Shown piece after piece: positions 1 through 64,000 of a stretch of 64,000 nt of DNA. The stretch spans positions 1 through 64,000 of the forward strand of contig JBNGBT010000011.1 in assembly GCA_049903315.1 (NCBI GenBank), in the 5' to 3' direction. This DNA comes from Candidatus Cloacimonadota bacterium. Lineage in GTDB: Bacteria > Cloacimonadota > Cloacimonadia > JGIOTU-2. Within the stretch, counting starts at the first letter, position 1; every line of letters starts with the position of its first letter. The notes below the pieces were generated by a model. It saw only the letters and a list, made by a program, of their open reading frames with translations. It made no database searches and had not been told where the DNA came from. The position numbers and the translations under genes were made by a program.

Positions 1-3000
1 TCAAGGCGTGCGTCGCCATCACAGGTAACGGTCACTGTCTGGGTATTACCCTGACCGACTGATCCTGAAGCTGGTGATACACTGACCCATTCGGAACCAA
101 CAGCTAGATTTACATCGTCAACATACCAGTAATCGATGTTGAATGAGTAACCATCAAAGAACCAGCAAAGCTGGAATTGATCGGAACCCATATCAGCATT
201 ATCGATCGTGACTGCAAAGGTTTCGGGACCCATGTTAGCTGTAGGTGAGGTTGACCATACGGTATTCCATGTGGTACCGCCGTCGCTTGTTGTGGCAACA
301 CCTACGGTAATACCGGTGGAATAATAATCTAAGAAATGTTTAAATGTTAAATCAGCACTTGTATATCCGGTAGTATTAATAACCGGGCTGATAAGTCTTT
401 GAAGAGCTGTGGTAGAAGGACTCCAGTAGAAACGTGCTTCAGGAGGAGTTCCGCCAGCATAACTTGTGCTGGTCACACCCCAGTTTGTGCCGCCGCTTAC
501 TGTCCAGTACGCAGCATCATCAAAGCCTGAATGATAAAGAGTTTCAACGCCGGGAATGACGATTTCAATATCCCAGGCAAGGTTTTCTGCCATAGCATCA
601 TCAGCAATATTTGAGATGTAAAGCTCATCTGATACTGTACCGCCTGTACCCGCGATCATACCAAGTGTAAGTTCAGGGGGTTCGACAGCAACTTCAGGTG
701 AAGGAATAAGATCAAAGGCTACAACATAATATGTCGTGTTTATACCTCTCACCACATCCTTCTTGGCAGCTTTTCCATCAAGGATAACATCCCATTTTCC
801 AAGTATCCAGTAATAGGTGCCGTCCTCAAGTATTCTGTATTGCAGATATTCACTTCCGCCGCCTGCATAAGAATCTGCCCAGGCTAGTTCTGTAGAATCA
901 GCATCAACGAGCTTGATAGCGCCGTCAAATTGTGTTTCATCTTCCGGAAGTTCAAAGGCACACCATACAATATCGCCTTCGAGGCAATCGATTGTATAGA
1001 TATCTATGTCTTTTTCTCTGTAATCTGCGTTGTAGTAGATCTGTGCACCATCTGACACGAAGTCAAAGTGTGCAGGAGTAGCATCTACCATGAGATCATT
1101 TGGCTCATACGGATCTTTGGGATGAGCAAGTGCGGATGCCATAACCTGATGACTAACTTCAGCATCTTCTCTTGAATAGACAAGAACAGGAGTAAGCTGT
1201 GCAGCATCAAGAGCAGCATCTTCAGGAATAGAAACAGTCAGTACGAAGCTGCCTGTCTCTCCTGGTGCAAGCTCAAGATAAGGCACATTAACTGTCGCAG
1301 GCCAACCTGGTTGAGGACCAGGACCTGGACCGCCACCGCTGCCCGGATAATCAACATCATCTACGTACATTCCAGCATACTCAACAACGGTTGTTGCATA
1401 GAATGAAAAGACGATTTGAACGTTAGCCATTCCATCATAAGCAGAGAGATCAAGTTCTGCTAATTCCCAGGCGGTTGGGTTATAGGTATCAACTGTGAAA
1501 AGAATGTCACCATTCACGATAACATCACAGTAGTCCCATGAACCAAAGATATCAGACCAGTACCAGAAATTCAGATAAGCACCTGTGACATCAGAGAAGT
1601 CAACAGTTTTGCTCATGTAGCAATTTCCACCGGAGTTGGTGTAATCACCTTCCGGAACAGTTGCCCAGAGACCTGTGCCTGAATGAGCTGCTGGAGGAGG
1701 AGTATGTGTGCCGGTATAGTTGGCTACATTATACGTATTCGTCCATGCCCAGTCACCCACTGGATCCCAGTCTGCTGTGGCTACCCAGCCACCATCAGTG
1801 GTTTCAAAGTCTTCGACATCTCTCTTGTTATAACGGAAAGCTGAGCTATCCTGAACAATGATGATATATCGATCAGATTGAACACCCATGTTTGTGACAT
1901 CAAAGGTGTAGTCTATTGGATTGCCTGCTGCAATATAATCAGAAATATAAGATGGATCTACCGAGAAGTTGATTGGAAGATAAGGTGCCGGCATAATTAC
2001 GTTATCAAGACCAACACCACGTGATTCACTATTCAGCTCACTGCGATGACGGAATCTGATCTTTGCATTGTTCCCAATATAGGTATCAGGAATAGCTGCA
2101 AATACTTCTTCGTATTCATCCATTGGAGCATCTGAAGTAAGCATCGCAATGCATTCCCATGTGGGAACTTGATTAAGATAAGTATTAGAAATTTCCACCC
2201 ATAATGTATCGCCAGTTATGACTTCTGTTCCCTTTGCTTCATAAAGGTTATCGTTTCTCCAGAAGAAGTCGATGAAATCACCACCAGTGATTATAAGGCT
2301 TGGGGTCATAAGAATTGCGTCAGCGTCATGATACCAGCTACAACGTGCAAATCCTTGTCCTTCATAAGCATCGCTCATAAAGCGTGCCCATAGATCACCG
2401 GGATTTTCCCATCCAAATGGCGGGAAGGCAGTTTCTTCAAATCCTTCCATCACATAATCAGTACCCTTCACAAGAACACTAAGATCAATTGTGGAGTCTT
2501 CAACTGCGTTGGTGTGGAATTCAAGAACATCAAGATACATACCGATTGTCGTTGCATCAAGTGTGACGGTTGCGATACCGCTGCTGATAGGTTCAATTGA
2601 GTCGGGATAGGTAACGGAGAATGGCGGGTTCACTGTCGCGCCATCGAAGTAAAGTGTTCCATAACCATCATTATAAATAGTTACATCCCATGTATCAACT
2701 GTACCCTGATCAACCATACCAAAGTCATGCTCGGTTTCGTCAATGACCATGTAGGGTTCAGGAATGATCTCGACCCATGCAACATCATCAATATAGTAGT
2801 AGTCATAGGTTCCATTACAAGCATGTTTGAAAGCTACATAGCCGGTTCCTTTTGCAAAGTCGATCGGGCATGCAATCTCTGTGTACGTGCCGGTTACAGG
2901 GAAGCTCTGTACAAGTGAGAACGTGGAAGGATCATTAGGATCTGTCATTGTTCCCACTAATATGTCCTGATCACCTGAACTTGAGCGTACCATTGCAGTA

Positions 3001-4157
3001 ATGACATTACCCCAGACGCCTGTCTGCAGAGCAGGAGTAACAAGCAAAAGTTCTGCAGCAAGATCACTGGAGTTGTACATCTTTACGCTGATCAAGCCGG
3101 AATAGGCATAGGTCGCACTTGAATATGTGTACACATAAGGATATGTGCTTGTGGTCTGCACTATCGCTGACCATTTAGGTGGAAGCGCAGGTGCAGTACA
3201 CGCATCGAAGTTTTCGAAGAGATCGAGATAAGGTTCATATGCAGTTGTGTTGATATCAAAACAACTGAACTTTGTAGGATCTCCCTGCGAGGTTGCAGTG
3301 AAGGTTGCTGTGTCAGTAACATCTTTTGCTGCGGGAGCAGTCACACGTACTATCACAGTATCTGCTTCTCCAGATCCAACCGCAAGTGTTGAAATAACAC
3401 CAGTATCGTTTTTATCCCTTATCTCATATGGCCATGCGCCACCAGTCACAGTGAGGTCATAGACATCAGCATTATCGCCGAGATTGGAAACTTGCACGAG
3501 GTAATCGAAGGTCTGACCCATAAGAATATTCGCATCAGGTGTGAGCTGTGATGCAGCTACACCATAAGGAATATCGGCGAGAAGGCGGATGTTTGCTACA
3601 TAATAAGAAAGGTAACCGGTTGTATGACCTGGTCCAGGGGGTACGTAATCATCATAGTCACGAACCACTCTGTTTGTCTGGTTTGTGTATTTGAAGTTTG
3701 GATAACCGGTAGCGTAATCACCTCGATAGTTGACCCAGACAATCATCAGATTGTCAATACCATTATATGAGAATGGTGCGTCAAAATCAATTCCTTGCCA
3801 TCCAGTACCATCCCATGTAACTGTACCAGAATAAACCGAGGTGAATCCGAGTGCTACGGGATCGACATTTTCATTGCTCGGAAACTCTGTTAAGGTTGTA
3901 TGACCGATAAATACTTCTTGATTTTCCATCGCGTATGCGGCAGGTGTATTATTTACATTGTAATGAATTCCTGTGATATCTACTGCCATTCCAATTTCAG
4001 ATTGAAGATAGATAGTTTGGGTCCAAGAATAGTTATAATAACCATAGCAAGGAACGTAATTTTGATATCCAGTACCATCACCGATTTCAATGAATGCACC
4101 ATAGGCAAACGTTGTGGTAACAAGTAAAGTTATTAACAATAAAATGAATTTTTTCAT
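1..4157 (-). CDS. Large secreted multi-domain surface/adhesin-like protein (Ig-like, MAM/cleaved-adhesin-like and pre-peptidase-C-like modules); 3' end runs off the window
   Basis: Manual translation from ATG at 4157, with an AGGAGG RBS upstream, gives MKKFILLLITLLVTTTFAYGA (signal peptide). I found no stop in frame down to position 3 (...VTVTCDGDARL). Repeated E[GN]F[ED]...YIDDV/YVDDV-type modules and a DPYEPND motif are present. It is absent from the ORF track because no stop lies in the window. Confidence 0.85.
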   Translation of the reverse strand, partial: MKKFILLLITLLVTTTFAYGAFIEIGDGTGYQNYVPCYGYYNYSWTQTIYLQSEIGMAVDITGIHYNVNNTPAAYAMENQEVFIGHTTLTEFPSNENVDPVALGFTSVYSGTVTWDGTGWQGIDFDAPFSYNGIDNLMIVWVNYRGDYATGYPNFKYTNQTNRVVRDYDDYVPPGPGHTTGYLSYYVANIRLLADIPYGVAASQLTPDANILMGQTFDYLVQVSNLGDNADVYDLTVTGGAWPYEIRDKNDTGVISTLAVGSGEADTVIVRVTAPAAKDVTDTATFTATSQGDPTKFSCFDINTTAYEPYLDLFENFDACTAPALPPKWSAIVQTTSTYPYVYTYSSATYAYSGLISVKMYNSSDLAAELLLVTPALQTGVWGNVITAMVRSSSGDQDILVGTMTDPNDPSTFSLVQSFPVTGTYTEIACPIDFAKGTGYVAFKHACNGTYDYYYIDDVAWVEIIPEPYMVIDETEHDFGMVDQGTVDTWDVTIYNDGYGTLYFDGATVNPPFSVTYPDSIEPISSGIATVTLDATTIGMYLDVLEFHTNAVEDSTIDLSVLVKGTDYVMEGFEETAFPPFGWENPGDLWARFMSDAYEGQGFARCSWYHDADAILMTPSLIITGGDFIDFFWRNDNLYEAKGTEVITGDTLWVEISNTYLNQVPTWECIAMLTSDAPMDEYEEVFAAIPDTYIGNNAKIRFRHRSELNSESRGVGLDNVIMPAPYLPINFSVDPSYISDYIAAGNPIDYTFDVTNMGVQSDRYIIIVQDSSAFRYNKRDVEDFETTDGGWVATADWDPVGDWAWTNTYNVANYTGTHTPPPAAHSGTGLWATVPEGDYTNSGGNCYMSKTVDFSDVTGAYLNFWYWSDIFGSWDYCDVIVNGDILFTVDTYNPTAWELAELDLSAYDGMANVQIVFSFYATTVVEYAGMYVDDVDYPGSGGGPGPGPQPGWPATVNVPYLELAPGETGSFVLTVSIPEDAALDAAQLTPVLVYSREDAEVSHQVMASALAHPKDPYEPNDLMVDATPAHFDFVSDGAQIYYNADYREKDIDIYTIDCLEGDIVWCAFELPEDETQFDGAIKLVDADSTELAWADSYAGGGSEYLQYRILEDGTYYWILGKWDVILDGKAAKKDVVRGINTTYYVVAFDLIPSPEVAVEPPELTLGMIAGTGGTVSDELYISNIADDAMAENLAWDIEIVIPGVETLYHSGFDDAAYWTVSGGTNWGVTSTSYAGGTPPEARFYWSPSTTALQRLISPVINTTGYTSADLTFKHFLDYYSTGITVGVATTSDGGTTWNTVWSTSPTANMGPETFAVTIDNADMGSDQFQLCWFFDGYSFNIDYWYVDDVNLAVGSEWVSVSPASGSVGQGNTQTVTVTCDGDARL

Positions 4158-4734
4158 TTTTTTCCTCCTATTAAAAGGATAATTCAATTTTACTTAATTT
4201 TAAATTAATATAAAAACAAGTATACTGGGGGATAATCATAGAATCACATCCCAGGTTCCCTACTTGCGAAAGTAACATAATGGATATCCCGAGTATGCTG
4301 CGGGATTAAAACTCCAGCCATATAAAATTGTATCGTAAAAAAAGGCTGGTAACCTATTTTCGACATTGACATTCTCGCGTTTTCTTTCGTTTTCATTATT
4401 ATTGATATAAAGAATATTTATTATATTCTCCATTCAAATCATTTTTTTACTATCTAATATTTTGTTGTCAATTATTTTCTTAAAAACGTTAAATCTCCTT
4501 AAACCTATTAAAATCAAAGCATTGTCTGGGAAAAAGTTCTTGTTCGTTAATCTTGTTCATCATTTCATTTCTTTTCTAAGATTTGATGTTTCATTTCAGT
4601 TTTTCTTACTGACCATTATGAGAATCAATTATTTTTTTGTACAATTTTTTAATTTAAAAAATCTTGTCAACTGAAAATTCTTGACCGAGAAAATATGGAC
4701 ATCTCTTTGCATATAAATTTTAGAATGAGATACT

Positions 4735-6558
4735 ATGAACAGAATTAAAATATTAGATGAAAAAGTAATCAACCACATTGCAGCTGGTGAGATCATTGAA
4801 AGACCGGCATCTGTAGTCAAAGAACTGGTCGAGAATGCTATTGATTCAAATGCAACTATGATCGTGATCAACGTTGAAGACGGCGGTAAGAAGCTTATTG
4901 AGGTTATTGATAATGGGAGCGGAATGTCCCGGGACGACGCTTTGCTTTCTCTTGAACGTCATGCCACAAGCAAGATATATTCTCTTGATGATATACAGAG
5001 CATCTCTACTCTTGGCTTTCGCGGAGAAGCGCTTCCAAGTATTGCTTCAGTTTCTGATATGGAAATTATCTCATTACCGCAGAACGAAAAAAATAAACCC
5101 GCAGTCCTTATACGTATAAAAAGCGGAAATATTAAGGATGTATCGCAGACCGGCAGCGTTCCCGGCACTATTATCCGTGTACGAAATCTCTTTCTCAATG
5201 TTCCTGCACGCCAAAAATTCCTGAAAACCACTCAAACAGAAATGCAGCATATTACGCAGACGATCCAACACCTTGCATGCACTCATCACGACATCAGCTT
5301 TAAACTTGTTCATAATAACCGTGAAATTTTGAACTATCCCAAGGTAGAATTTCTTGAGAAACGTATCGTAGATATCTTTGGAGATAATTTCTTTAAAAAT
5401 AATGTGATCCCAGTACAGACGTCTCAAGAAGGATTAAAACTTCAGGGTTTTATTGGATCATATCACGAAGATGCAGACTGGAAGAAAATCCATTACTTAT
5501 ATATCAATGAAAGATATATTAGTGACAAAATCGTATATAGTGCGATTAAGAAAGCTTACGAACCTTTTACCAAAAAAAGTCTGCTGAAAAATCAACTCCC
5601 CTTATATATTCTCCTGCTCGAGCTTCCCGGGAATCTTATAGACGTTAATGTATCCCCAACTAAAACCGAGGTCAGATTCAAGGATTCGAGAATAATATTT
5701 AATTTTATTAAAACGTCACTCACCAACTCGTTGCTCGATTATGAACGGCAGAAATACGCAGAGTTTCATCAGGATACTACTGAATCCGAAGATCTTTCGC
5801 ACAGCTTAGAAGGAAGAAGCCAAAGATCAATACACAGAACTTCTCTCCACACAGGTCTTTCCGGCGAACAAGATCAGCGCACAGATCTTTTCACAAAGAC
5901 CCGAAAAGATGTGCAGCTTGCATATTTATTCGAAGATAATGTGGTGAAAAATAAAAATAAGATCATCGAATCGGAAATAGTCAATCCGTGGCAAATAGAT
6001 AATTCATTTATTGTTGTTGAGATTAAAAGCGGAATGCTTGTCGTTGATCAACATGCAGCGCACGAGAGAGTCCAATATGAAAAGATCAAGCACAGGCTTG
6101 AACACGATGAAAAGGGATTGGACGGTCAAAAGCTCCTCTTCCCTCTTGTGATCGATCTACCGAAGCATCTGCAAAAGATCATTCCTGATTTTATCGAAGA
6201 GTACAGGGAAATGTTTATAAAAGTTGGTTTTAAGATTAAAGTTTTCAGCGGTAACTCCATCATAGTAGAAGAAATTCCCAAGGATCTCCAGGAATGGAAG
6301 AAGGGAGATATCCTCGTTGAGATTTTCAAACAGATCGAGGAAGAATTTTCTCCTGAAGGAGATTTTCGGGATACACTCGCAAAATCCTATGCTTGTCATG
6401 CGTCTATTAAGCTTCATCAAAAATTGAGCAAAAAAGAAATGCTCGAACTTATTAATCGTTTATTTGCCTGCAAGAATCCCTTCTTCTGCCCTCATGGCCG
6501 CCCAACAATAATAGAAATCACTTTTGAAGAGCTAAAAAAACGCTTTAAGCGAATATAA
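4735..6558 (+). CDS. mutL: DNA mismatch repair endonuclease MutL
   Basis: IAAGEIIERPASVVKELVENAIDS, GFRGEALPSI, DQHAAHER endonuclease motif and CPHGRP. Confidence 0.97.
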   Translation: MNRIKILDEKVINHIAAGEIIERPASVVKELVENAIDSNATMIVINVEDGGKKLIEVIDNGSGMSRDDALLSLERHATSKIYSLDDIQSISTLGFRGEALPSIASVSDMEIISLPQNEKNKPAVLIRIKSGNIKDVSQTGSVPGTIIRVRNLFLNVPARQKFLKTTQTEMQHITQTIQHLACTHHDISFKLVHNNREILNYPKVEFLEKRIVDIFGDNFFKNNVIPVQTSQEGLKLQGFIGSYHEDADWKKIHYLYINERYISDKIVYSAIKKAYEPFTKKSLLKNQLPLYILLLELPGNLIDVNVSPTKTEVRFKDSRIIFNFIKTSLTNSLLDYERQKYAEFHQDTTESEDLSHSLEGRSQRSIHRTSLHTGLSGEQDQRTDLFTKTRKDVQLAYLFEDNVVKNKNKIIESEIVNPWQIDNSFIVVEIKSGMLVVDQHAAHERVQYEKIKHRLEHDEKGLDGQKLLFPLVIDLPKHLQKIIPDFIEEYREMFIKVGFKIKVFSGNSIIVEEIPKDLQEWKKGDILVEIFKQIEEEFSPEGDFRDTLAKSYACHASIKLHQKLSKKEMLELINRLFACKNPFFCPHGRPTIIEITFEELKKRFKRI

Positions 6559-6590
6559 AAAAAAAGCCCGAAGAAAATTCCTCGGGCTTA
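6556..6590 (-). terminator. Intrinsic terminator between convergent mutL and the 6609-7664 gene
   Basis: Stem AAGCCCGA (6564-6571) / TCGGGCTT (6582-6589), with an A-run that reads as a U-tract on the minus strand. Confidence 0.75.
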
Positions 6591-6608
6591 AAAGAATTTA
6601 CAAACCTT

Positions 6609-7664
6609 TTAACGAATTACCATCACTTTGTGAATATTTTCTACATCATCAGTAACGATCCTCGTGAAATATACACCTGTGGGAACTTCATTTCCAGCAT
6701 TATCGGTTCCATTCCATGTAATACTATGGATATCAGCTATCCTATCTTCATTTGAAAGATTTTTCACAATCTGTCCTTTGATGTTATATACATCGACAGT
6801 TACATGTGCTGCTTCTTTCAATGAGAAACTGAAGGTCGTGCTCTGAGCAAATGGATTTGGTGTATTTGTAATAGAATTCATCACGATTGGTCCATTATCC
6901 ACAGATACGCCACCACCGGTAAGCCAATCATACATATCGCCGAAAAGGGCATTTGCCGTTGTAGGAACATCAATTGCGGCAAACGAAAGAGTCGTGAATA
7001 TTGATTTGAACACACCAGTATCCTTCTGCACTGCGCATGTTCCTACAGGGGAAGGACTATCAACCTGGAAGAGACCCATTGCATCGGCAGTGAAAGTAAG
7101 AAGTTGATCAATATACAATCCTTCTTTCGCTGTAGTGAAAACATCTGTAGCAGTAAAAGTATAACCTTCTGCACAAGATCCTACTACACCTGATCCGCTC
7201 AACACATCAGGATCTTCGATATACCATACATCCTGGCTTACTGATGCAAGACCAAGATAATCATATGGGAATTGACCGGCAGACAAAGTTCCTGCAGTCG
7301 GATAAGATGCCCAGAGGTAATCCTGTCCTGAGAAGAAGAGAGAGCCGCCGCCATCAAGATAACTTGCCACCTTCGCTTCTGAAGCGGGGGTCATACAGTC
7401 ATCGCCATAATAGCCCCAGCATTCTCCGCTGAACCAAATTATACAGTCATACATCTGCATAGTTGCAAGATCTGGTGTAAGCAAATCGGTTTGAACTTGA
7501 AAATAAGTATAGGTAATACCGTTTGCAATGAGTGCAGTTTCATAATAGGGCCAGCAGTCAGTGTAACCACCCTCACTGAGGTCATGGTCAACGACAAGAG
7601 CATCTGCATGCACAAAAGTAGCAGCAAAAATACCAATAACTAAAAGCAAGAGAATTTTTTTCAT
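6609..7664 (-). CDS. Secreted acidic protein with C-terminal FlgD-Ig/Por-secretion-type tail
   Basis: Signal peptide. C-terminus NTPNPFAQSTTFSFSL...VYNIKGQIVK...WNGTDNAGNEVPTGVYF...KVMVIR. Confidence 0.8.
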   Translation of the reverse strand: MKKILLLLVIGIFAATFVHADALVVDHDLSEGGYTDCWPYYETALIANGITYTYFQVQTDLLTPDLATMQMYDCIIWFSGECWGYYGDDCMTPASEAKVASYLDGGGSLFFSGQDYLWASYPTAGTLSAGQFPYDYLGLASVSQDVWYIEDPDVLSGSGVVGSCAEGYTFTATDVFTTAKEGLYIDQLLTFTADAMGLFQVDSPSPVGTCAVQKDTGVFKSIFTTLSFAAIDVPTTANALFGDMYDWLTGGGVSVDNGPIVMNSITNTPNPFAQSTTFSFSLKEAAHVTVDVYNIKGQIVKNLSNEDRIADIHSITWNGTDNAGNEVPTGVYFTRIVTDDVENIHKVMVIR

Positions 7665-7909
7665 ATTTGTTACTCCTATTTTTTTTGATTTCTACAAAAT
7701 TCATCGGATTTGATGATGCCTATTAAAGACGTTAACATTTTCAATGCACCCTTGTTGGAATCAAAATGAATTTTAAAACATTTTCTATTTTCTTAATTCT
7801 AATTCATTCAATTCTCAAAAAACTTCGTCAACTTTTTTTTTATCTTGATGAAATAAATTATAAATTAAATTTTTGGATATAAATAAATCCCGAAAATGAG
7901 ATAAAATTA

Positions 7910-9703
7910 ATGATCAGAGAAAATATTCGTAACTTCTGCATAATCGCACATATCGATCATGGAAAATCTACCCTTGCAGATAGATTTCTGGAGTTAACCC
8001 ATACCGTAGAAAAACATACTGTAGATCAAATTCTTGATGATATGGATCTTGAGCGGGAGCGTGGAATTACAATAAAAGCTCATCCAATAAGGATGAATTA
8101 TGAGTTGAATGGTAAAAAATATATACTGAATCTCATTGACACACCCGGTCATGTTGACTTTTCCTATGAAGTTTCCCGCAGTATTGCAGCATGTGAAGGA
8201 GCGATCCTTCTTGTTGATGCAACACAGGGCATCGAAGCACAAACCCTCAGCAACCTCTATATTGCGTTGGATTACAATCTGGAAATAATTCCTGTCATCA
8301 ATAAAATTGATCTTCCTGCAGCAAATGTAGAGAGAAGAAAGCATGAACTTGCAAATCTGCTTGGCGTTTTTGATGAAGAAGTACTTGCCACAAGCGCAAA
8401 AGAAGGTATTGGTATCGAGGAAATTCTTGCTGAAGTTATAGAAAAAGTACCTCCCCCATCTTCTGATACAAAGGAAACAAGAGCGCTTATTTTTGATTCA
8501 CAATACAATCAATACCGTGGTGTTGTAGTACATATTCGCCTTTTTGACGGAACACTCGCGAGAGGTGATGAGATACTCCTGTATTCCACAAATAAGAAAT
8601 ATCAAATTGAAGATATTGGTTATTTTTCGTTGAAAATGGAACCGTGTAAAAAACTGGAATTCGGTGAAGTGGGATATATTATTGCAGGCATTAAGGGTGT
8701 GCGGGAAGCAAAAGTCGGAGATACAATCACACAAGCACAAGCTCCTGCAAAAATTGCACTGCCTGATTTTAAAAATCCGAAGCCAATGGTGTTCAGCGGT
8801 ATCTATCCCCTTGACGGAGTCGACTACAATAATCTCAGAGACGCACTTGCAAAATTTCAATTAAATGATACGTCGCTTATTTATGAACCGGAAAACTCAG
8901 CAATTCTGGGATTTGGTTTCCGCTGTGGATTTCTCGGTATGCTTCATCTGGAAATATTTAAAGAACGTATCAATCGTGAATATGATATCCCGATCATCTC
9001 AACCACACCAAGTGTCGAATTTATTGTGAAACTTACCAATGAGAAAGAAGTTCATATTGATAATCCCTCACAAATGCCTGATGAAGCTTCTATTCATTAT
9101 ATCGAAGAACCGATCATGGCATGCGAGATACTTGTTCCTAGTGAATATATCGGCAATATTATGCACCTTGCCCAGGAACGCCGCGGGATACAGAAAAATC
9201 TGGAATATGTTGATGAGGATAGAGTAAGTATCAAATATGAATTTCCGCTCATTGAGATACTTTTTGATTTTTATGATAAACTCAAATCTGTAAGTCGCGG
9301 GTACGCATCATTTGATTATGAATATAAAGAGCACAGACGGTCTGATGTGGTAAAGGTTGATATTCTTGTGAACGGCAACCGGATCGATTCAATGTCTTTC
9401 ATCACCCATAAAGATAAAGCATATTCGTGGGGAAAAAGTATCACAGAAGAGCTTGCCGGTATCATTCCACATCATCTCTTTAAGGTAGCAATACAGGCAG
9501 CGATAGGTGGTATGATCATTGCGCGAAGTTCTATTAATGCACTCCGGAAAAATGTCACGGCAAAATGTTATGGAGGGGATATTACACGTAAAAGAAAATT
9601 GCTGGAAAAGCAGAAAAAAGGGAAAAAGAGGATGAAAGAAATCGGTCAGGTCAGTATTCCACAAGAAGCTTTCCTCGCCGTGCTTAAAGCCGACAGAAGT
9701 TAA
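7910..9703 (+). CDS. lepA: Translation elongation factor 4 (LepA)
   Basis: IAHIDHGKSTLADR, LIDTPGHVDF and C-terminal KCYGGDITRKRKLLEKQKKGKKRMK. Confidence 0.98.
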   Translation: MIRENIRNFCIIAHIDHGKSTLADRFLELTHTVEKHTVDQILDDMDLERERGITIKAHPIRMNYELNGKKYILNLIDTPGHVDFSYEVSRSIAACEGAILLVDATQGIEAQTLSNLYIALDYNLEIIPVINKIDLPAANVERRKHELANLLGVFDEEVLATSAKEGIGIEEILAEVIEKVPPPSSDTKETRALIFDSQYNQYRGVVVHIRLFDGTLARGDEILLYSTNKKYQIEDIGYFSLKMEPCKKLEFGEVGYIIAGIKGVREAKVGDTITQAQAPAKIALPDFKNPKPMVFSGIYPLDGVDYNNLRDALAKFQLNDTSLIYEPENSAILGFGFRCGFLGMLHLEIFKERINREYDIPIISTTPSVEFIVKLTNEKEVHIDNPSQMPDEASIHYIEEPIMACEILVPSEYIGNIMHLAQERRGIQKNLEYVDEDRVSIKYEFPLIEILFDFYDKLKSVSRGYASFDYEYKEHRRSDVVKVDILVNGNRIDSMSFITHKDKAYSWGKSITEELAGIIPHHLFKVAIQAAIGGMIIARSSINALRKNVTAKCYGGDITRKRKLLEKQKKGKKRMKEIGQVSIPQEAFLAVLKADRS

Positions 9704-9913
9704 TATTACTTTTGAATAAACCACAGAGGTTCAGAGATCACAGAGAGTAAAAGAAAATTATTGTTATTAGAAAGTCTAGGGAATCTTAAAATTATCAGTT
9801 CGTCAATCTCAATATTATTTTACCTCAACAGAAGCACCCTATTGACTGTCAGTTAAGTCCCAAACCTATTACTAATTTTACATTTTCCATTTTTAATTTT
9901 AAATCTCTTTTTT

Positions 9914-11191
9914 TTACTCCACATCAAAATCAGTCACCTCCCACCATGCTCCGGCATTATCTCCCTCGGCTGTGAATTCATAAGGACCATAATAATACGA
10001 ATCTTCTCCAAGAGATATCTCAACCGTTGCGCTGGTCGGATTTAAATAATCATATCCTTCATAGAAATGCGCTTTGATGATAAAAGTGCCATAGATCAAG
10101 GGATGTAGTTCGAATACTTCAGGCCCATAGCCATCATCATCTATTGTAATTAATGCACCATTCGGGATCGCATACAGGTCTCCCCAATAGCAGTGATTTT
10201 CTTCGGGATCCCAGACATGGAGGTCAACATCTGTGCTATCCGTATCCCAAAATACAGAAATCGTCAAGGTCCTGTCGTCCTCTGCCTGAAACACAGTAAT
10301 ATCATCTGAAATACCTGTGTTGCCAGATATGTTTGTTGCTCGTAAATAAAAAGTATTTGTCTGCTCGAAAATCGAAATATATTCATGAAAATCTCCGAAC
10401 TCATCTATTGCAACTGTTTGTTCATATCCATTCATATTCAGTATCGCATATGAGCCGGTAAAGTCATTCACATGACCGTTCAGGAAAAAATCATCTCCAT
10501 TAATAATTTCTCCGTTCTGGGGATTATCAATAAAAAATTCTGGGATTGGATAAGAAGGGAGTTCGAGCTGATAATACATCGTTGTATCAGCAGAAAGATA
10601 GAGTTCTTTCCAAACCTCATTATAACCCTTCAAATAAATGCCGATAATGTAATTTCCTTCCGATAAATCTTCAATAGTATATGGTGTGATTTGATCGAGT
10701 TTAATGCCGTTCAGATAGAGACTTGCTTCACTCGGATTTGTAGTAATATCTATCGAATATGTACTGCCATATTCCAGCTGATTGCCATATACCTTCCACT
10801 CGTCATTGAACTTTCTGAAATAAACAAGGTCTGTAAATTCACCATCCAGAGGTACTGAATATTCAACACCATTATAATCAATGGTAAAGGAAACAACGGC
10901 AAAATCACCATTTATCTGAATGCTTGCATATGACAAAATCTCCACCGAAGCTCCAAGACGATTATACCATATATTCCTCTCTTCGAAAAAATCAGTGCCG
11001 TCATTCAAGAAATTCTCACTGAAATATTCCATGACTCCGTCAACATCAAACAGAGTAAATTTATCAAAAATTCCAAGAAAAACCTGTTTTATTTTTTCAA
11101 GATCCTCATCAGTATCTCCGTTTTCTGTATATTCAAACAAGCAGGAAGTAAGAACTACAAGAGCGATCAGTAGAAAAAAATATTTCCTCAT
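9914..11191 (-). CDS. Lipoprotein with NTF2-like, PEGA, Ig-like and YfaP/DUF2135-like domains
   Basis: Lipobox VLTSC. PEGA-like ITTNPSEASLYLNG...TPYTIEDLSEGNY. C-terminal WDTDSTDVDLHVWDP...DDDGYGPE. Confidence 0.7.
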   Translation of the reverse strand: MRKYFFLLIALVVLTSCLFEYTENGDTDEDLEKIKQVFLGIFDKFTLFDVDGVMEYFSENFLNDGTDFFEERNIWYNRLGASVEILSYASIQINGDFAVVSFTIDYNGVEYSVPLDGEFTDLVYFRKFNDEWKVYGNQLEYGSTYSIDITTNPSEASLYLNGIKLDQITPYTIEDLSEGNYIIGIYLKGYNEVWKELYLSADTTMYYQLELPSYPIPEFFIDNPQNGEIINGDDFFLNGHVNDFTGSYAILNMNGYEQTVAIDEFGDFHEYISIFEQTNTFYLRATNISGNTGISDDITVFQAEDDRTLTISVFWDTDSTDVDLHVWDPEENHCYWGDLYAIPNGALITIDDDGYGPEVFELHPLIYGTFIIKAHFYEGYDYLNPTSATVEISLGEDSYYYGPYEFTAEGDNAGAWWEVTDFDVE

Positions 11192-11201
11192 TTTTTATAC
11201 C

Positions 11202-12383
11202 TCATTTAATCAAATTCCAAAAACTGGTCCCTTTACCTGTACCCTGTATTCGGAATATATCAGCGATTGTTGCACCAATGTCTGCAAAGGTCTTTCTGAC
11301 TCCAATATCTACTCCCTTTTTGATGCCTTTTCCATACATTAAAATAGGTGTATATTCACGGGAGTGATCCGTACTTTTTGTGGTTGGATCGCAACCGTGG
11401 TCAGCCGTAAGCAAAACCACGTCTGCTTCTGTAAGCACACCAAATAATTGGGAGAGCCAGCTGTCGAATTTTTCTAATCCTTCAGCAAATGCCTTGGGAT
11501 CATTACGATGCCCCCAAAGAGTATCAAAATCCGGTAAATTTGCAAAAATAAGTCCTCTGTCGATTTTTTTACAGGAGGAAATTATCATATCCATTGTCTC
11601 GGGATTGTGAGGTGTGTGAATGGATTCTGTGATTCCCTGGAAGTTGAAAAGGTCTTCTATTTTCCCTACTCCGACAACAGAAATACTCTGAGCTGTGAGC
11701 AGATCCATAATTGTTTTTGACGGAGGATTTACAGAAAAATCCTTTCTGTGTCCGGTTCGTTCGAATTCTCCTTTTCTCTCACCAATAAAAGGACGGGCAA
11801 TAACTCTTCCTACGCGATGTGTGCCTTTCAATATTTCTTTTCTGGCAATTTCACACATTTTATATAATTTTTCTAATGGATAAATTCTTTCATGAGCTGC
11901 AATTTGAAATACACTATCCGCAGATGTGTACACGATCGGGAAATTGGTTTTCAGATGTTCTTCACCGAGTTCATTTATGATTTCCGTACCGGATGCTGCT
12001 TTATTTCCAAGTACTCCTTTGCAGCCTGTCTTCATGATAAATGTATCAATCACTTCCTTAGGAAAGCCATTCGGATATGTAGGAAAGGGAAATTCATTGA
12101 CGACCCCCATGATCTCCCAGTGCCCTGTGGTGCTGTCCTTACCAGCAGAAACCTCGATCGCTTTTCCGAAATTTCCAAGAGGATTTTTCTCAGCAGGAAC
12201 TCCTTCAATAGCTGTGATATTTCCCAAACCTAATTTCTGGAGATTAGGCAGGTCAAGACCATGCACTTTTTTTGCAAGGTTACCAAGTGTATTACTTCCC
12301 TCATCATGATAGAGTGGTGCATCATGCAATGCTCCAACTCCTACCCCATCAAGGATGATGAGGATAACCCTTTGAATTCTCAT
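11202..12383 (-). CDS. deoB: Phosphopentomutase
   Basis: LDGVGVG, GKDSTTGHWE, YTSADSVFQIAAHE, DTLWGHRND, TADHGCDP and DHSREY. Confidence 0.96.
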   Translation of the reverse strand: MRIQRVILIILDGVGVGALHDAPLYHDEGSNTLGNLAKKVHGLDLPNLQKLGLGNITAIEGVPAEKNPLGNFGKAIEVSAGKDSTTGHWEIMGVVNEFPFPTYPNGFPKEVIDTFIMKTGCKGVLGNKAASGTEIINELGEEHLKTNFPIVYTSADSVFQIAAHERIYPLEKLYKMCEIARKEILKGTHRVGRVIARPFIGERKGEFERTGHRKDFSVNPPSKTIMDLLTAQSISVVGVGKIEDLFNFQGITESIHTPHNPETMDMIISSCKKIDRGLIFANLPDFDTLWGHRNDPKAFAEGLEKFDSWLSQLFGVLTEADVVLLTADHGCDPTTKSTDHSREYTPILMYGKGIKKGVDIGVRKTFADIGATIADIFRIQGTGKGTSFWNLIK

Positions 12384-13234
12384 AGCTGATCTAATAATAT
12401 TTCTATCTTTGCCTTGCTTCTCAGTTTCCTGATGCAGTCTAATAATTCCAATTCTCCGGTTATCTTTTCAAGCTGTTTTTTCAGTGAATCCTTTATTTCA
12501 TCAAACGATGGAATCCGCTTCTCTTCTTTTTCAATCAATTTCACAAAATGGAAACCAAAATCCGTTGGAATTGGTCCTGCGACTTGATCTTTATTCATAG
12601 AGAAAATGACATTCTCAAGTTCCTCAACCAAGTCTCCACGCTTAATAAAGCCAAGATCACCACTCTTCTTTGCACTTGGGCATTCCGAGTAAATATTTGC
12701 AAGGTTACAGAAATCTTCATTCTCATACAATTTCTTACTCACTTCTTCCATTTTATGAAAAGCTTTCGGATCACGGTTGCTGATCAATATATGACAAATT
12801 CGAGCACGTTCAGGATATTGGAGTTGCTTTTTATGGGTTTCATAAAAATCTTGTATACGTTCCGGTTTGATTTCAACGGATTCTAGAAATTCTTGTTTAA
12901 TATATTCTTTGATACGAAGCCCGTTCCCAATATTTTCTAAGAGTTTATCAACGGAAATTTTTGAGTCTGCCAGATCTTTGATGAAATCCTCATGGGAATT
13001 ATATTGGTTCTGGATTTCCTGGAATTGAAAATGCACACAGCTTTCATCGATACAAATATCGCATTTATGGGATTCTTCCATAAGCAGGCATGCATCAATC
13101 AGGTTATTAATAGCAGTCTCTTTAAGTTGTTGGGTAGGTTTATCTACCTTATGCTCTTTTAAAAGCTGATACAGTTCCGCTTTATAATCATTTTTATAGA
13201 TTTTATAATTATTAACTATTGCCACATGCTTCAT
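12380..13234 (-). CDS. Parvulin-type peptidyl-prolyl isomerase with SurA/PrsA-like N-terminal region
   Basis: RARICHILI, YSECPSAKKSGDLGF and PIPTDFGFHFVKL. No signal peptide. Confidence 0.85.
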   Translation of the reverse strand: MKHVAIVNNYKIYKNDYKAELYQLLKEHKVDKPTQQLKETAINNLIDACLLMEESHKCDICIDESCVHFQFQEIQNQYNSHEDFIKDLADSKISVDKLLENIGNGLRIKEYIKQEFLESVEIKPERIQDFYETHKKQLQYPERARICHILISNRDPKAFHKMEEVSKKLYENEDFCNLANIYSECPSAKKSGDLGFIKRGDLVEELENVIFSMNKDQVAGPIPTDFGFHFVKLIEKEEKRIPSFDEIKDSLKKQLEKITGELELLDCIRKLRSKAKIEILLDQL

Positions 13235-14162
13235 TGTGTCCCAGAAACTCCATAATTTGATTTTCTATATCCAATATAGTAAGTTTTGAAGGAGAAATTG
13301 TCAAATGGATTTCCTGTTTATTAAACCAGGTAAGTTGTCTTTTTGCATAATTCCTCATATGCTGTTTAATAAGTTCGACAGTTGTATAACAATCCTCAAC
13401 TCCATTTATATGATCGAAAAATTCCTTATAGCCCAGTGAATTCATGCCTGGATCGTCCTGTGTGTAGCCCATTTCAAGAAGATGTTTAAATTCGTCAAAC
13501 AAGCCCTCCTGCAACATTTTATCGACCCGGGAATTTATTTTTTTATAGAGAATTGAGCGCTCTTCGTTAAGAAAAATTGTGAAATGCTCATATCGTTTCT
13601 CAAGCCCGTCTTTTTGCCAGAAAGAAGAAATCGGCATTCCTGTTGCTTTGTACACTTCGAGAGCTCTTACGATTCGATTGCCATCATTAGATTCGATCTT
13701 TTGTGCTGCGACAGGATCGATCTCTTTCAGAGTCTTATGAAGTGTCTGAACTCCATTTTTTTCAGTTTCTTGCTTCAACTCATTTCTTATTGCAGCTGGA
13801 ATTGGAGGAATTTTACATAATCCATATAATAAAGATTTGATATAGAATCCAGTTCCTCCAACAACAAAAGGAATATGTTTGTTTCTGTTAATTGTAATTA
13901 CAGCTTCATCAGCTTTCTTAACGAACTCTCCAGCAGTAAATTTTTTATCAGGTGTAATAATATCAATGAGATGATGAGGAATGAAAGCTAATTCATCGGA
14001 TGTCGGTTTTGCAGTTCCGATATTCATGTATTTATATATCTGGCGCGAATCTGCGGATATTATCTCACCGGAAAGTTTTTCTGCCAGTTGTAATGCAGTG
14101 GCACTCTTCCCCACTCCGGTTGGACCGCATATGACTATTACTTTTTGTAACTTCGACTTCAT
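13212..14162 (-). CDS. miaA: tRNA dimethylallyltransferase
   Basis: GPTGVGKS, SADSRQIYKYMNIGTAKP, VGGTGFY and YAKRQLTWF. Confidence 0.97.
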   Translation of the reverse strand: MKSKLQKVIVICGPTGVGKSATALQLAEKLSGEIISADSRQIYKYMNIGTAKPTSDELAFIPHHLIDIITPDKKFTAGEFVKKADEAVITINRNKHIPFVVGGTGFYIKSLLYGLCKIPPIPAAIRNELKQETEKNGVQTLHKTLKEIDPVAAQKIESNDGNRIVRALEVYKATGMPISSFWQKDGLEKRYEHFTIFLNEERSILYKKINSRVDKMLQEGLFDEFKHLLEMGYTQDDPGMNSLGYKEFFDHINGVEDCYTTVELIKQHMRNYAKRQLTWFNKQEIHLTISPSKLTILDIENQIMEFLGHNEACGNS

Positions 14163-14168
14163 CGATGA

Positions 14169-15701
14169 TCAATGTCTAAAATGTCTCATTCCAGTGAAAA
14201 TCATAGTTATGTTATGTTCATTACAAGCCTGAATTACCTCATCATCTCTTACTGATCCACCGGGTTGAATAATGCAGGAAATTCCTTCTTGTGCTACTGC
14301 GTCGATCGTATCCCGGAAAGGAAAAAACGCATCTGATCCCAGCGCACAATCTTTCACACTCAACCCGAATTTTGTTGCTTTTGAGATCGCAAGTTCCACT
14401 GCATCAATCCGGCTTGTCTGTCCCATTCCAAGCCCGATAGTTCTATCCTCTCTGCAAATTGCTATTGCATTCGATTTTAGATGATTCACAGTTTTCCATG
14501 CAAAGCGTAACTTCCCCCATTCTACTTCAGAAGGACTTCGCTCTGTAACCACTCGCCAGTCTTTCTCAATATCGCATAAAATATCTTCCTGCTGCAAAAG
14601 AATCCCATTCATACACGAACGGATATTATATGATTCTCTTAATGAAATAAGTAGTTCGGGTTCAAAAATAATTAGTCTTCTATTTTTCTTTTTCATGAGT
14701 TTTTCCAACACTTCATCCGGAAAATCCGGTGCAATGATGATTTCAGTAAAAATTTTATTAATTTCTAATACTGATTCCATATCGAGCGAACGATTTGCAA
14801 TCACGATACCGCCAAACGGAGATTGTGTGTCGGTTGCAAATGCTTTTTGGTATGCTTCTTTTAAAATGTCTGCAGTTCCGATACCACAGGGATTACAGTG
14901 CTTGAAAATTCCAATTGTAGGTTTTTCCATGAAATCAAAGATAGTTCTCAGCGCAGCATCGATATCCTGCAAATTATTAAAAGAAAGTTCTTTCCCATGA
15001 AGTTGATGTATGATCGGATTGTCTTCATAATATCCTGCAAGTTGATGAGGATTTTCACCATATCGGAGAGTGTGAACAAGAGGTAACGAAATCGACATTT
15101 GAGCAGGTAGTTGTTCATTACATAGTTTTGAAAAATAATTAGAAATATATGCATCATATTCAGCAGTATGCTGGAATGCTTTCTTTGCCAGATTTCTTCT
15201 TATATCGAGACCGATTTCACCATTTTTTTCTAATTCATGGATTATCATCTCATAATCATTTTGATCGGCAACAACTGCAATACTCCCGAAATTCTTTGCA
15301 GCAGCACGCACCATTGTCGGACCGCCAATATCGATTTGCTCGACTGCTTCTGCTTCAGTTACATCTGGATTCTTAATAGTATTCCTGAAAGGATAGAGAT
15401 TCACTACTACGAGATCGATTGGTTGTATACTCTTCTCCTGCAATGCTTGCAGGTGATCAGGATTATTCTTGTCAGCAAGGATGGCAGCATGAATAAATGG
15501 ATGAAGGGTCTTTACTCTCCCATCCATGATTTCAGGGAATCCTGTTACATCAGATACTTTTATGACAGAAATGTCATTTTCTTCAAGCTTTTTATATGTA
15601 CCGCCGGTTGAGATGATCTCATAATCCAGTTCGACAAGTTTCTTAGCAAAATCCACAATTCCTGTTTTATCCGAAACGCTAATGAGTGCTCTTCTTTTCA
15701 T
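14169..15701 (-). CDS. purH: Bifunctional AICAR transformylase/IMP cyclohydrolase
   Basis: RALISVSDKTG, GRVKTLHP, IDIGGPTMVRAAAKN, LRYGENPHQ, SDAFFPF and TGMRHFRH. Confidence 0.98.
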   Translation of the reverse strand: MKRRALISVSDKTGIVDFAKKLVELDYEIISTGGTYKKLEENDISVIKVSDVTGFPEIMDGRVKTLHPFIHAAILADKNNPDHLQALQEKSIQPIDLVVVNLYPFRNTIKNPDVTEAEAVEQIDIGGPTMVRAAAKNFGSIAVVADQNDYEMIIHELEKNGEIGLDIRRNLAKKAFQHTAEYDAYISNYFSKLCNEQLPAQMSISLPLVHTLRYGENPHQLAGYYEDNPIIHQLHGKELSFNNLQDIDAALRTIFDFMEKPTIGIFKHCNPCGIGTADILKEAYQKAFATDTQSPFGGIVIANRSLDMESVLEINKIFTEIIIAPDFPDEVLEKLMKKKNRRLIIFEPELLISLRESYNIRSCMNGILLQQEDILCDIEKDWRVVTERSPSEVEWGKLRFAWKTVNHLKSNAIAICREDRTIGLGMGQTSRIDAVELAISKATKFGLSVKDCALGSDAFFPFRDTIDAVAQEGISCIIQPGGSVRDDEVIQACNEHNITMIFTGMRHFRH

Positions 15702-15735
15702 TGATATCCTATTATAGCAATTATCTTTAATGTTC

Positions 15736-16515
15736 TTAATAAAATCTCAAAGATACATGAATTTCTTTACCTGGTTCAAGAAGTATGTTATCTTCATGTA
15801 TCGAACCATAATCTTCATGGAAAGCCCATATATCAATAAATGGGGTCACAGTAAATTCTCCCCAAGGATAACCTAACTCATCATATGCTAACCCGGTACT
15901 ATTTATTGGAAACTCTTGATTATAAATAAGAAAACAACCAGCTTCATTAGTAATTACAGATGTGTTTATTTGATTATAGTATATGTTATTGTAATCTCTA
16001 AGCAAAAACATTGTTCTTCTGTATTCTTCATGTTCAGTTTTAACAACTGCCGTATATAAATCATTTGAGACTTTTTTCCCTGTGCTATCCCTACCGTGCC
16101 AAAGGTAAGTGTAGGTGCCATTTGGCATTAATGATTGATTTTTAAAAAGTTTTATAATAATTCTGTCAGAATTATTCTCTATCCACAAGGAACCAACACC
16201 GGATTCAGCAAGAGTAAATCTCAATGAGGTATAGCCATTAAATGGATTTGGATAGTTAGGTTTTAATCCATAATCAACAGGTGGATCTGATTTAGGATTA
16301 TTATCAGATATTTTTTTAGACATAATTAGAAGATTATTTTCAAGATATGGCAATTCAGGTTCAATATTATAATTAATCAAAATCTTTACGTTAGATAATG
16401 CTTCCCCTTCAGGTCCACGAATAGAACCTCTAATAACTGTATCAAATCCAGGAGTAGTAGTTCCATTACATCCAATAATAATAAGTGATACGATACATAA
16501 TATTAAAATTTTCAT
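15736..16515 (-). CDS. Hypothetical lipoprotein with an internal FlgD-Ig-like segment
   Basis: Lipobox IIGC. Internal NYPNPFN...YTYLWHGRDSTGKKVSNDLY. Confidence 0.65.
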   Translation of the reverse strand: MKILILCIVSLIIIGCNGTTTPGFDTVIRGSIRGPEGEALSNVKILINYNIEPELPYLENNLLIMSKKISDNNPKSDPPVDYGLKPNYPNPFNGYTSLRFTLAESGVGSLWIENNSDRIIIKLFKNQSLMPNGTYTYLWHGRDSTGKKVSNDLYTAVVKTEHEEYRRTMFLLRDYNNIYYNQINTSVITNEAGCFLIYNQEFPINSTGLAYDELGYPWGEFTVTPFIDIWAFHEDYGSIHEDNILLEPGKEIHVSLRFY

Positions 16516-16529
16516 AAAAGCTCCTTTCG

Positions 16530-18272
16530 CTAAGTTTTCTTAATATTAACCACATAAAAAGTCATACCTTCCTCAATATCATCATCCCATTTTATATATT
16601 CTATATCCCGAGATGAACTTCTCAATTTTTCAATGATAGTTTCTGCGTGCATGAGATTGCTGTTATACCACTCATTTTCGGGAATACTCATTTCAAGCAC
16701 CGGTTTTTTCTCAAGAATTGAATCAAAATTGAATTCTATATCTAATGGATTGGGATTAGCATTGAAGTGCGACCACTCGCCGGTTTTTATGTCAAACTCA
16801 TAGAGTGGCAGGAACAAATGTCCATATTCAACAATAAGTTTTATTGCTTTAAGAATATAATTGAATTCAACCAGCGATAGTGAGTAATGAGCATTGAAAC
16901 GTACCCATCCCGGTTTGATCCCCTCATATTTGATAATGCCAGTCATACAACGATACATCTTTGAGTGCAGCATATCTATATGAAGAAGTTGATGTCCATA
17001 GGGTCCCGCACACGAGCAGCCAGCCCGGGTCTGAATACCGAAAAGATCGTTGAGAAGTTGGGTAACAAATTTGGGGTGTAGCAGACGATCTTTATGTTTA
17101 ATATTGAATGCGATAATGCCGATTTTTTTTGCCGGGTCGGTCGGTCCGTAGATATTCATCCTTTCATCATGACCGAAATTCTCAAAAAATGACTTCACAT
17201 AGTATTCTTCGATGCACTCGATATTTTGTGTTCCGACTTTATCTTTGAGGAGCATGACCAATGAGGACTTGATCGCCTGGATAATCCCAGGAGTGCCCGG
17301 TTTTTCGCGGGTTTCAATATCTTCGATATAGCATTCTTTATCATAACTGACAAACTTGACCGTGCCACCCGCAGCAATTGTTGGAGGAAGATCCTTTCTA
17401 TAAATTCTTTCATTAATAATAAGGATACCAGAAGAAGCCGGACCTCCAAGGAATTTGTGAGGTGAAAAAAATATCGCATCAAAATAACTCTCTTTATCCC
17501 TGTTCATGTCGATCTCGATATAAGGAGCACACGCAGCAAAATCAAAGCAGGCAAGAGCATCATGTTCATGAAGGATCCGGGCAACTTCATAAACCGGAGT
17601 TTTAATACCCGTAACATTCGAAGTCGCTGAGAAGGAACCGATTTTTTTCCTTGTTTTATATTTTGGATCTTCGAGGTGTTTCTTCAGCGCTTTCAGATCA
17701 AGCTCTTCATCTGCATTAAGGGGAATCTCTATCACTTCGCATAGCGTTTGCCTCCACATGATCTCATTAGAATGGTGCTCATATGGTCCGACAAATACTA
17801 TCGGTTTATTCTGTTCTATGAAGTCTAATAATCGCTCATGACATTGAGTGTTTTTTTCTTTTTGATGATCCAGGCAACTATCAAGGAACTCATGAACTTT
17901 TTCTCTTGTTGCCGGTGACCAGTACACGCCAAGTATTTGCTGCAGTCGGGTAATTCCAGCAGTTGCACCGGTTCCGGTAAATATAACCTTGCCATGCTCC
18001 CCGGCATTAACCATTGCTTTAATGTTTTTTTCTGCTTTATGAAGGAGACGGCTCATTGTTTTGCCGGTGAAATCATCTTCAGTATGAGTATTGGCATAGA
18101 ATTGCAAAATATACTGAAGATATTCCTCGATGAAATCAACTGCCCGACCGCTTGCGGTGTAATCTGCATACACGAGCGGTTTTGTCCCAAAGGGCGTTTC
18201 AAAGGGCATATTTCTGCCAATTATGCTCTTCCTGAGCCAGTACAATTTGTTGATCTGCTTTTCTGCATTCAT
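16530..18272 (-). CDS. Class V PLP-dependent aminotransferase / cysteine desulfurase-like protein
   Basis: YADYTASGR, GPYEHHSNE, FSPHKFLGGP (PLP Lys), GTPGI and TRAGCSCAGPYG. Confidence 0.88.
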   Translation of the reverse strand: MNAEKQINKLYWLRKSIIGRNMPFETPFGTKPLVYADYTASGRAVDFIEEYLQYILQFYANTHTEDDFTGKTMSRLLHKAEKNIKAMVNAGEHGKVIFTGTGATAGITRLQQILGVYWSPATREKVHEFLDSCLDHQKEKNTQCHERLLDFIEQNKPIVFVGPYEHHSNEIMWRQTLCEVIEIPLNADEELDLKALKKHLEDPKYKTRKKIGSFSATSNVTGIKTPVYEVARILHEHDALACFDFAACAPYIEIDMNRDKESYFDAIFFSPHKFLGGPASSGILIINERIYRKDLPPTIAAGGTVKFVSYDKECYIEDIETREKPGTPGIIQAIKSSLVMLLKDKVGTQNIECIEEYYVKSFFENFGHDERMNIYGPTDPAKKIGIIAFNIKHKDRLLHPKFVTQLLNDLFGIQTRAGCSCAGPYGHQLLHIDMLHSKMYRCMTGIIKYEGIKPGWVRFNAHYSLSLVEFNYILKAIKLIVEYGHLFLPLYEFDIKTGEWSHFNANPNPLDIEFNFDSILEKKPVLEMSIPENEWYNSNLMHAETIIEKLRSSSRDIEYIKWDDDIEEGMTFYVVNIKKT

Positions 18273-18452
18273 ATTAGATTTTCCTTTGAAGGTATCTCAA
18301 AACCTAAAATTTTTATGTCAATTTTGTTAGGGTTTTTGAGTTCAATGAATTTCTTGACACCGTATTTACAGGATAGAGTAATCTCTATGAGTATAAATAG
18401 GTTATGCTTTTAACAAAAATCATGAAGAAAAATAATTTAAGGAGAAATAAAA

Positions 18453-18563
18453 ATGGGAGACAAAGGAAAAAAAGATAAGGGTAAGAAAGAAAATCAAAAA
18501 CAGGCAAAACTAACACTTAAGGAAAAACGCAAGCAGAAAAAAGAGAAAACTCCCAAAGAATAA
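18453..18563 (+). CDS. Small Lys-rich protein, 36 aa (MGDKGKKDKGKKENQKQAKLTLKEKRKQKKEKTPKE)
   Basis: AAGGAG RBS at 18439-18444, ATG at 18453, TAA ending at 18563, and TTGACA at 18354. It is below the ORF-track length cutoff. Confidence 0.7.
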   Translation: MGDKGKKDKGKKENQKQAKLTLKEKRKQKKEKTPKE

Positions 18564-18707
18564 AAAAACATTTTATGAATTACTATAGATCGAAAGACCT
18601 GATCGAATTCACGAAAAAATTTTAATTAATATCAACTTACTCTCAGCAATGTATGATTTGCCATTTTCCTATCTCAAATTTCTGATGTTTTCTTATGAAG
18701 TATTAAG

Positions 18708-19922
18708 ATGCAGATTGCAATAGTTGGGGGTGGAGCAGCGGGATTTTTTTCTGCAATTACCGCCAAAGAAAATTTTCCTGATGCCACAGTCATCATCTTC
18801 GAAAAATCAAAAGAACTCCTGGCAAAGGTAAAAATTTCTGGTGGAGGACGGTGTAATGTTACCAATGCCTGCACATCTATAAAGGAACTATTTGAAGAGT
18901 ATCCCAGAGGAGGAAAATCGCTCAAAAAATCTTTTTATATTTTTAATAATAAAGATGCTATACAATGGTTTGAGTCCAGGGGCATTCCTTTAGTGATACA
19001 AGATGATAATCGTGTTTTTCCCGCATCTCAAACCTCTCAAACTATTATTGATTGTTTTCTCACCCAGTGCAAAAAATTAAAGATCGAGATTGAAGTTGGG
19101 AAAGGTATAAAAGCCATTAATCGGATAGGTAAGAAGCTGGAATTGAACTTTATTGATGAGAATATTTCATCAAAAATTTTTGACAAAGTAATTGTCGCAA
19201 CAGGTGGTTTTCCAAAAAAAGAGCAGTATGAGTGGCTTGAAACATTACGTCACAAGATCGAAGATCCTGTTCCCTCATTATTCACATTCAATATGCCTGC
19301 CGAATCTATTACCGAACTGATGGGAATCTCGGTAGAAAAAACTTTGGTGAGGATACAAGGGACAAAGTATAAATCCGAGGGACCTCTACTCATTACTCAT
19401 TGGGGAATGAGTGGTCCAGCAATTTTGAAATTATCGTCTTTTGCAGCGAGAGTATTGAATGAAAAAGGGTATGAATTTAATATACAGGTGAATTGGACGA
19501 ATATACACAATACAAATATTGTTGTTGCCGAGTTAACACGAATTGCCAAAGAATACTCAAATAAATTTTTATCAAACTTTAGACCGTATTCATTGCCTGA
19601 TAGGTTATGGTGTTATTTGCTTGAAAAAAGTGGGTTCTCGGCAAAGAAAAAGTGGGGAGAGCTTGGGAAAAAAGGAATAAATAAGCTTGTGAATGTTTTA
19701 ACCAATGACGTATATTCAGTAAAAGGAAAAACATCGTTTACAGAAGAATTTGTGACCTGTGGCGGCGTGAGTCTGGAAAGTATCGATCTTACTACTATGC
19801 AAAGTAACGTGTGTAAAAACCTCTATTTTGCAGGAGAAGTGATAGATATTGATGGAATTACGGGCGGGTATAATTTTCAAGCTGCCTGGACAACGGCTTT
19901 TATCGCAGGTAAATTGAATTGA
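18708..19922 (+). CDS. HI0933/YhiN-family flavoprotein
   Basis: IVGGGAAG, KVKISGGGRCNVTN, LITHWGMSGP, VTCGGV and GEVIDIDGITGGYNFQAAW. Confidence 0.92.
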   Translation: MQIAIVGGGAAGFFSAITAKENFPDATVIIFEKSKELLAKVKISGGGRCNVTNACTSIKELFEEYPRGGKSLKKSFYIFNNKDAIQWFESRGIPLVIQDDNRVFPASQTSQTIIDCFLTQCKKLKIEIEVGKGIKAINRIGKKLELNFIDENISSKIFDKVIVATGGFPKKEQYEWLETLRHKIEDPVPSLFTFNMPAESITELMGISVEKTLVRIQGTKYKSEGPLLITHWGMSGPAILKLSSFAARVLNEKGYEFNIQVNWTNIHNTNIVVAELTRIAKEYSNKFLSNFRPYSLPDRLWCYLLEKSGFSAKKKWGELGKKGINKLVNVLTNDVYSVKGKTSFTEEFVTCGGVSLESIDLTTMQSNVCKNLYFAGEVIDIDGITGGYNFQAAWTTAFIAGKLN

Positions 19923-19946
19923 TATAGCACTTAAGAACCAATTTTT

Positions 19947-22460
19947 TTATTGTTCTTCAGTGTATTGAATTGTTATTGTTTGATTTATTTTTTGCTTTTG
20001 AAATTTTTGTCTTGAGCCATCGAGGTAAAATACATTTATCGAAACCTCATCACCTGTGGGAAATCCAAAATATTGTGTCGTGCTATGCTGATTTGTGGTC
20101 CCCTTTCCCCCTTCAATCTCACGAATCTGTTTGATATTATTCTGAATAATTTCAATTCGGGTTCCAATAAGTGGAGTTGTACCGTTTTCATCAACAATCT
20201 TAACCTTAAGCCAATGCTTTGGTGTTGTGTCATTCCTGAATAAATGAACTCCCTCTGAACTGCATACGAGTAGGTCAAGGTCTCCGTCATTGTCGTAATC
20301 AGAAAATGCCGCACCCCATGAATTAAAGGTTCGTACACCAGCGAGATAGGTAATATCGGTAAATGTTCTATCGCCATTATTCAGGTATAAATAGCTTCTT
20401 CTATTCGGATATATTGAGGTAATGTACAGATCGAGAAACCCATCACCGTTCACGTCTCCCCAGGATGGATCGCTGTGGCATTCATCATACGTAATTCCTG
20501 CAGATTCGCGAATATCATAAAATCGATTTTTCTTTAAATCATTCACAAATAGCTGGGTCATATCGGAAAATTTAATATATCTCGGATGAGCAAGGTTTGC
20601 ACATATTAAGTCTAAATCTCCATCATTATCAAAATCACCCCACTCGCTTCCTATTGTGTGTCCATACCACCCATCGACGTAGGTGCCTTCTACACCAACT
20701 TCTTCAGCCACATTCTGAAATCGTTTGCCCTTTGAATTTCTCCATAGAAAATTTTTATCCAGACGATAGTTTGATACAAAAATATCGAGAAGTCCGTCAT
20801 TATTGTAATCACCCCAATTCACACCTCTTCCTGCCTGGTCCTCATTAAATGGAGGTACAATCTGTTCTTCAATAGTCACATCTTCAAATAAGCCAGTTGT
20901 AAGGTTCTTGAATAAGAAATCCGGCTCCTTATCATATACTCCTCCATGCTCATAATTGGCAACATACAGATCCGGATAGAGGTCGCCGTTTATGTCGCCC
21001 CACGCGGCTCCTTCTGTTTGAAGTGTGTCTGCGATCTGTGTGGAGGAAGTAATATCTTCAAAGGTTCCGTCCCCATTATTTTTCCATAATTTATCTTCTC
21101 GTGTTTGTGCTGATGAAGACGAATAGAAATCAAGGAATCCATCCCGATCAATATCTGCCCACACACTACCATTCGTTATACCAACTGCAATACCCGCAGC
21201 TTCACTTATATCGGAGAAAGTGCCATCTGTATTATTTCTAAGAAGCACATTCCCATTGAAAAGAATATCATCAAATCCGTCATTGTTATAATCCCCCCAG
21301 GCAATGCGGCTCTTATTATAAGCGCTTAAACCCGATGCTTCTGTAACATCGGAATACAATGGCGCTCTATACTTAGCCCACACATTCACAAACTGGCGGA
21401 AAGCCTTTCCCCCATCGGATAGCTCATCATATAATTCATCCAGGAGTGTATCAGCTTTAGGAGTCCACGTATTTCTTTCGTCACCCTTTATTACTGCTTG
21501 CAGTAAGTGACTAAAAGCTGAGGCATCCTGCTCGATCTTCATCTCTATCTTTCCCATAAGATAATAATGCTGTCCCAGAAGCTGTTCAAGAGGAATCTCG
21601 TTTAGAATTGTTAGACCTTCATCATATTTCTCCTGCTCAAAATAAAGCTCTGCAAGGGTGAATCGATATGTCGCCAACTGCTCTTCCCTCGACTTGTCGC
21701 CAAAGAAGTAAAAACTTTTATCCCATACTGCATTATCAAGTGAATCTATTACAAGACTCATTTTCTCTTCGTACTCAGAGAGTTTCTGTTTTTTATCCAA
21801 ATAATAGCGTGCTACTGTATTGAGCATCCTTGGATCGTGAGGATATTTTTGTTCAAGGGCTAGTAAAGTAGAATCAAGTTTCGTAGCATTATGTAGATTG
21901 TTATAGGAATATAGCAAATATCGCCATGCGAGAGGTGTCCATTTATTATCGTGATATATATTCAAGAATTTTTCCAAACCTACTGCGCGAATTGAATCTT
22001 CTCTCATTATCGCATAGTTGAAAACCTCTTCCTGCGCGTTCTCTGTAGACACACTGCAGTTAGGATATTTTTGGATCAGCGTGTCGAGTTTTGATGATAC
22101 AGTAGAATCCTCAAGAGTTGCCATGAATAGGTATTCAATCTGCATTGAAATACTATCAGGCATAAAGTTTTCATACAAAAAAGTAAGATAATTCTCTTGA
22201 TCTTTAGTAATTTCATCAGGTGAAATTTCAGCAATATTATACAAGAAAAACAGTTTATTATACCCAATCATGCTTGATGGGTTATTATGAATAAATTTTT
22301 CCAATGCTTTCTTTGCATCCCTGTATTGGTGAGTACGTATCAACTCATTAATATAATTGAGTTCTGTATATTTATCCTGATGTAATTTAGTTTGATGTAA
22401 GAAAATGCTCGAGCATCCAAGCAATAAAATTATAAGTCCTATCAGAATAAATTTTTTCAT
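19947..22460 (-). CDS. Lipoprotein with TPR-like N-terminus, FG-GAP/VCBS repeats and ASPIC/UnbV-like C-terminus
   Basis: Lipobox LLGC. Repeated WGDYNNDGxxD motifs. C-terminal GGKGTTNQHSTTQYFG. Confidence 0.82.
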   Translation of the reverse strand: MKKFILIGLIILLLGCSSIFLHQTKLHQDKYTELNYINELIRTHQYRDAKKALEKFIHNNPSSMIGYNKLFFLYNIAEISPDEITKDQENYLTFLYENFMPDSISMQIEYLFMATLEDSTVSSKLDTLIQKYPNCSVSTENAQEEVFNYAIMREDSIRAVGLEKFLNIYHDNKWTPLAWRYLLYSYNNLHNATKLDSTLLALEQKYPHDPRMLNTVARYYLDKKQKLSEYEEKMSLVIDSLDNAVWDKSFYFFGDKSREEQLATYRFTLAELYFEQEKYDEGLTILNEIPLEQLLGQHYYLMGKIEMKIEQDASAFSHLLQAVIKGDERNTWTPKADTLLDELYDELSDGGKAFRQFVNVWAKYRAPLYSDVTEASGLSAYNKSRIAWGDYNNDGFDDILFNGNVLLRNNTDGTFSDISEAAGIAVGITNGSVWADIDRDGFLDFYSSSSAQTREDKLWKNNGDGTFEDITSSTQIADTLQTEGAAWGDINGDLYPDLYVANYEHGGVYDKEPDFLFKNLTTGLFEDVTIEEQIVPPFNEDQAGRGVNWGDYNNDGLLDIFVSNYRLDKNFLWRNSKGKRFQNVAEEVGVEGTYVDGWYGHTIGSEWGDFDNDGDLDLICANLAHPRYIKFSDMTQLFVNDLKKNRFYDIRESAGITYDECHSDPSWGDVNGDGFLDLYITSIYPNRRSYLYLNNGDRTFTDITYLAGVRTFNSWGAAFSDYDNDGDLDLLVCSSEGVHLFRNDTTPKHWLKVKIVDENGTTPLIGTRIEIIQNNIKQIREIEGGKGTTNQHSTTQYFGFPTGDEVSINVFYLDGSRQKFQKQKINQTITIQYTEEQ

Positions 22461-22465
22461 GAGTT

Positions 22466-25426
22466 TTAAAATTCTGCATCGAGTGAAAAATAAAATGAGG
22501 GTGATGACTCAAATCCTTTCGTACTTTTCCAAGCCCAATCAAACTTCAGGATGAAATACCCAAGATTCATTCTTGTTCCGATGCCATATCCCACTCTCAC
22601 AGGATTATCATGCATGTTTTTAAATTCATTAAAAGTATCCCATACTTTGCCGACATCTGCAAAGATCGCACCTCTGATGCTTCTGATCCAAATTGGTAAT
22701 GGAAAACCAATCTTTAGCTCTTCAATAAAAGGATATCTGAACTCAACGCTGCCGACTGCAATATTGTTTCCGAGAAATTCTTTATTAAGATACCCGCGAA
22801 GATTGTAGTACCCCCCCATTATGAAATCCTGTTTATCAAGCCCAGTACTCATGCCAACATTCAACATGCCTGCAAGCTGATATTTCCTATTCAGTGCAAT
22901 ATATTTCCTGAAATCGCCATAGATGTTCAAATAGTCATTATGAGAGCCAAAACTTTTTTGAACTCCTGCTTGTAATCTCGAACCCTTTATGGGACCGGTA
23001 ATACCCCACAATGCTGTATCATGAGTGTAAAACAGTGAAGGGGCATATACCCAGGCATCCCTTGTATATTGGTCGAGAATATGCCATTCACCTCCGCTCC
23101 AATAATACCATTCAAGTTTGTTATAAAATAAGCTGTTATAAAGATCAACACGATTGAATTTATCGAGAGGATAACTGATAAGTGTATTCACACCAGTATT
23201 TCTATCTTTCTTAAGTCCATCATAGGTAAAACCATGCTCATCGATCCAGTAATTGAAATAGTAATAGTCATCGACAAGATTAAAAATACCAGCCCCATAA
23301 TCAATACGTTTTTTGATATAGTAATAATTCAAGACTATATCACTTTCTGATAACGACTTATTCGCATCTGCCAAAATATCTATATGATGATTGCCGAGAA
23401 TATCACTTAAGGCGACATATATCTGAGCTGAAACTCCATAACCCGTCGTATACGCAAGCCCTCCAAAAAGGAAATCAGGGGTAAATTTGAGTTTGTATTT
23501 ATCAACTTCCGGCTCTTTATCTTCTCTGAAATCCGGTTTCGCTTCGAGTGAATCTTTCATAAAGAATAAATCACTTTCAAAACGGGAATGTTTTGTCGTG
23601 AGCTTTTCTCTCAAGCGATAGAATCTTTTAAATTCGTTTAAATGGAATACTTCATTAAAGGGATTGTCATTAACGGTCTGAGGTTCCTGATGTGCAATAT
23701 AGTTGAGACTATCAAGAGGATTGCTGAAAAGATAGAGATCCCAGCCCATTTTATAAAAACTGGAAAAGACCATTTCGGTGTTGTCTTCACTCACACATGG
23801 TGAGAATGTACCGCTGAAAATATTAGTGAGTTGTGCAATTGCTTTATCTTCAAAATCATATGCAAAAATATTCGAAACACTGTCTCTATATGCGCTATAA
23901 ATGATATTCAGTTGATCCTTCGACCAGGTGGGGTATTGATGATCATAGGGAGCATTTGTGATCGCTATGATCGTGTTGGTTCCCAAGTCATAAGTGAAGA
24001 TGTTATAATACAGATTCGAGAATATGAGATGTTCATCCTCCTGTGGATAAGGTTCTGTAATAAATCGTTGTGACGAAAATACTATCTGCCCACCATCCGG
24101 AGACCATCTTGGGTAGCGGTCATCAAAATAGTCATCAGTTATTCGTGATATAGTTTTTGTTTTTAAGTTATAGATATACAGATCACTTTGTGCATCTTTT
24201 AAACCTACGAGGATAATTTTATTACCAGCAGGTGAAACATCTATTTCAAATATACTATTGAAATCAAGAGTTATCCGCTGGAGTTCTTTTCCATCTTTCA
24301 CCCGTGAGATAACAATATCATCACCTTTTGACGTTTTGGCGACAAATGCAAAACGTTCGCCATCGGGGAAATAGGACAATGAAGATTTTAGATAATGGAA
24401 TCCTTCATACTTCTCAGTATAACCACTAGTTACGATCTTCTTTGGTTTATACAATCCAAGAGTAGAACGCTTGTATATTCCAAGAGTATAACTCTTATCC
24501 GAATAATAGAGAATTTGTGTGCCGTCAGGTGAAAACACAGGATCCCAATTAGCATTTGATTCCTCAGGATTATGCTTTGTAAGCTGTTGATATTTACTGT
24601 TCGGAAGCACATTGTTATCTATGATACTGCTGTATTTTTTCTGCAGATAGTAACGCCACTGGTCTTCAAGGCTCTTGATGCTAAAGCCGAAAGTACGCTT
24701 GGCAGCTTCATTAATGCTTTTATATATCCTGAAATTATAAAGGAGCTCAATAATACTATTCGATCCGAAAACATCTTCGAGAAACAATAAAAAAGATTCC
24801 CCTTCACGATATGCATAATAGCCAGAAACATATTCAAGAGGAATGAGCTCATCATTTATAATAAGGTCCCGCATATACATCTCATTGCTTGCAGAACCAT
24901 GTTCTGATGACCACTCCGGCAATCCCTCTGAGAACCAGAATGGAAGCGAATAAAAAAGACCGCTTGCAAAATTTGAAAAACTACCACCCTGCATAGTAAA
25001 ATACATGAATACATGGCAGAGCTCGTGTACAACAGTTGTTTCAAATTGTTTATAATCTCCGTCAAAGGGAACGACAACACGATTTTTTATAAATTCAGTA
25101 AAACCCCCGACGCCCTCATCAATGATCTGATATAATATATTTGTTTCTTCAAATTTATTATGAGAATTGTAGATGAGCACAGGTATTTTGTGTGGAATTG
25201 ATTGCTCGAATAATTCCTGGAATCTGTAATAGGCATTCTCTACGATCACCGTGGTGATCTGCCCCACAATATCAAGACCTGTTTCATAATAAATATCAAA
25301 GTGAGTGGTTTTCATCACAGACCATTGCATATTTGGTAGATTTGTCTTATTTTTGCCAAAATACGTTGCGTGCAAAGAACTCACAATTATCATCATGAAG
25401 ATCAGCAATAAAATAACTTTTTTCAT
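22466..25426 (-). CDS. Omp85-family outer membrane protein with N-terminal HExxH metallopeptidase-like domain and PD40 beta-propeller
   Basis: Signal peptide. HELCH...WFSEG. PD40 repeats (PVFSPDG, PRWSPDG). Barrel motif LRGY and C-terminal FSLDAEF. Confidence 0.85.
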   Translation of the reverse strand: MKKVILLLIFMMIIVSSLHATYFGKNKTNLPNMQWSVMKTTHFDIYYETGLDIVGQITTVIVENAYYRFQELFEQSIPHKIPVLIYNSHNKFEETNILYQIIDEGVGGFTEFIKNRVVVPFDGDYKQFETTVVHELCHVFMYFTMQGGSFSNFASGLFYSLPFWFSEGLPEWSSEHGSASNEMYMRDLIINDELIPLEYVSGYYAYREGESFLLFLEDVFGSNSIIELLYNFRIYKSINEAAKRTFGFSIKSLEDQWRYYLQKKYSSIIDNNVLPNSKYQQLTKHNPEESNANWDPVFSPDGTQILYYSDKSYTLGIYKRSTLGLYKPKKIVTSGYTEKYEGFHYLKSSLSYFPDGERFAFVAKTSKGDDIVISRVKDGKELQRITLDFNSIFEIDVSPAGNKIILVGLKDAQSDLYIYNLKTKTISRITDDYFDDRYPRWSPDGGQIVFSSQRFITEPYPQEDEHLIFSNLYYNIFTYDLGTNTIIAITNAPYDHQYPTWSKDQLNIIYSAYRDSVSNIFAYDFEDKAIAQLTNIFSGTFSPCVSEDNTEMVFSSFYKMGWDLYLFSNPLDSLNYIAHQEPQTVNDNPFNEVFHLNEFKRFYRLREKLTTKHSRFESDLFFMKDSLEAKPDFREDKEPEVDKYKLKFTPDFLFGGLAYTTGYGVSAQIYVALSDILGNHHIDILADANKSLSESDIVLNYYYIKKRIDYGAGIFNLVDDYYYFNYWIDEHGFTYDGLKKDRNTGVNTLISYPLDKFNRVDLYNSLFYNKLEWYYWSGGEWHILDQYTRDAWVYAPSLFYTHDTALWGITGPIKGSRLQAGVQKSFGSHNDYLNIYGDFRKYIALNRKYQLAGMLNVGMSTGLDKQDFIMGGYYNLRGYLNKEFLGNNIAVGSVEFRYPFIEELKIGFPLPIWIRSIRGAIFADVGKVWDTFNEFKNMHDNPVRVGYGIGTRMNLGYFILKFDWAWKSTKGFESSPSFYFSLDAEF

Positions 25427-25439
25427 AGTAGATCCTTAT

Positions 25440-26306
25440 TTAAAAAAGGCGGAAATAATGCTTTGGATTTTCTCTGATATCTGTTATAAGAGAATCAAAA
25501 TGAACGATCGTTGCATTGATCTTTTGATACAATGAATCATTTGCTGTGAATCGTCCTAAATTTGTTTCCTCATTTTCAAGGGTGTTAAGAAGCATTCGCA
25601 TCTGAGCCAGCATGCTGTCAATCTCAGGAATTTTATTATCGGCAAAGGTAATTATCCTGTTTACTTTCTCATCATTCTGGTTGATCAGAGTATCAAGATT
25701 AGTCAATATATTATTTATGCGCTCGAATTCAATAGTAATATCTTTATTCTTCTCAAAAATGTGATTCATATTCAGAAGCAGTGCATTCAAATTTTTGATC
25801 ACATCTTTGATGGTCGTCATTTGGTCTTTGTCGTCGATGAGTTCCTCGAGAGTGCCGGAAAGAGCATTGATATTTTTAATGGTAACACCAATCTGGGCTA
25901 TTGTTTCATTGAATCCGACATTGTAATAACCCTGAATGATCTGTGAAGTATCGAGTATTTCTGAGTAAGTGCCCGGTTCGATCGAGATTTCCCTTTCTCC
26001 CATCATACCTCGTTCCGATATAACGATGCGCGTATCTTTTTTCAGGATTATTTCTTTGTTTACAAGAAGTACAACTTTTACTCCACTGTGTTCGAGTGTT
26101 ATATCCGCTACTTTGCCGGCTCGAACTCCATAAACAAAAACAGAATTTCCGACATCCAATCCGCCAATTTGGGGAAAAAGCACGGTCACTTCTGCCATAT
26201 CAACTCTTTGCTGATTTCCTGTAATAACAATCTTCCCTAACACGACGATCAGCACTGCCAGTATGATTATAATTCCTACGATCAACTCACTTTTTTTTGT
26301 TTTCAT
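25440..26306 (-). CDS. MlaD/MCE-domain protein
   Basis: N-terminal TM helix, GGLDVGNSVFVYGVRAGKV, coiled coil, and DIRENPKHY. Confidence 0.88.
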   Translation of the reverse strand: MKTKKSELIVGIIIILAVLIVVLGKIVITGNQQRVDMAEVTVLFPQIGGLDVGNSVFVYGVRAGKVADITLEHSGVKVVLLVNKEIILKKDTRIVISERGMMGEREISIEPGTYSEILDTSQIIQGYYNVGFNETIAQIGVTIKNINALSGTLEELIDDKDQMTTIKDVIKNLNALLLNMNHIFEKNKDITIEFERINNILTNLDTLINQNDEKVNRIITFADNKIPEIDSMLAQMRMLLNTLENEETNLGRFTANDSLYQKINATIVHFDSLITDIRENPKHYFRLF

Positions 26307-26316
26307 AATATTTCAC

Positions 26317-27036
26317 TCATCTCGAAATAAATTTTTTTATATATGAATTCTCCACTCGACTGAGATCATCGACAGAGCCCTGAAAAATAATACTTCCGTT
26401 TTTCATAAGTGCGACCTTGTCAGCGATCTTGAATAGGATACTTATGTCATGAGATACGATCAATGAAGTGGTCTGATATACTTTTTTGAAAGTTGAAAAC
26501 AGCTCGATGATACTATTTGCAATGATTGGATCGAGTCCGGTTGTGGGTTCGTCATAGAGAATGTATTCAGGATTGAGTATCATTGCCCTTGCAAGACTCA
26601 CTCTTTTCTGCATACCGAAGCTCAACTCGGCAGGCATTTTCTTCTCCTGACCGGACATGCCAACCATTCTAAGTTTGTCTTCAACCTGCGTTGCGATCTC
26701 ATTCTCAGGAAGGGCATATTGTTCGCGGAGTGGTAGTGCGACATTGTCATACACGCTGAGCCAGTCAAAGAGTGCAGAGTTTTGAAACACCATCGTCATC
26801 TTCCTTCTGAGGGCATTCCAACCCTTCCACGAAAGTGTATCGATCCGTTTACCATCACAAAATATTTCCCCCTCATCGGGTTTATAAAATCCAATAATAT
26901 GCTTGAGCAACACAGTCTTACCACATCCGCTTTCCCCTATCACGACAGTAGTTTTATTCTTCTCGATCTCCAAATCGATTCCATTCAAAACAACGGCACC
27001 ATCCAAAGATTTCTTGAGTCCCTTTATCTCAATCAT
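26317..27036 (-). CDS. MlaF-like ABC transporter ATPase
   Basis: GESGCGKT, VFQNSALFD, ELSFGMQKRVSLARA and YDEPTTGLDP. Confidence 0.9.
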   Translation of the reverse strand: MIEIKGLKKSLDGAVVLNGIDLEIEKNKTTVVIGESGCGKTVLLKHIIGFYKPDEGEIFCDGKRIDTLSWKGWNALRRKMTMVFQNSALFDWLSVYDNVALPLREQYALPENEIATQVEDKLRMVGMSGQEKKMPAELSFGMQKRVSLARAMILNPEYILYDEPTTGLDPIIANSIIELFSTFKKVYQTTSLIVSHDISILFKIADKVALMKNGSIIFQGSVDDLSRVENSYIKKFISR

Positions 27037-28312
27037 GGCTGCGCTCTTCTGCGATCAATCCAATTCCATCAGTTGTAAAATCCTTAGCAATGACTTTTTT
27101 CAATATTCCATTTTTATCAGCACTATTCTCTTTCAAGAAAATTTTTACATAATGATCAGAAACTGAAGTCCAATATTCATTTTCTTTTTTTTCCAGAACT
27201 GCTTTCAACGGAACCTTCTTTTCAATCAAATATTTTGAGAATTCATTTTTTTTAATCTGCCCTAATTTTTGCAAGCTTTCCATTCTTTTTTTGCTGACCG
27301 TTCCGCTCAAATTCCATTCCATTTCAGCAGCTTTCGTGAACTTTCTTGGAGAAAATCTGAATACATGCAGATAGCTTATAGGAAGACTTTCAATAAAATT
27401 ATATGTTTTGCTGAACTCCTCATCAGTTTCACCGGGAAATCCGACTATCACGTCACATCCGATCGCTGCATCAGGAAGCGCTGTTTTGACTTTTTCAATG
27501 GTTTGCCTGAATTCTGCTGTGGAGTATGTCCGGTTCATTCGTGCAAGCACTTTGTCAGAACCACTTTGAAGAGGAATATGAAAATGAGGACATATCTTTT
27601 TTTGAGATGCGAGGAAATCAATGATTTCATCATTAAAAAACATGGGCTCGATCGAACTCAGGCGGATTTGCTTTATCTCAGTTTTTACAATTTCTTTAAG
27701 TAAGGGTAATAAACCGGAATCTTCTTCGTCATAGCCATAAAGTCCGAGATTAATGCCGGTGAGGATGACTTCTTTTACGCCGTTTTCAGCAAGTGAATTT
27801 ATCTGCTCTATTATAGATCGAATCGGACGGCTGATCGGCTTTCCCCGTACAAAAGGGAGAATGCAATACGCACAGAAAAAGTTACACCCATCCTGAACTT
27901 TTACAGGTACTCTTGTGTGCAAATGATAGGAATCTGTAGAAAGTTCCATGAAATCAGAGTTCGTGCCATGCTCAATTCCTTCGATCTGATAGAAAATGTT
28001 ATGTTTTTCTGTATTAGTAAAAAGGAGAAGGTTTTTCGGTTTCTTTTCAAAGAAGGAGCTTCCCTTATTCACATAACAACCTGTGACTACGACCTTTCCG
28101 CCCGGTGAGATATTTTTCATTGCCCTCCGAATTGCATACCTTGATTTATACTCAGCTCTGTTCGTCACACAGCATGTATTTATAATAACGACATCAGGTT
28201 TATCCTTTAAATCACTCAGAATATATCCATTCTTAATGAATTTATCGAGGATTGCTTCGGACTCGAATTGGTTCGTTTTGCACCCGAGAGTTGTTATAGA
28301 AATTTTTTTCAC
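27029..28312 (-). CDS. mtaB: tRNA t6A37 methylthiotransferase
   Basis: TLGCKTNQFES, INTCCVT, radical SAM motif CNFFCAYC, HIPLQSGS and IVGFPGET. Confidence 0.9.
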   Translation of the reverse strand: MKKISITTLGCKTNQFESEAILDKFIKNGYILSDLKDKPDVVIINTCCVTNRAEYKSRYAIRRAMKNISPGGKVVVTGCYVNKGSSFFEKKPKNLLLFTNTEKHNIFYQIEGIEHGTNSDFMELSTDSYHLHTRVPVKVQDGCNFFCAYCILPFVRGKPISRPIRSIIEQINSLAENGVKEVILTGINLGLYGYDEEDSGLLPLLKEIVKTEIKQIRLSSIEPMFFNDEIIDFLASQKKICPHFHIPLQSGSDKVLARMNRTYSTAEFRQTIEKVKTALPDAAIGCDVIVGFPGETDEEFSKTYNFIESLPISYLHVFRFSPRKFTKAAEMEWNLSGTVSKKRMESLQKLGQIKKNEFSKYLIEKKVPLKAVLEKKENEYWTSVSDHYVKIFLKENSADKNGILKKVIAKDFTTDGIGLIAEERSHD

Positions 28313-28325
28313 TCAAATCAATTTC

Positions 28326-28925
28326 TTAATTGTATAATTTCAGGTATTCGAGGGCTAATTTTTCAATCACTTCAGGATAAAGCTTGTGCTCGATCTTCAG
28401 GACTGCCCGAGCAATTTCCTCAGCAGATTCGCAATGATCAATTGGAATCTTCTGCTGTGCAATGATCTCACCTTCGTCATAGTGCTCATTCACATAATGA
28501 ACGGAAGCGCCGGAAAATTTCTCCTTCGCCTTAAAGACCGTTTCATGCACACGCATGCCAAACATACTCTTACCTCCATATTTTGGAAGCAAAGCAGGGT
28601 GAATATTGATGATATCACCATGATAATTCTGCAAGAAATCTGCGGACAATTTTCTCATGAAGCCTGCAAGTACAATAAGATGTACCACATTCTCATTAAT
28701 AAGCTGAAGCAGAGTCTCTTCAAAGGTTTTCTTCTTATCAAGAAGATAGTATTTCACGCCAAATTTTTCAGCTCGCTTTGTTATCGGGGCATCTGTATGT
28801 GTGATGATCAAGAATTTCACTACAATCGGCACTTCGCTTTTCTGAAGATGGGTCATCACTGCTTCGAAGTTCGAACCTCTGCTTTTGCCAGAGGTGAGAA
28901 ATGCAATATTGAAGGATTGCTGCAT
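28326..28925 (-). CDS. purN: Phosphoribosylglycinamide formyltransferase
   Basis: GSNFEA, VLAGFM, NIHPALLPKYGG and HYVNEHYDEG. Confidence 0.95.
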   Translation of the reverse strand: MQQSFNIAFLTSGKSRGSNFEAVMTHLQKSEVPIVVKFLIITHTDAPITKRAEKFGVKYYLLDKKKTFEETLLQLINENVVHLIVLAGFMRKLSADFLQNYHGDIINIHPALLPKYGGKSMFGMRVHETVFKAKEKFSGASVHYVNEHYDEGEIIAQQKIPIDHCESAEEIARAVLKIEHKLYPEVIEKLALEYLKLYN

Positions 28926-28932
28926 GTCTCTA

Positions 28933-30021
28933 TTAAAGAGATTTTTTGAGCATATCGATGAAATTAATTTCGTTTGGATTTACCCGGTTCAGTATTGCCA
29001 GATAATAGCTGATCATATCGCAGAGCAGTATAGTCGAGAAAGTTTTACCCATAAGAGTTTTTCCATCAGTGAATACTTCGAGATATTCAACTTCTTCATG
29101 AGCTGGATTTTCCTGTTTCTTTTCTTCTTCGGACAATCGGATTATGTCTTTAAAAACCTGTACCCGTTTGAGATATGCTTTTTTCTCTTCAAAATCACTT
29201 ATGAATATCGGAACGAGTGAAGCACTGTAATCGCTTTCCCAGCCCTCGATTTCATTATGATTCATTTCTGAGAAAGTATTGCAGAATGCGTGGGTTTTTG
29301 CATTCTCATTGATCTGGCATTTGAACCTGTAGGCAAGGGGAAATAATTTTGGATTGCTGCTATAGATCACAGGGATTTTTCTGTAGATCTTCTGTGCCAG
29401 TCCTTTCGCAAGATTTTTTGATTCTTCCACATCTCGATTGATCAGCTTGAGTTTAGTTGTCAAGTTCATCAAGGTGAGTTTGACATTGATATTCTGGTCC
29501 TCGATGAGTCCAAGTTCTTCGAATATTTTTACGATCGAGATAAACAAATATCCAATCGCGGCACGTGGTTGGAAACCAGGAGGTATCATTTTGATAAGAT
29601 ATCCTTCCTCTGTACCATAATGCTTCAGAATCCCTCCGGATGTCACCATCGCTATCTGAGCACCTGCCTCTTTCAGGATTTCGAAACATGATACTGTTTC
29701 GGCAGTATTTCCGGAATAACTGCACACGATCCCAAGAGTGGTCTCATCTAGGAAGGGAGGAAGATTATAATCCTTGAAGACGTGTATTCTCAGTTTATCT
29801 CCAAACAGAGTTTTTGTGATGTCTCCTGCAATAGCAGAGCCGCCCATTCCACAAATGTACACCTTGGAGATATTCTTATAGTATCGCGCAAGATCGCTTT
29901 TCTCCTGATTAAAATATGTTTCTTGGATCTGCTGCGGAAGAGAAATGATCTGCTCATACATTTGCTCAGTATCAAACCGATTAAAATTTCCAGTATAGTC
30001 TAAACTAATTGATGAAGACAT
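28933..30021 (-). CDS. Bifunctional phosphoglucose/phosphomannose isomerase (SIS)
   Basis: CGMGGSAIAG, SYSGNTAET, QPRAA, QINENAK and EMNHNEIEGW. Confidence 0.9.
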   Translation of the reverse strand: MSSSISLDYTGNFNRFDTEQMYEQIISLPQQIQETYFNQEKSDLARYYKNISKVYICGMGGSAIAGDITKTLFGDKLRIHVFKDYNLPPFLDETTLGIVCSYSGNTAETVSCFEILKEAGAQIAMVTSGGILKHYGTEEGYLIKMIPPGFQPRAAIGYLFISIVKIFEELGLIEDQNINVKLTLMNLTTKLKLINRDVEESKNLAKGLAQKIYRKIPVIYSSNPKLFPLAYRFKCQINENAKTHAFCNTFSEMNHNEIEGWESDYSASLVPIFISDFEEKKAYLKRVQVFKDIIRLSEEEKKQENPAHEEVEYLEVFTDGKTLMGKTFSTILLCDMISYYLAILNRVNPNEINFIDMLKKSL

Positions 30022-30054
30022 TACTCTCCTTTCTTCATAAATATATGAAATTGG

Positions 30055-31776
30055 TTATTTTTTTATTAACTGTTTATATGCTTGTTGCAGTTCTTCTTGC
30101 GAAAAATTCTGATGCTTTGTATAGTAGTTCTCAAGCTCTGCAATTGTAAATCGTGAAAGAATTTTTTTCACTCGAATAATGCCGCTGATGTTTGCACTAA
30201 ATGAGCGCAAACCCAATCCAAGGAGTAGAGGAACTGCCACAGGATCGCTTGCCATTTCTCCGCATAATTTTACGTCAATATTATGCCTTTGCCCGGCACT
30301 GATTGTTGCTTTAATCAACTGTATTACTGCGGGATCGAAATAGGTAAATTCGTCAGCAAGAGCTTCATTATTTCTGTCTGCTGCCAGCACATATTGAGTG
30401 AGATCATTTGTGCCGATACTGAAAAAATCTACATGCTCTGCAAACTTATCTGCAAGAATTGCAGAAGACGGAATTTCAACCATGATGCCGACTTCAATTT
30501 TTTCATTAAATGCAATCTTCTTCTTTTTTAGAAGTGCTTTTTCCTTTGAAATAAGCTCCTGCGATTCTGTTACTTCCTTTATTGAGGATATCATTGGCAA
30601 CATGATCTTGATATTCCCGTATGCTGAAGCCATAAGAATACCGCGTATCTGCTGACGAAATATCTCTTTGTATTTAAGAAGAAAACGGATTCCTCTACAG
30701 CCGAGATTAGGATTTAATTCCTTATGAAGCCCAAACTCCCTTTGCAATTTATCTCCACCCACGTCAAAAGTGCGCACATACACAGGTTTTCCTTTTGGCA
30801 GATATTGAAATACCTGTTTATACACTTTAAACTGATTCTCTGCCGAAGGAAAGGAATTGTCCAAAAAATAAAGAAATTCTGTTCTGAAAAGTCCCACTCC
30901 ATCAATATAACGCACCTCTGGCATTTCACATTCTTCGGGAAATTCAATATTTCCCAGAAGCTCTATCTTGATATTATCTTTTGTAAAAGTGGGAGTTTTT
31001 AGCAAGGCAATTTTTTTCTTAAACTCCTCTTCTGCCTTCTTTTGAAATATCTCGTATTCGATCATTTGATTCTTATCGGGTTCAAGAATGACTCTGCCCT
31101 CTTTGCCGTATACAATAACAAAATCATCTTCTTTAAAAACTTTAAGTGCATTTTCAATATTAAAAACAACAGGAATGCCAATCGATTTTGCGATGATGGC
31201 AGAATGAGAATGCGGAGAGCCCTTCTCCACAATCACAGCCAGAGGATGCGAATCCTTAATACTCAATACGAGTGAAGGAATAATCTCCGGTAAAACAACA
31301 ACTTTATTCTCTTTTACAAGATCATTAATACCTACATTCTGATGATGCATATTTCGGATAATACGCATTTTTATATCTTCAAAATCTTCTTTTCTCTGGC
31401 TCAGCACCACATCATTCATGTCCGACAGATGATCGATCATTTTATTAAAATATTCCTGAACAGCCCTATCTGCGGGTTTGAGTTCATCTTTGATAATAGC
31501 GGCTACATCCTCAATAAGTATAGTATCTTTAAGGATTTCTTGGTGCGACTGAAGAATTTCTCTTTCATCCTTGGCTCGTGTCTCAAGATAATTGAGTAAA
31601 AGGTCAATCTCATGTATTGAGAGTGCTACTGCATTTTTAAAACTCTTAATTTGATTCTCTATTTCAGATTGCTTGATATGTCCTTTTGAAACAGTAAATA
31701 TATCACCTTCTACAAGAGTAATATTGCCGGCGATAATGCCCGGAGCAATAGAAATGCCAGTATATTCTTTCATCAT
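30055..31776 (-). CDS. ptsI: PTS enzyme I
   Basis: SHSAIIAKS (phospho-His), GVGLFRTEF, RTFDVGGDK, NPNLGCRGIR, SIGTNDLTQY and LCGEMA. Confidence 0.95.
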   Translation of the reverse strand: MMKEYTGISIAPGIIAGNITLVEGDIFTVSKGHIKQSEIENQIKSFKNAVALSIHEIDLLLNYLETRAKDEREILQSHQEILKDTILIEDVAAIIKDELKPADRAVQEYFNKMIDHLSDMNDVVLSQRKEDFEDIKMRIIRNMHHQNVGINDLVKENKVVVLPEIIPSLVLSIKDSHPLAVIVEKGSPHSHSAIIAKSIGIPVVFNIENALKVFKEDDFVIVYGKEGRVILEPDKNQMIEYEIFQKKAEEEFKKKIALLKTPTFTKDNIKIELLGNIEFPEECEMPEVRYIDGVGLFRTEFLYFLDNSFPSAENQFKVYKQVFQYLPKGKPVYVRTFDVGGDKLQREFGLHKELNPNLGCRGIRFLLKYKEIFRQQIRGILMASAYGNIKIMLPMISSIKEVTESQELISKEKALLKKKKIAFNEKIEVGIMVEIPSSAILADKFAEHVDFFSIGTNDLTQYVLAADRNNEALADEFTYFDPAVIQLIKATISAGQRHNIDVKLCGEMASDPVAVPLLLGLGLRSFSANISGIIRVKKILSRFTIAELENYYTKHQNFSQEELQQAYKQLIKK

Positions 31777-32039
31777 TCTTCTCCAAATTTATCCGTAAAA
31801 AGCGCTACGATTTCTTCCATCATTTCCTGCTCATCAACTCCATCAAAGACCATTTCCAGTTCAGTGCCGAGACCAGCTCCCAGCATCATGATACCCATGA
31901 CGCTTTTGCCATTGATCTCCATGTCATCCTTTCGAATCAGAAAATTGGATTTATATTTGGAAGCTGTTTTGGAGATCAGCGAAGCTGGACGTACATGTAT
32001 GCCAAGTTTATTTATGAGCGTTACTTTCGTTGTGATCAT
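31773..32039 (-). CDS. ptsH: Phosphocarrier protein HPr
   Basis: GIHVRPAS (His15) and NGKSVMGIM (Ser46). Confidence 0.95.
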   Translation of the reverse strand: MITTKVTLINKLGIHVRPASLISKTASKYKSNFLIRKDDMEINGKSVMGIMMLGAGLGTELEMVFDGVDEQEMMEEIVALFTDKFGEE

Positions 32040-33008
32040 TTATTCCTTATCAGTTTCAAGATAGGTCCTGATTTTGTTTTTGCGCTCGATCTCTTTTTGA
32101 ACTCTATCATTAAATACCTCAGCAGCATTATGCCCATACACCTTCAGCATGTGGTTCATAGCGATAACTTCAACGATAGCTGCAATGCTCTTGCCGGGTG
32201 AAACAGGCAGGTATATGATTGGAATTTCTATATCAAGAATTCTATTGAAACGCTCCTTTAAGCCAATTCTCTCATAGTCCATATTATGGCGCCATGGAAT
32301 AAGCTCGACCTGGGTTTCAATACGTTTTTGCATTCTTATTGAACGGATTCCGAACATAGTTTCTATATCAAGCAGTCCTATACCCCGTATCTCCATGAAA
32401 TGTCCAAGCTGCTGATTCGCCTCTCCCATAATAATATCCATGCGTTTTTTTATACGCACAACATCATCAGAAATAAGACGGTGACCTCGTGATACCAATT
32501 CCAAAGCACACTCGCTTTTCCCGATACCACTCTGACCTGTAACGAGAATACCAACCCCAAACACATCAACAAGTGTTCCATGAATAGATTTGGAGGGTGC
32601 AAACCAATCCTGGAGAAAGTTTGACAATCCATGATAAAGCGCAACCGTTGCCAAGCGTGACTGTATTACTGGAATGTTATGTTCATCAGCGAGGAATACA
32701 AGCTCTTTTGTTGGAAATAGTCCTTTGGCGATTACAAAGCATGGAATATCAAATTGGGAGAATAGTATTTTTATCTTATCATATCTCATGGATGGTTCGA
32801 GCGATTTCAAATATTGAACTTCGGTTTCACCAAGCACCTGAATCCTGTCATAAGCATAGGTGTCTGTGAATCCTGCAAAAGCAAGTCCCGGGCGTGAAAG
32901 TTCAGGAGTGGTAATTTCCTTGGATAATCCCTTTTTCTTTGAAAGAAGGGTAAAAGCAAGATCCTTCTGTTTTAGATTGAACAGCATTTCGACAGTTAAT
33001 GCTTTCAT
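32040..33008 (-). CDS. hprK: HPr kinase/phosphorylase
   Basis: RPGLAFAG, HGTLVDVFGVG, GQSGIGKSE, HRLISDD and MEIRGIG. Confidence 0.97.
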   Translation of the reverse strand: MKALTVEMLFNLKQKDLAFTLLSKKKGLSKEITTPELSRPGLAFAGFTDTYAYDRIQVLGETEVQYLKSLEPSMRYDKIKILFSQFDIPCFVIAKGLFPTKELVFLADEHNIPVIQSRLATVALYHGLSNFLQDWFAPSKSIHGTLVDVFGVGILVTGQSGIGKSECALELVSRGHRLISDDVVRIKKRMDIIMGEANQQLGHFMEIRGIGLLDIETMFGIRSIRMQKRIETQVELIPWRHNMDYERIGLKERFNRILDIEIPIIYLPVSPGKSIAAIVEVIAMNHMLKVYGHNAAEVFNDRVQKEIERKNKIRTYLETDKE

Positions 33009-33019
33009 TATAACCTCAT

Positions 33020-33529
33020 TTATTGAATTTCAATGACCTCGTAGCCATCATCCATTTTTTTTATCATTGCATATTTATCAGTTTCTATGTTTCTAAAAAG
33101 AAAGAAACCATTATCCCTTTTATTGAACTCGTCAATCGCCCTATCGAGGTCAAGTTCTACAGGTTTTATTGTTTTTTTCACAATATTCAAAACTGAAATT
33201 TCAGCTTTTTCAAGTTCCTTGAGTGCAACTTTATCGTTTGAGTGATGCCGCTTCATCTTTCCAACCTGTTTCTTTATCTGCCGCTCGATCTTTCTGATGA
33301 CACTATCGATGGCAGTATACATATCCTGTTCGCGAGCCTTAGCAACTAAGTTAATTTTTTTAACACTTAGATTTAATTCAGCAATATTCCTATTCTTCTC
33401 AACGCGTAATATCATCTCTGCGACGATAATATGATCGAAATATTTTTTAAGACCTCTCATTGCGCTATCCGCATAATCCTTAATTGGATCAGTTAACTCG
33501 AAATGACGGGCGGTAATTGTGATTTGCAT
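33020..33529 (-). CDS. hpf: Ribosome hibernation promoting factor (long HPF)
   Basis: ITARHFELT, DMYTAIDSVIRKIERQIKK and a C-terminal FFLFRN extension. Confidence 0.9.
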   Translation of the reverse strand: MQITITARHFELTDPIKDYADSAMRGLKKYFDHIIVAEMILRVEKNRNIAELNLSVKKINLVAKAREQDMYTAIDSVIRKIERQIKKQVGKMKRHHSNDKVALKELEKAEISVLNIVKKTIKPVELDLDRAIDEFNKRDNGFFLFRNIETDKYAMIKKMDDGYEVIEIQ

Positions 33530-33545
33530 AGTTACATACCTCGCT

Positions 33546-34421
33546 TTATTTTTTTTGTAGAATGGTTGCTAAATCTGTGGAATAATAGGAACTTCTCACA
33601 AGCGGTCCAGATTCGATGTAGAGAAATCCCATTTTCATTCCTTTTTCTTGATACACTTCAAAAATTTTCGGATGAATATACTCGTGTACAGGATAATGCT
33701 TGGTTGTTGCCTGGAGATATTGTCCGATAGTCATCATATCTACTCCGGCACTTCTGGCATCTCTCATCACCTGCTGTACTTCATCCTGTGATTCTCCCAA
33801 ACCGACCATAATGCCGGTTTTTGTAATGACCTTTGAATCCTGCATTTTCACTCTTTTTAGAACAGAAAGTGAGCGTTCATAATCTGCTTGAGGTCTGATG
33901 GCTGAGTATAATCGTTTGATGGTTTCCAAATTGTGATTGAAAATCGTTGGTTTTTCGTTTACAATACAATCAATTGCTCTATCATTACCTTTGAAATCCG
34001 GAGTGAGCACTTCTATAAATACCTCCTCACCAAGTAATGCTCGAATCTCCTTTATGGTTTTTAGAAAATGTTCTGCACCTCCGTCATTAAGATCATCACG
34101 GGTGACAGAGGTTATAATGACATGTTTTAGTCCGAGTTTTTGAGACATTTCAGCTACTCTTCTTGGCTCATCCGTATCGAGCGGCAAGGGTTGAGCAGTT
34201 GTGGGAATTGCACAAAATCTGCAGTTGCGGGTGCATTTATCTCCCATAATAAGGAAAACTGCTGATCCCTTTTCAAAACACTCTCCTCTATTCGGACAGC
34301 GAGCGCTTTCGCACACCGTATGAAGTTCGTACTTTGCGAGTATTTTTGTGAGATTCGCAGTATTTGATGCACCAAGCATCTCTGCTCTCAACCAAGAAGG
34401 TTTTCTTAAAGATTTATTCAT
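33546..34421 (-). CDS. lipA: Lipoyl synthase
   Basis: TVCESARCPNRGEC, CTRNCRFC, TSVTRDDL, TIGQYL and PLVRSSY. Confidence 0.96.
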   Translation of the reverse strand: MNKSLRKPSWLRAEMLGASNTANLTKILAKYELHTVCESARCPNRGECFEKGSAVFLIMGDKCTRNCRFCAIPTTAQPLPLDTDEPRRVAEMSQKLGLKHVIITSVTRDDLNDGGAEHFLKTIKEIRALLGEEVFIEVLTPDFKGNDRAIDCIVNEKPTIFNHNLETIKRLYSAIRPQADYERSLSVLKRVKMQDSKVITKTGIMVGLGESQDEVQQVMRDARSAGVDMMTIGQYLQATTKHYPVHEYIHPKIFEVYQEKGMKMGFLYIESGPLVRSSYYSTDLATILQKK

Positions 34422-34467
34422 GTAATTTATTATTATAAATATTTATTGGAAATTGTAAAAGGCAAAC

Positions 34468-35214
34468 TTAATTAAAATCATATTTCAAAAACCTTTCACC
34501 TAAATATATTTTCCGGGCTTGAGGATCATTGACCAATTCCCGGGATGTGCCCGAAAGAAGGACTCTGCCTTCATAGATAATATATGCTCTATCAGTAATT
34601 TGTAAAGTGTCCACAACATTATGATCAGTAATCAGAATTCCTATGTTCTTTTTCTGCAATTTTCTGATAATATCCTGTATATCAGAAACTGCGAGCGGAT
34701 CAACACCAGAGAAGGGTTCATCAAGAAAGAGAAATTTCGGTTTGGTTATTAGGGAACGAGTTATCTCCAGTTTACGCCGTTCCCCACCTGATAATGAATA
34801 TGCTTTCTGGTTTGATAATTTTGTAAGATCGAGCTCATCGAGTGCTTCTTTCAGAATGGTTTGTCTTTCTTTCTTCGTATAGTTCTGCGTTTCCAGAATT
34901 GCCATCACATTCTGCTTCACGGTCAGTTTGCTGAACACAGAAGGTTCCTGTGAAAGATAGCTGACTCCCATCCGTGCTCGTTTGTACATCGGCATTTTGG
35001 TGATATCAACATCATCAATAAAAACATGCCCATCATTTGCTTTGATGAGTCCAATCATCATATGAAAGGTTGTTGTTTTCCCTGCGCCGTTCGGTCCAAG
35101 AAGTCCAACGATCTCCCCCTGTCTAACTTCGATTGAAACTTGCTTAACAACCTTCTTCTTTCCATAGATCTTCACCAGATCCTGGGTGCGAATGATACTT
35201 TCCTTTTGTTCCAT
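34468..35214 (-). CDS. lptB: LPS export ABC ATPase
   Basis: GPNGAGKTT, LSGGERRKLEI, LDEPFSGVDP, ITDHNV and YLGERF. Confidence 0.95.
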   Translation of the reverse strand: MEQKESIIRTQDLVKIYGKKKVVKQVSIEVRQGEIVGLLGPNGAGKTTTFHMMIGLIKANDGHVFIDDVDITKMPMYKRARMGVSYLSQEPSVFSKLTVKQNVMAILETQNYTKKERQTILKEALDELDLTKLSNQKAYSLSGGERRKLEITRSLITKPKFLFLDEPFSGVDPLAVSDIQDIIRKLQKKNIGILITDHNVVDTLQITDRAYIIYEGRVLLSGTSRELVNDPQARKIYLGERFLKYDFN

Positions 35215-35215
35215 A

Positions 35216-36313
35216 TTATTTCTCTAAAATCTGTTTTGAGCTTGAAAATGTATATGTCCCTTTTATGTCATCTTCAGCTATTATCGTTTGGATATTTTCT
35301 TCTTCATCGAAAAATACTTCGAGTCGCAAAGTTGCTAATTTATTCTCAAGAATGTCCTCACCATCCCTTTGTTCAAAGAAGCTTCGCGATACATTTTGAG
35401 CCTGCATATATGCCAGCTTGTCATTATTGATCTCCATTCTCACTTTACCTGCATAGAGATAATTCTCTTTGCCGATACTGTCTTCTTCTTTGAAATGAAT
35501 AACTGCATCTTTCACGAGGAGAAGCTGGCTGATTTTCTCATCTGTGAAAAATACCTGGAATTCTTCGGCGGTAGCTGTCGAAAGGGAGCTTTTAAATTGC
35601 GGATTGCCAAGCATGACGGCTTTTTCTTCATCATTGAAATAGATAAGGAAATTGGATGTTGCCTGTGTGTCTTCTGTTTCTACTTTCACGTCATAAGTCG
35701 CAGTGAACTTCTTCTCTTTTGCAAATAGTTCCATCTGCTTACTGTATATTTTCAGTTCATTATCTCGCTGAAAGGTGAGTACTGGATTTTCCCGTGCTTG
35801 TCCGTAATCGGTATCCATATCGTATCGGAATTTCCCGCAAGTGCACACGACCTGTTCAATAAAATCTGTAGCAACAATATTATTCAGGGCGTGTACTTTT
35901 TTATTTTCTTTTTGATACTCAATGAAATCTGCAGTGACTTTTTTCAGGAGTGTATCCTGAGAATTTTCGATAAAATATGCGTCTTCATCGAGCTTGAGAA
36001 TGGCATCTTTATGAAAATAGGTTGCTTTTTGAGCTCCAGCTTCCAGCGTATCATCAATTGCATGAACATTTCCAAACAACTTAACTTTTCTATCTTTCTG
36101 AAAGATCTGTGCATTATCTGCAAAAAATTCTATTTCGTTGTAGATCAAATCTACATCACCTTTTAAAGTGGTTATCGTATCGTTCTCAATGACATCTATC
36201 TTCACAAGATTTGCATTTTTGAGGATATAGTGATTTTTCCCCTTTGCCATCAATGGCAGCGAGAGCAATAAAACAAGAATTGCAACGACACTACCAAAGC
36301 ACTTCAGATTCAT
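35216..36313 (-). CDS. LptA/OstA-like beta-jellyroll protein
   Basis: Signal peptide, repeated OstA-like beta strands, and position between lptC and lptB. Confidence 0.72.
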   Translation of the reverse strand: MNLKCFGSVVAILVLLLSLPLMAKGKNHYILKNANLVKIDVIENDTITTLKGDVDLIYNEIEFFADNAQIFQKDRKVKLFGNVHAIDDTLEAGAQKATYFHKDAILKLDEDAYFIENSQDTLLKKVTADFIEYQKENKKVHALNNIVATDFIEQVVCTCGKFRYDMDTDYGQARENPVLTFQRDNELKIYSKQMELFAKEKKFTATYDVKVETEDTQATSNFLIYFNDEEKAVMLGNPQFKSSLSTATAEEFQVFFTDEKISQLLLVKDAVIHFKEEDSIGKENYLYAGKVRMEINNDKLAYMQAQNVSRSFFEQRDGEDILENKLATLRLEVFFDEEENIQTIIAEDDIKGTYTFSSSKQILEK

Positions 36314-36830
36314 CCACCTCTCCTTCTGCTGTTGCCCTGTGCAGCGTCACATGTTCAAAACGGGAATCACTATTAAAGCTGGTTCCTTGTATTACATTGC
36401 CTTGATGCATCACTTTGACTGAATCCTCAGAAAATATCTCATCTTTCTTTCTGTCCCAGGTTATTGTTTCTCCAAAAATATCTCCTTCCTGAGAATAAAT
36501 TTCAATATTGCCTTGAGCATACACAGTTTGCATTTCATCATTCACTATGGCACTGTCAGCAAAGATCGTCGATGCAAGAGTTCCATCTTTATTCATGAGT
36601 TTGAGTTCGATATCGCTGAAGTACATAAGATTATCTTTGGGAAATTTCTTCAATCTGTCGGCATATAATTCCCAAAGGGTTATATCTTTTGATGAACTAT
36701 ATACGGTAATTGAATCTGTGATCTCGACAGTCTGCTTCCCCATATCCTTGAATGTGACAGGACCTTTACTGTCCGAACAAGCGGACAGAAATAACATAAC
36801 AAGTACTATTATCAGATAAATTTTATTCAT
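36291..36830 (-). CDS. lptC: LPS export periplasmic protein LptC
   Basis: Lipobox LSAC, IFADSAIV...AQGNI...ETITWD, and position downstream of kdsC. Confidence 0.8.
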   Translation of the reverse strand: MNKIYLIIVLVMLFLSACSDSKGPVTFKDMGKQTVEITDSITVYSSSKDITLWELYADRLKKFPKDNLMYFSDIELKLMNKDGTLASTIFADSAIVNDEMQTVYAQGNIEIYSQEGDIFGETITWDRKKDEIFSEDSVKVMHQGNVIQGTSFNSDSRFEHVTLHRATAEGEVDESEVLW

Positions 36831-37341
36831 GTTTTTGCAAATATGCTAAAAAAGATTTTACTGCTTTATCGAAGATATTTTCCTTCTTTAATATCCATTC
36901 AATGGCTTCACGAACTGCTCCGGCACCGCCATGATTTTCTGTCACGTATGCACACACATCTTTGATTTCTTGTGATGCTGCAGGAACAGTGACCGCACAT
37001 CCGACTTTCTCGAGCACGGGCATATCATTCCAATCATCACCCATAAAGATAACTTCTTTGAAGGTGACATCGAATTGCTTCAGGATATTTTCAACGGTTG
37101 AGAGTTTATCACGAATTCCAAGATACACATGTGGAATATTCAGACCTTTCATGCGGTGTTTAACTATCTCGGTATCTTTCCCGCTCACGACTATCGGCAC
37201 TATTGATGTCTGTTGCAAAAGCCGGATTCCAAGACCATCGCGTACGTTGAATTTTCGCGCTGCTTCCCCTGAACCAAGATAATACATTCCTCCATCTGTA
37301 AATACTCCGTCGACGTCAAAAATAAATAATTTATATCTCAT
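36823..37341 (-). CDS. kdsC: KDO 8-phosphate phosphatase (HAD)
   Basis: FDVDGVFTDG, FNVRDGLG, MGDDWND and GGAGAVRE. Confidence 0.92.
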   Translation of the reverse strand: MRYKLFIFDVDGVFTDGGMYYLGSGEAARKFNVRDGLGIRLLQQTSIVPIVVSGKDTEIVKHRMKGLNIPHVYLGIRDKLSTVENILKQFDVTFKEVIFMGDDWNDMPVLEKVGCAVTVPAASQEIKDVCAYVTENHGGAGAVREAIEWILKKENIFDKAVKSFLAYLQKHE

Positions 37342-37420
37342 GTAGCTCCAATGTAAATTTATGAAATAATGAAAAAAAAAGCAACTTTTTTATTTTCGGA
37401 TAGTAATTTTCAAATATGGC

Positions 37421-38203
37421 TTAAGATAAATCTAACAATTTTCGTATTTTTTCTAATACCCTTTCTAATTCTTTTAATGGAAGCATCGAGCGTGCATCGC
37501 TCTTTGCTCTAGATGGTTCGGGATGTGTTTCGATGAACAATCCAGACAAATGCCCGGTTGCAACTGCTGCAGAAGTCATGGTCATGACAAATTCCGGACT
37601 GCCCCCTGAAGTCTCATCTATTGAAGGTCGCTGAAGACTGTGCGTCACATCATATATGACCGGAATACCCCACGAATCGAGCAGCTTGAAATTGCGGAAA
37701 TCAACGACCAGGTCGTTATAGCCGAAAAATGTCCCCCGCTCTGTGATAAATACTTCTGATGCCCCTGCGTTCACAGCTTTGTCATAGGCATGTTTTGCAC
37801 CTTTTGCAGACATGAATTGGGCTTTTTTAATATTGATGCTCTTACCGGTTTGTGCAGCTTCTTCTATGAGTTCTGTCTGGCGCGAGAGGAATGCAGGGAT
37901 TTGAAGAATATCTACAACTTCGGCTGTGGGCTGAACATCCTTTGTTTCGTGAATATCAGTCAAGACCGGTACAGCGAATTTCTTTTTGATCTCTGCCAGG
38001 ATTTCAAGCCCCTTATCTAATCCAACACCTCGAAACGAGTTTGACGCAGTACGGTTCGCTTTTTTGTATGAAGCTTTGAAAATATACGGAAAATCATATT
38101 TTTCACATAATGACTTGCAGGTTTCTGCAATAAGGAAGCAATCTTCTCTTGTCTCGATCGCACATGGACCGGCAATTATTGTAAAACTCTTTTTATTTTT
38201 CAT
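37421..38203 (-). CDS. kdsA: KDO 8-phosphate synthase
   Basis: IAGPCAIE, KASYKKANRT, LQIPAFLSRQT, ERGTFFGY, DVTHS and ETHP. Confidence 0.96.
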   Translation of the reverse strand: MKNKKSFTIIAGPCAIETREDCFLIAETCKSLCEKYDFPYIFKASYKKANRTASNSFRGVGLDKGLEILAEIKKKFAVPVLTDIHETKDVQPTAEVVDILQIPAFLSRQTELIEEAAQTGKSINIKKAQFMSAKGAKHAYDKAVNAGASEVFITERGTFFGYNDLVVDFRNFKLLDSWGIPVIYDVTHSLQRPSIDETSGGSPEFVMTMTSAAVATGHLSGLFIETHPEPSRAKSDARSMLPLKELERVLEKIRKLLDLS

Positions 38204-39846
38204 GATTCTGATGTTTTTTGTTTTGCATTATACGCTAGTGCTGCTTTGATAAAATTATGAAAGATCGGGTGAGAATGTTCCAATCGCGATTTAAATTCCG
38301 GATGGAACTGCACCCCGATAAAAAATGGATGATCTGGAATTTCTACTATCTCCACCAGTTTATTATCCGGTGAAATACCCGAGATCATCATACCTTTTTC
38401 CTCGAATTTTTCTCTATATTCATTATTGAATTCATACCTGTGTCTATGTCGTTCGGAGATTTTATCTGTGTCATAAATTGAATAAGCGAGAGAATCTTCC
38501 TTCAACACACAAGGATACGCACCAAGCCGCATTGTGCCCCCCATATCTTCAATGTCCTTTTGCTCCGGCATCAGATCGATAACAGGATGCGTGGTTTCAG
38601 GATCGAATTCTGCACTATGCGCATCTTCAAATCCAAGAGCTGATCGGGCAAATTCTATCACAGCACACTGCATACCAAGGCAGATACCAAAGAATGGAAT
38701 CTTATGTTTACGGGCATAATTCACTATCTCGATCTTGCCTTCTATGCCGCGCACTCCAAAGCCGCCGGGAATTAGTATTCCATCGACATCTTCAAGAATA
38801 TTCTGAAGTTCCTCGTCATCTACAACTTTATCCTTTGGAAAGAGTTTATCGGTGTCAACACTTTTAATAATAACTCTTGTAGAAAAATCTACCCCTGCAT
38901 GCACGAGGCTCTCAACAATGCTTTTATATGCATCCTGATGACGAACATATTTACCACACAATGCGATAGTTATCGTCCTACTGGGCTCGGTAAATTTTGC
39001 AATATATCCTTTGAGTTTATCAAAACTAATATCGGTTGTTGGGATATCAAAATAATCGCATATGATATTGTGCACACCCTGTTCATAATACAAGATTGGA
39101 ATATCATAGATGCATGAAGTATCACGTCCTTCGATCACATTTTCATCAAATACATTTGTAAACAGAGATATTTTTTTGATCATCTCTCTTGTAAGCCGAG
39201 TGCTGGTTCTGCAGATGAGCATATCCGGCTGGATCCCTATCTCCCGAAGTTTTATCACACTGTGCTGCGTGGGTTTTGTTTTGGATTCACCTGCCACAGA
39301 AATGTATGGTACAAGTGTTAAATGAATAAAGAAACAATGCTTTGCACCATAGGTCAGTCGGAACTGCCGGATTGTTTCAATGAATGGCAAACTCTCAATA
39401 TCACCAATAGTGCCGCCAATTTCTGTAATCACAATATCTGCCTTGTTGTCCAAACTGGTAATACGACGTTTTATTTCATTGGTAATATGAGGAATGACCT
39501 GCACGGTTTTCCCTAGATACACACCCCTTCTTTCGTTCTGTATAATCGTATCATAGACCTGTCCTGCAGTATGATTACTCATCCGGTTCAATGAAATATC
39601 AAGAAATCTTTCGTAATGACCAAGATCAAGATCGGTTTCTGCGCCGTCATCAGTGACAAAAACTTCACCGTGCTGGAATGGACTCATCGTGCCGGGATCA
39701 ACATTCAAATAAGGATCTAATTTTTGGATGGTAACTTCGTACCCGAGTTTTTTTAATAGGAAACCAATCGATGCGGAAGCGATCCCCTTTCCCAGTGACG
39801 ACACCACTCCTCCCGTGATGAAGATGTGTTTCGTCTTTATTTTCAT
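38200..39846 (-). CDS. pyrG: CTP synthase
   Basis: GGVVSSLGKG, KTKPTQHSV, GICLGMQ, RHRHRYE and VQFHPEF. Confidence 0.98.
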   Translation of the reverse strand: MKIKTKHIFITGGVVSSLGKGIASASIGFLLKKLGYEVTIQKLDPYLNVDPGTMSPFQHGEVFVTDDGAETDLDLGHYERFLDISLNRMSNHTAGQVYDTIIQNERRGVYLGKTVQVIPHITNEIKRRITSLDNKADIVITEIGGTIGDIESLPFIETIRQFRLTYGAKHCFFIHLTLVPYISVAGESKTKPTQHSVIKLREIGIQPDMLICRTSTRLTREMIKKISLFTNVFDENVIEGRDTSCIYDIPILYYEQGVHNIICDYFDIPTTDISFDKLKGYIAKFTEPSRTITIALCGKYVRHQDAYKSIVESLVHAGVDFSTRVIIKSVDTDKLFPKDKVVDDEELQNILEDVDGILIPGGFGVRGIEGKIEIVNYARKHKIPFFGICLGMQCAVIEFARSALGFEDAHSAEFDPETTHPVIDLMPEQKDIEDMGGTMRLGAYPCVLKEDSLAYSIYDTDKISERHRHRYEFNNEYREKFEEKGMMISGISPDNKLVEIVEIPDHPFFIGVQFHPEFKSRLEHSHPIFHNFIKAALAYNAKQKTSES

Positions 39847-39943
39847 TTGCGTGTAAATACCATTGTGAAAATTTCTTTTGTCAAGAGGATTATAAATTTT
39901 TATTACATTTCTTTAAATTCAAAATTTTCAGAGGATTTTCAGC

Positions 39944-40873
39944 TTAATCTTCATCATATAATGAAATCAGTTCACAAGCTATTCTGCTTCCGATCGTTGC
40001 GTTATTTTTCACCAATTCAATATTCGATGCTAAACTTTTCCCATCTGTAATTTCCTTAATAGCATCGAGCAAAAACGGTGTGATTTTTTTGCCAGTGATG
40101 TTCATTTTTTTAGCTTGCATGAGTGCTTTTTCAATTGCATTATTGATGAGATCACTGTCCATTTCAAACTGTTCGGGGATTGGATTTGCAATGACCACTC
40201 CTCCTTTGAGACCAAGCTCCCATTTTGCTTTTAGCAATTCTGCAATTTCTCTTGGAGTTTCTAGTCCGAAATCGACTTTGAAGCCACTTGTACGTGTATA
40301 GAATGCAGGCATATCATCCGTCTGGAATCCGATAACTGGCACGCCATGTGTTTCAAGATATTCAAGAGTAAGACCTATATCGAGAATTGCTTTGGGTCCT
40401 GCACACACTACAGCTACATTGGTCTTTGTCAGTTCTTGCAGATCAGCAGAAATATCGAAAGTTTCCGATGCGCCCCGATGCACTCCGCCGATCCCGCCTG
40501 TGACAAATACTTTAATTCCTGAAAGCTGGGAGATGATCATCGTTGCGGCAACGGTTGTAGCCCCATGTAACTTTTGTGAGATTACAAAAGGAATATCTCT
40601 TCGAGATACTTTTTGGATATCCTTGCTTTTTGCCAGAAATTCAAGCTCATAATCTGACAAACCAACCTTCATTATTCCTTTGAGTATTGCAATAGTGGCA
40701 GGCACTGCACCGTTATCGCGAACAACCTGTTCGACCTCTTTTGCAGTTTGGACATTTTCAGGATACGGCATGCCGTGCGAAATGATCGTCGACTCGAGTG
40801 CAACAACAGGTTTCCCAAGATTTAATGCTTCCCGAACTTCAGGGGAGATTTCAAGATAGTTATTCTTCATCAT
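39944..40873 (-). CDS. psuG: Pseudouridine-5'-phosphate glycosidase
   Basis: VALESTIISHGMPYP, KVSRRD, TGGIGGVHRG, DISADL, TLEYLET and TPFLL. Confidence 0.95.
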   Translation of the reverse strand: MMKNNYLEISPEVREALNLGKPVVALESTIISHGMPYPENVQTAKEVEQVVRDNGAVPATIAILKGIMKVGLSDYELEFLAKSKDIQKVSRRDIPFVISQKLHGATTVAATMIISQLSGIKVFVTGGIGGVHRGASETFDISADLQELTKTNVAVVCAGPKAILDIGLTLEYLETHGVPVIGFQTDDMPAFYTRTSGFKVDFGLETPREIAELLKAKWELGLKGGVVIANPIPEQFEMDSDLINNAIEKALMQAKKMNITGKKITPFLLDAIKEITDGKSLASNIELVKNNATIGSRIACELISLYDED

Positions 40874-40982
40874 TCTCTTTCAATTTTACTTTTGATGACA
40901 ATCATATTATGAGTAAAATATGTCAAAATTTATAGCTTATAGACAAAATTGTTGGGTATCATTTCCAGACGTAAATATTTTA

Positions 40983-41012
40983 GTAGAGCCGTCGGGGACC
41001 ACTCCCCGACGG
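40983..41012. repeat. GC-rich REP-like hairpin
   Basis: GTAG followed by a perfect 10-bp stem CCGTCGGGGA (40989-40998) / TCCCCGACGG (41003-41012) with a 4-nt loop, in an AT-rich divergent intergenic region. Confidence 0.5.
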
Positions 41013-41106
41013 ACACCATTCTCATAAATTTTACAAATAAATTGCATTAAAATTCCATCCCTGCGTTTATTGAATGTAATCATGTTATCTAGAATCAGGA
41101 GTTCTC

Positions 41107-44070
41107 ATGGATATTACAAAACTCAATTATTATTATAATAAATTTAAATTCGGCGAAGATAACTTTCATAACCTTATGAAGAATCGCATCAAAGAAATAC
41201 TGCTTGTATCCACTTTTTACGATGCCTTCATTTTCGAACAGGACGGGCGACTTTCAGAGCAGATATTCGGTGAATACCGCCAACTCAATCTTAGTACCGC
41301 ACCGCGCATTACAAGTGTGCCTACAGGCAAACAAGCTTTGGAGTTGCTGAAAAAACGATCATTCGATCTTGTAATCACGATGATGAGGATCGGTGAGATA
41401 AGTCCCTTTGAATTAAGCCGCAGCATTAAACAGAAATACCCGAATATGCCCATTCTTCTGCTTCTCAATGTGCAGTCCGACATCTCAATTGTTGAAAAGA
41501 ATGAAAACGAGTTGCAGTACATTGATAAAGTTTTTTTATGGAACGGGGACACCAAACTATTCCTTGCGATGATCAAAATGATCGAAGACGGTCGCAACGT
41601 GGAATATGACACAAAACAGGGTTATGTGCGGGTTATTTTACTCATCGAGGATTCGATCAAATATTATTCCATGTTCCTCCCTCTGCTTTACGCCGAAATA
41701 CTTAAACAAACACAGCGACTCATCAATGAAGAACTGAGTGACATCAATAAACGTCTCAAGATGCGTGCACGTCCAAAAGTTTTACTGGTCCAATCCTATC
41801 AAGAAGCAATAAGTTTAGTAGAGAAATACCAGGAATATATGGTTGCGGTGATCTCTGATGTGAAATTTTATAATAACGGTATTTTGGATGATGTTGCGGG
41901 ATTCAAGCTTATTGATAGAATGAAAAAAAAGCATCTGGATATACCTGTCATTTTGCAATCCTCAGATATTGAGAACGAAGAAAAAGCTCAAAACCTCAGA
42001 GTAAATTTTCTTAACAAAACTTCCAAAACTCTCCTTCATGATCTTCGTACTATTATCACAAATAATCTTGGATATGGCGATTTTGTTTTCAGAAATAAGG
42101 CAGGCGCAGAGATGGATAGAGCAGCAACAATGCTTGAGTTTGAGCAAAAGATCGAAACTCTCCCTGGAGAATCGATTCTCTATCATGGTGAGAGAAATCA
42201 TTTCTCGAGCTGGCTCATCGCACATGGAGAAATTCAGGTTGCAAAGAAGATACTCCCTGAAAAAATTGAGGATTTCAAAGATGTCGAAGAATTGAGAAGC
42301 TACCTCCTTAAAGTATTTCGTACTGTTCGCAAAAACAGCACCCGTGGAAAAATAATCAATTTTCAAGCGTCTGCACTCACCGAAGTTGATCAGATAATCC
42401 GTCTTGCAGAGGGTTCATTAGGCGGAAAAGGGCGAGGTCTTGCATTTCTTAATGCGCTTCTCGTCACAATGGAATTTGAAGACGAATTTCCTGAAGTGAA
42501 TATTGCCCTTCCCAGCACCTGCATTATCGGCACCTCAGAATATGATTCATTTATTGAAAGGAATAAAATTGGTGAGTGGGTCATTTCAAAATCCGATTCA
42601 GAAATTCAGGAAATATTTATAAAAGGCACTTTATCAAAGCAATTGATCAACAAATTAGAAGTTATTCTAGAGCAGATCACATACCCTCTAGCAGTGCGGT
42701 CATCGGGGCTTCTCGAGGATTCGCAATCTCAACCTTTCGCAGGAATTTATAAAACTTATCTACTACCTAACAATAACGATGATAAAAAGCTTCGGCTGCA
42801 GCAGCTCTGCAATGCCATCAAACTTGTGTTTTCCTCAGCATATCTCGAGGGAGCTCGTAGTTACATCGAGAGCATCAATTATAAAGTGGAAGAAGAAAAA
42901 ATGGCTGTGATCATTCAGGAAATTGTTGGCTCAGAATTTGATAGTTGTTATTATCCACACTTTTCCGGCGTCGGTCAGTCCCATAACTTCTATCCTGTAT
43001 CCTATCTGAAAAACAGTGATGGTGTCGTCTCTGTAGCAGTCGGATTGGGTAAAACTGTTGTTGAAGGTGAACGCACTTTCAGATTCTGTCCTAAACATCC
43101 AAAAATGGACATCATTCCTCCGGTTGAACAGGTAAAGGAATCACAAGACTTTTTATATGCCGTGGCAATGGATAAATCCTCTTTCAATCTCCTTGATGGA
43201 GAGGATGTCACCCTTGAAAAAATGCGCATCAACCAAGTAGAAAAACATGGAACACTGTCGCATACAACATCTACATGGGATTATGAAAACAATCGTCTCG
43301 TGAATGGAGCGATAAAAAATGGGTCGAAAATTGTCACGTTTGCAGATATCTTAAAATATAATTATTTTCCTCTTGCTAAAATCATGGAAGAGATACTTGA
43401 TATCGGAGAAAAAGCGCTTGGAATGCCAGTAGAGATCGAGTTTGCAGTGGATCTTACAAAAAATGAAAAAGAGAAAATATATCCTACTTTTTATATTCTA
43501 CAGATCAGACCTCTGACCATAAATACGGAAAATATTACTATCGATACTGAACATCTGAAAAGAAACGAGCTGATACTTTACACTGTAAAAGGCATGGGCA
43601 ACGGTATTATAGATTCCGTGTATGATGTAATTTTTGTTGATCCTGACACATGGGATAGAACGAAAACTATACAAATGCACCATGAGATCTCAGAATTGAA
43701 TAAACGAATGAGAGCTGAAGGCAGAAATTATATTCTTATTGGACCAGGACGATGGGGCTCACGAGATAGGTTTCTCGGTATCCCGGTAAAATGGATGGAT
43801 ATTAATATGGCGAAGATAATTGTCGAAACAGGGAGTGAAAATTTTGCTGTTGATAGTTCGCAGGGAACACATTTCTTCCACAATCTCGTATCTATGGATG
43901 TAGGATATTTTAGCATCCCCCATCATTCTGAGATTGATTTCGTGGATTGGGATTGGCTAAAACTTCAAAAGATTATTGAAAAGACCGACCACTTTTTCCA
44001 TATGCAGATTGATCACCCACTGGTTATTAAAATGGATGGCTACAAAGGCTTGGCTGTTATTTATAAATAG
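41107..44070 (+). CDS. Receiver-like domains fused to a PEP synthase/PPDK N-terminal ATP-grasp domain
   Basis: Two REC-like segments, GSLGGKGRGLAF, AVRSSGLLEDS..FAGIYKT, AVGLGKTVVEG and ILQIRP. No phosphohistidine swivel or PEP-binding barrel domain is evident. Confidence 0.85.
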   Translation: MDITKLNYYYNKFKFGEDNFHNLMKNRIKEILLVSTFYDAFIFEQDGRLSEQIFGEYRQLNLSTAPRITSVPTGKQALELLKKRSFDLVITMMRIGEISPFELSRSIKQKYPNMPILLLLNVQSDISIVEKNENELQYIDKVFLWNGDTKLFLAMIKMIEDGRNVEYDTKQGYVRVILLIEDSIKYYSMFLPLLYAEILKQTQRLINEELSDINKRLKMRARPKVLLVQSYQEAISLVEKYQEYMVAVISDVKFYNNGILDDVAGFKLIDRMKKKHLDIPVILQSSDIENEEKAQNLRVNFLNKTSKTLLHDLRTIITNNLGYGDFVFRNKAGAEMDRAATMLEFEQKIETLPGESILYHGERNHFSSWLIAHGEIQVAKKILPEKIEDFKDVEELRSYLLKVFRTVRKNSTRGKIINFQASALTEVDQIIRLAEGSLGGKGRGLAFLNALLVTMEFEDEFPEVNIALPSTCIIGTSEYDSFIERNKIGEWVISKSDSEIQEIFIKGTLSKQLINKLEVILEQITYPLAVRSSGLLEDSQSQPFAGIYKTYLLPNNNDDKKLRLQQLCNAIKLVFSSAYLEGARSYIESINYKVEEEKMAVIIQEIVGSEFDSCYYPHFSGVGQSHNFYPVSYLKNSDGVVSVAVGLGKTVVEGERTFRFCPKHPKMDIIPPVEQVKESQDFLYAVAMDKSSFNLLDGEDVTLEKMRINQVEKHGTLSHTTSTWDYENNRLVNGAIKNGSKIVTFADILKYNYFPLAKIMEEILDIGEKALGMPVEIEFAVDLTKNEKEKIYPTFYILQIRPLTINTENITIDTEHLKRNELILYTVKGMGNGIIDSVYDVIFVDPDTWDRTKTIQMHHEISELNKRMRAEGRNYILIGPGRWGSRDRFLGIPVKWMDINMAKIIVETGSENFAVDSSQGTHFFHNLVSMDVGYFSIPHHSEIDFVDWDWLKLQKIIEKTDHFFHMQIDHPLVIKMDGYKGLAVIYK

Positions 44071-44073
44071 CTA

Positions 44074-44841
44074 TCAACACCATTCGTCATTGAGAGTGTT
44101 CGTCAGTTCTTCAACTTTATTTATCACTATTGGTAGTTTGATTCTCAGATCATTGAAATCTTTCACATACAACAGGTCTTTTACAAATTCATGATCTTCT
44201 TTGGTCCAATCCCGATATGAATAGAGCAAACCGAAATCATGTTTCGCAGGACGATTTTTTACATTGAGCAGGAATGCCAATCTTCCTAAAATAAGCTTGT
44301 AATACCCATCAAGTGCATCGACGTCTCGTCCTCGAAGCACCTGTTTTTCAAGCTCTATTTTATTAATGAAAAAGGATTTCTTAAAGTATTTCAATTTGGG
44401 TACGATCTTCTTTTTGAAATCCTCATCAGGCATAGGTGTTCCATCCATCAGCCCTTTTTTATCAAACCACACAACAGAATTTCCGTGCCTATTTGATTCC
44501 ATAAACCTGTTCCCGGCGGAAAGCTTTTCTATGAGCAGATCTACATAGAAAAATTTGGGCGAATCTTTGAGCAGGTAAAAGACCTGCGAGTGACCATGCC
44601 AGCAAGGTTCCGGAATGCGGAGCTTTTCTTTGATCCCGCAATTTTCCTCAAGATATTCTTCTGTTTTTTGGAACAATTCTTCCACATAATCATCATCGCA
44701 GATCAATGCCATATCGAGGTCTGAATAGTCGTCATCAAAGCCGGTTGCGACGGAACCGCCTTCCCATGCAGTGTGAACTTTCTCATCGGATTCCCAGAAT
44801 TTTTTTAATTTTTCACAAAGTAATTTTTTATATTCAAGCAT
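44074..44841 (-). CDS. Pol-beta-superfamily nucleotidyltransferase
   Basis: WEGGSVATGFDDDYSDLD (GS...DxD) and YVDL. Confidence 0.75.
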   Translation of the reverse strand: MLEYKKLLCEKLKKFWESDEKVHTAWEGGSVATGFDDDYSDLDMALICDDDYVEELFQKTEEYLEENCGIKEKLRIPEPCWHGHSQVFYLLKDSPKFFYVDLLIEKLSAGNRFMESNRHGNSVVWFDKKGLMDGTPMPDEDFKKKIVPKLKYFKKSFFINKIELEKQVLRGRDVDALDGYYKLILGRLAFLLNVKNRPAKHDFGLLYSYRDWTKEDHEFVKDLLYVKDFNDLRIKLPIVINKVEELTNTLNDEWC

Positions 44842-44914
44842 GTGCTCCCCTTTAAGATTTTCTTTTTCTTGGAAAGGAGATGTGGGCAGTCAATGTTTTT
44901 GCATAAATATTTGA

Positions 44915-46315
<1,401 letters not shown>

Positions 46316-46340
46316 TTAGTAATTCTCCCATAAAGTATAG

Positions 46341-46369
46341 AAGCCCTCTAAATTTTAGAGGGCTTTTTT
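46341..46369 (+). terminator. Intrinsic terminator after gdhA, possibly bidirectional
   Basis: Stem AAGCCCTCTAA / TTAGAGGGCTT followed by a T-run. Confidence 0.85.
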
Positions 46370-46391
46370 ATTGGGGGAATTATCAATAAAT

Positions 46392-49300
46392 CTATTTCTT
46401 ACCTAACATCTCTTCTTTGAAATCAAGTATTTTCTTTCTCGTGACATTAAGATCGAGAGTAGCTCTCGCGATTGACGGCTTGTGTGAAAATGTTAACTGT
46501 ATCTTCTCTGCGGCATCCTCTGAGGGCACATATCTACTCTCAATTAATTCATCTGTTTTCAATCCTTTATTAGCCTCGTTCGTAAGCTCTTCAAACGTGA
46601 TTTCCAGCCCGAGAAGATCCTTCAACAAATACCAGTTCTCTCTTCCCGTGAGCGTGTTGCGCACTTTTTTTATTTGCTGAATAACATTATTGTCATTCGT
46701 GATCGTACCATCAGATTCTATAAATGGGTTGAGTGGTAAAACCACATGCGCTATCTTTGCAGTTTCAGTCATAAAAGTATCCGCAACAAGGAGAAAATCG
46801 AGATTATTCAACCACTCATAAATATCCATTTTGTTGTTATACAGAGGATCCTCTCCAAATATTGCAGCTGCTTGAAGTTTCTGATAATTTTTCACGGGTA
46901 CAAATCCATATTCAAGCATGTAGGGCTTGTTAGCGAGCTCGGAACAGTTTACAATACCGTTTCCTTTAGTGCCAATATTACCACGCAGCATACTCATATT
47001 GAAAATTGCATTTTGCGTATCATAATCCAGGTCACTTTCTGAATAAACGAATACGACCTTGCTGAATGACAATAAATCATGAGCAAGATCCATAAATTCG
47101 TCTGTTTGAATCGTATGCTGAAGCTGATGATTGAAATCAACAAAATTACCAATGGTTCGGGCAATATATTCAATATTATGATGTCGGTATTCAACGAGAT
47201 ATTTTGTGAACTCATTGATTACTTCAATATAATAGTTTGTTGCAATATGAAAATGTGCGCGTCGTGCAAATCTATTCTCATCAGGATGGATCAGCATCAA
47301 TTTTGCACCGCTATTAAGTGCTTGCATGATCTTCACGCCAACTGTATGGGTGACATCCCCTATCAAAACAATAAGCTCCGCTTCATTAAGATCAGCACTT
47401 GGATTTGGTGAAAAATTAATGCCAAGTTTATCCTTCACTACCGAACCGTTGAGTTCCCATGAGAATTTCTTGTTGCACTTATACTGTTTCGCTAATTTGC
47501 TGATAAGATACAACTCCTCGTTCGTGTAATTTCCATTACTGAAGAAAGCTACATTTTTTTCGAGTTCGGTCAATTTATCAGTGATATAATCTATGGCTTC
47601 ATCCCAATCAACAGGTTGAAGTTGATCATCTATACGGATCATCGGTTGTGTAATTCGCTCGTGCGATTGAAGCACTTCATACCCAAAATGAGCATTGAAG
47701 CATACATTGTTACCAGTGATCGGGCTGTCAGCAGCTTGTGCTTTCATGATGATATCATTTTCTTTAAAATAGGTGACACTGCAACCTGCTCCACATAAAG
47801 CACAGGTTGTCTGAACTTCTTCAAAATCGAGTGGTGCAAGTTTATATTCAGTATTTCTTGGAGTGAGTGCACCGACAGGACATACATCGATGCATTTGCC
47901 GCAGCTTAAGCAGGATGTATTCATGAGCGATTCTCCGAATTCAGGAGCAACAAGTGTTTTGAATCCGCGATAAATATATCCTAATGCACCTACTCCCTGA
48001 ATATCGAGACATGTTCTCACACATCGTCCACAATTCACGCACTTGTTTGCATCTCGAAGAATAAATGGATGAGTTTTGTCTATAGGATGGTTGTTGACTT
48101 CTCCCATAAAATGCGATGCAATGACATCATAATCTGTGGCATACTTGCGCAGCACACAAGTGGGATTGACGTCGCATCCGCACTCGATACAGCGCGCAGT
48201 CTCATCCTGAGCCTGCTTATCTGTGTAGATTTTTTCAACTTCGTTAAAATTTGAAATGCGATCTTCTGCTTTAAGATGTCCCGAAATTAATCGAGATGCT
48301 TTCTCATATTCTTTGAAATCCTCAGGATCAAGGTCTTTGTATGATTCAGCTTTTTTGCTGTTAAATTTTTCTTTCAGAGAAATTATCTTTTCACCCTTCA
48401 GGAATGAGTCAATGCTTTGTGCTGCTTTGTAGCCGTCAGTTATGCTTTCTACCACAGTTGAAGGACCTCGAGTAAGATCGCCGCCTGCAAATATCTTATC
48501 AATATTTGTGTGCATTGTATTCTCATCAACTTCAATCGTGCTCCAACGGGTAAGGTTCAGGTTTTTGCCTTTTATTTGAGCTATTTCATCGAGCAGAAAT
48601 TGTGTTTTCGGCTTCTGGCTGACTGCCGGAATGACCATATCCACCTGCATAATAAATTCAGAATTTTCGATAGGCACAGGTCTGCGTCTACCGCTGCTAT
48701 CCGGTTCACCCAACCGCATTTTTATAACCTGCATACCCTCAACTTTGCCATCTTTTCCAATGATCTTGGTGGGATTCTGTAAGAGATGAAGCTCAATGCC
48801 TTCTTCTTTTGCATCTAAAATTTCCACTTCATCAGCAGGCATCTGTTCTTCTGCGCGGCGGTACACGATCATGACTTTCTCTGCACCAAGACGAACTGCC
48901 GTTCTCGCTGCATCGATCGCGGTATTTCCACCGCCGATAACTGCAACGTTTTTCCCGACATTCTTGATCTTTCCCTCAACAACATCACGCAGAAAATCAA
49001 TGCCGAGATGACAACCTTTGAGGTCTTCACCTTCGATATTCATACTGACAGCAGTCCAAGCACCAAATCCCAAAAAAACTGCATCGTATTCTTTATATAG
49101 AAATTGAAGCGTGAAATCCCTTCCAAGCTGCTCATTGTTATGGATCTCAACGCCAAGTTTTGTTATCAGTTCTATCTCTTTATCAAGAATTTCTTTGGGT
49201 AATCTGTATTCGGGAATCCCGTATCGAAGCATACCTCCACTTTCTGGCATGGCTTCGTAAATTTTACATTTGTGCCCCTGTTGAGCGAGATAATAGGCAA

Positions 49301-49925
49301 CCGTCAAACCTGCTGGACCTGCACCGACAATTGCAATTTCTTTACCAGTAGAGGGTTTGCATTCGGGAATATATGTATTTGCGGAATCTTCGAGATCTTT
49401 ATCTGCGGCATATCGTTTTATCTGGCGTATAGCAATGGGCTCATCAACGATCTGACGACGGCATTCTTTTTCACAAAAGGCAGGACATACTCGTCCGACA
49501 GAAAGCGGTAATGGCAACCGTTGTTTAATAAGTTTTACTGCCTCATGATATAATCCATCATTCACTAGTGCCACATAACCTTGCACATCGACCCGTGCGG
49601 GGCATTCTAAAATACACGGAGCAGTACAATCCGCATAATGATCCGAAAGGAGAAGTTCGAGAGCCATCTGCCGCCCAGCACGCACCTCTTCGGAATCAGT
49701 ATATATCTCCATTCCTTCATACACTTTTGTCGCGCAGGAAGGAACAAATCCTTTTGCACCTTTGACTTCCACCAGACATACCCAGCATGAGCCATAGGGC
49801 TTTAAATATTTATCATGGCAAAGAGTCGGTATCTCTATACCATATTCAGTGGCAACTTCCAGGATTGTCTGCCCTTGTTTTGCAGTTACTTCATTTCCAT
49901 TTAATAAAATTTTTATATCTGCCAT
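46392..49925 (-). CDS. Fe-S flavoprotein large subunit: 2Fe-2S + GltD-like FAD/NAD(P)H domain + 2x[4Fe-4S] + degenerate molybdopterin-fold (NuoG-like) domain
   Basis: IPTLCH..GSCWVCLVE..PSC, GRVCPAFCE, VGAGPAG, IGGGNTAIDAAR, YRR, CVNCGRCVRTC, CLSCGKCIDVCP and TTCALCGAGC. Confidence 0.88.
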   Translation of the reverse strand: MADIKILLNGNEVTAKQGQTILEVATEYGIEIPTLCHDKYLKPYGSCWVCLVEVKGAKGFVPSCATKVYEGMEIYTDSEEVRAGRQMALELLLSDHYADCTAPCILECPARVDVQGYVALVNDGLYHEAVKLIKQRLPLPLSVGRVCPAFCEKECRRQIVDEPIAIRQIKRYAADKDLEDSANTYIPECKPSTGKEIAIVGAGPAGLTVAYYLAQQGHKCKIYEAMPESGGMLRYGIPEYRLPKEILDKEIELITKLGVEIHNNEQLGRDFTLQFLYKEYDAVFLGFGAWTAVSMNIEGEDLKGCHLGIDFLRDVVEGKIKNVGKNVAVIGGGNTAIDAARTAVRLGAEKVMIVYRRAEEQMPADEVEILDAKEEGIELHLLQNPTKIIGKDGKVEGMQVIKMRLGEPDSSGRRRPVPIENSEFIMQVDMVIPAVSQKPKTQFLLDEIAQIKGKNLNLTRWSTIEVDENTMHTNIDKIFAGGDLTRGPSTVVESITDGYKAAQSIDSFLKGEKIISLKEKFNSKKAESYKDLDPEDFKEYEKASRLISGHLKAEDRISNFNEVEKIYTDKQAQDETARCIECGCDVNPTCVLRKYATDYDVIASHFMGEVNNHPIDKTHPFILRDANKCVNCGRCVRTCLDIQGVGALGYIYRGFKTLVAPEFGESLMNTSCLSCGKCIDVCPVGALTPRNTEYKLAPLDFEEVQTTCALCGAGCSVTYFKENDIIMKAQAADSPITGNNVCFNAHFGYEVLQSHERITQPMIRIDDQLQPVDWDEAIDYITDKLTELEKNVAFFSNGNYTNEELYLISKLAKQYKCNKKFSWELNGSVVKDKLGINFSPNPSADLNEAELIVLIGDVTHTVGVKIMQALNSGAKLMLIHPDENRFARRAHFHIATNYYIEVINEFTKYLVEYRHHNIEYIARTIGNFVDFNHQLQHTIQTDEFMDLAHDLLSFSKVVFVYSESDLDYDTQNAIFNMSMLRGNIGTKGNGIVNCSELANKPYMLEYGFVPVKNYQKLQAAAIFGEDPLYNNKMDIYEWLNNLDFLLVADTFMTETAKIAHVVLPLNPFIESDGTITNDNNVIQQIKKVRNTLTGRENWYLLKDLLGLEITFEELTNEANKGLKTDELIESRYVPSEDAAEKIQLTFSHKPSIARATLDLNVTRKKILDFKEEMLGKK

Positions 49926-49934
49926 GTGACCCGC

Positions 49935-51713
49935 TTATGATTTTATCACTGCATCAAATTTACATGCGGTCATACACGCGCCGCACTTTATGCAGATATC
50001 TTGATTAATTCCGTGAACTTCTTTTTTCTCACCCGAGATGGCATCTACAGGACATGCTCGTTTGCATGCTCCGCAACCGATGCATTTCTCTTCTACGATG
50101 CTGTATTTCACAAGAGCTTTGCACGCACCTGCAGGGCATGTTTTGTCATTAATATGTGCTTTATATTCATCCCGGAAATACTTGATCGTGGTAAGTACTG
50201 GATTAGGAGCAGTCTGCCCGAGTCCGCACAATGAACCTTTTATGATCTTATATGAAAGGTCTTCCAGTTTTTCAATATCACCCTTTTCACCTTTACCCTG
50301 AGTAATTCTATTAAGGATTTCGAGCATTCGTTTGGTGCCGATACGACAGAAAGTGCATTTTCCGCACGATTCGTCCTGAGTAAAATTCAGAAAGAAACGA
50401 GCCATGTCAACCATGCAGGTCGTATCATCCATCACGACCATACCGCCAGATCCCATGATCGCACCAGTTTTGGTCAGAGAATCATAATCAACTGGTGTAT
50501 CGAGAAGACTTTCGGGAATACATCCGCCGGAAGGACCACCAAGTTGTACTGCCTTAAATTTCCTATCATCAATAATGCCCCCGCCGACTTTGTAGATCAC
50601 ATCACGTAGTGTCATACCCATTGGAACTTCAACCAAGCCGCCGTTCTTAATCTTACCGGTGAGTGCAAAGACTTTGGTGCCTTTGCTTTTCTCGGTACCG
50701 AATTCAGCATACTTATTCGCACCGTTGCGAATAATCCACGGAACATTCGAAAATGTTTCTACATTATTTATATTTGATGGCTTTCCCCATAACCCGGATT
50801 CAGCCGGATAGGGAGGACGAAGAGTTGGCATCCCTCTTTTTCCTTCGATAGAGCACATAAGGGCTGTTTCTTCTCCGCACACAAACGCTCCCGCGCCTTC
50901 ATATACTGTGAGATCAAAATTAAAATCCGATCCCAAAATATTTTTTCCGAGAAAACCTCGTTCTTTGGCTTTCTCGATTGCAATTCGGAGTCGTTTGACC
51001 GCAAGAGGATATTCCGCACGGCAATAGATAAAACCTGTATCAGAGCCGATTGCATATGCACCAATGAGCATACCTTCAAGTAAATTATGAGGATCACCTT
51101 CGAGAACACTTCTATCCATGAATGCGCCCGGATCTCCCTCGTCTGCATTGCAGATTATATATTTTTTATCAGCATAATTGTTATAAGCAAACTGCCATTT
51201 CAGTCCTGTAGGAAAACCGGCACCGCCGCGTCCCCGCAAGCCGCTTTCTTTTATTTCATCGATCACATCGACCGGGGACATATCTTTTACGACTTTTTGC
51301 AGCGCTTCATAACCGCCACGCAAGATATACTCATCGATAGATTCGGGATCGATAACTCCGCAGTTACGAAGGACAATCCTTGTCTGATAATCGAGTATTT
51401 CTTTCTCTTTGCCATCGAACTTGTCAGAAACAACAATATGCTCGGTGAGTGGCTTCTTCTCTATAAAATGTGCAGTCAGGATATCATCAATGTCTTTTGC
51501 GCTGAGATACCCATACATTGTGCTGCCGAATTCGTCATCTTCGATCTCCATCAGCACTTCTGCAAAGCACATACCCACACAACCGGTATGATCCAATTGT
51601 GCTTGTACATCATGCTCTTTGAGGAAAGCTTCCACTTTCTCAAGAACATCTAAACCGCCAGCTGCAATTCCGCAGCTCGCTAAACCGACTTTTATTCTTA
51701 CTGAATTTTCCAA
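49935..51713 (-). CDS. NuoF/HydB-like NADH/FMN-binding subunit with extra ferredoxin domains
   Basis: GLRGRGGAGFPTG, NADEGDPGAFMD, GAFVCGEETAL, CGKCTFCRIG, and C-terminal CIGCGAC and CIKCGAC. Confidence 0.92.
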   Translation of the reverse strand: MENSVRIKVGLASCGIAAGGLDVLEKVEAFLKEHDVQAQLDHTGCVGMCFAEVLMEIEDDEFGSTMYGYLSAKDIDDILTAHFIEKKPLTEHIVVSDKFDGKEKEILDYQTRIVLRNCGVIDPESIDEYILRGGYEALQKVVKDMSPVDVIDEIKESGLRGRGGAGFPTGLKWQFAYNNYADKKYIICNADEGDPGAFMDRSVLEGDPHNLLEGMLIGAYAIGSDTGFIYCRAEYPLAVKRLRIAIEKAKERGFLGKNILGSDFNFDLTVYEGAGAFVCGEETALMCSIEGKRGMPTLRPPYPAESGLWGKPSNINNVETFSNVPWIIRNGANKYAEFGTEKSKGTKVFALTGKIKNGGLVEVPMGMTLRDVIYKVGGGIIDDRKFKAVQLGGPSGGCIPESLLDTPVDYDSLTKTGAIMGSGGMVVMDDTTCMVDMARFFLNFTQDESCGKCTFCRIGTKRMLEILNRITQGKGEKGDIEKLEDLSYKIIKGSLCGLGQTAPNPVLTTIKYFRDEYKAHINDKTCPAGACKALVKYSIVEEKCIGCGACKRACPVDAISGEKKEVHGINQDICIKCGACMTACKFDAVIKS

Positions 51714-51752
51714 ATTCTCTCCGATCTGGTTAAATTTGGTTCGTTAATTTGG

Positions 51753-52211
51753 TTAATACTGAGCTAATATTTCTTTGATCTTACCTGGAGTTAATCTACC
51801 ATATGCTTTATCATTTATCATGATAACCGGTGCAAGACTGCAACAGCCAAGGCATGCGACTTCTTCGACGGTGAATTTAAGATCTTTGGTCGTACCACCT
51901 GGCTCGATTTTCAATTCTTCATAAAGCGCTTCTGAAATTTTGGGTGCATTTGCAACATGACATGCAGTACCGTGGCAAATACGGATGATGTTTTTGCCTA
52001 TCGGGTGCAAACGAAATTGAGTATAGAAAGTTGCGACGCCATAAATCTCTGCGACGGGTATTTTTGTCTTCTCTGAAATATATTCCAAGGCTTCTTTTGA
52101 AAGATATCCAAGTTGTGCCTGGGTCTTTTGAAGGATGGGAATGAGAGAACCTTTTCCGCCTTCAAATTCAATGAGTACGGCATCAATTTTGTCGAAATCA
52201 CTCTCTATCAT
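51753..52211 (-). CDS. NuoE/HydC-like 2Fe-2S subunit
   Basis: GVATFYTQF, CHGTACH and CLGCCSLAP. Confidence 0.93.
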   Translation of the reverse strand: MIESDFDKIDAVLIEFEGGKGSLIPILQKTQAQLGYLSKEALEYISEKTKIPVAEIYGVATFYTQFRLHPIGKNIIRICHGTACHVANAPKISEALYEELKIEPGGTTKDLKFTVEEVACLGCCSLAPVIMINDKAYGRLTPGKIKEILAQY

Positions 52212-52336
52212 GTATGAAGACCTCGTACTATTTTTGACACCTTGAACAGGGCTACACCTGAGCAGTCAAGTTATTTGGGAAATTGCTCTATTTCTAATGA
52301 ATTTCTCGAAAATGACTGAAAATACTGGATAAAAGA

Positions 52337-53407
52337 CTAATGGTTTGATCCGACAAAAGAAACATCATTAATCATTTCATTAGGAGCATAATCTTGTTCT
52401 GTCCACTGCTGACCTCCATTGGTAGTATAGAGGATAATACCATCACCAACACCAGTTCCAACGATCCAGACAATGTCTTTGCTTACAGGACTGACTCTAT
52501 AAAGATAAAATCCAGAAGCACTTCCGGGAACATTTTTCTGTTCAGACCATATCACTCCACCATCAGTAGTATTTCTGATAGTTCCAGTATCTTCCGCAGT
52601 CCATGCGATTTTTTCAGAGAAAGCAGTAATTCCATTTGCATCCCATGCAGGACTTACTTCTGCATGTTGAATCTCCCAGTTGATTCCAGAATCGTTGGTA
52701 TGTAATATCGTTCTCCCATGACCGACAACCCATATACAGCTATCTGATGGTGCCGAGATATCAATCATACCTCTTGCATCGAGGAAACTACTCTGTGCTT
52801 CTTTCACCCACGAATCTCCTCCATCAGTGGAATGGATGATTACCCCACCCAAATTACCTGTTCCGTTTCCGCAAGCCCAGATGTTTTGATCAAAGATTTC
52901 TATCGAAGTTAAATTGTAATCCGAATATGAAGTATCAGCTTTTGATACCCAGTTAGTACCCCCATCATCAGTTTTAATAACTGCTCCATCAGAACCTACA
53001 ATCCATATTGTATTATTATCAACAACGTGTAAACCGAGCAATTCAACATTATCCAGTACACCCCTGCTTCCAATTCGTTGCCAGGTATTACCGCCATCAA
53101 CAGTGTTAAGAATTGTAGCATAACCATCTGATACACCACCAGCTACCCATGCCGTAAGACTGTCAACAGCTTTTACTGCATTCAGTTCAGTAAGTGGAAT
53201 GGTTAGACTGTCACCCTGCCTGGCCCAATTCTGTCCACTATCAGTCGTTTTCCAGATCAATCCATATTTTGTGCCTATCCCAGGAGATCCAACGATCCAG
53301 CCAACATATTTAGTATCATTGCTTGGACTGGTGCTTTTCTCACAGCATGTGGAGATGAAGGAGAGTGTGAATGCAAACAATATAATTATCAATACTAATT
53401 TTTTCAT
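52337..53407 (-). CDS. Secreted YCF48/BNR (Asp-box) repeat beta-propeller protein
   Basis: Repeated T.DGG..W motifs. Start moved from 53503 to the ATG at 53407, which has a GGAGGA RBS and begins a signal peptide (MKKLVLIIILFAF). Confidence 0.8.
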   Translation of the reverse strand: MKKLVLIIILFAFTLSFISTCCEKSTSPSNDTKYVGWIVGSPGIGTKYGLIWKTTDSGQNWARQGDSLTIPLTELNAVKAVDSLTAWVAGGVSDGYATILNTVDGGNTWQRIGSRGVLDNVELLGLHVVDNNTIWIVGSDGAVIKTDDGGTNWVSKADTSYSDYNLTSIEIFDQNIWACGNGTGNLGGVIIHSTDGGDSWVKEAQSSFLDARGMIDISAPSDSCIWVVGHGRTILHTNDSGINWEIQHAEVSPAWDANGITAFSEKIAWTAEDTGTIRNTTDGGVIWSEQKNVPGSASGFYLYRVSPVSKDIVWIVGTGVGDGIILYTTNGGQQWTEQDYAPNEMINDVSFVGSNH

Positions 53408-53553
53408 GTGTCCTCCGGTTGGTTTATATTTACTTCTCAGAGCAATATACATGCTCCAATGTGATTGTATGTATTGAGAAATCCTGTCAATAAATTTACT
53501 CATTACGAATTGTCCTCAAAAAAAATCAGGTCTTGGATTATATTTTTAGAGTC

Positions 53554-55965
53554 TCACTCTACCGTAAAATACCTACCCACTATCTTGAGCACATTTTTCC
53601 AGCCCTTGAGCATCATTTGTACGCTTGTTCCATACAATGCTTCGACAATACCTCTGACCCCATTATAGATTTTCTTACTATAGGGATGCCACCAGATATT
53701 TTTACGTGCAAAAGGTAGGATATCATTTACAATAACCTGTGGCTGTGTCATTTCATCAAAACCGATCTTTCCATGCGTGCGTCCGATACCTGATTCCTTG
53801 AATCCGCCCCAAGGCGTTTCTGCAAGCCCGTGGCTCATCAGGTGGTCATTTATCGTCACTGCACCTGCCTTGATCTTTCTGGCTATATGAATCGCCTGTA
53901 CTTTGTTCTTCGACCAGACAGATCCTGTGAGACCGAGATTGGAATCATTCGCGAGCTCAACAGCATCTTCCATATTTTTAACTTTCATCACTGCAACGAC
54001 GGGACCGAAGCTTTCTTCAAGCATCACTTTCATTGTATGATCGACATCTGTGAGTACAGTTGCAGGATAAAAATTCTTGTATGATTTTGGAATTGCTGAT
54101 TGAGCAAAAATCTTTGCTCCTTTTTCAAGTGCATCACGAACGTGTTCCTTGACTGTTTCGACCTGACTCTGCTTGGTCATGGAACCCATATCAACATTAT
54201 AATCAGTTTCATATCCCACACGCAGGTTATCAACCTTGATTTTCAATTTGTGTAAGAATTCATCATACACTTTTTCATGTACATAAATCCTCTCGACACC
54301 TCCGCATGACTGACCCGCATTGGAGAGACCAGCCCATACTGCGCCGGTCGCAGCCCTGTAGATATCAGCGTCAGAACACACAAGCATTGCATCGTTGCCA
54401 CCGAGTTCCAGAACAAGAGGTGTAAGCGTCTCGGCAGCTTGTGCCATAAGCTTTTTTCCGATCGGAACGGAACCAGTGAAAAAAAGTTTATCTACTCCAT
54501 TATTAAGGAACGCATCTCCAGCTTCAGCCCCCGAAATGTTCACATAATTGAACACATTCTCAGGGAATCCTGCAGCACGAAAGCATTCTTCGAGTTTACG
54601 TCCGACCATCTGGGTATTGGATGCCACTTTGAGAACAACAGTATTTCCCGCAAGCAGCGCCATCACCACTTCTGAAAATGGAATGCCAAATGGATAATTC
54701 CACGGTGAGATGATTCCGATGACACCAAAAGGAGTCCTATACATTGCACTCTGTTTGTTTGAAAGCATGATGTTGCCAAACCAGATGCTTTTTCTTTTCA
54801 AAAAATTCCGTGCATGACTGCAATAATATGACAGAGCCATTGCAGCAGGAACAAGTTCTGTAGAAAGCGCATCGATCCTTGTTTTTCCATTGTCGCGCGA
54901 GATGACTTCCGCAAGCTCATCAATATGATCGATCATATATGCACGTACTCTTTTCAGGTGATCTATCTTTCTTCCAATAGGAAGTCTTGCCCATCCCTCT
55001 TGTGCGATTTTTGCTTTTTGCATGATATCTTTTATTTCGTTGGGTGTATTGAGGGTTGAGTATCCTATTATTTCTCCAGTTGTCGGATTGTACGAAGTTG
55101 TATAATTTCCACTTGGTGGTGAGAGTGTATTTCTATTCATGTGGTCGTCCTTCTTTTCTATTCTTCCGATAAATTCATCCATCGAGGCATTAATTCCAAG
55201 TATATTTGAGACAAGATCGAATATTTTAACAGGCAGTAATCGCAGAAGCCAAACTGTGTAGACAAGCAAGGGCTTCACCACTCTGCGCTTATCATATTTT
55301 ATCGCATTGAAAATTTTGCGTGCGACTTTATCTTCCTTGAGGATTGGAAGCAGAAATGAAAATCGTGATTTCACCCCCTTGAACATTCCTGTATCGATAT
55401 AATACGGACATACAACAGTAGTTTTAATATCCAGTCCAGCTTTTCGGAACTCCTGCCTGAGTGATTCATCCATGCCGAAATTAGCAAATTTAGTCGTAGA
55501 ATAGACCGAAAGATTTGCAACACCTATAATACCTGCAGCAGATGCAATTGTGACAATATGACCGCTGTTTGCCTGTCTCATTTCAGGAAGAAATGCTTTT
55601 ATTATCCAAAGGTGCGCCAGTAAGTTTATCTTAATAGTTTTCTGAATATCGTCATCGGAATATTCCCAGTAGGGTTTGCCAAAGACTACTCCTGCATTAT
55701 TCACGAGTATATCGATCTTGCCTATTTCCTTTTTTACTTTCTGGGCAATGTCGTCGATCTGTTTCTTATCAGAAACATCGCAATAATAACCAGTCGCAGT
55801 ATATCCTTTATTTTTTATTGCGCTGGTCACTTCATCAAGATGCTTCTTATTGATATCCCAGATAACGACGTGTGCTCCTTCGATAGCCATCAAGTACGCA
55901 AGCTTTTTCCCTATGCCGGAAGCTCCTCCTGTGATCAAAACATTTCTGTCTGCAATAATGCTCAT
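53554..55965 (-). CDS. Fused short-chain dehydrogenase (SDR) and aldehyde dehydrogenase
   Basis: SDR motifs TGGASGIG, NNAG and YSTTK. ALDH motifs ISPWNYP, FTGS, LELGGN, GQSCGG, EESFGP and PWGGFKESG. Confidence 0.9.
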   Translation of the reverse strand: MSIIADRNVLITGGASGIGKKLAYLMAIEGAHVVIWDINKKHLDEVTSAIKNKGYTATGYYCDVSDKKQIDDIAQKVKKEIGKIDILVNNAGVVFGKPYWEYSDDDIQKTIKINLLAHLWIIKAFLPEMRQANSGHIVTIASAAGIIGVANLSVYSTTKFANFGMDESLRQEFRKAGLDIKTTVVCPYYIDTGMFKGVKSRFSFLLPILKEDKVARKIFNAIKYDKRRVVKPLLVYTVWLLRLLPVKIFDLVSNILGINASMDEFIGRIEKKDDHMNRNTLSPPSGNYTTSYNPTTGEIIGYSTLNTPNEIKDIMQKAKIAQEGWARLPIGRKIDHLKRVRAYMIDHIDELAEVISRDNGKTRIDALSTELVPAAMALSYYCSHARNFLKRKSIWFGNIMLSNKQSAMYRTPFGVIGIISPWNYPFGIPFSEVVMALLAGNTVVLKVASNTQMVGRKLEECFRAAGFPENVFNYVNISGAEAGDAFLNNGVDKLFFTGSVPIGKKLMAQAAETLTPLVLELGGNDAMLVCSDADIYRAATGAVWAGLSNAGQSCGGVERIYVHEKVYDEFLHKLKIKVDNLRVGYETDYNVDMGSMTKQSQVETVKEHVRDALEKGAKIFAQSAIPKSYKNFYPATVLTDVDHTMKVMLEESFGPVVAVMKVKNMEDAVELANDSNLGLTGSVWSKNKVQAIHIARKIKAGAVTINDHLMSHGLAETPWGGFKESGIGRTHGKIGFDEMTQPQVIVNDILPFARKNIWWHPYSKKIYNGVRGIVEALYGTSVQMMLKGWKNVLKIVGRYFTVE

Positions 55966-56264
55966 TCGATCCTCGTTTCTGTTATTAAAAAAAAGACAGT
56001 TTATCAGTCGAAAAAAGACGTCAATAAATTCGTGAAATGATGAAATTCTATTGGCACATTTATTTTGATCTTTGAAAGCACATTCACTTAAGACATGCTC
56101 TCCGACATGTCTCAGGTAAACGTATAAGTAATTGTCATAAGCGGAAGAGTTTGTGACAAGTTCGAAATATTAGAAAATTTTGGAATAATATTTCATTTTT
56201 TTATATTGACAACTTTGATTGTGAATTTTCTTTAAACTTAATTAATTAAGGAAAATTATACAAA

Positions 56265-57125
56265 ATGACTTATAAAAAAAAGAGATTTGGTCCTGAGGAA
56301 ATTTCCAAACTCATAATCAATTTATTACAAAATAGCAAATTTATAATTACTTTATTGTACTATTTATTAATAATATCAATATCAATTATTCTTTTAATTT
56401 TTTTCATTTTTTTAGACACAAATATTGATATTAGTAAAGCAATGATAATTCCATTTATCACAGCAATTACTGCAATAATTATCTTAATTTATACAAAGGA
56501 AACTTATGAATTAAGAGTAATCGAAAGTAAAAAATATGAAAGAGAATTAAGACCAATTCTTGAGTATAAAGTCGAGCAAAGAAATGATGAAAATCCTTTT
56601 GAACTGACCCTTCTTATTCATAATAAATCGAATGAGCTAATATCATGTCTTGTAAAACTTGAATATTTTATTTTGTTAGACAATAATTCTTTTACTATTC
56701 ATAAGAAAAATCCTTGGAAGAGATTTCAGGGTAATAGAATTTGGAATATTCAATATAAACAGACGATTGAGTCAAAATTTGAAATTACTAAAGCATTCAA
56801 ATGGTATAATTCTTGGCTTGATTCCTATTATCTTTACAAATCTTCAGAAGACTATTCTTTATACATGAAATCAATCATGGAATTATCCAAATTTTATAAA
56901 CCTGATTACAATATTGAGGAAATGAGATCTTTCAAATTACTATTTAAATTTCATCTTGTTAGTTTCACTAATTCTACAAATGTTATTCCTTATATACCAA
57001 TTACATATATTATAAATATGCTTCTTGTTAATCACAATTTGGAATATTGTTTTACTAGTGAAACTCCTGCATATAAATATGATAAAATTCCTAAGTGGGC
57101 TGAAAAAATAATAAATAATTTGTGA
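56265..57125 (+). CDS. Hypothetical membrane protein, very AT-rich
   Basis: 286-aa ORF with an AAGGA RBS and two N-terminal hydrophobic segments. No recognisable motif. Confidence 0.6.
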   Translation: MTYKKKRFGPEEISKLIINLLQNSKFIITLLYYLLIISISIILLIFFIFLDTNIDISKAMIIPFITAITAIIILIYTKETYELRVIESKKYERELRPILEYKVEQRNDENPFELTLLIHNKSNELISCLVKLEYFILLDNNSFTIHKKNPWKRFQGNRIWNIQYKQTIESKFEITKAFKWYNSWLDSYYLYKSSEDYSLYMKSIMELSKFYKPDYNIEEMRSFKLLFKFHLVSFTNSTNVIPYIPITYIINMLLVNHNLEYCFTSETPAYKYDKIPKWAEKIINNL

Positions 57126-57134
57126 GGATTTCTT

Positions 57135-60056
57135 ATGAAAAAAATAACATTTTTAGTTTTTATTTTACTCCTTCCCATTCTCCTATTCTCAGATAATGCC
57201 AAGCCTTATCCCGATTATCAGAAAATAATAGAAAACACGAATCTAAATTTAAGGCAGCAGGCAGATTTCTATGAACAATTCCGAGAAATACTTGAGGACT
57301 CGAAGAATATGGATAACTATGATGTCACCTACTATAAAATAGACATCGATATAGATATTGATGCTGAGTTCATAGAATCTGAAATAACTATGCAGGCAAG
57401 GATCTGCGAGGATCAAATTGAAGAGATTGAGTTGAATTTCACGAATAATTTAACCGTCACAGATATTCAACAGAATACCACTTCTCTCATCTTCGTTCAT
57501 TCGGACGATATCATAACTATCCAACTCGATGACACATATAATACTGATGACTTGATCGAGATTACAGTATCGTATGAAGGTTATCCTGACACAAAACTCA
57601 GCGACGGCATGAAGTTTGAATCCCACAATAGTACTCCGAATGTCTTTACAATGGTGTCTCCAAAGGGTGCCAGAAAGTGGTGGGCATGTAAAGATACACC
57701 TGCAGATAAACCGGATTCTCTCGATATCTGGATCACCTATCCTGAAGAATATGTGTGCGCATCCAACGGATTACTCATCGAGCAAATCAATAATGGAGAC
57801 GATACAGTTACAGACAAATGGCACGAATCCTATCCTGTAGCAACATATCTCACTTCACTTGCGATCTCAAATTATCAAATTTACTCGCAGACGTACACGT
57901 CCGGTGATCAGACAATGCCGATCGACCACTATCTTTTTCCAGAATTGTATACTACTTGTGAAGATCTTTTTAGCATAACGCCTGATATGATAACATTTTT
58001 TGCATCTGTGTATGGTGAATATCCCTTTATTGAGGAGAAATATGGACATGCTTTATGTGCAAACCTGAGCTGTCTTGCAATGGAGCATCAAACCTGCACC
58101 TCTTTTCGAAGTGGATATGTCGGAGATCCGGGGGCAGAATCGACCATTGCACATGAGCTTTCACATCAATGGGCTGGGGACTGCCTTTCTATTGGCTCGT
58201 GGGCGCATGTGTGGCTGAAAGAGGGTTTTGCACGCTATAGTGAAGCGTTATGGGCAGAGAATTTGTACGGATCACAGGGTTTGCATGATTTCATGAATGC
58301 ACTCGATACAGGCACAAATCTCGATCCGTGCTTATACCGCGATCCTGATGGCTCTGCATCGCAAATTTTTGATATTGTGATATATTCGAAAGGAGCTTGG
58401 ACAATGCATATGCTTCGCGGCGTATTGGGAGATACTGATTACTTTTCAACCGTGTATAACCTCATGCAGGATCCGCAATTCAAATATGGAAATTTCCTTA
58501 CTGATGACCTGAGAGACATCGCTGAAAACACAAGCGGTATGGAACTCGACTGGTTCTTTAATGAGTGGTTTTATAATGAAGGACGACCCTATTATTTCTA
58601 TACAACGTATACATCTGAGATGGAAGATTCTTTGATCATTACTACTCAATCCGAAGGAACTTTCGGGCAAAATTTTGCTATGCAATTGCCAGTATGCATC
58701 AATAATATAGACTATAGTATTTTTGCTGATTCCGGTTTCTGTTATAATAAACTTCCTCTAACCGGCACACTCGATGATCTTGTGTTCGATCCGGATAACT
58801 GGGTATTGGATGGCGGATATAATGAGAAAATTCCTGTTCTTGACGAGATAGAAGCAACTCGCGGGGCAATATTACTTGTATGGAATGAATTCTTTGATCC
58901 ACAAATCGAAGGATATAATATTTACAGAAAGCAAGTTGGTGAAGAATATATAAAAATCAATGATGAGACTATTACTGATATTTCTTATTTTGATGAAAAT
59001 GTAATTACAGGAGTTGAATACTATTACAAAATCGCAGCTGTACTTGAAAGTGACACACAATATATCAGTAAATTTTCTAATGAAGTACATGGCACATCAA
59101 TTGATTTCTCACTCGATCAGGGAATACTTGTGATAGATGAGACTGATCAGATCAGTCCGGCGTTTCCGACAAATGCAGAGGTTGATTCTTTCTACCAGTA
59201 TTTGCTTCAGGGCTATGAATACACGGAGTGGGATGTCGATGATCAGGGGAGTCTCCCCCCACTTTCTGAGATGGCAAAATACAGTAGCATTGTCTGGCAT
59301 TCTGATGAGATGTTCACCTCTCAATTTATTGGTTCGGTATATCCTTTGAAAAGCTACTTTATTGCAGGAGGAAATATGTTCGTATCCGGTTGGAAACATC
59401 TTCCGGGACCTTCCGATCTTTTTGAACACTATCTCCACACTTCTTTGCCCGAATACAATTCAGACGATGATTTCACTGGTGCGTATGGTCTAGAAGGGCT
59501 ACCCTATCTCGATGTGATAGAATCCAAAGTCCCAATTGCCATGTGGGGCGATAATCTCAGCTATATTTATAAACTTTTCCCCGAAAATGATGCAGATACG
59601 ATCTTCACTTATGACTCTTCAATTGATGCTCCGGGATGGGAGGGTATGCCCTGCGCTCTGCGATTTAATGGTGAATACAATCTTTATCTTCTTGGTTTTC
59701 CATTGTATTATATGGATGAATCCGGCGCACGGCATCTTATGCAGCAAGCGATGCAAGATTTTGGAGAGGTGTATGCTGTAGATCCTCACCCTCAAGATGA
59801 AATATCGTTACGATTATTTCCAAATCCAGTAAAAGAAAATTGTATTATTTCATACTCGTTGAATCAAACGGAGATGGTTAAGCTGGGAGTGTTTAACGTA
59901 AGAGGACAACTCGTGGAAACAGTAGTATATGAGATTCAAAATGTTGGAAATCATAATCTAAATTGGCATGTTGAAAAGTTTGCATCCGGGATTTATTTAT
60001 GTAAATTAGTTATTGGTGATGCTGTTTATAATAAGAAAGTATTGATAATTAGATAA
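57135..60056 (+). CDS. Secreted M1-family zinc aminopeptidase with FN3-like domain and Por-secretion-type C-terminal tail
   Basis: Signal peptide, AMEHQT, HELSHQW-x-WLKEGFA, YSKGA, and LFPNPV...GIYLCKL...KKVLIIR. Confidence 0.9.
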   Translation: MKKITFLVFILLLPILLFSDNAKPYPDYQKIIENTNLNLRQQADFYEQFREILEDSKNMDNYDVTYYKIDIDIDIDAEFIESEITMQARICEDQIEEIELNFTNNLTVTDIQQNTTSLIFVHSDDIITIQLDDTYNTDDLIEITVSYEGYPDTKLSDGMKFESHNSTPNVFTMVSPKGARKWWACKDTPADKPDSLDIWITYPEEYVCASNGLLIEQINNGDDTVTDKWHESYPVATYLTSLAISNYQIYSQTYTSGDQTMPIDHYLFPELYTTCEDLFSITPDMITFFASVYGEYPFIEEKYGHALCANLSCLAMEHQTCTSFRSGYVGDPGAESTIAHELSHQWAGDCLSIGSWAHVWLKEGFARYSEALWAENLYGSQGLHDFMNALDTGTNLDPCLYRDPDGSASQIFDIVIYSKGAWTMHMLRGVLGDTDYFSTVYNLMQDPQFKYGNFLTDDLRDIAENTSGMELDWFFNEWFYNEGRPYYFYTTYTSEMEDSLIITTQSEGTFGQNFAMQLPVCINNIDYSIFADSGFCYNKLPLTGTLDDLVFDPDNWVLDGGYNEKIPVLDEIEATRGAILLVWNEFFDPQIEGYNIYRKQVGEEYIKINDETITDISYFDENVITGVEYYYKIAAVLESDTQYISKFSNEVHGTSIDFSLDQGILVIDETDQISPAFPTNAEVDSFYQYLLQGYEYTEWDVDDQGSLPPLSEMAKYSSIVWHSDEMFTSQFIGSVYPLKSYFIAGGNMFVSGWKHLPGPSDLFEHYLHTSLPEYNSDDDFTGAYGLEGLPYLDVIESKVPIAMWGDNLSYIYKLFPENDADTIFTYDSSIDAPGWEGMPCALRFNGEYNLYLLGFPLYYMDESGARHLMQQAMQDFGEVYAVDPHPQDEISLRLFPNPVKENCIISYSLNQTEMVKLGVFNVRGQLVETVVYEIQNVGNHNLNWHVEKFASGIYLCKLVIGDAVYNKKVLIIR

Positions 60057-60087
60057 TATAAATTTTCTCACCATCCTTAAAAAAAAA

Positions 60088-60148
60088 TGGCTCCACAGGA
60101 GGGATTTGATCCGCCAGCTGGCGGATAACAGACACCTGCTCTACCGCT
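60088..60148 (-). pseudogene. Partial tRNA-Asn copy (D-loop to CCA) carrying a palindrome substitution
   Basis: Matches 60415-60476 except for one SNP and replacement of the 17-nt ACCACTTTGTCGGGGGT by TCCGCCAGCTGGCGGA. It lacks the 5' acceptor strand. Confidence 0.85.
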
Positions 60149-60392
60149 ACGAAAAAATTTCTTCCCGAATGAATTTTCTTCCCTGATAAGATTTCAATTC
60201 CCTTTCTCTTTTCATTGCTTCTGATTTTGTTTCAAATTCTTCATGATAGACTAAATCCCAAGGAATATATTTCGCAGTCCAGCCCTGGATGCCTTGATTG
60301 TGAAAATGTAATCTTCTTTCTAAGTTGTTGGTATAACCAATATAGATCTTATCATATACGGGAGAATATAAAACATAAGTATAATATTTCAA
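60147..60392 (-). CDS. Small stand-alone GIY-YIG nuclease (SLX1/UPF0213-like)
   Basis: YTYVLYS...IYIGYTNNLERRLHFHN...EAMKRERELK. TTG start preceded by AAGGA/GGTGAG. Confidence 0.9.
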   Translation of the reverse strand: MKYYTYVLYSPVYDKIYIGYTNNLERRLHFHNQGIQGWTAKYIPWDLVYHEEFETKSEAMKRERELKSYQGRKFIREEIFS

Positions 60393-60414
60393 ATCTCACC
60401 ATCCTTAAAAAAAA

Positions 60415-60489
60415 TGGCTCCACAGGAGGGATTTGAACCCCCGACAAAGTGGTTAACAGCCACCTGCTCTACCGCTGAGCTACTGTGGA
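60415..60489 (-). tRNA. tRNA-Asn (GTT)
   Basis: Folds as TCCACAG-TA-GCTC-AGCGGTA-GAGC-A-GGTGG-CT-GTT-AA-CCACT-TTGTC-GGGGG-TTCAAAT-CCCTC-CTGTGGA-G-CCA. Confidence 0.96.
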
Positions 60490-60609
60490 ACGTAGTGGAG
60501 ACTTACATCCAGTGACCGCTCCTTAGTGTCAAGAAAATCAAGACCTATTTATATATAAAAACTAATTTAACCTTTAATAAAATTTCTTATCCCTTACAAA
60601 CCTAACACA

Positions 60610-60686
60610 CTCCACAGGAGGGATTTGAACCCCGTCCGCCAGCTGGCGGATAACAGCCACCTGCTCTATCGCTGAGCTACTGTGGA
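60610..60686 (-). pseudogene. Degenerate full-length tRNA-Asn copy carrying the same palindrome
   Basis: Matches the intact gene except D-loop GG>GA, no CCA, one fewer G in the T-stem, and TCCGCCAGCTGGCGGA (60635-60650) replacing ACCACTTTGT. Confidence 0.85.
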
Positions 60687-60740
60687 ACGTAGTGGAGACT
60701 TACATCTGATGACTGCTCATTCGTGTCAAGAAATATGACA

Positions 60741-61985
60741 CTATGCAATCATCTGATCCTGGTCTTTTTTATCTTTTGAGTTTATAAATTGAAAAATTGG
60801 AGCTCCGTTATCAATAATAACATCACGAGTTATAATACACTTGTTGACATCCTTCATATCAGGAAGATTATACATGATGTCCTTCATAACATTTTCCATT
60901 ATAGCTCTTAATCCCCGGGCTCCGGATTGCCGTTTTGTTGCAATTTCTGCAATCGCATCAAGTGCTTCAACCTCAAATTCAAGGTCAACATCTTCTAGAT
61001 CGAATAATGCCTGATATTGCTTTATTAGAGCATTCTTTGGTTCTGTAAGTATTCTCACCAATGCATCTTTATCAAGTTCTGAAAGTGAGGTGTTCACAGG
61101 AAGTCTTCCTATCAATTCAGGAACCAGCCCATATTTTAACAAATCCTGGGGCTGCACCTTACTGAGGATTTCACTCCTTCTGTCTTCATAAAGACCAAGA
61201 AGCTCGGAACCAAAGCCAATCGTCTTTTTATTTATTCTTCTCTCTATTATCTTCTCAAGTTCATTGAAAGCCCCGCCAACAATGAACAAAATATTCTTCG
61301 TGTTGATCTCAATAAACTCCTGATGCGGATGCTTTCTTCCACCTTTTGGTGGCACATTTACTTTTTCACCTTCGAGAAGTTTCAAGAGTGCCTGCTGCAC
61401 ACCTTCTCCGGATACATCTCGTGTAATAGAAGGAGTTTCAGATTTACGAGCTATCTTATCTATCTCATCCAAATATATAATACCTCGCTCAGTTTTTTCA
61501 ATATCATAATCTGCAGCTTGAAGCAAACGGACGAGAATATTCTCTACATCCTCTCCAACATAACCGGCTTCTGTAAGGGTGGTTGCATCTGAAATCGCAA
61601 AGGGAACTTTAAGAAAACGAGCAAGTGTCTGCGCAATAAGAGTTTTCCCTGTGCCTGTCGGTCCGATCATGATAATATTACTTTTCTCGAGTTCAACATC
61701 TTTGACGTAGCGCTGTTTAAAAATTCTCTTATAATGATTGTACACAGCTACAGAAATAGTTTTCTTGGCATTTTCCTGTCCAATCACATATTCATCGAGA
61801 TATTCTTTGATCTCTCGCGGAGTTGGCAGTTCAAAATTATCATCAACTTTTTTCTCACGTTCCTTCTCTAGGATCGTGTTGCATATGGTAATACATGTAT
61901 CACAGATGTTGCCGTCAACACCACGCACGAGTTTGGTAACCTGATCACGGGTTTTTCCGCAAAAGGAACATTTTTGTTCTTCCAT
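60741..61985 (-). CDS. clpX: ATP-dependent Clp protease ATPase subunit
   Basis: CSFCGK zinc finger, [29 protein letters not shown] and IGF loop. Confidence 0.98.
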
Positions 61986-61986
61986 A

Positions 61987-62568
61987 TTACTTCCTTTGAG
62001 TTATAACCTCATCAATAATACCATATTTAAGAGCTTCTTTTGCATCCATGAAAAAGTTCCTGTCGGAGTCTTTTTCGATCTTACCTATTTTTTGACCAGT
62101 GTGTTTGCTTAAAATCTGGTTGATGCGCTCCTTGATCTTAATGATCTCTCTTGCATGAATTTCTATATCTGCTGCCTGTCCCTGTACTCCACCAAGTGGT
62201 TGATGGATCATAATCCGCGAATTGGGCAATGCAGAACGCTTTCCATGAGCACCTGCAGCGAGTAGAAGCGCTCCCATACTTGCAGCTTGTCCTAAGCATA
62301 TTGTACAAATATCCGGTTTGATGTACTGCATTGTATCATAGATCGCCAATCCGGAAGTGACTACCCCACCGGGAGAATTGATGTACATATATATATCGTT
62401 TTTCGGATTTTCTGCTTCAAGGTGCAGAAGCTGAGCAATGATAATGTTCGCCATATCATCATTCATTGCTGAGCCCACAAACACAATACGATCTTTTAAA
62501 AGACGGGAATAAATATCATAAGCTCTTTCGACTTTTCCCGTTTGCTCAATGACCATTGGAATCAGCAT
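61987..62568 (-). CDS. clpP: Clp protease proteolytic subunit
   Basis: [21 protein letters not shown] and MIHQP. Confidence 0.98.
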
Positions 62569-63872
62569 TATTTTTCCTCTTTTTTATTTACTTTCTTCTC
62601 AGTTTTCTCTTTTGTCGGTTTTTTAAATTCAACCGTGCTTTCAATATTTTTCATGATCTTATCACTTATAAGATTTTCTTTAATTTCTTCTTTATTGATC
62701 TGCTTCTTGTAGAGTTCCTTGTACTTATCGATGTCCATACCCATTTTCTCGGCTGACAGCCTGATCTCATTTTCAACTTCTTCATCTGTTACATCGACTT
62801 TTTCTAGCTCTTTCAATTTATTCATTACATAATATAAGCGGATTTCATTTTCTGCATAACTTTTATATACAATTTTCATTTGTGCAAGAGCTTCAGTATT
62901 GAGATTTTTCTGCTGTTGGGCATACTTTTTTATCATTTCTTGAGCATAATTATCTACAAAGGATTCAGGAACTTCAAAAGGATTTTTCTCAATTATTTTC
63001 TGAAGGATCAGGGATTTGATCTGCCCTTTATTTCTTTGTGAAATCTGCTCCCCTAAACCTTTTTTGATTTCATCCTTTAATACTTTAAGAGAATCAAACT
63101 CCCCGATTTCTTTTGCGAAATCATCATTCAGTTCCGGAAGTTCTACCTTCTTCACTTCTTTAATCTTGAGCAGCATTTCCTTTTTTTCGGATTTATCTTT
63201 TTCATCCTGGGGACCAAGCTCCACTTCTGCAGTAATATCATCACCCTTTTGAGCTCCAATGAGTGATTTGTCAAAGGCTTTGCCATAAGTCTCCTGCCCG
63301 ATTTTATAGGAACTTTCTTCTTTCTTAGTGACATCTTTTCCATCAAATTTCAGAACAGTGTAATTGATCACATCACCTTTTTCAGCAGGACCTTCCTTAT
63401 CAGAAATCGTTGCATAACTCTCCTGCAATCGAGAGAGTTCACCATCAATCATCTCTTTTGTTACCTTTTCCGGTTCGAATTCAACAGAAAAATTTTTGTA
63501 GTCTTTCAACTCTATCTCCGGATTGACCTCAAAAGTAAAAGACAATTCCATGTCTTTTCCCGGTTCCCAGTCGGAATCTTCAAGAGCACCCTGGTTTATT
63601 GGATGGATACCCATCTTACCCAATTCTTCTAATGCCAATTTATAATATTTCGGGACAGCGTCTTCAAAAAATCCCTGTTTGATCTGGTCTTTATACATTC
63701 TTTCGATCATCTTAAGGGGAGCCTTACCTTTTCGAAATCCCGGCAGAGACACATATTGTCGAAAGCCGTTAAGTGTTGAGTTATAATCTTTTTGAGCAAT
63801 ATCATTCGGTACAGAGAAACTCATTTTTCTCTTGGTTTCACTCACTTTTTCAATCTTTGGTTTCAGTTCCAT
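62568..63872 (-). CDS. tig: Trigger factor
   Basis: [19 protein letters not shown], and position upstream of clpP-clpX. Confidence 0.95.
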
Positions 63873-63901
63873 TCTATATTCCTTTTTTCTTTATAAAATC
63901 T

Positions 63902-63988
63902 TGGTGCGAAAGAGGGGACTCGAACCCCTACAACCTTTCGGCCACTGGATTCTAAGTCCAGCGCGTCTACCAGTTCCGCCACTTTCGC
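63902..63988 (-). tRNA. tRNA-Leu (TAG)
   Basis: GCGAAAG acceptor stem, CTGGA-CT-TAG-AA-TCCAG anticodon arm, long variable arm, TTCGAGT T-loop and ACCA end. Confidence 0.96.
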
Positions 63989-64000
63989 ACGAATTTATGA

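Follow-up and report, generated by a model that had tools for sequence, protein, structure and literature searches.

A short dispersed hairpin replaces self-complementary stretches of tRNA copies and genes, possibly through a neighbouring small GIY-YIG nuclease

Near one end of the analysed stretch of Candidatus Cloacimonadota DNA (64,000 nucleotides of contig JBNGBT010000011.1, hereafter the window), two degenerate copies of a tRNA-Asn gene carry the same palindrome at the same position of the anticodon loop, and an intact tRNA-Asn gene and a gene for a small GIY-YIG protein lie between them. The locus raises the question of how such a palindrome reaches one tRNA site twice, and whether the neighbouring nuclease takes part. 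The origin and spread of REP-like palindromes are, to our knowledge, a long-standing question, and we know of no established function for the stand-alone Slx1-like/UPF0213 GIY-YIG proteins of bacteria.

We verified the coordinates and the junction given in a preliminary description of the window: TCCGCCAGCTGGCGGA occurs at 60110-60125 and 60635-60650, with an 18-nt extension at 60109-60126, and on the tRNA strand both 16-mers start straight after GTTA (anticodon plus A37). As had also been described, it is missing from the intact tRNA-Asn (60415-60489) and has no third copy within the 64-kb window. The features are the following.

60053 to 60148, minus strand: pseudo-copy A, which comprises the D-loop-to-CCA part of tRNA-Asn (60088-60148) and a duplicated downstream leader (60053-60087).
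60110 to 60125: hairpin copy A, TCCGCC-AGCT-GGCGGA, 18 nt (60109-60126) including the flanking A/T; 17 nt (ACC...GGT) of the tRNA copy are replaced.
60147 to 60392, minus strand: gene for a putative 81-aa single-domain GIY-YIG nuclease of Slx1/UPF0213-like predicted fold, Y6, Y17, G19, R27, H31 and E63 intact (PF01541, E 1.8e-17; pLDDT 95).
60415 to 60489, minus strand: intact tRNA-Asn(GTT), the sole unpatched Asn gene called in the assembly.
60437 to 60453, minus strand: 17-mer replaced in copy A, in parent coordinates, by flank alignment.
60444 to 60453, minus strand: candidate target 10-mer ACCACTTTGT in the intact tRNA-Asn (tRNA positions 38-47), which in several relatives reads ACCACTTGGT/C.
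60610 to 60733, minus strand: pseudo-copy B, a 197-bp-spaced tandem duplicate with upstream region, 91% identical and without CCA; ARAGORN calls a tRNA-Asn at 60609-60687.
60635 to 60650: hairpin copy B, apparently in place of the 10-mer, with one G missing from a G run.

Read along the minus strand, the locus runs clpX, copy B, intact tRNA-Asn, GIY-YIG gene and copy A, the first bases of which overlap the stop codon of the GIY-YIG gene. Hairpin copy A is predicted to fold as DNA with -7.3 kcal/mol (z -4.2). Contigs from four public runs in four studies cover both palindromes with 0 differences, which argues against an assembly artefact, the whole stretch being spanned by no single contig. Among the variants listed for these contigs, there are none in copy number and none by excision. 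A promoter and terminator scan gave chance-level results. The GIY-YIG gene starts with TTG here (60390-60392), as against an apparent ATG in close relatives (e.g., genomes G002, G007 and G021). Nearby, the window encodes a 286-aa ORF without a Pfam match (56265-57125, plus strand), an M1 peptidase with a secretion-system tail (57135-60056, plus strand) and an 803-aa ORF (53554-55965, minus strand) that, by its motifs, appears to resemble a short-chain dehydrogenase fused to an aldehyde dehydrogenase.

The replaced length of 17 nt previously noted for copy A was reproduced. For copy B, flank alignment gives 11 nt, which is best read as 10 nt replaced plus one G lost from a G5 run, because the copies of relatives (L010, L019 and L221) show 10. 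We then looked at the same junction in other organisms. A GTDB junction scan yielded 18 loci, 13 of which are tRNA-Asn copies, the other five (L042, L049, L052, L055 and L058) not being evident tRNA copies; the tRNA-Asn matches include KSB1, Balneolales (2), Fidelibacterota, Bacteroidetes and one further bacterium. At six loci (L047, L048, L051, L054, L056 and L059), the flanks of the patched copy match the host's own adjacent tRNA, and in the KSB1, Balneolales, Fidelibacterota and Bacteroidetes cases and in the further bacterium the replaced piece is ACC-N4-GGT. A metagenome scan added tRNA-Met and others among at least 120 loci (40 of the 120 listed have short flanks, and several are duplicated across collections). 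In 46 Asn/Met pairs of pseudo-copy and parent, among which some loci contribute more than one pair and at least one match (L161) is doubtful, exactly 10 nt after A37 are replaced in 35, 11 in 7 (mostly one G short within a G run), 17 in 2, 9 in 1 and 18 in 1. By sequence comparison, the swap is a replacement, not an insertion, and it recurs at fixed junctions in unrelated hosts.

The repeated writing at one tRNA position that the preliminary description had proposed is thus borne out in many lineages, and the alternative it had offered, a single insertion followed by duplication and deletion, is extremely unlikely if taken as one old event in an ancestor of the family with no active system. 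Copies A and B alone may share an origin: their loop is AGCT in both cases, relatives have inherited the two of them, and on the tree (few columns, backbone unresolved) the order's Asn-linked proteins fall into a single supported group (97/95). As a general account, however, a single insertion is contradicted by the same junction in the hosts' own tRNAs in other phyla. It also sits badly with differing loops at one site, as in genome G007, where the main-position tRNA is itself patched with a loop that differs from that of its other patched copy; with the different hairpin family, TCCCGA, that occupies the same Asn junction in L422 and L425 (Bacteroidota phylum); and with the patchy presence at orthologous sites among close species.

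Some observations stand beside these. Pure insertions of 20-nt hairpins occur in the tRNA D-loops of L059, L423, L424 and L426, so that replacement is not the sole mode. A new hairpin keeping the 4-nt loop of its target was not seen in the compared loci or pairs. The tRNA's own anticodon stem was rejected as a local source by template switching, as the same arms occur in hosts with different stems. A record titled Woesearchaeota (L050), a near copy of the locus whose protein is sister to that of the window on the tree, is probably mis-binned; the region compared between L231 and the patched locus was not common to both.

We next turned to the genome-wide distribution. The preliminary description had proposed a non-autonomous REP-like tag, set against a palindrome confined to its two sites. 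The assembly contains 6 exact copies of the 14-nt core and 15 TCCGCC-N4-GGCGGA hairpins versus 0.057 expected (Markov order 4); among loop lengths 0 to 10, TCCGCC/GGCGGA hairpins occur at loop 4 and at no other. These copies are mostly intergenic and often nested in other repeats. In the family, 20 of 21 genomes have the hairpin, with 2-77 copies each (reversed control: 0 in 20, 1 in one); one genome of a sister family (G021) has 112 copies, and 19 further genomes from the class have none. Moreover, five genomes of other phyla carry 7-69 copies, and 6 of 70 genomes drawn evenly from the phylum of a Bacteroidetes hit carry at least 8. A dispersed, non-autonomous, REP-like tag is supported by these counts. 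A sister hairpin, CCCGA-N4-TCGGG, has 14 copies in the same genome versus about 1 expected, and there two further small GIY-YIG genes are followed by copies of tRNA-Pro and tRNA-Asp that its TCCCGA family has patched. Candidate target 10-mers are not depleted in the genome.

An A flanks at least one side of 90 of 100 hairpin sites (52% expected). This one-sided A alone is general, as no constant GTAG or CGTC foot was found over the 100 sites; a CTTG/CTTC foot is present at 13 of 68 oriented sites, partly due to composite repeats. These data bear on the idea that a Y1/HUH (RAYT-like) transposase mobilises the hairpin as a REP, which we consider highly unlikely. The genome does have four Y1 genes, sister TCCCGA-N4-TCGGGA hairpins flank two Y1 loci of relatives (L307 and L323), and the CTTG/CTTC foot could be read in its favour. 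However, TCCGCC-N4-GGCGGA lies within about 1.5 kb in none of the 33 Y1 loci examined (one or a few per genome), the constant foot is absent, genome G003 has the hairpin and no Y1 match at E 1e-5, and Y1 genes are present in many genomes without the hairpin. The earlier view of a palindrome system apart from RAYT is in agreement with this.

In the genome, only 6 of 47 tRNA calls have a hairpin within 380 bp; they belong to the three loci linked to GIY-YIG genes and to one tRNA-Ser, through its variable arm. That arm (C9:2363) is a family hairpin with one mismatch. In apparently intact tRNA-Ser genes elsewhere, the variable arm is a family hairpin in 27 among the 120 metagenome matches listed (e.g., L114, L117 and L128), a tally selected for by the search pattern and not a frequency; such arms may be tolerated overwrites. 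At L087, L089, L093 and L096, behind GIY-YIG genes, hairpins are nested in the loops of other family hairpins.

To what extent is the nuclease involved? Its predicted structure, an alignment-based model (pLDDT 95), is a bare single GIY-YIG domain of 81 residues, and the best structural and sequence matches are UPF0213 proteins and Slx1, a branched-DNA nuclease (PDB 6seh, 1zg2, 1ywl), with the I-TevI domain ranking below Slx1. Y6, Y17, R27 and E63 are invariant in 18 aligned homologues, and NCBIfam has no family for the protein. Profile searches found 28 homologues, 27 of them at tRNA-like sequence and 25 with a TCC...GGA or CCTGCC hairpin within 250 bp, a pattern that was widened after viewing those loci, versus 2 matches over 24 kb of distant flanking sequence and none in 14 tRNA-Asn loci that lack the gene. 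Judged by this context, the 81-aa gene belongs to a widespread tRNA-linked cassette. In its own genome, 3 of the 15 copies are no further than 300 bp from a small GIY-YIG gene, against an expectation of 0.02, and the other 12 lie away from such genes. Overall, a strong association of the hairpin with small GIY-YIG genes at tRNAs, as suggested previously, is supported. In addition, the hairpin type tracks the nuclease/tRNA type, even within one genome: TCCGCC goes with the window's Asn/Met group and mostly TCCCGA with Asp/Pro. TCCGCC was found within 350 bp in just 1 of 40 further small GIY-YIG loci of relatives.

Genome G021, with its 112 copies, has as its sole small GIY-YIG gene an intact member of the window's clade. 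In the 70-genome Bacteroidota sample, the core clade is present in 2 of 6 hairpin-rich genomes and in 2 of the remaining 64 (p 0.03 by Fisher's test, related genomes not being independent), and the two richest genomes both have it. Genomes G001, G005 and G011 carry 57, 68 and 77 copies with no TCCGCC-patched cassette among their small GIY-YIG loci (assemblies 89-99% complete, fragmented), and in G002, G004 and G009 the hairpin behind the gene is decayed or lost. Taking the sequence evidence together, the 81-aa nuclease likely writes the hairpin; as several hairpin-rich genomes lack this clade, writing remains a candidate role.

The same observations allow for the nuclease being a passenger, some host process or other enzyme writing the hairpins while the GIY-YIG cassette merely makes spare tRNA copies that tolerate patches. 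Besides the hairpin-rich genomes lacking the clade, this is suggested by patches in plain tandem duplicates (a GIY-YIG gene lies between patched copy and parent in 15 of the 46 pairs, and in 31 none does), and by patches that lie in Ssn-type or other repeats or are nested inside other hairpins. We regard it as improbable, if deserving of attention: nearly every cassette has a hairpin (25 of 28), Asp-linked genes keep TCCCGA in G005 although TCCGCC is abundant there, and in the window's own genome the tRNAs near hairpins are just those at the GIY-linked loci and the Ser arm.

Other small GIY-YIG genes were met during these searches. Some lie in or at 23S rRNA genes (L105, Rfam-confirmed; L108, L373 and L376, judged from flanks), and another group has short inverted ends of the CCCCGT/ACGGGG type and is apparently inserted within other genes in a transposon-like manner (L098, L347, L348, L366, L370, L371, L377, L381, L383 and L388).

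We then asked what the replaced stretches have in common. The 288 loci reduce to 70 events in 20 junction classes, the junction calls having a possible one-base error. Three classes, which replace at most 3 nt, were left out of the pairing analysis; in 15 of the 17 classes replacing at least 6 nt, the two ends of the replaced stretch pair with each other over two or more bases. Segments of equal length drawn from the same tRNAs would give 1.25 such classes, and none of 200,000 simulations reached 15. Some replaced stretches are true tRNA arms cut at the base, namely the 17-nt anticodon arms of Pro, Ala, Val and Asp, and others, such as ACC-N4-GGT, correspond to no cloverleaf helix. In the tRNAs, the replaced ends (ACC/GGT, AGC/GCT, CA/TG and whole anticodon arms) pair with each other but differ from the ends of the donor. 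Stretches of 7-17 nt are replaced by 16 nt, with no short duplication at the sites compared, and sites beyond the anticodon loop are struck as well, both in the remaining arms of tRNAs and in protein genes and RNase P RNA.

The preliminary description had pictured one fixed and one variable junction. Instead, both junctions lie at the feet of a self-complementary stretch, usually of 10 nt, and the window's 17-nt "variable" case fits this rule too, as its replaced stretch also runs ACC...GGT; the 17-nt form may alternatively derive from the 10-nt form by a later slippage deletion. The window's own 10-mer has two terminal pairs only and is predicted to be unfolded.

Replacements are not restricted to tRNA copies. 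When orthologous regions were compared within the genus, a relative proved to be unpatched at 8 sites, two of them in recG and others in polA and RNase P RNA. Over the 8 sites, four changes are 10 to 16 nt, three 16 to 16 and one 8 to 16. The recG and polA swaps in relatives are in frame, and in-frame copies in the housekeeping genes of relatives extend to ruvC, holB and cmk; in G021, 13 of 48 copies inspected (of 112) lie well within long ORFs, e.g., ruvC (two), holB and cmk. The persisting swaps in protein genes for the most part preserve the reading frame (10 to 16 or 16 to 16 nt). With in-frame copies in recG, polA, holB and ruvC (L236, L239, L330 and L339), there may be a bias toward DNA repair and replication genes in this small sample. 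In the RNase P RNA of G003, one hairpin family is replaced by the other. Separately, RNase P RNA with two family hairpins was observed at L266:1600-2017 and in the window's own genome (C55:212938-213050); the six relatives examined all have one of the two, which shows a compensatory change in the window's own genome.

In protein genes the parents' ends, TC...GA, are self-complementary and also alike to the donor's ends, so that hairpin feet and micro-homology are indistinguishable there. Another reading is an Ssn-like recognition mark: the nuclease would bind its own hairpin in single-stranded DNA and cut beside it, and the freed strand with the hairpin would enter look-alike sites by the host's micro-homology repair, the target being left uncut by the enzyme. 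SsnA, a single-domain GIY-YIG protein, is described as cutting in this way next to its NTS hairpin (PMC11893778). The way in which hairpin type follows nuclease type, the one-sided A, the TC and GA of the gene parents and a change at position -7 in 5 of 15 copies behind a GIY-YIG gene all point in the same direction. We nevertheless judge it unlikely, while taking it seriously, since the tRNA replaced ends self-pair yet differ from the donor's ends, and the -7 changes are mostly confined to one related clade.

Replacement, recurrent junctions, self-complementary ends, the adjacent A and the linkage of hairpin and nuclease were read from aligned sequences. The explanation that fits them best, held tentatively and with slightly less than even confidence, is a nuclease-initiated hairpin exchange that overwrites self-complementary stretches of tRNA copies and genes. 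The enzyme's role, the location of the cut and the delivery of the donor are what we infer here. Acting on DNA that is single-stranded or extruded, the Slx1-like GIY-YIG nuclease would place a nick at each foot of a small target hairpin, and host repair would then patch in a copy of the element's own 16-base hairpin. A patched tRNA gene would likely be dead, so that patched alleles would persist mainly in duplicates, either behind the nuclease gene, as with copy A, or in short tandem duplications, as with copy B. A broader form, in which the 81-residue nuclease excises any small DNA hairpin at its feet and the 16-base family hairpin is sealed in, making a new class of overwriting replicator, is possible and in our view rather doubtful.

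If the nuclease is the writer, it would be a very small structure-directed DNA editor, and a swap by a neighbouring nuclease would be an undescribed spreading route for a very small DNA element. If hairpin-tip exchange holds, the element would be a minimal selfish replicator that overwrites instead of inserting, without transposase, recombinase or reverse transcriptase, and that alters the sequences of tRNAs, RNase P and proteins in different phyla; its hairpin would be specific to the nuclease subfamily. The wild-type and patched tRNA genes form a precise substrate pair, whose junctions are defined to the base and recur in different phyla. Even if the nuclease is not the writer, a replacement-type mutation keeps adding the same short peptides (e.g., IRQLAD, PPAGG and SASWR) to core proteins, and a replacement that both disables tRNA copies and adds peptides matters for annotation and evolution in these lineages.

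Finally, the locus can be compared with known systems. Slx1/UPF0213 proteins are closest in predicted fold and sequence; here the protein, of putative activity, has neither an Slx4 partner nor an extra domain, and it is encoded in a tRNA cassette of mobile appearance. GIY-YIG homing endonucleases that stand free beside tRNA genes, e.g., SegB of T4, share the tie between a GIY-YIG gene and tRNA genes, and such enzymes join a nuclease domain to a DNA-binding module. Whereas homing takes place between intact alleles, here the tRNA duplicates are patched by hairpins, and the single 81-residue domain has no separate DNA-binding module, in contrast to the modular build of homing endonucleases noted in PMC11893778. 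As with a tRNA-targeting integrative element, a direct repeat is present, but the sole ORF between the repeats is the GIY-YIG gene, with no integrase.

Rickettsia palindromic elements, as summarised in PMC10969869, likewise place palindromes in frame in housekeeping genes, as seen here in relatives; they are insertions of about 150 bp, whereas here a 16-nt replacement has a candidate nuclease partner, and we found no 70-300 bp insertion with terminal repeats or target duplication of the RPE/MITE kind. REP/RAYT elements (Di Nocera et al. 2013, PMC3733652) are also short GC-rich palindromes in tens of copies, some in frame, including in replication and repair genes. The multi-copy short palindrome described here differs in being shorter (16 nt), in replacing a target hairpin, in having no constant GTAG/CGTC foot and in that no linked Y1 transposase was found at the 33 Y1 loci examined. 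Searches of the open-access PMC and bioRxiv literature returned no description of a tRNA-linked GIY-YIG/hairpin replacement system.

By analogy, the system would work most like Ssn/NTS, in which SsnA, a single-domain GIY-YIG protein of the Ssn family (cd10448), cuts single-stranded DNA beside the NTS hairpin (Chenal et al. 2025, PMC11893778). There are differences: the protein here has 81 aa and lies outside the tree group of 94-98-aa NTS-flanked proteins, to which its identity is 37-44%; they group apart (96/89) from the Asn group (97/95) on a tree of few columns and unresolved backbone that stands in for a CDD assignment to cd10448. The hairpin is 16 nt long, lacks the SRM motif (0 matches, exact or with 1 mismatch, in 3.2 kb around the gene, compared with exact matches in 5 of 13 Ssn-like control loci, a search of limited sensitivity), lies inside tRNA copies and replaces sequence, whereas PMC11893778 makes no mention of tRNA in its text and, in the parts considered here, deals with cleavage, not replacement. 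Ssn-like genes of 95-96 aa with NTS-like flanks were observed in the same genomes (L003, at C11:265116 of the window's own genome, L351, L354, L355 and L374). The likeness lies in a small single-domain GIY-YIG gene with its catalytic residues intact, in a flanking hairpin that is also dispersed genome-wide, and in the mutated SsnA residues Y6, Y17 and E64, which by numbering and motif correspond to Y6, Y17 and E63 here.
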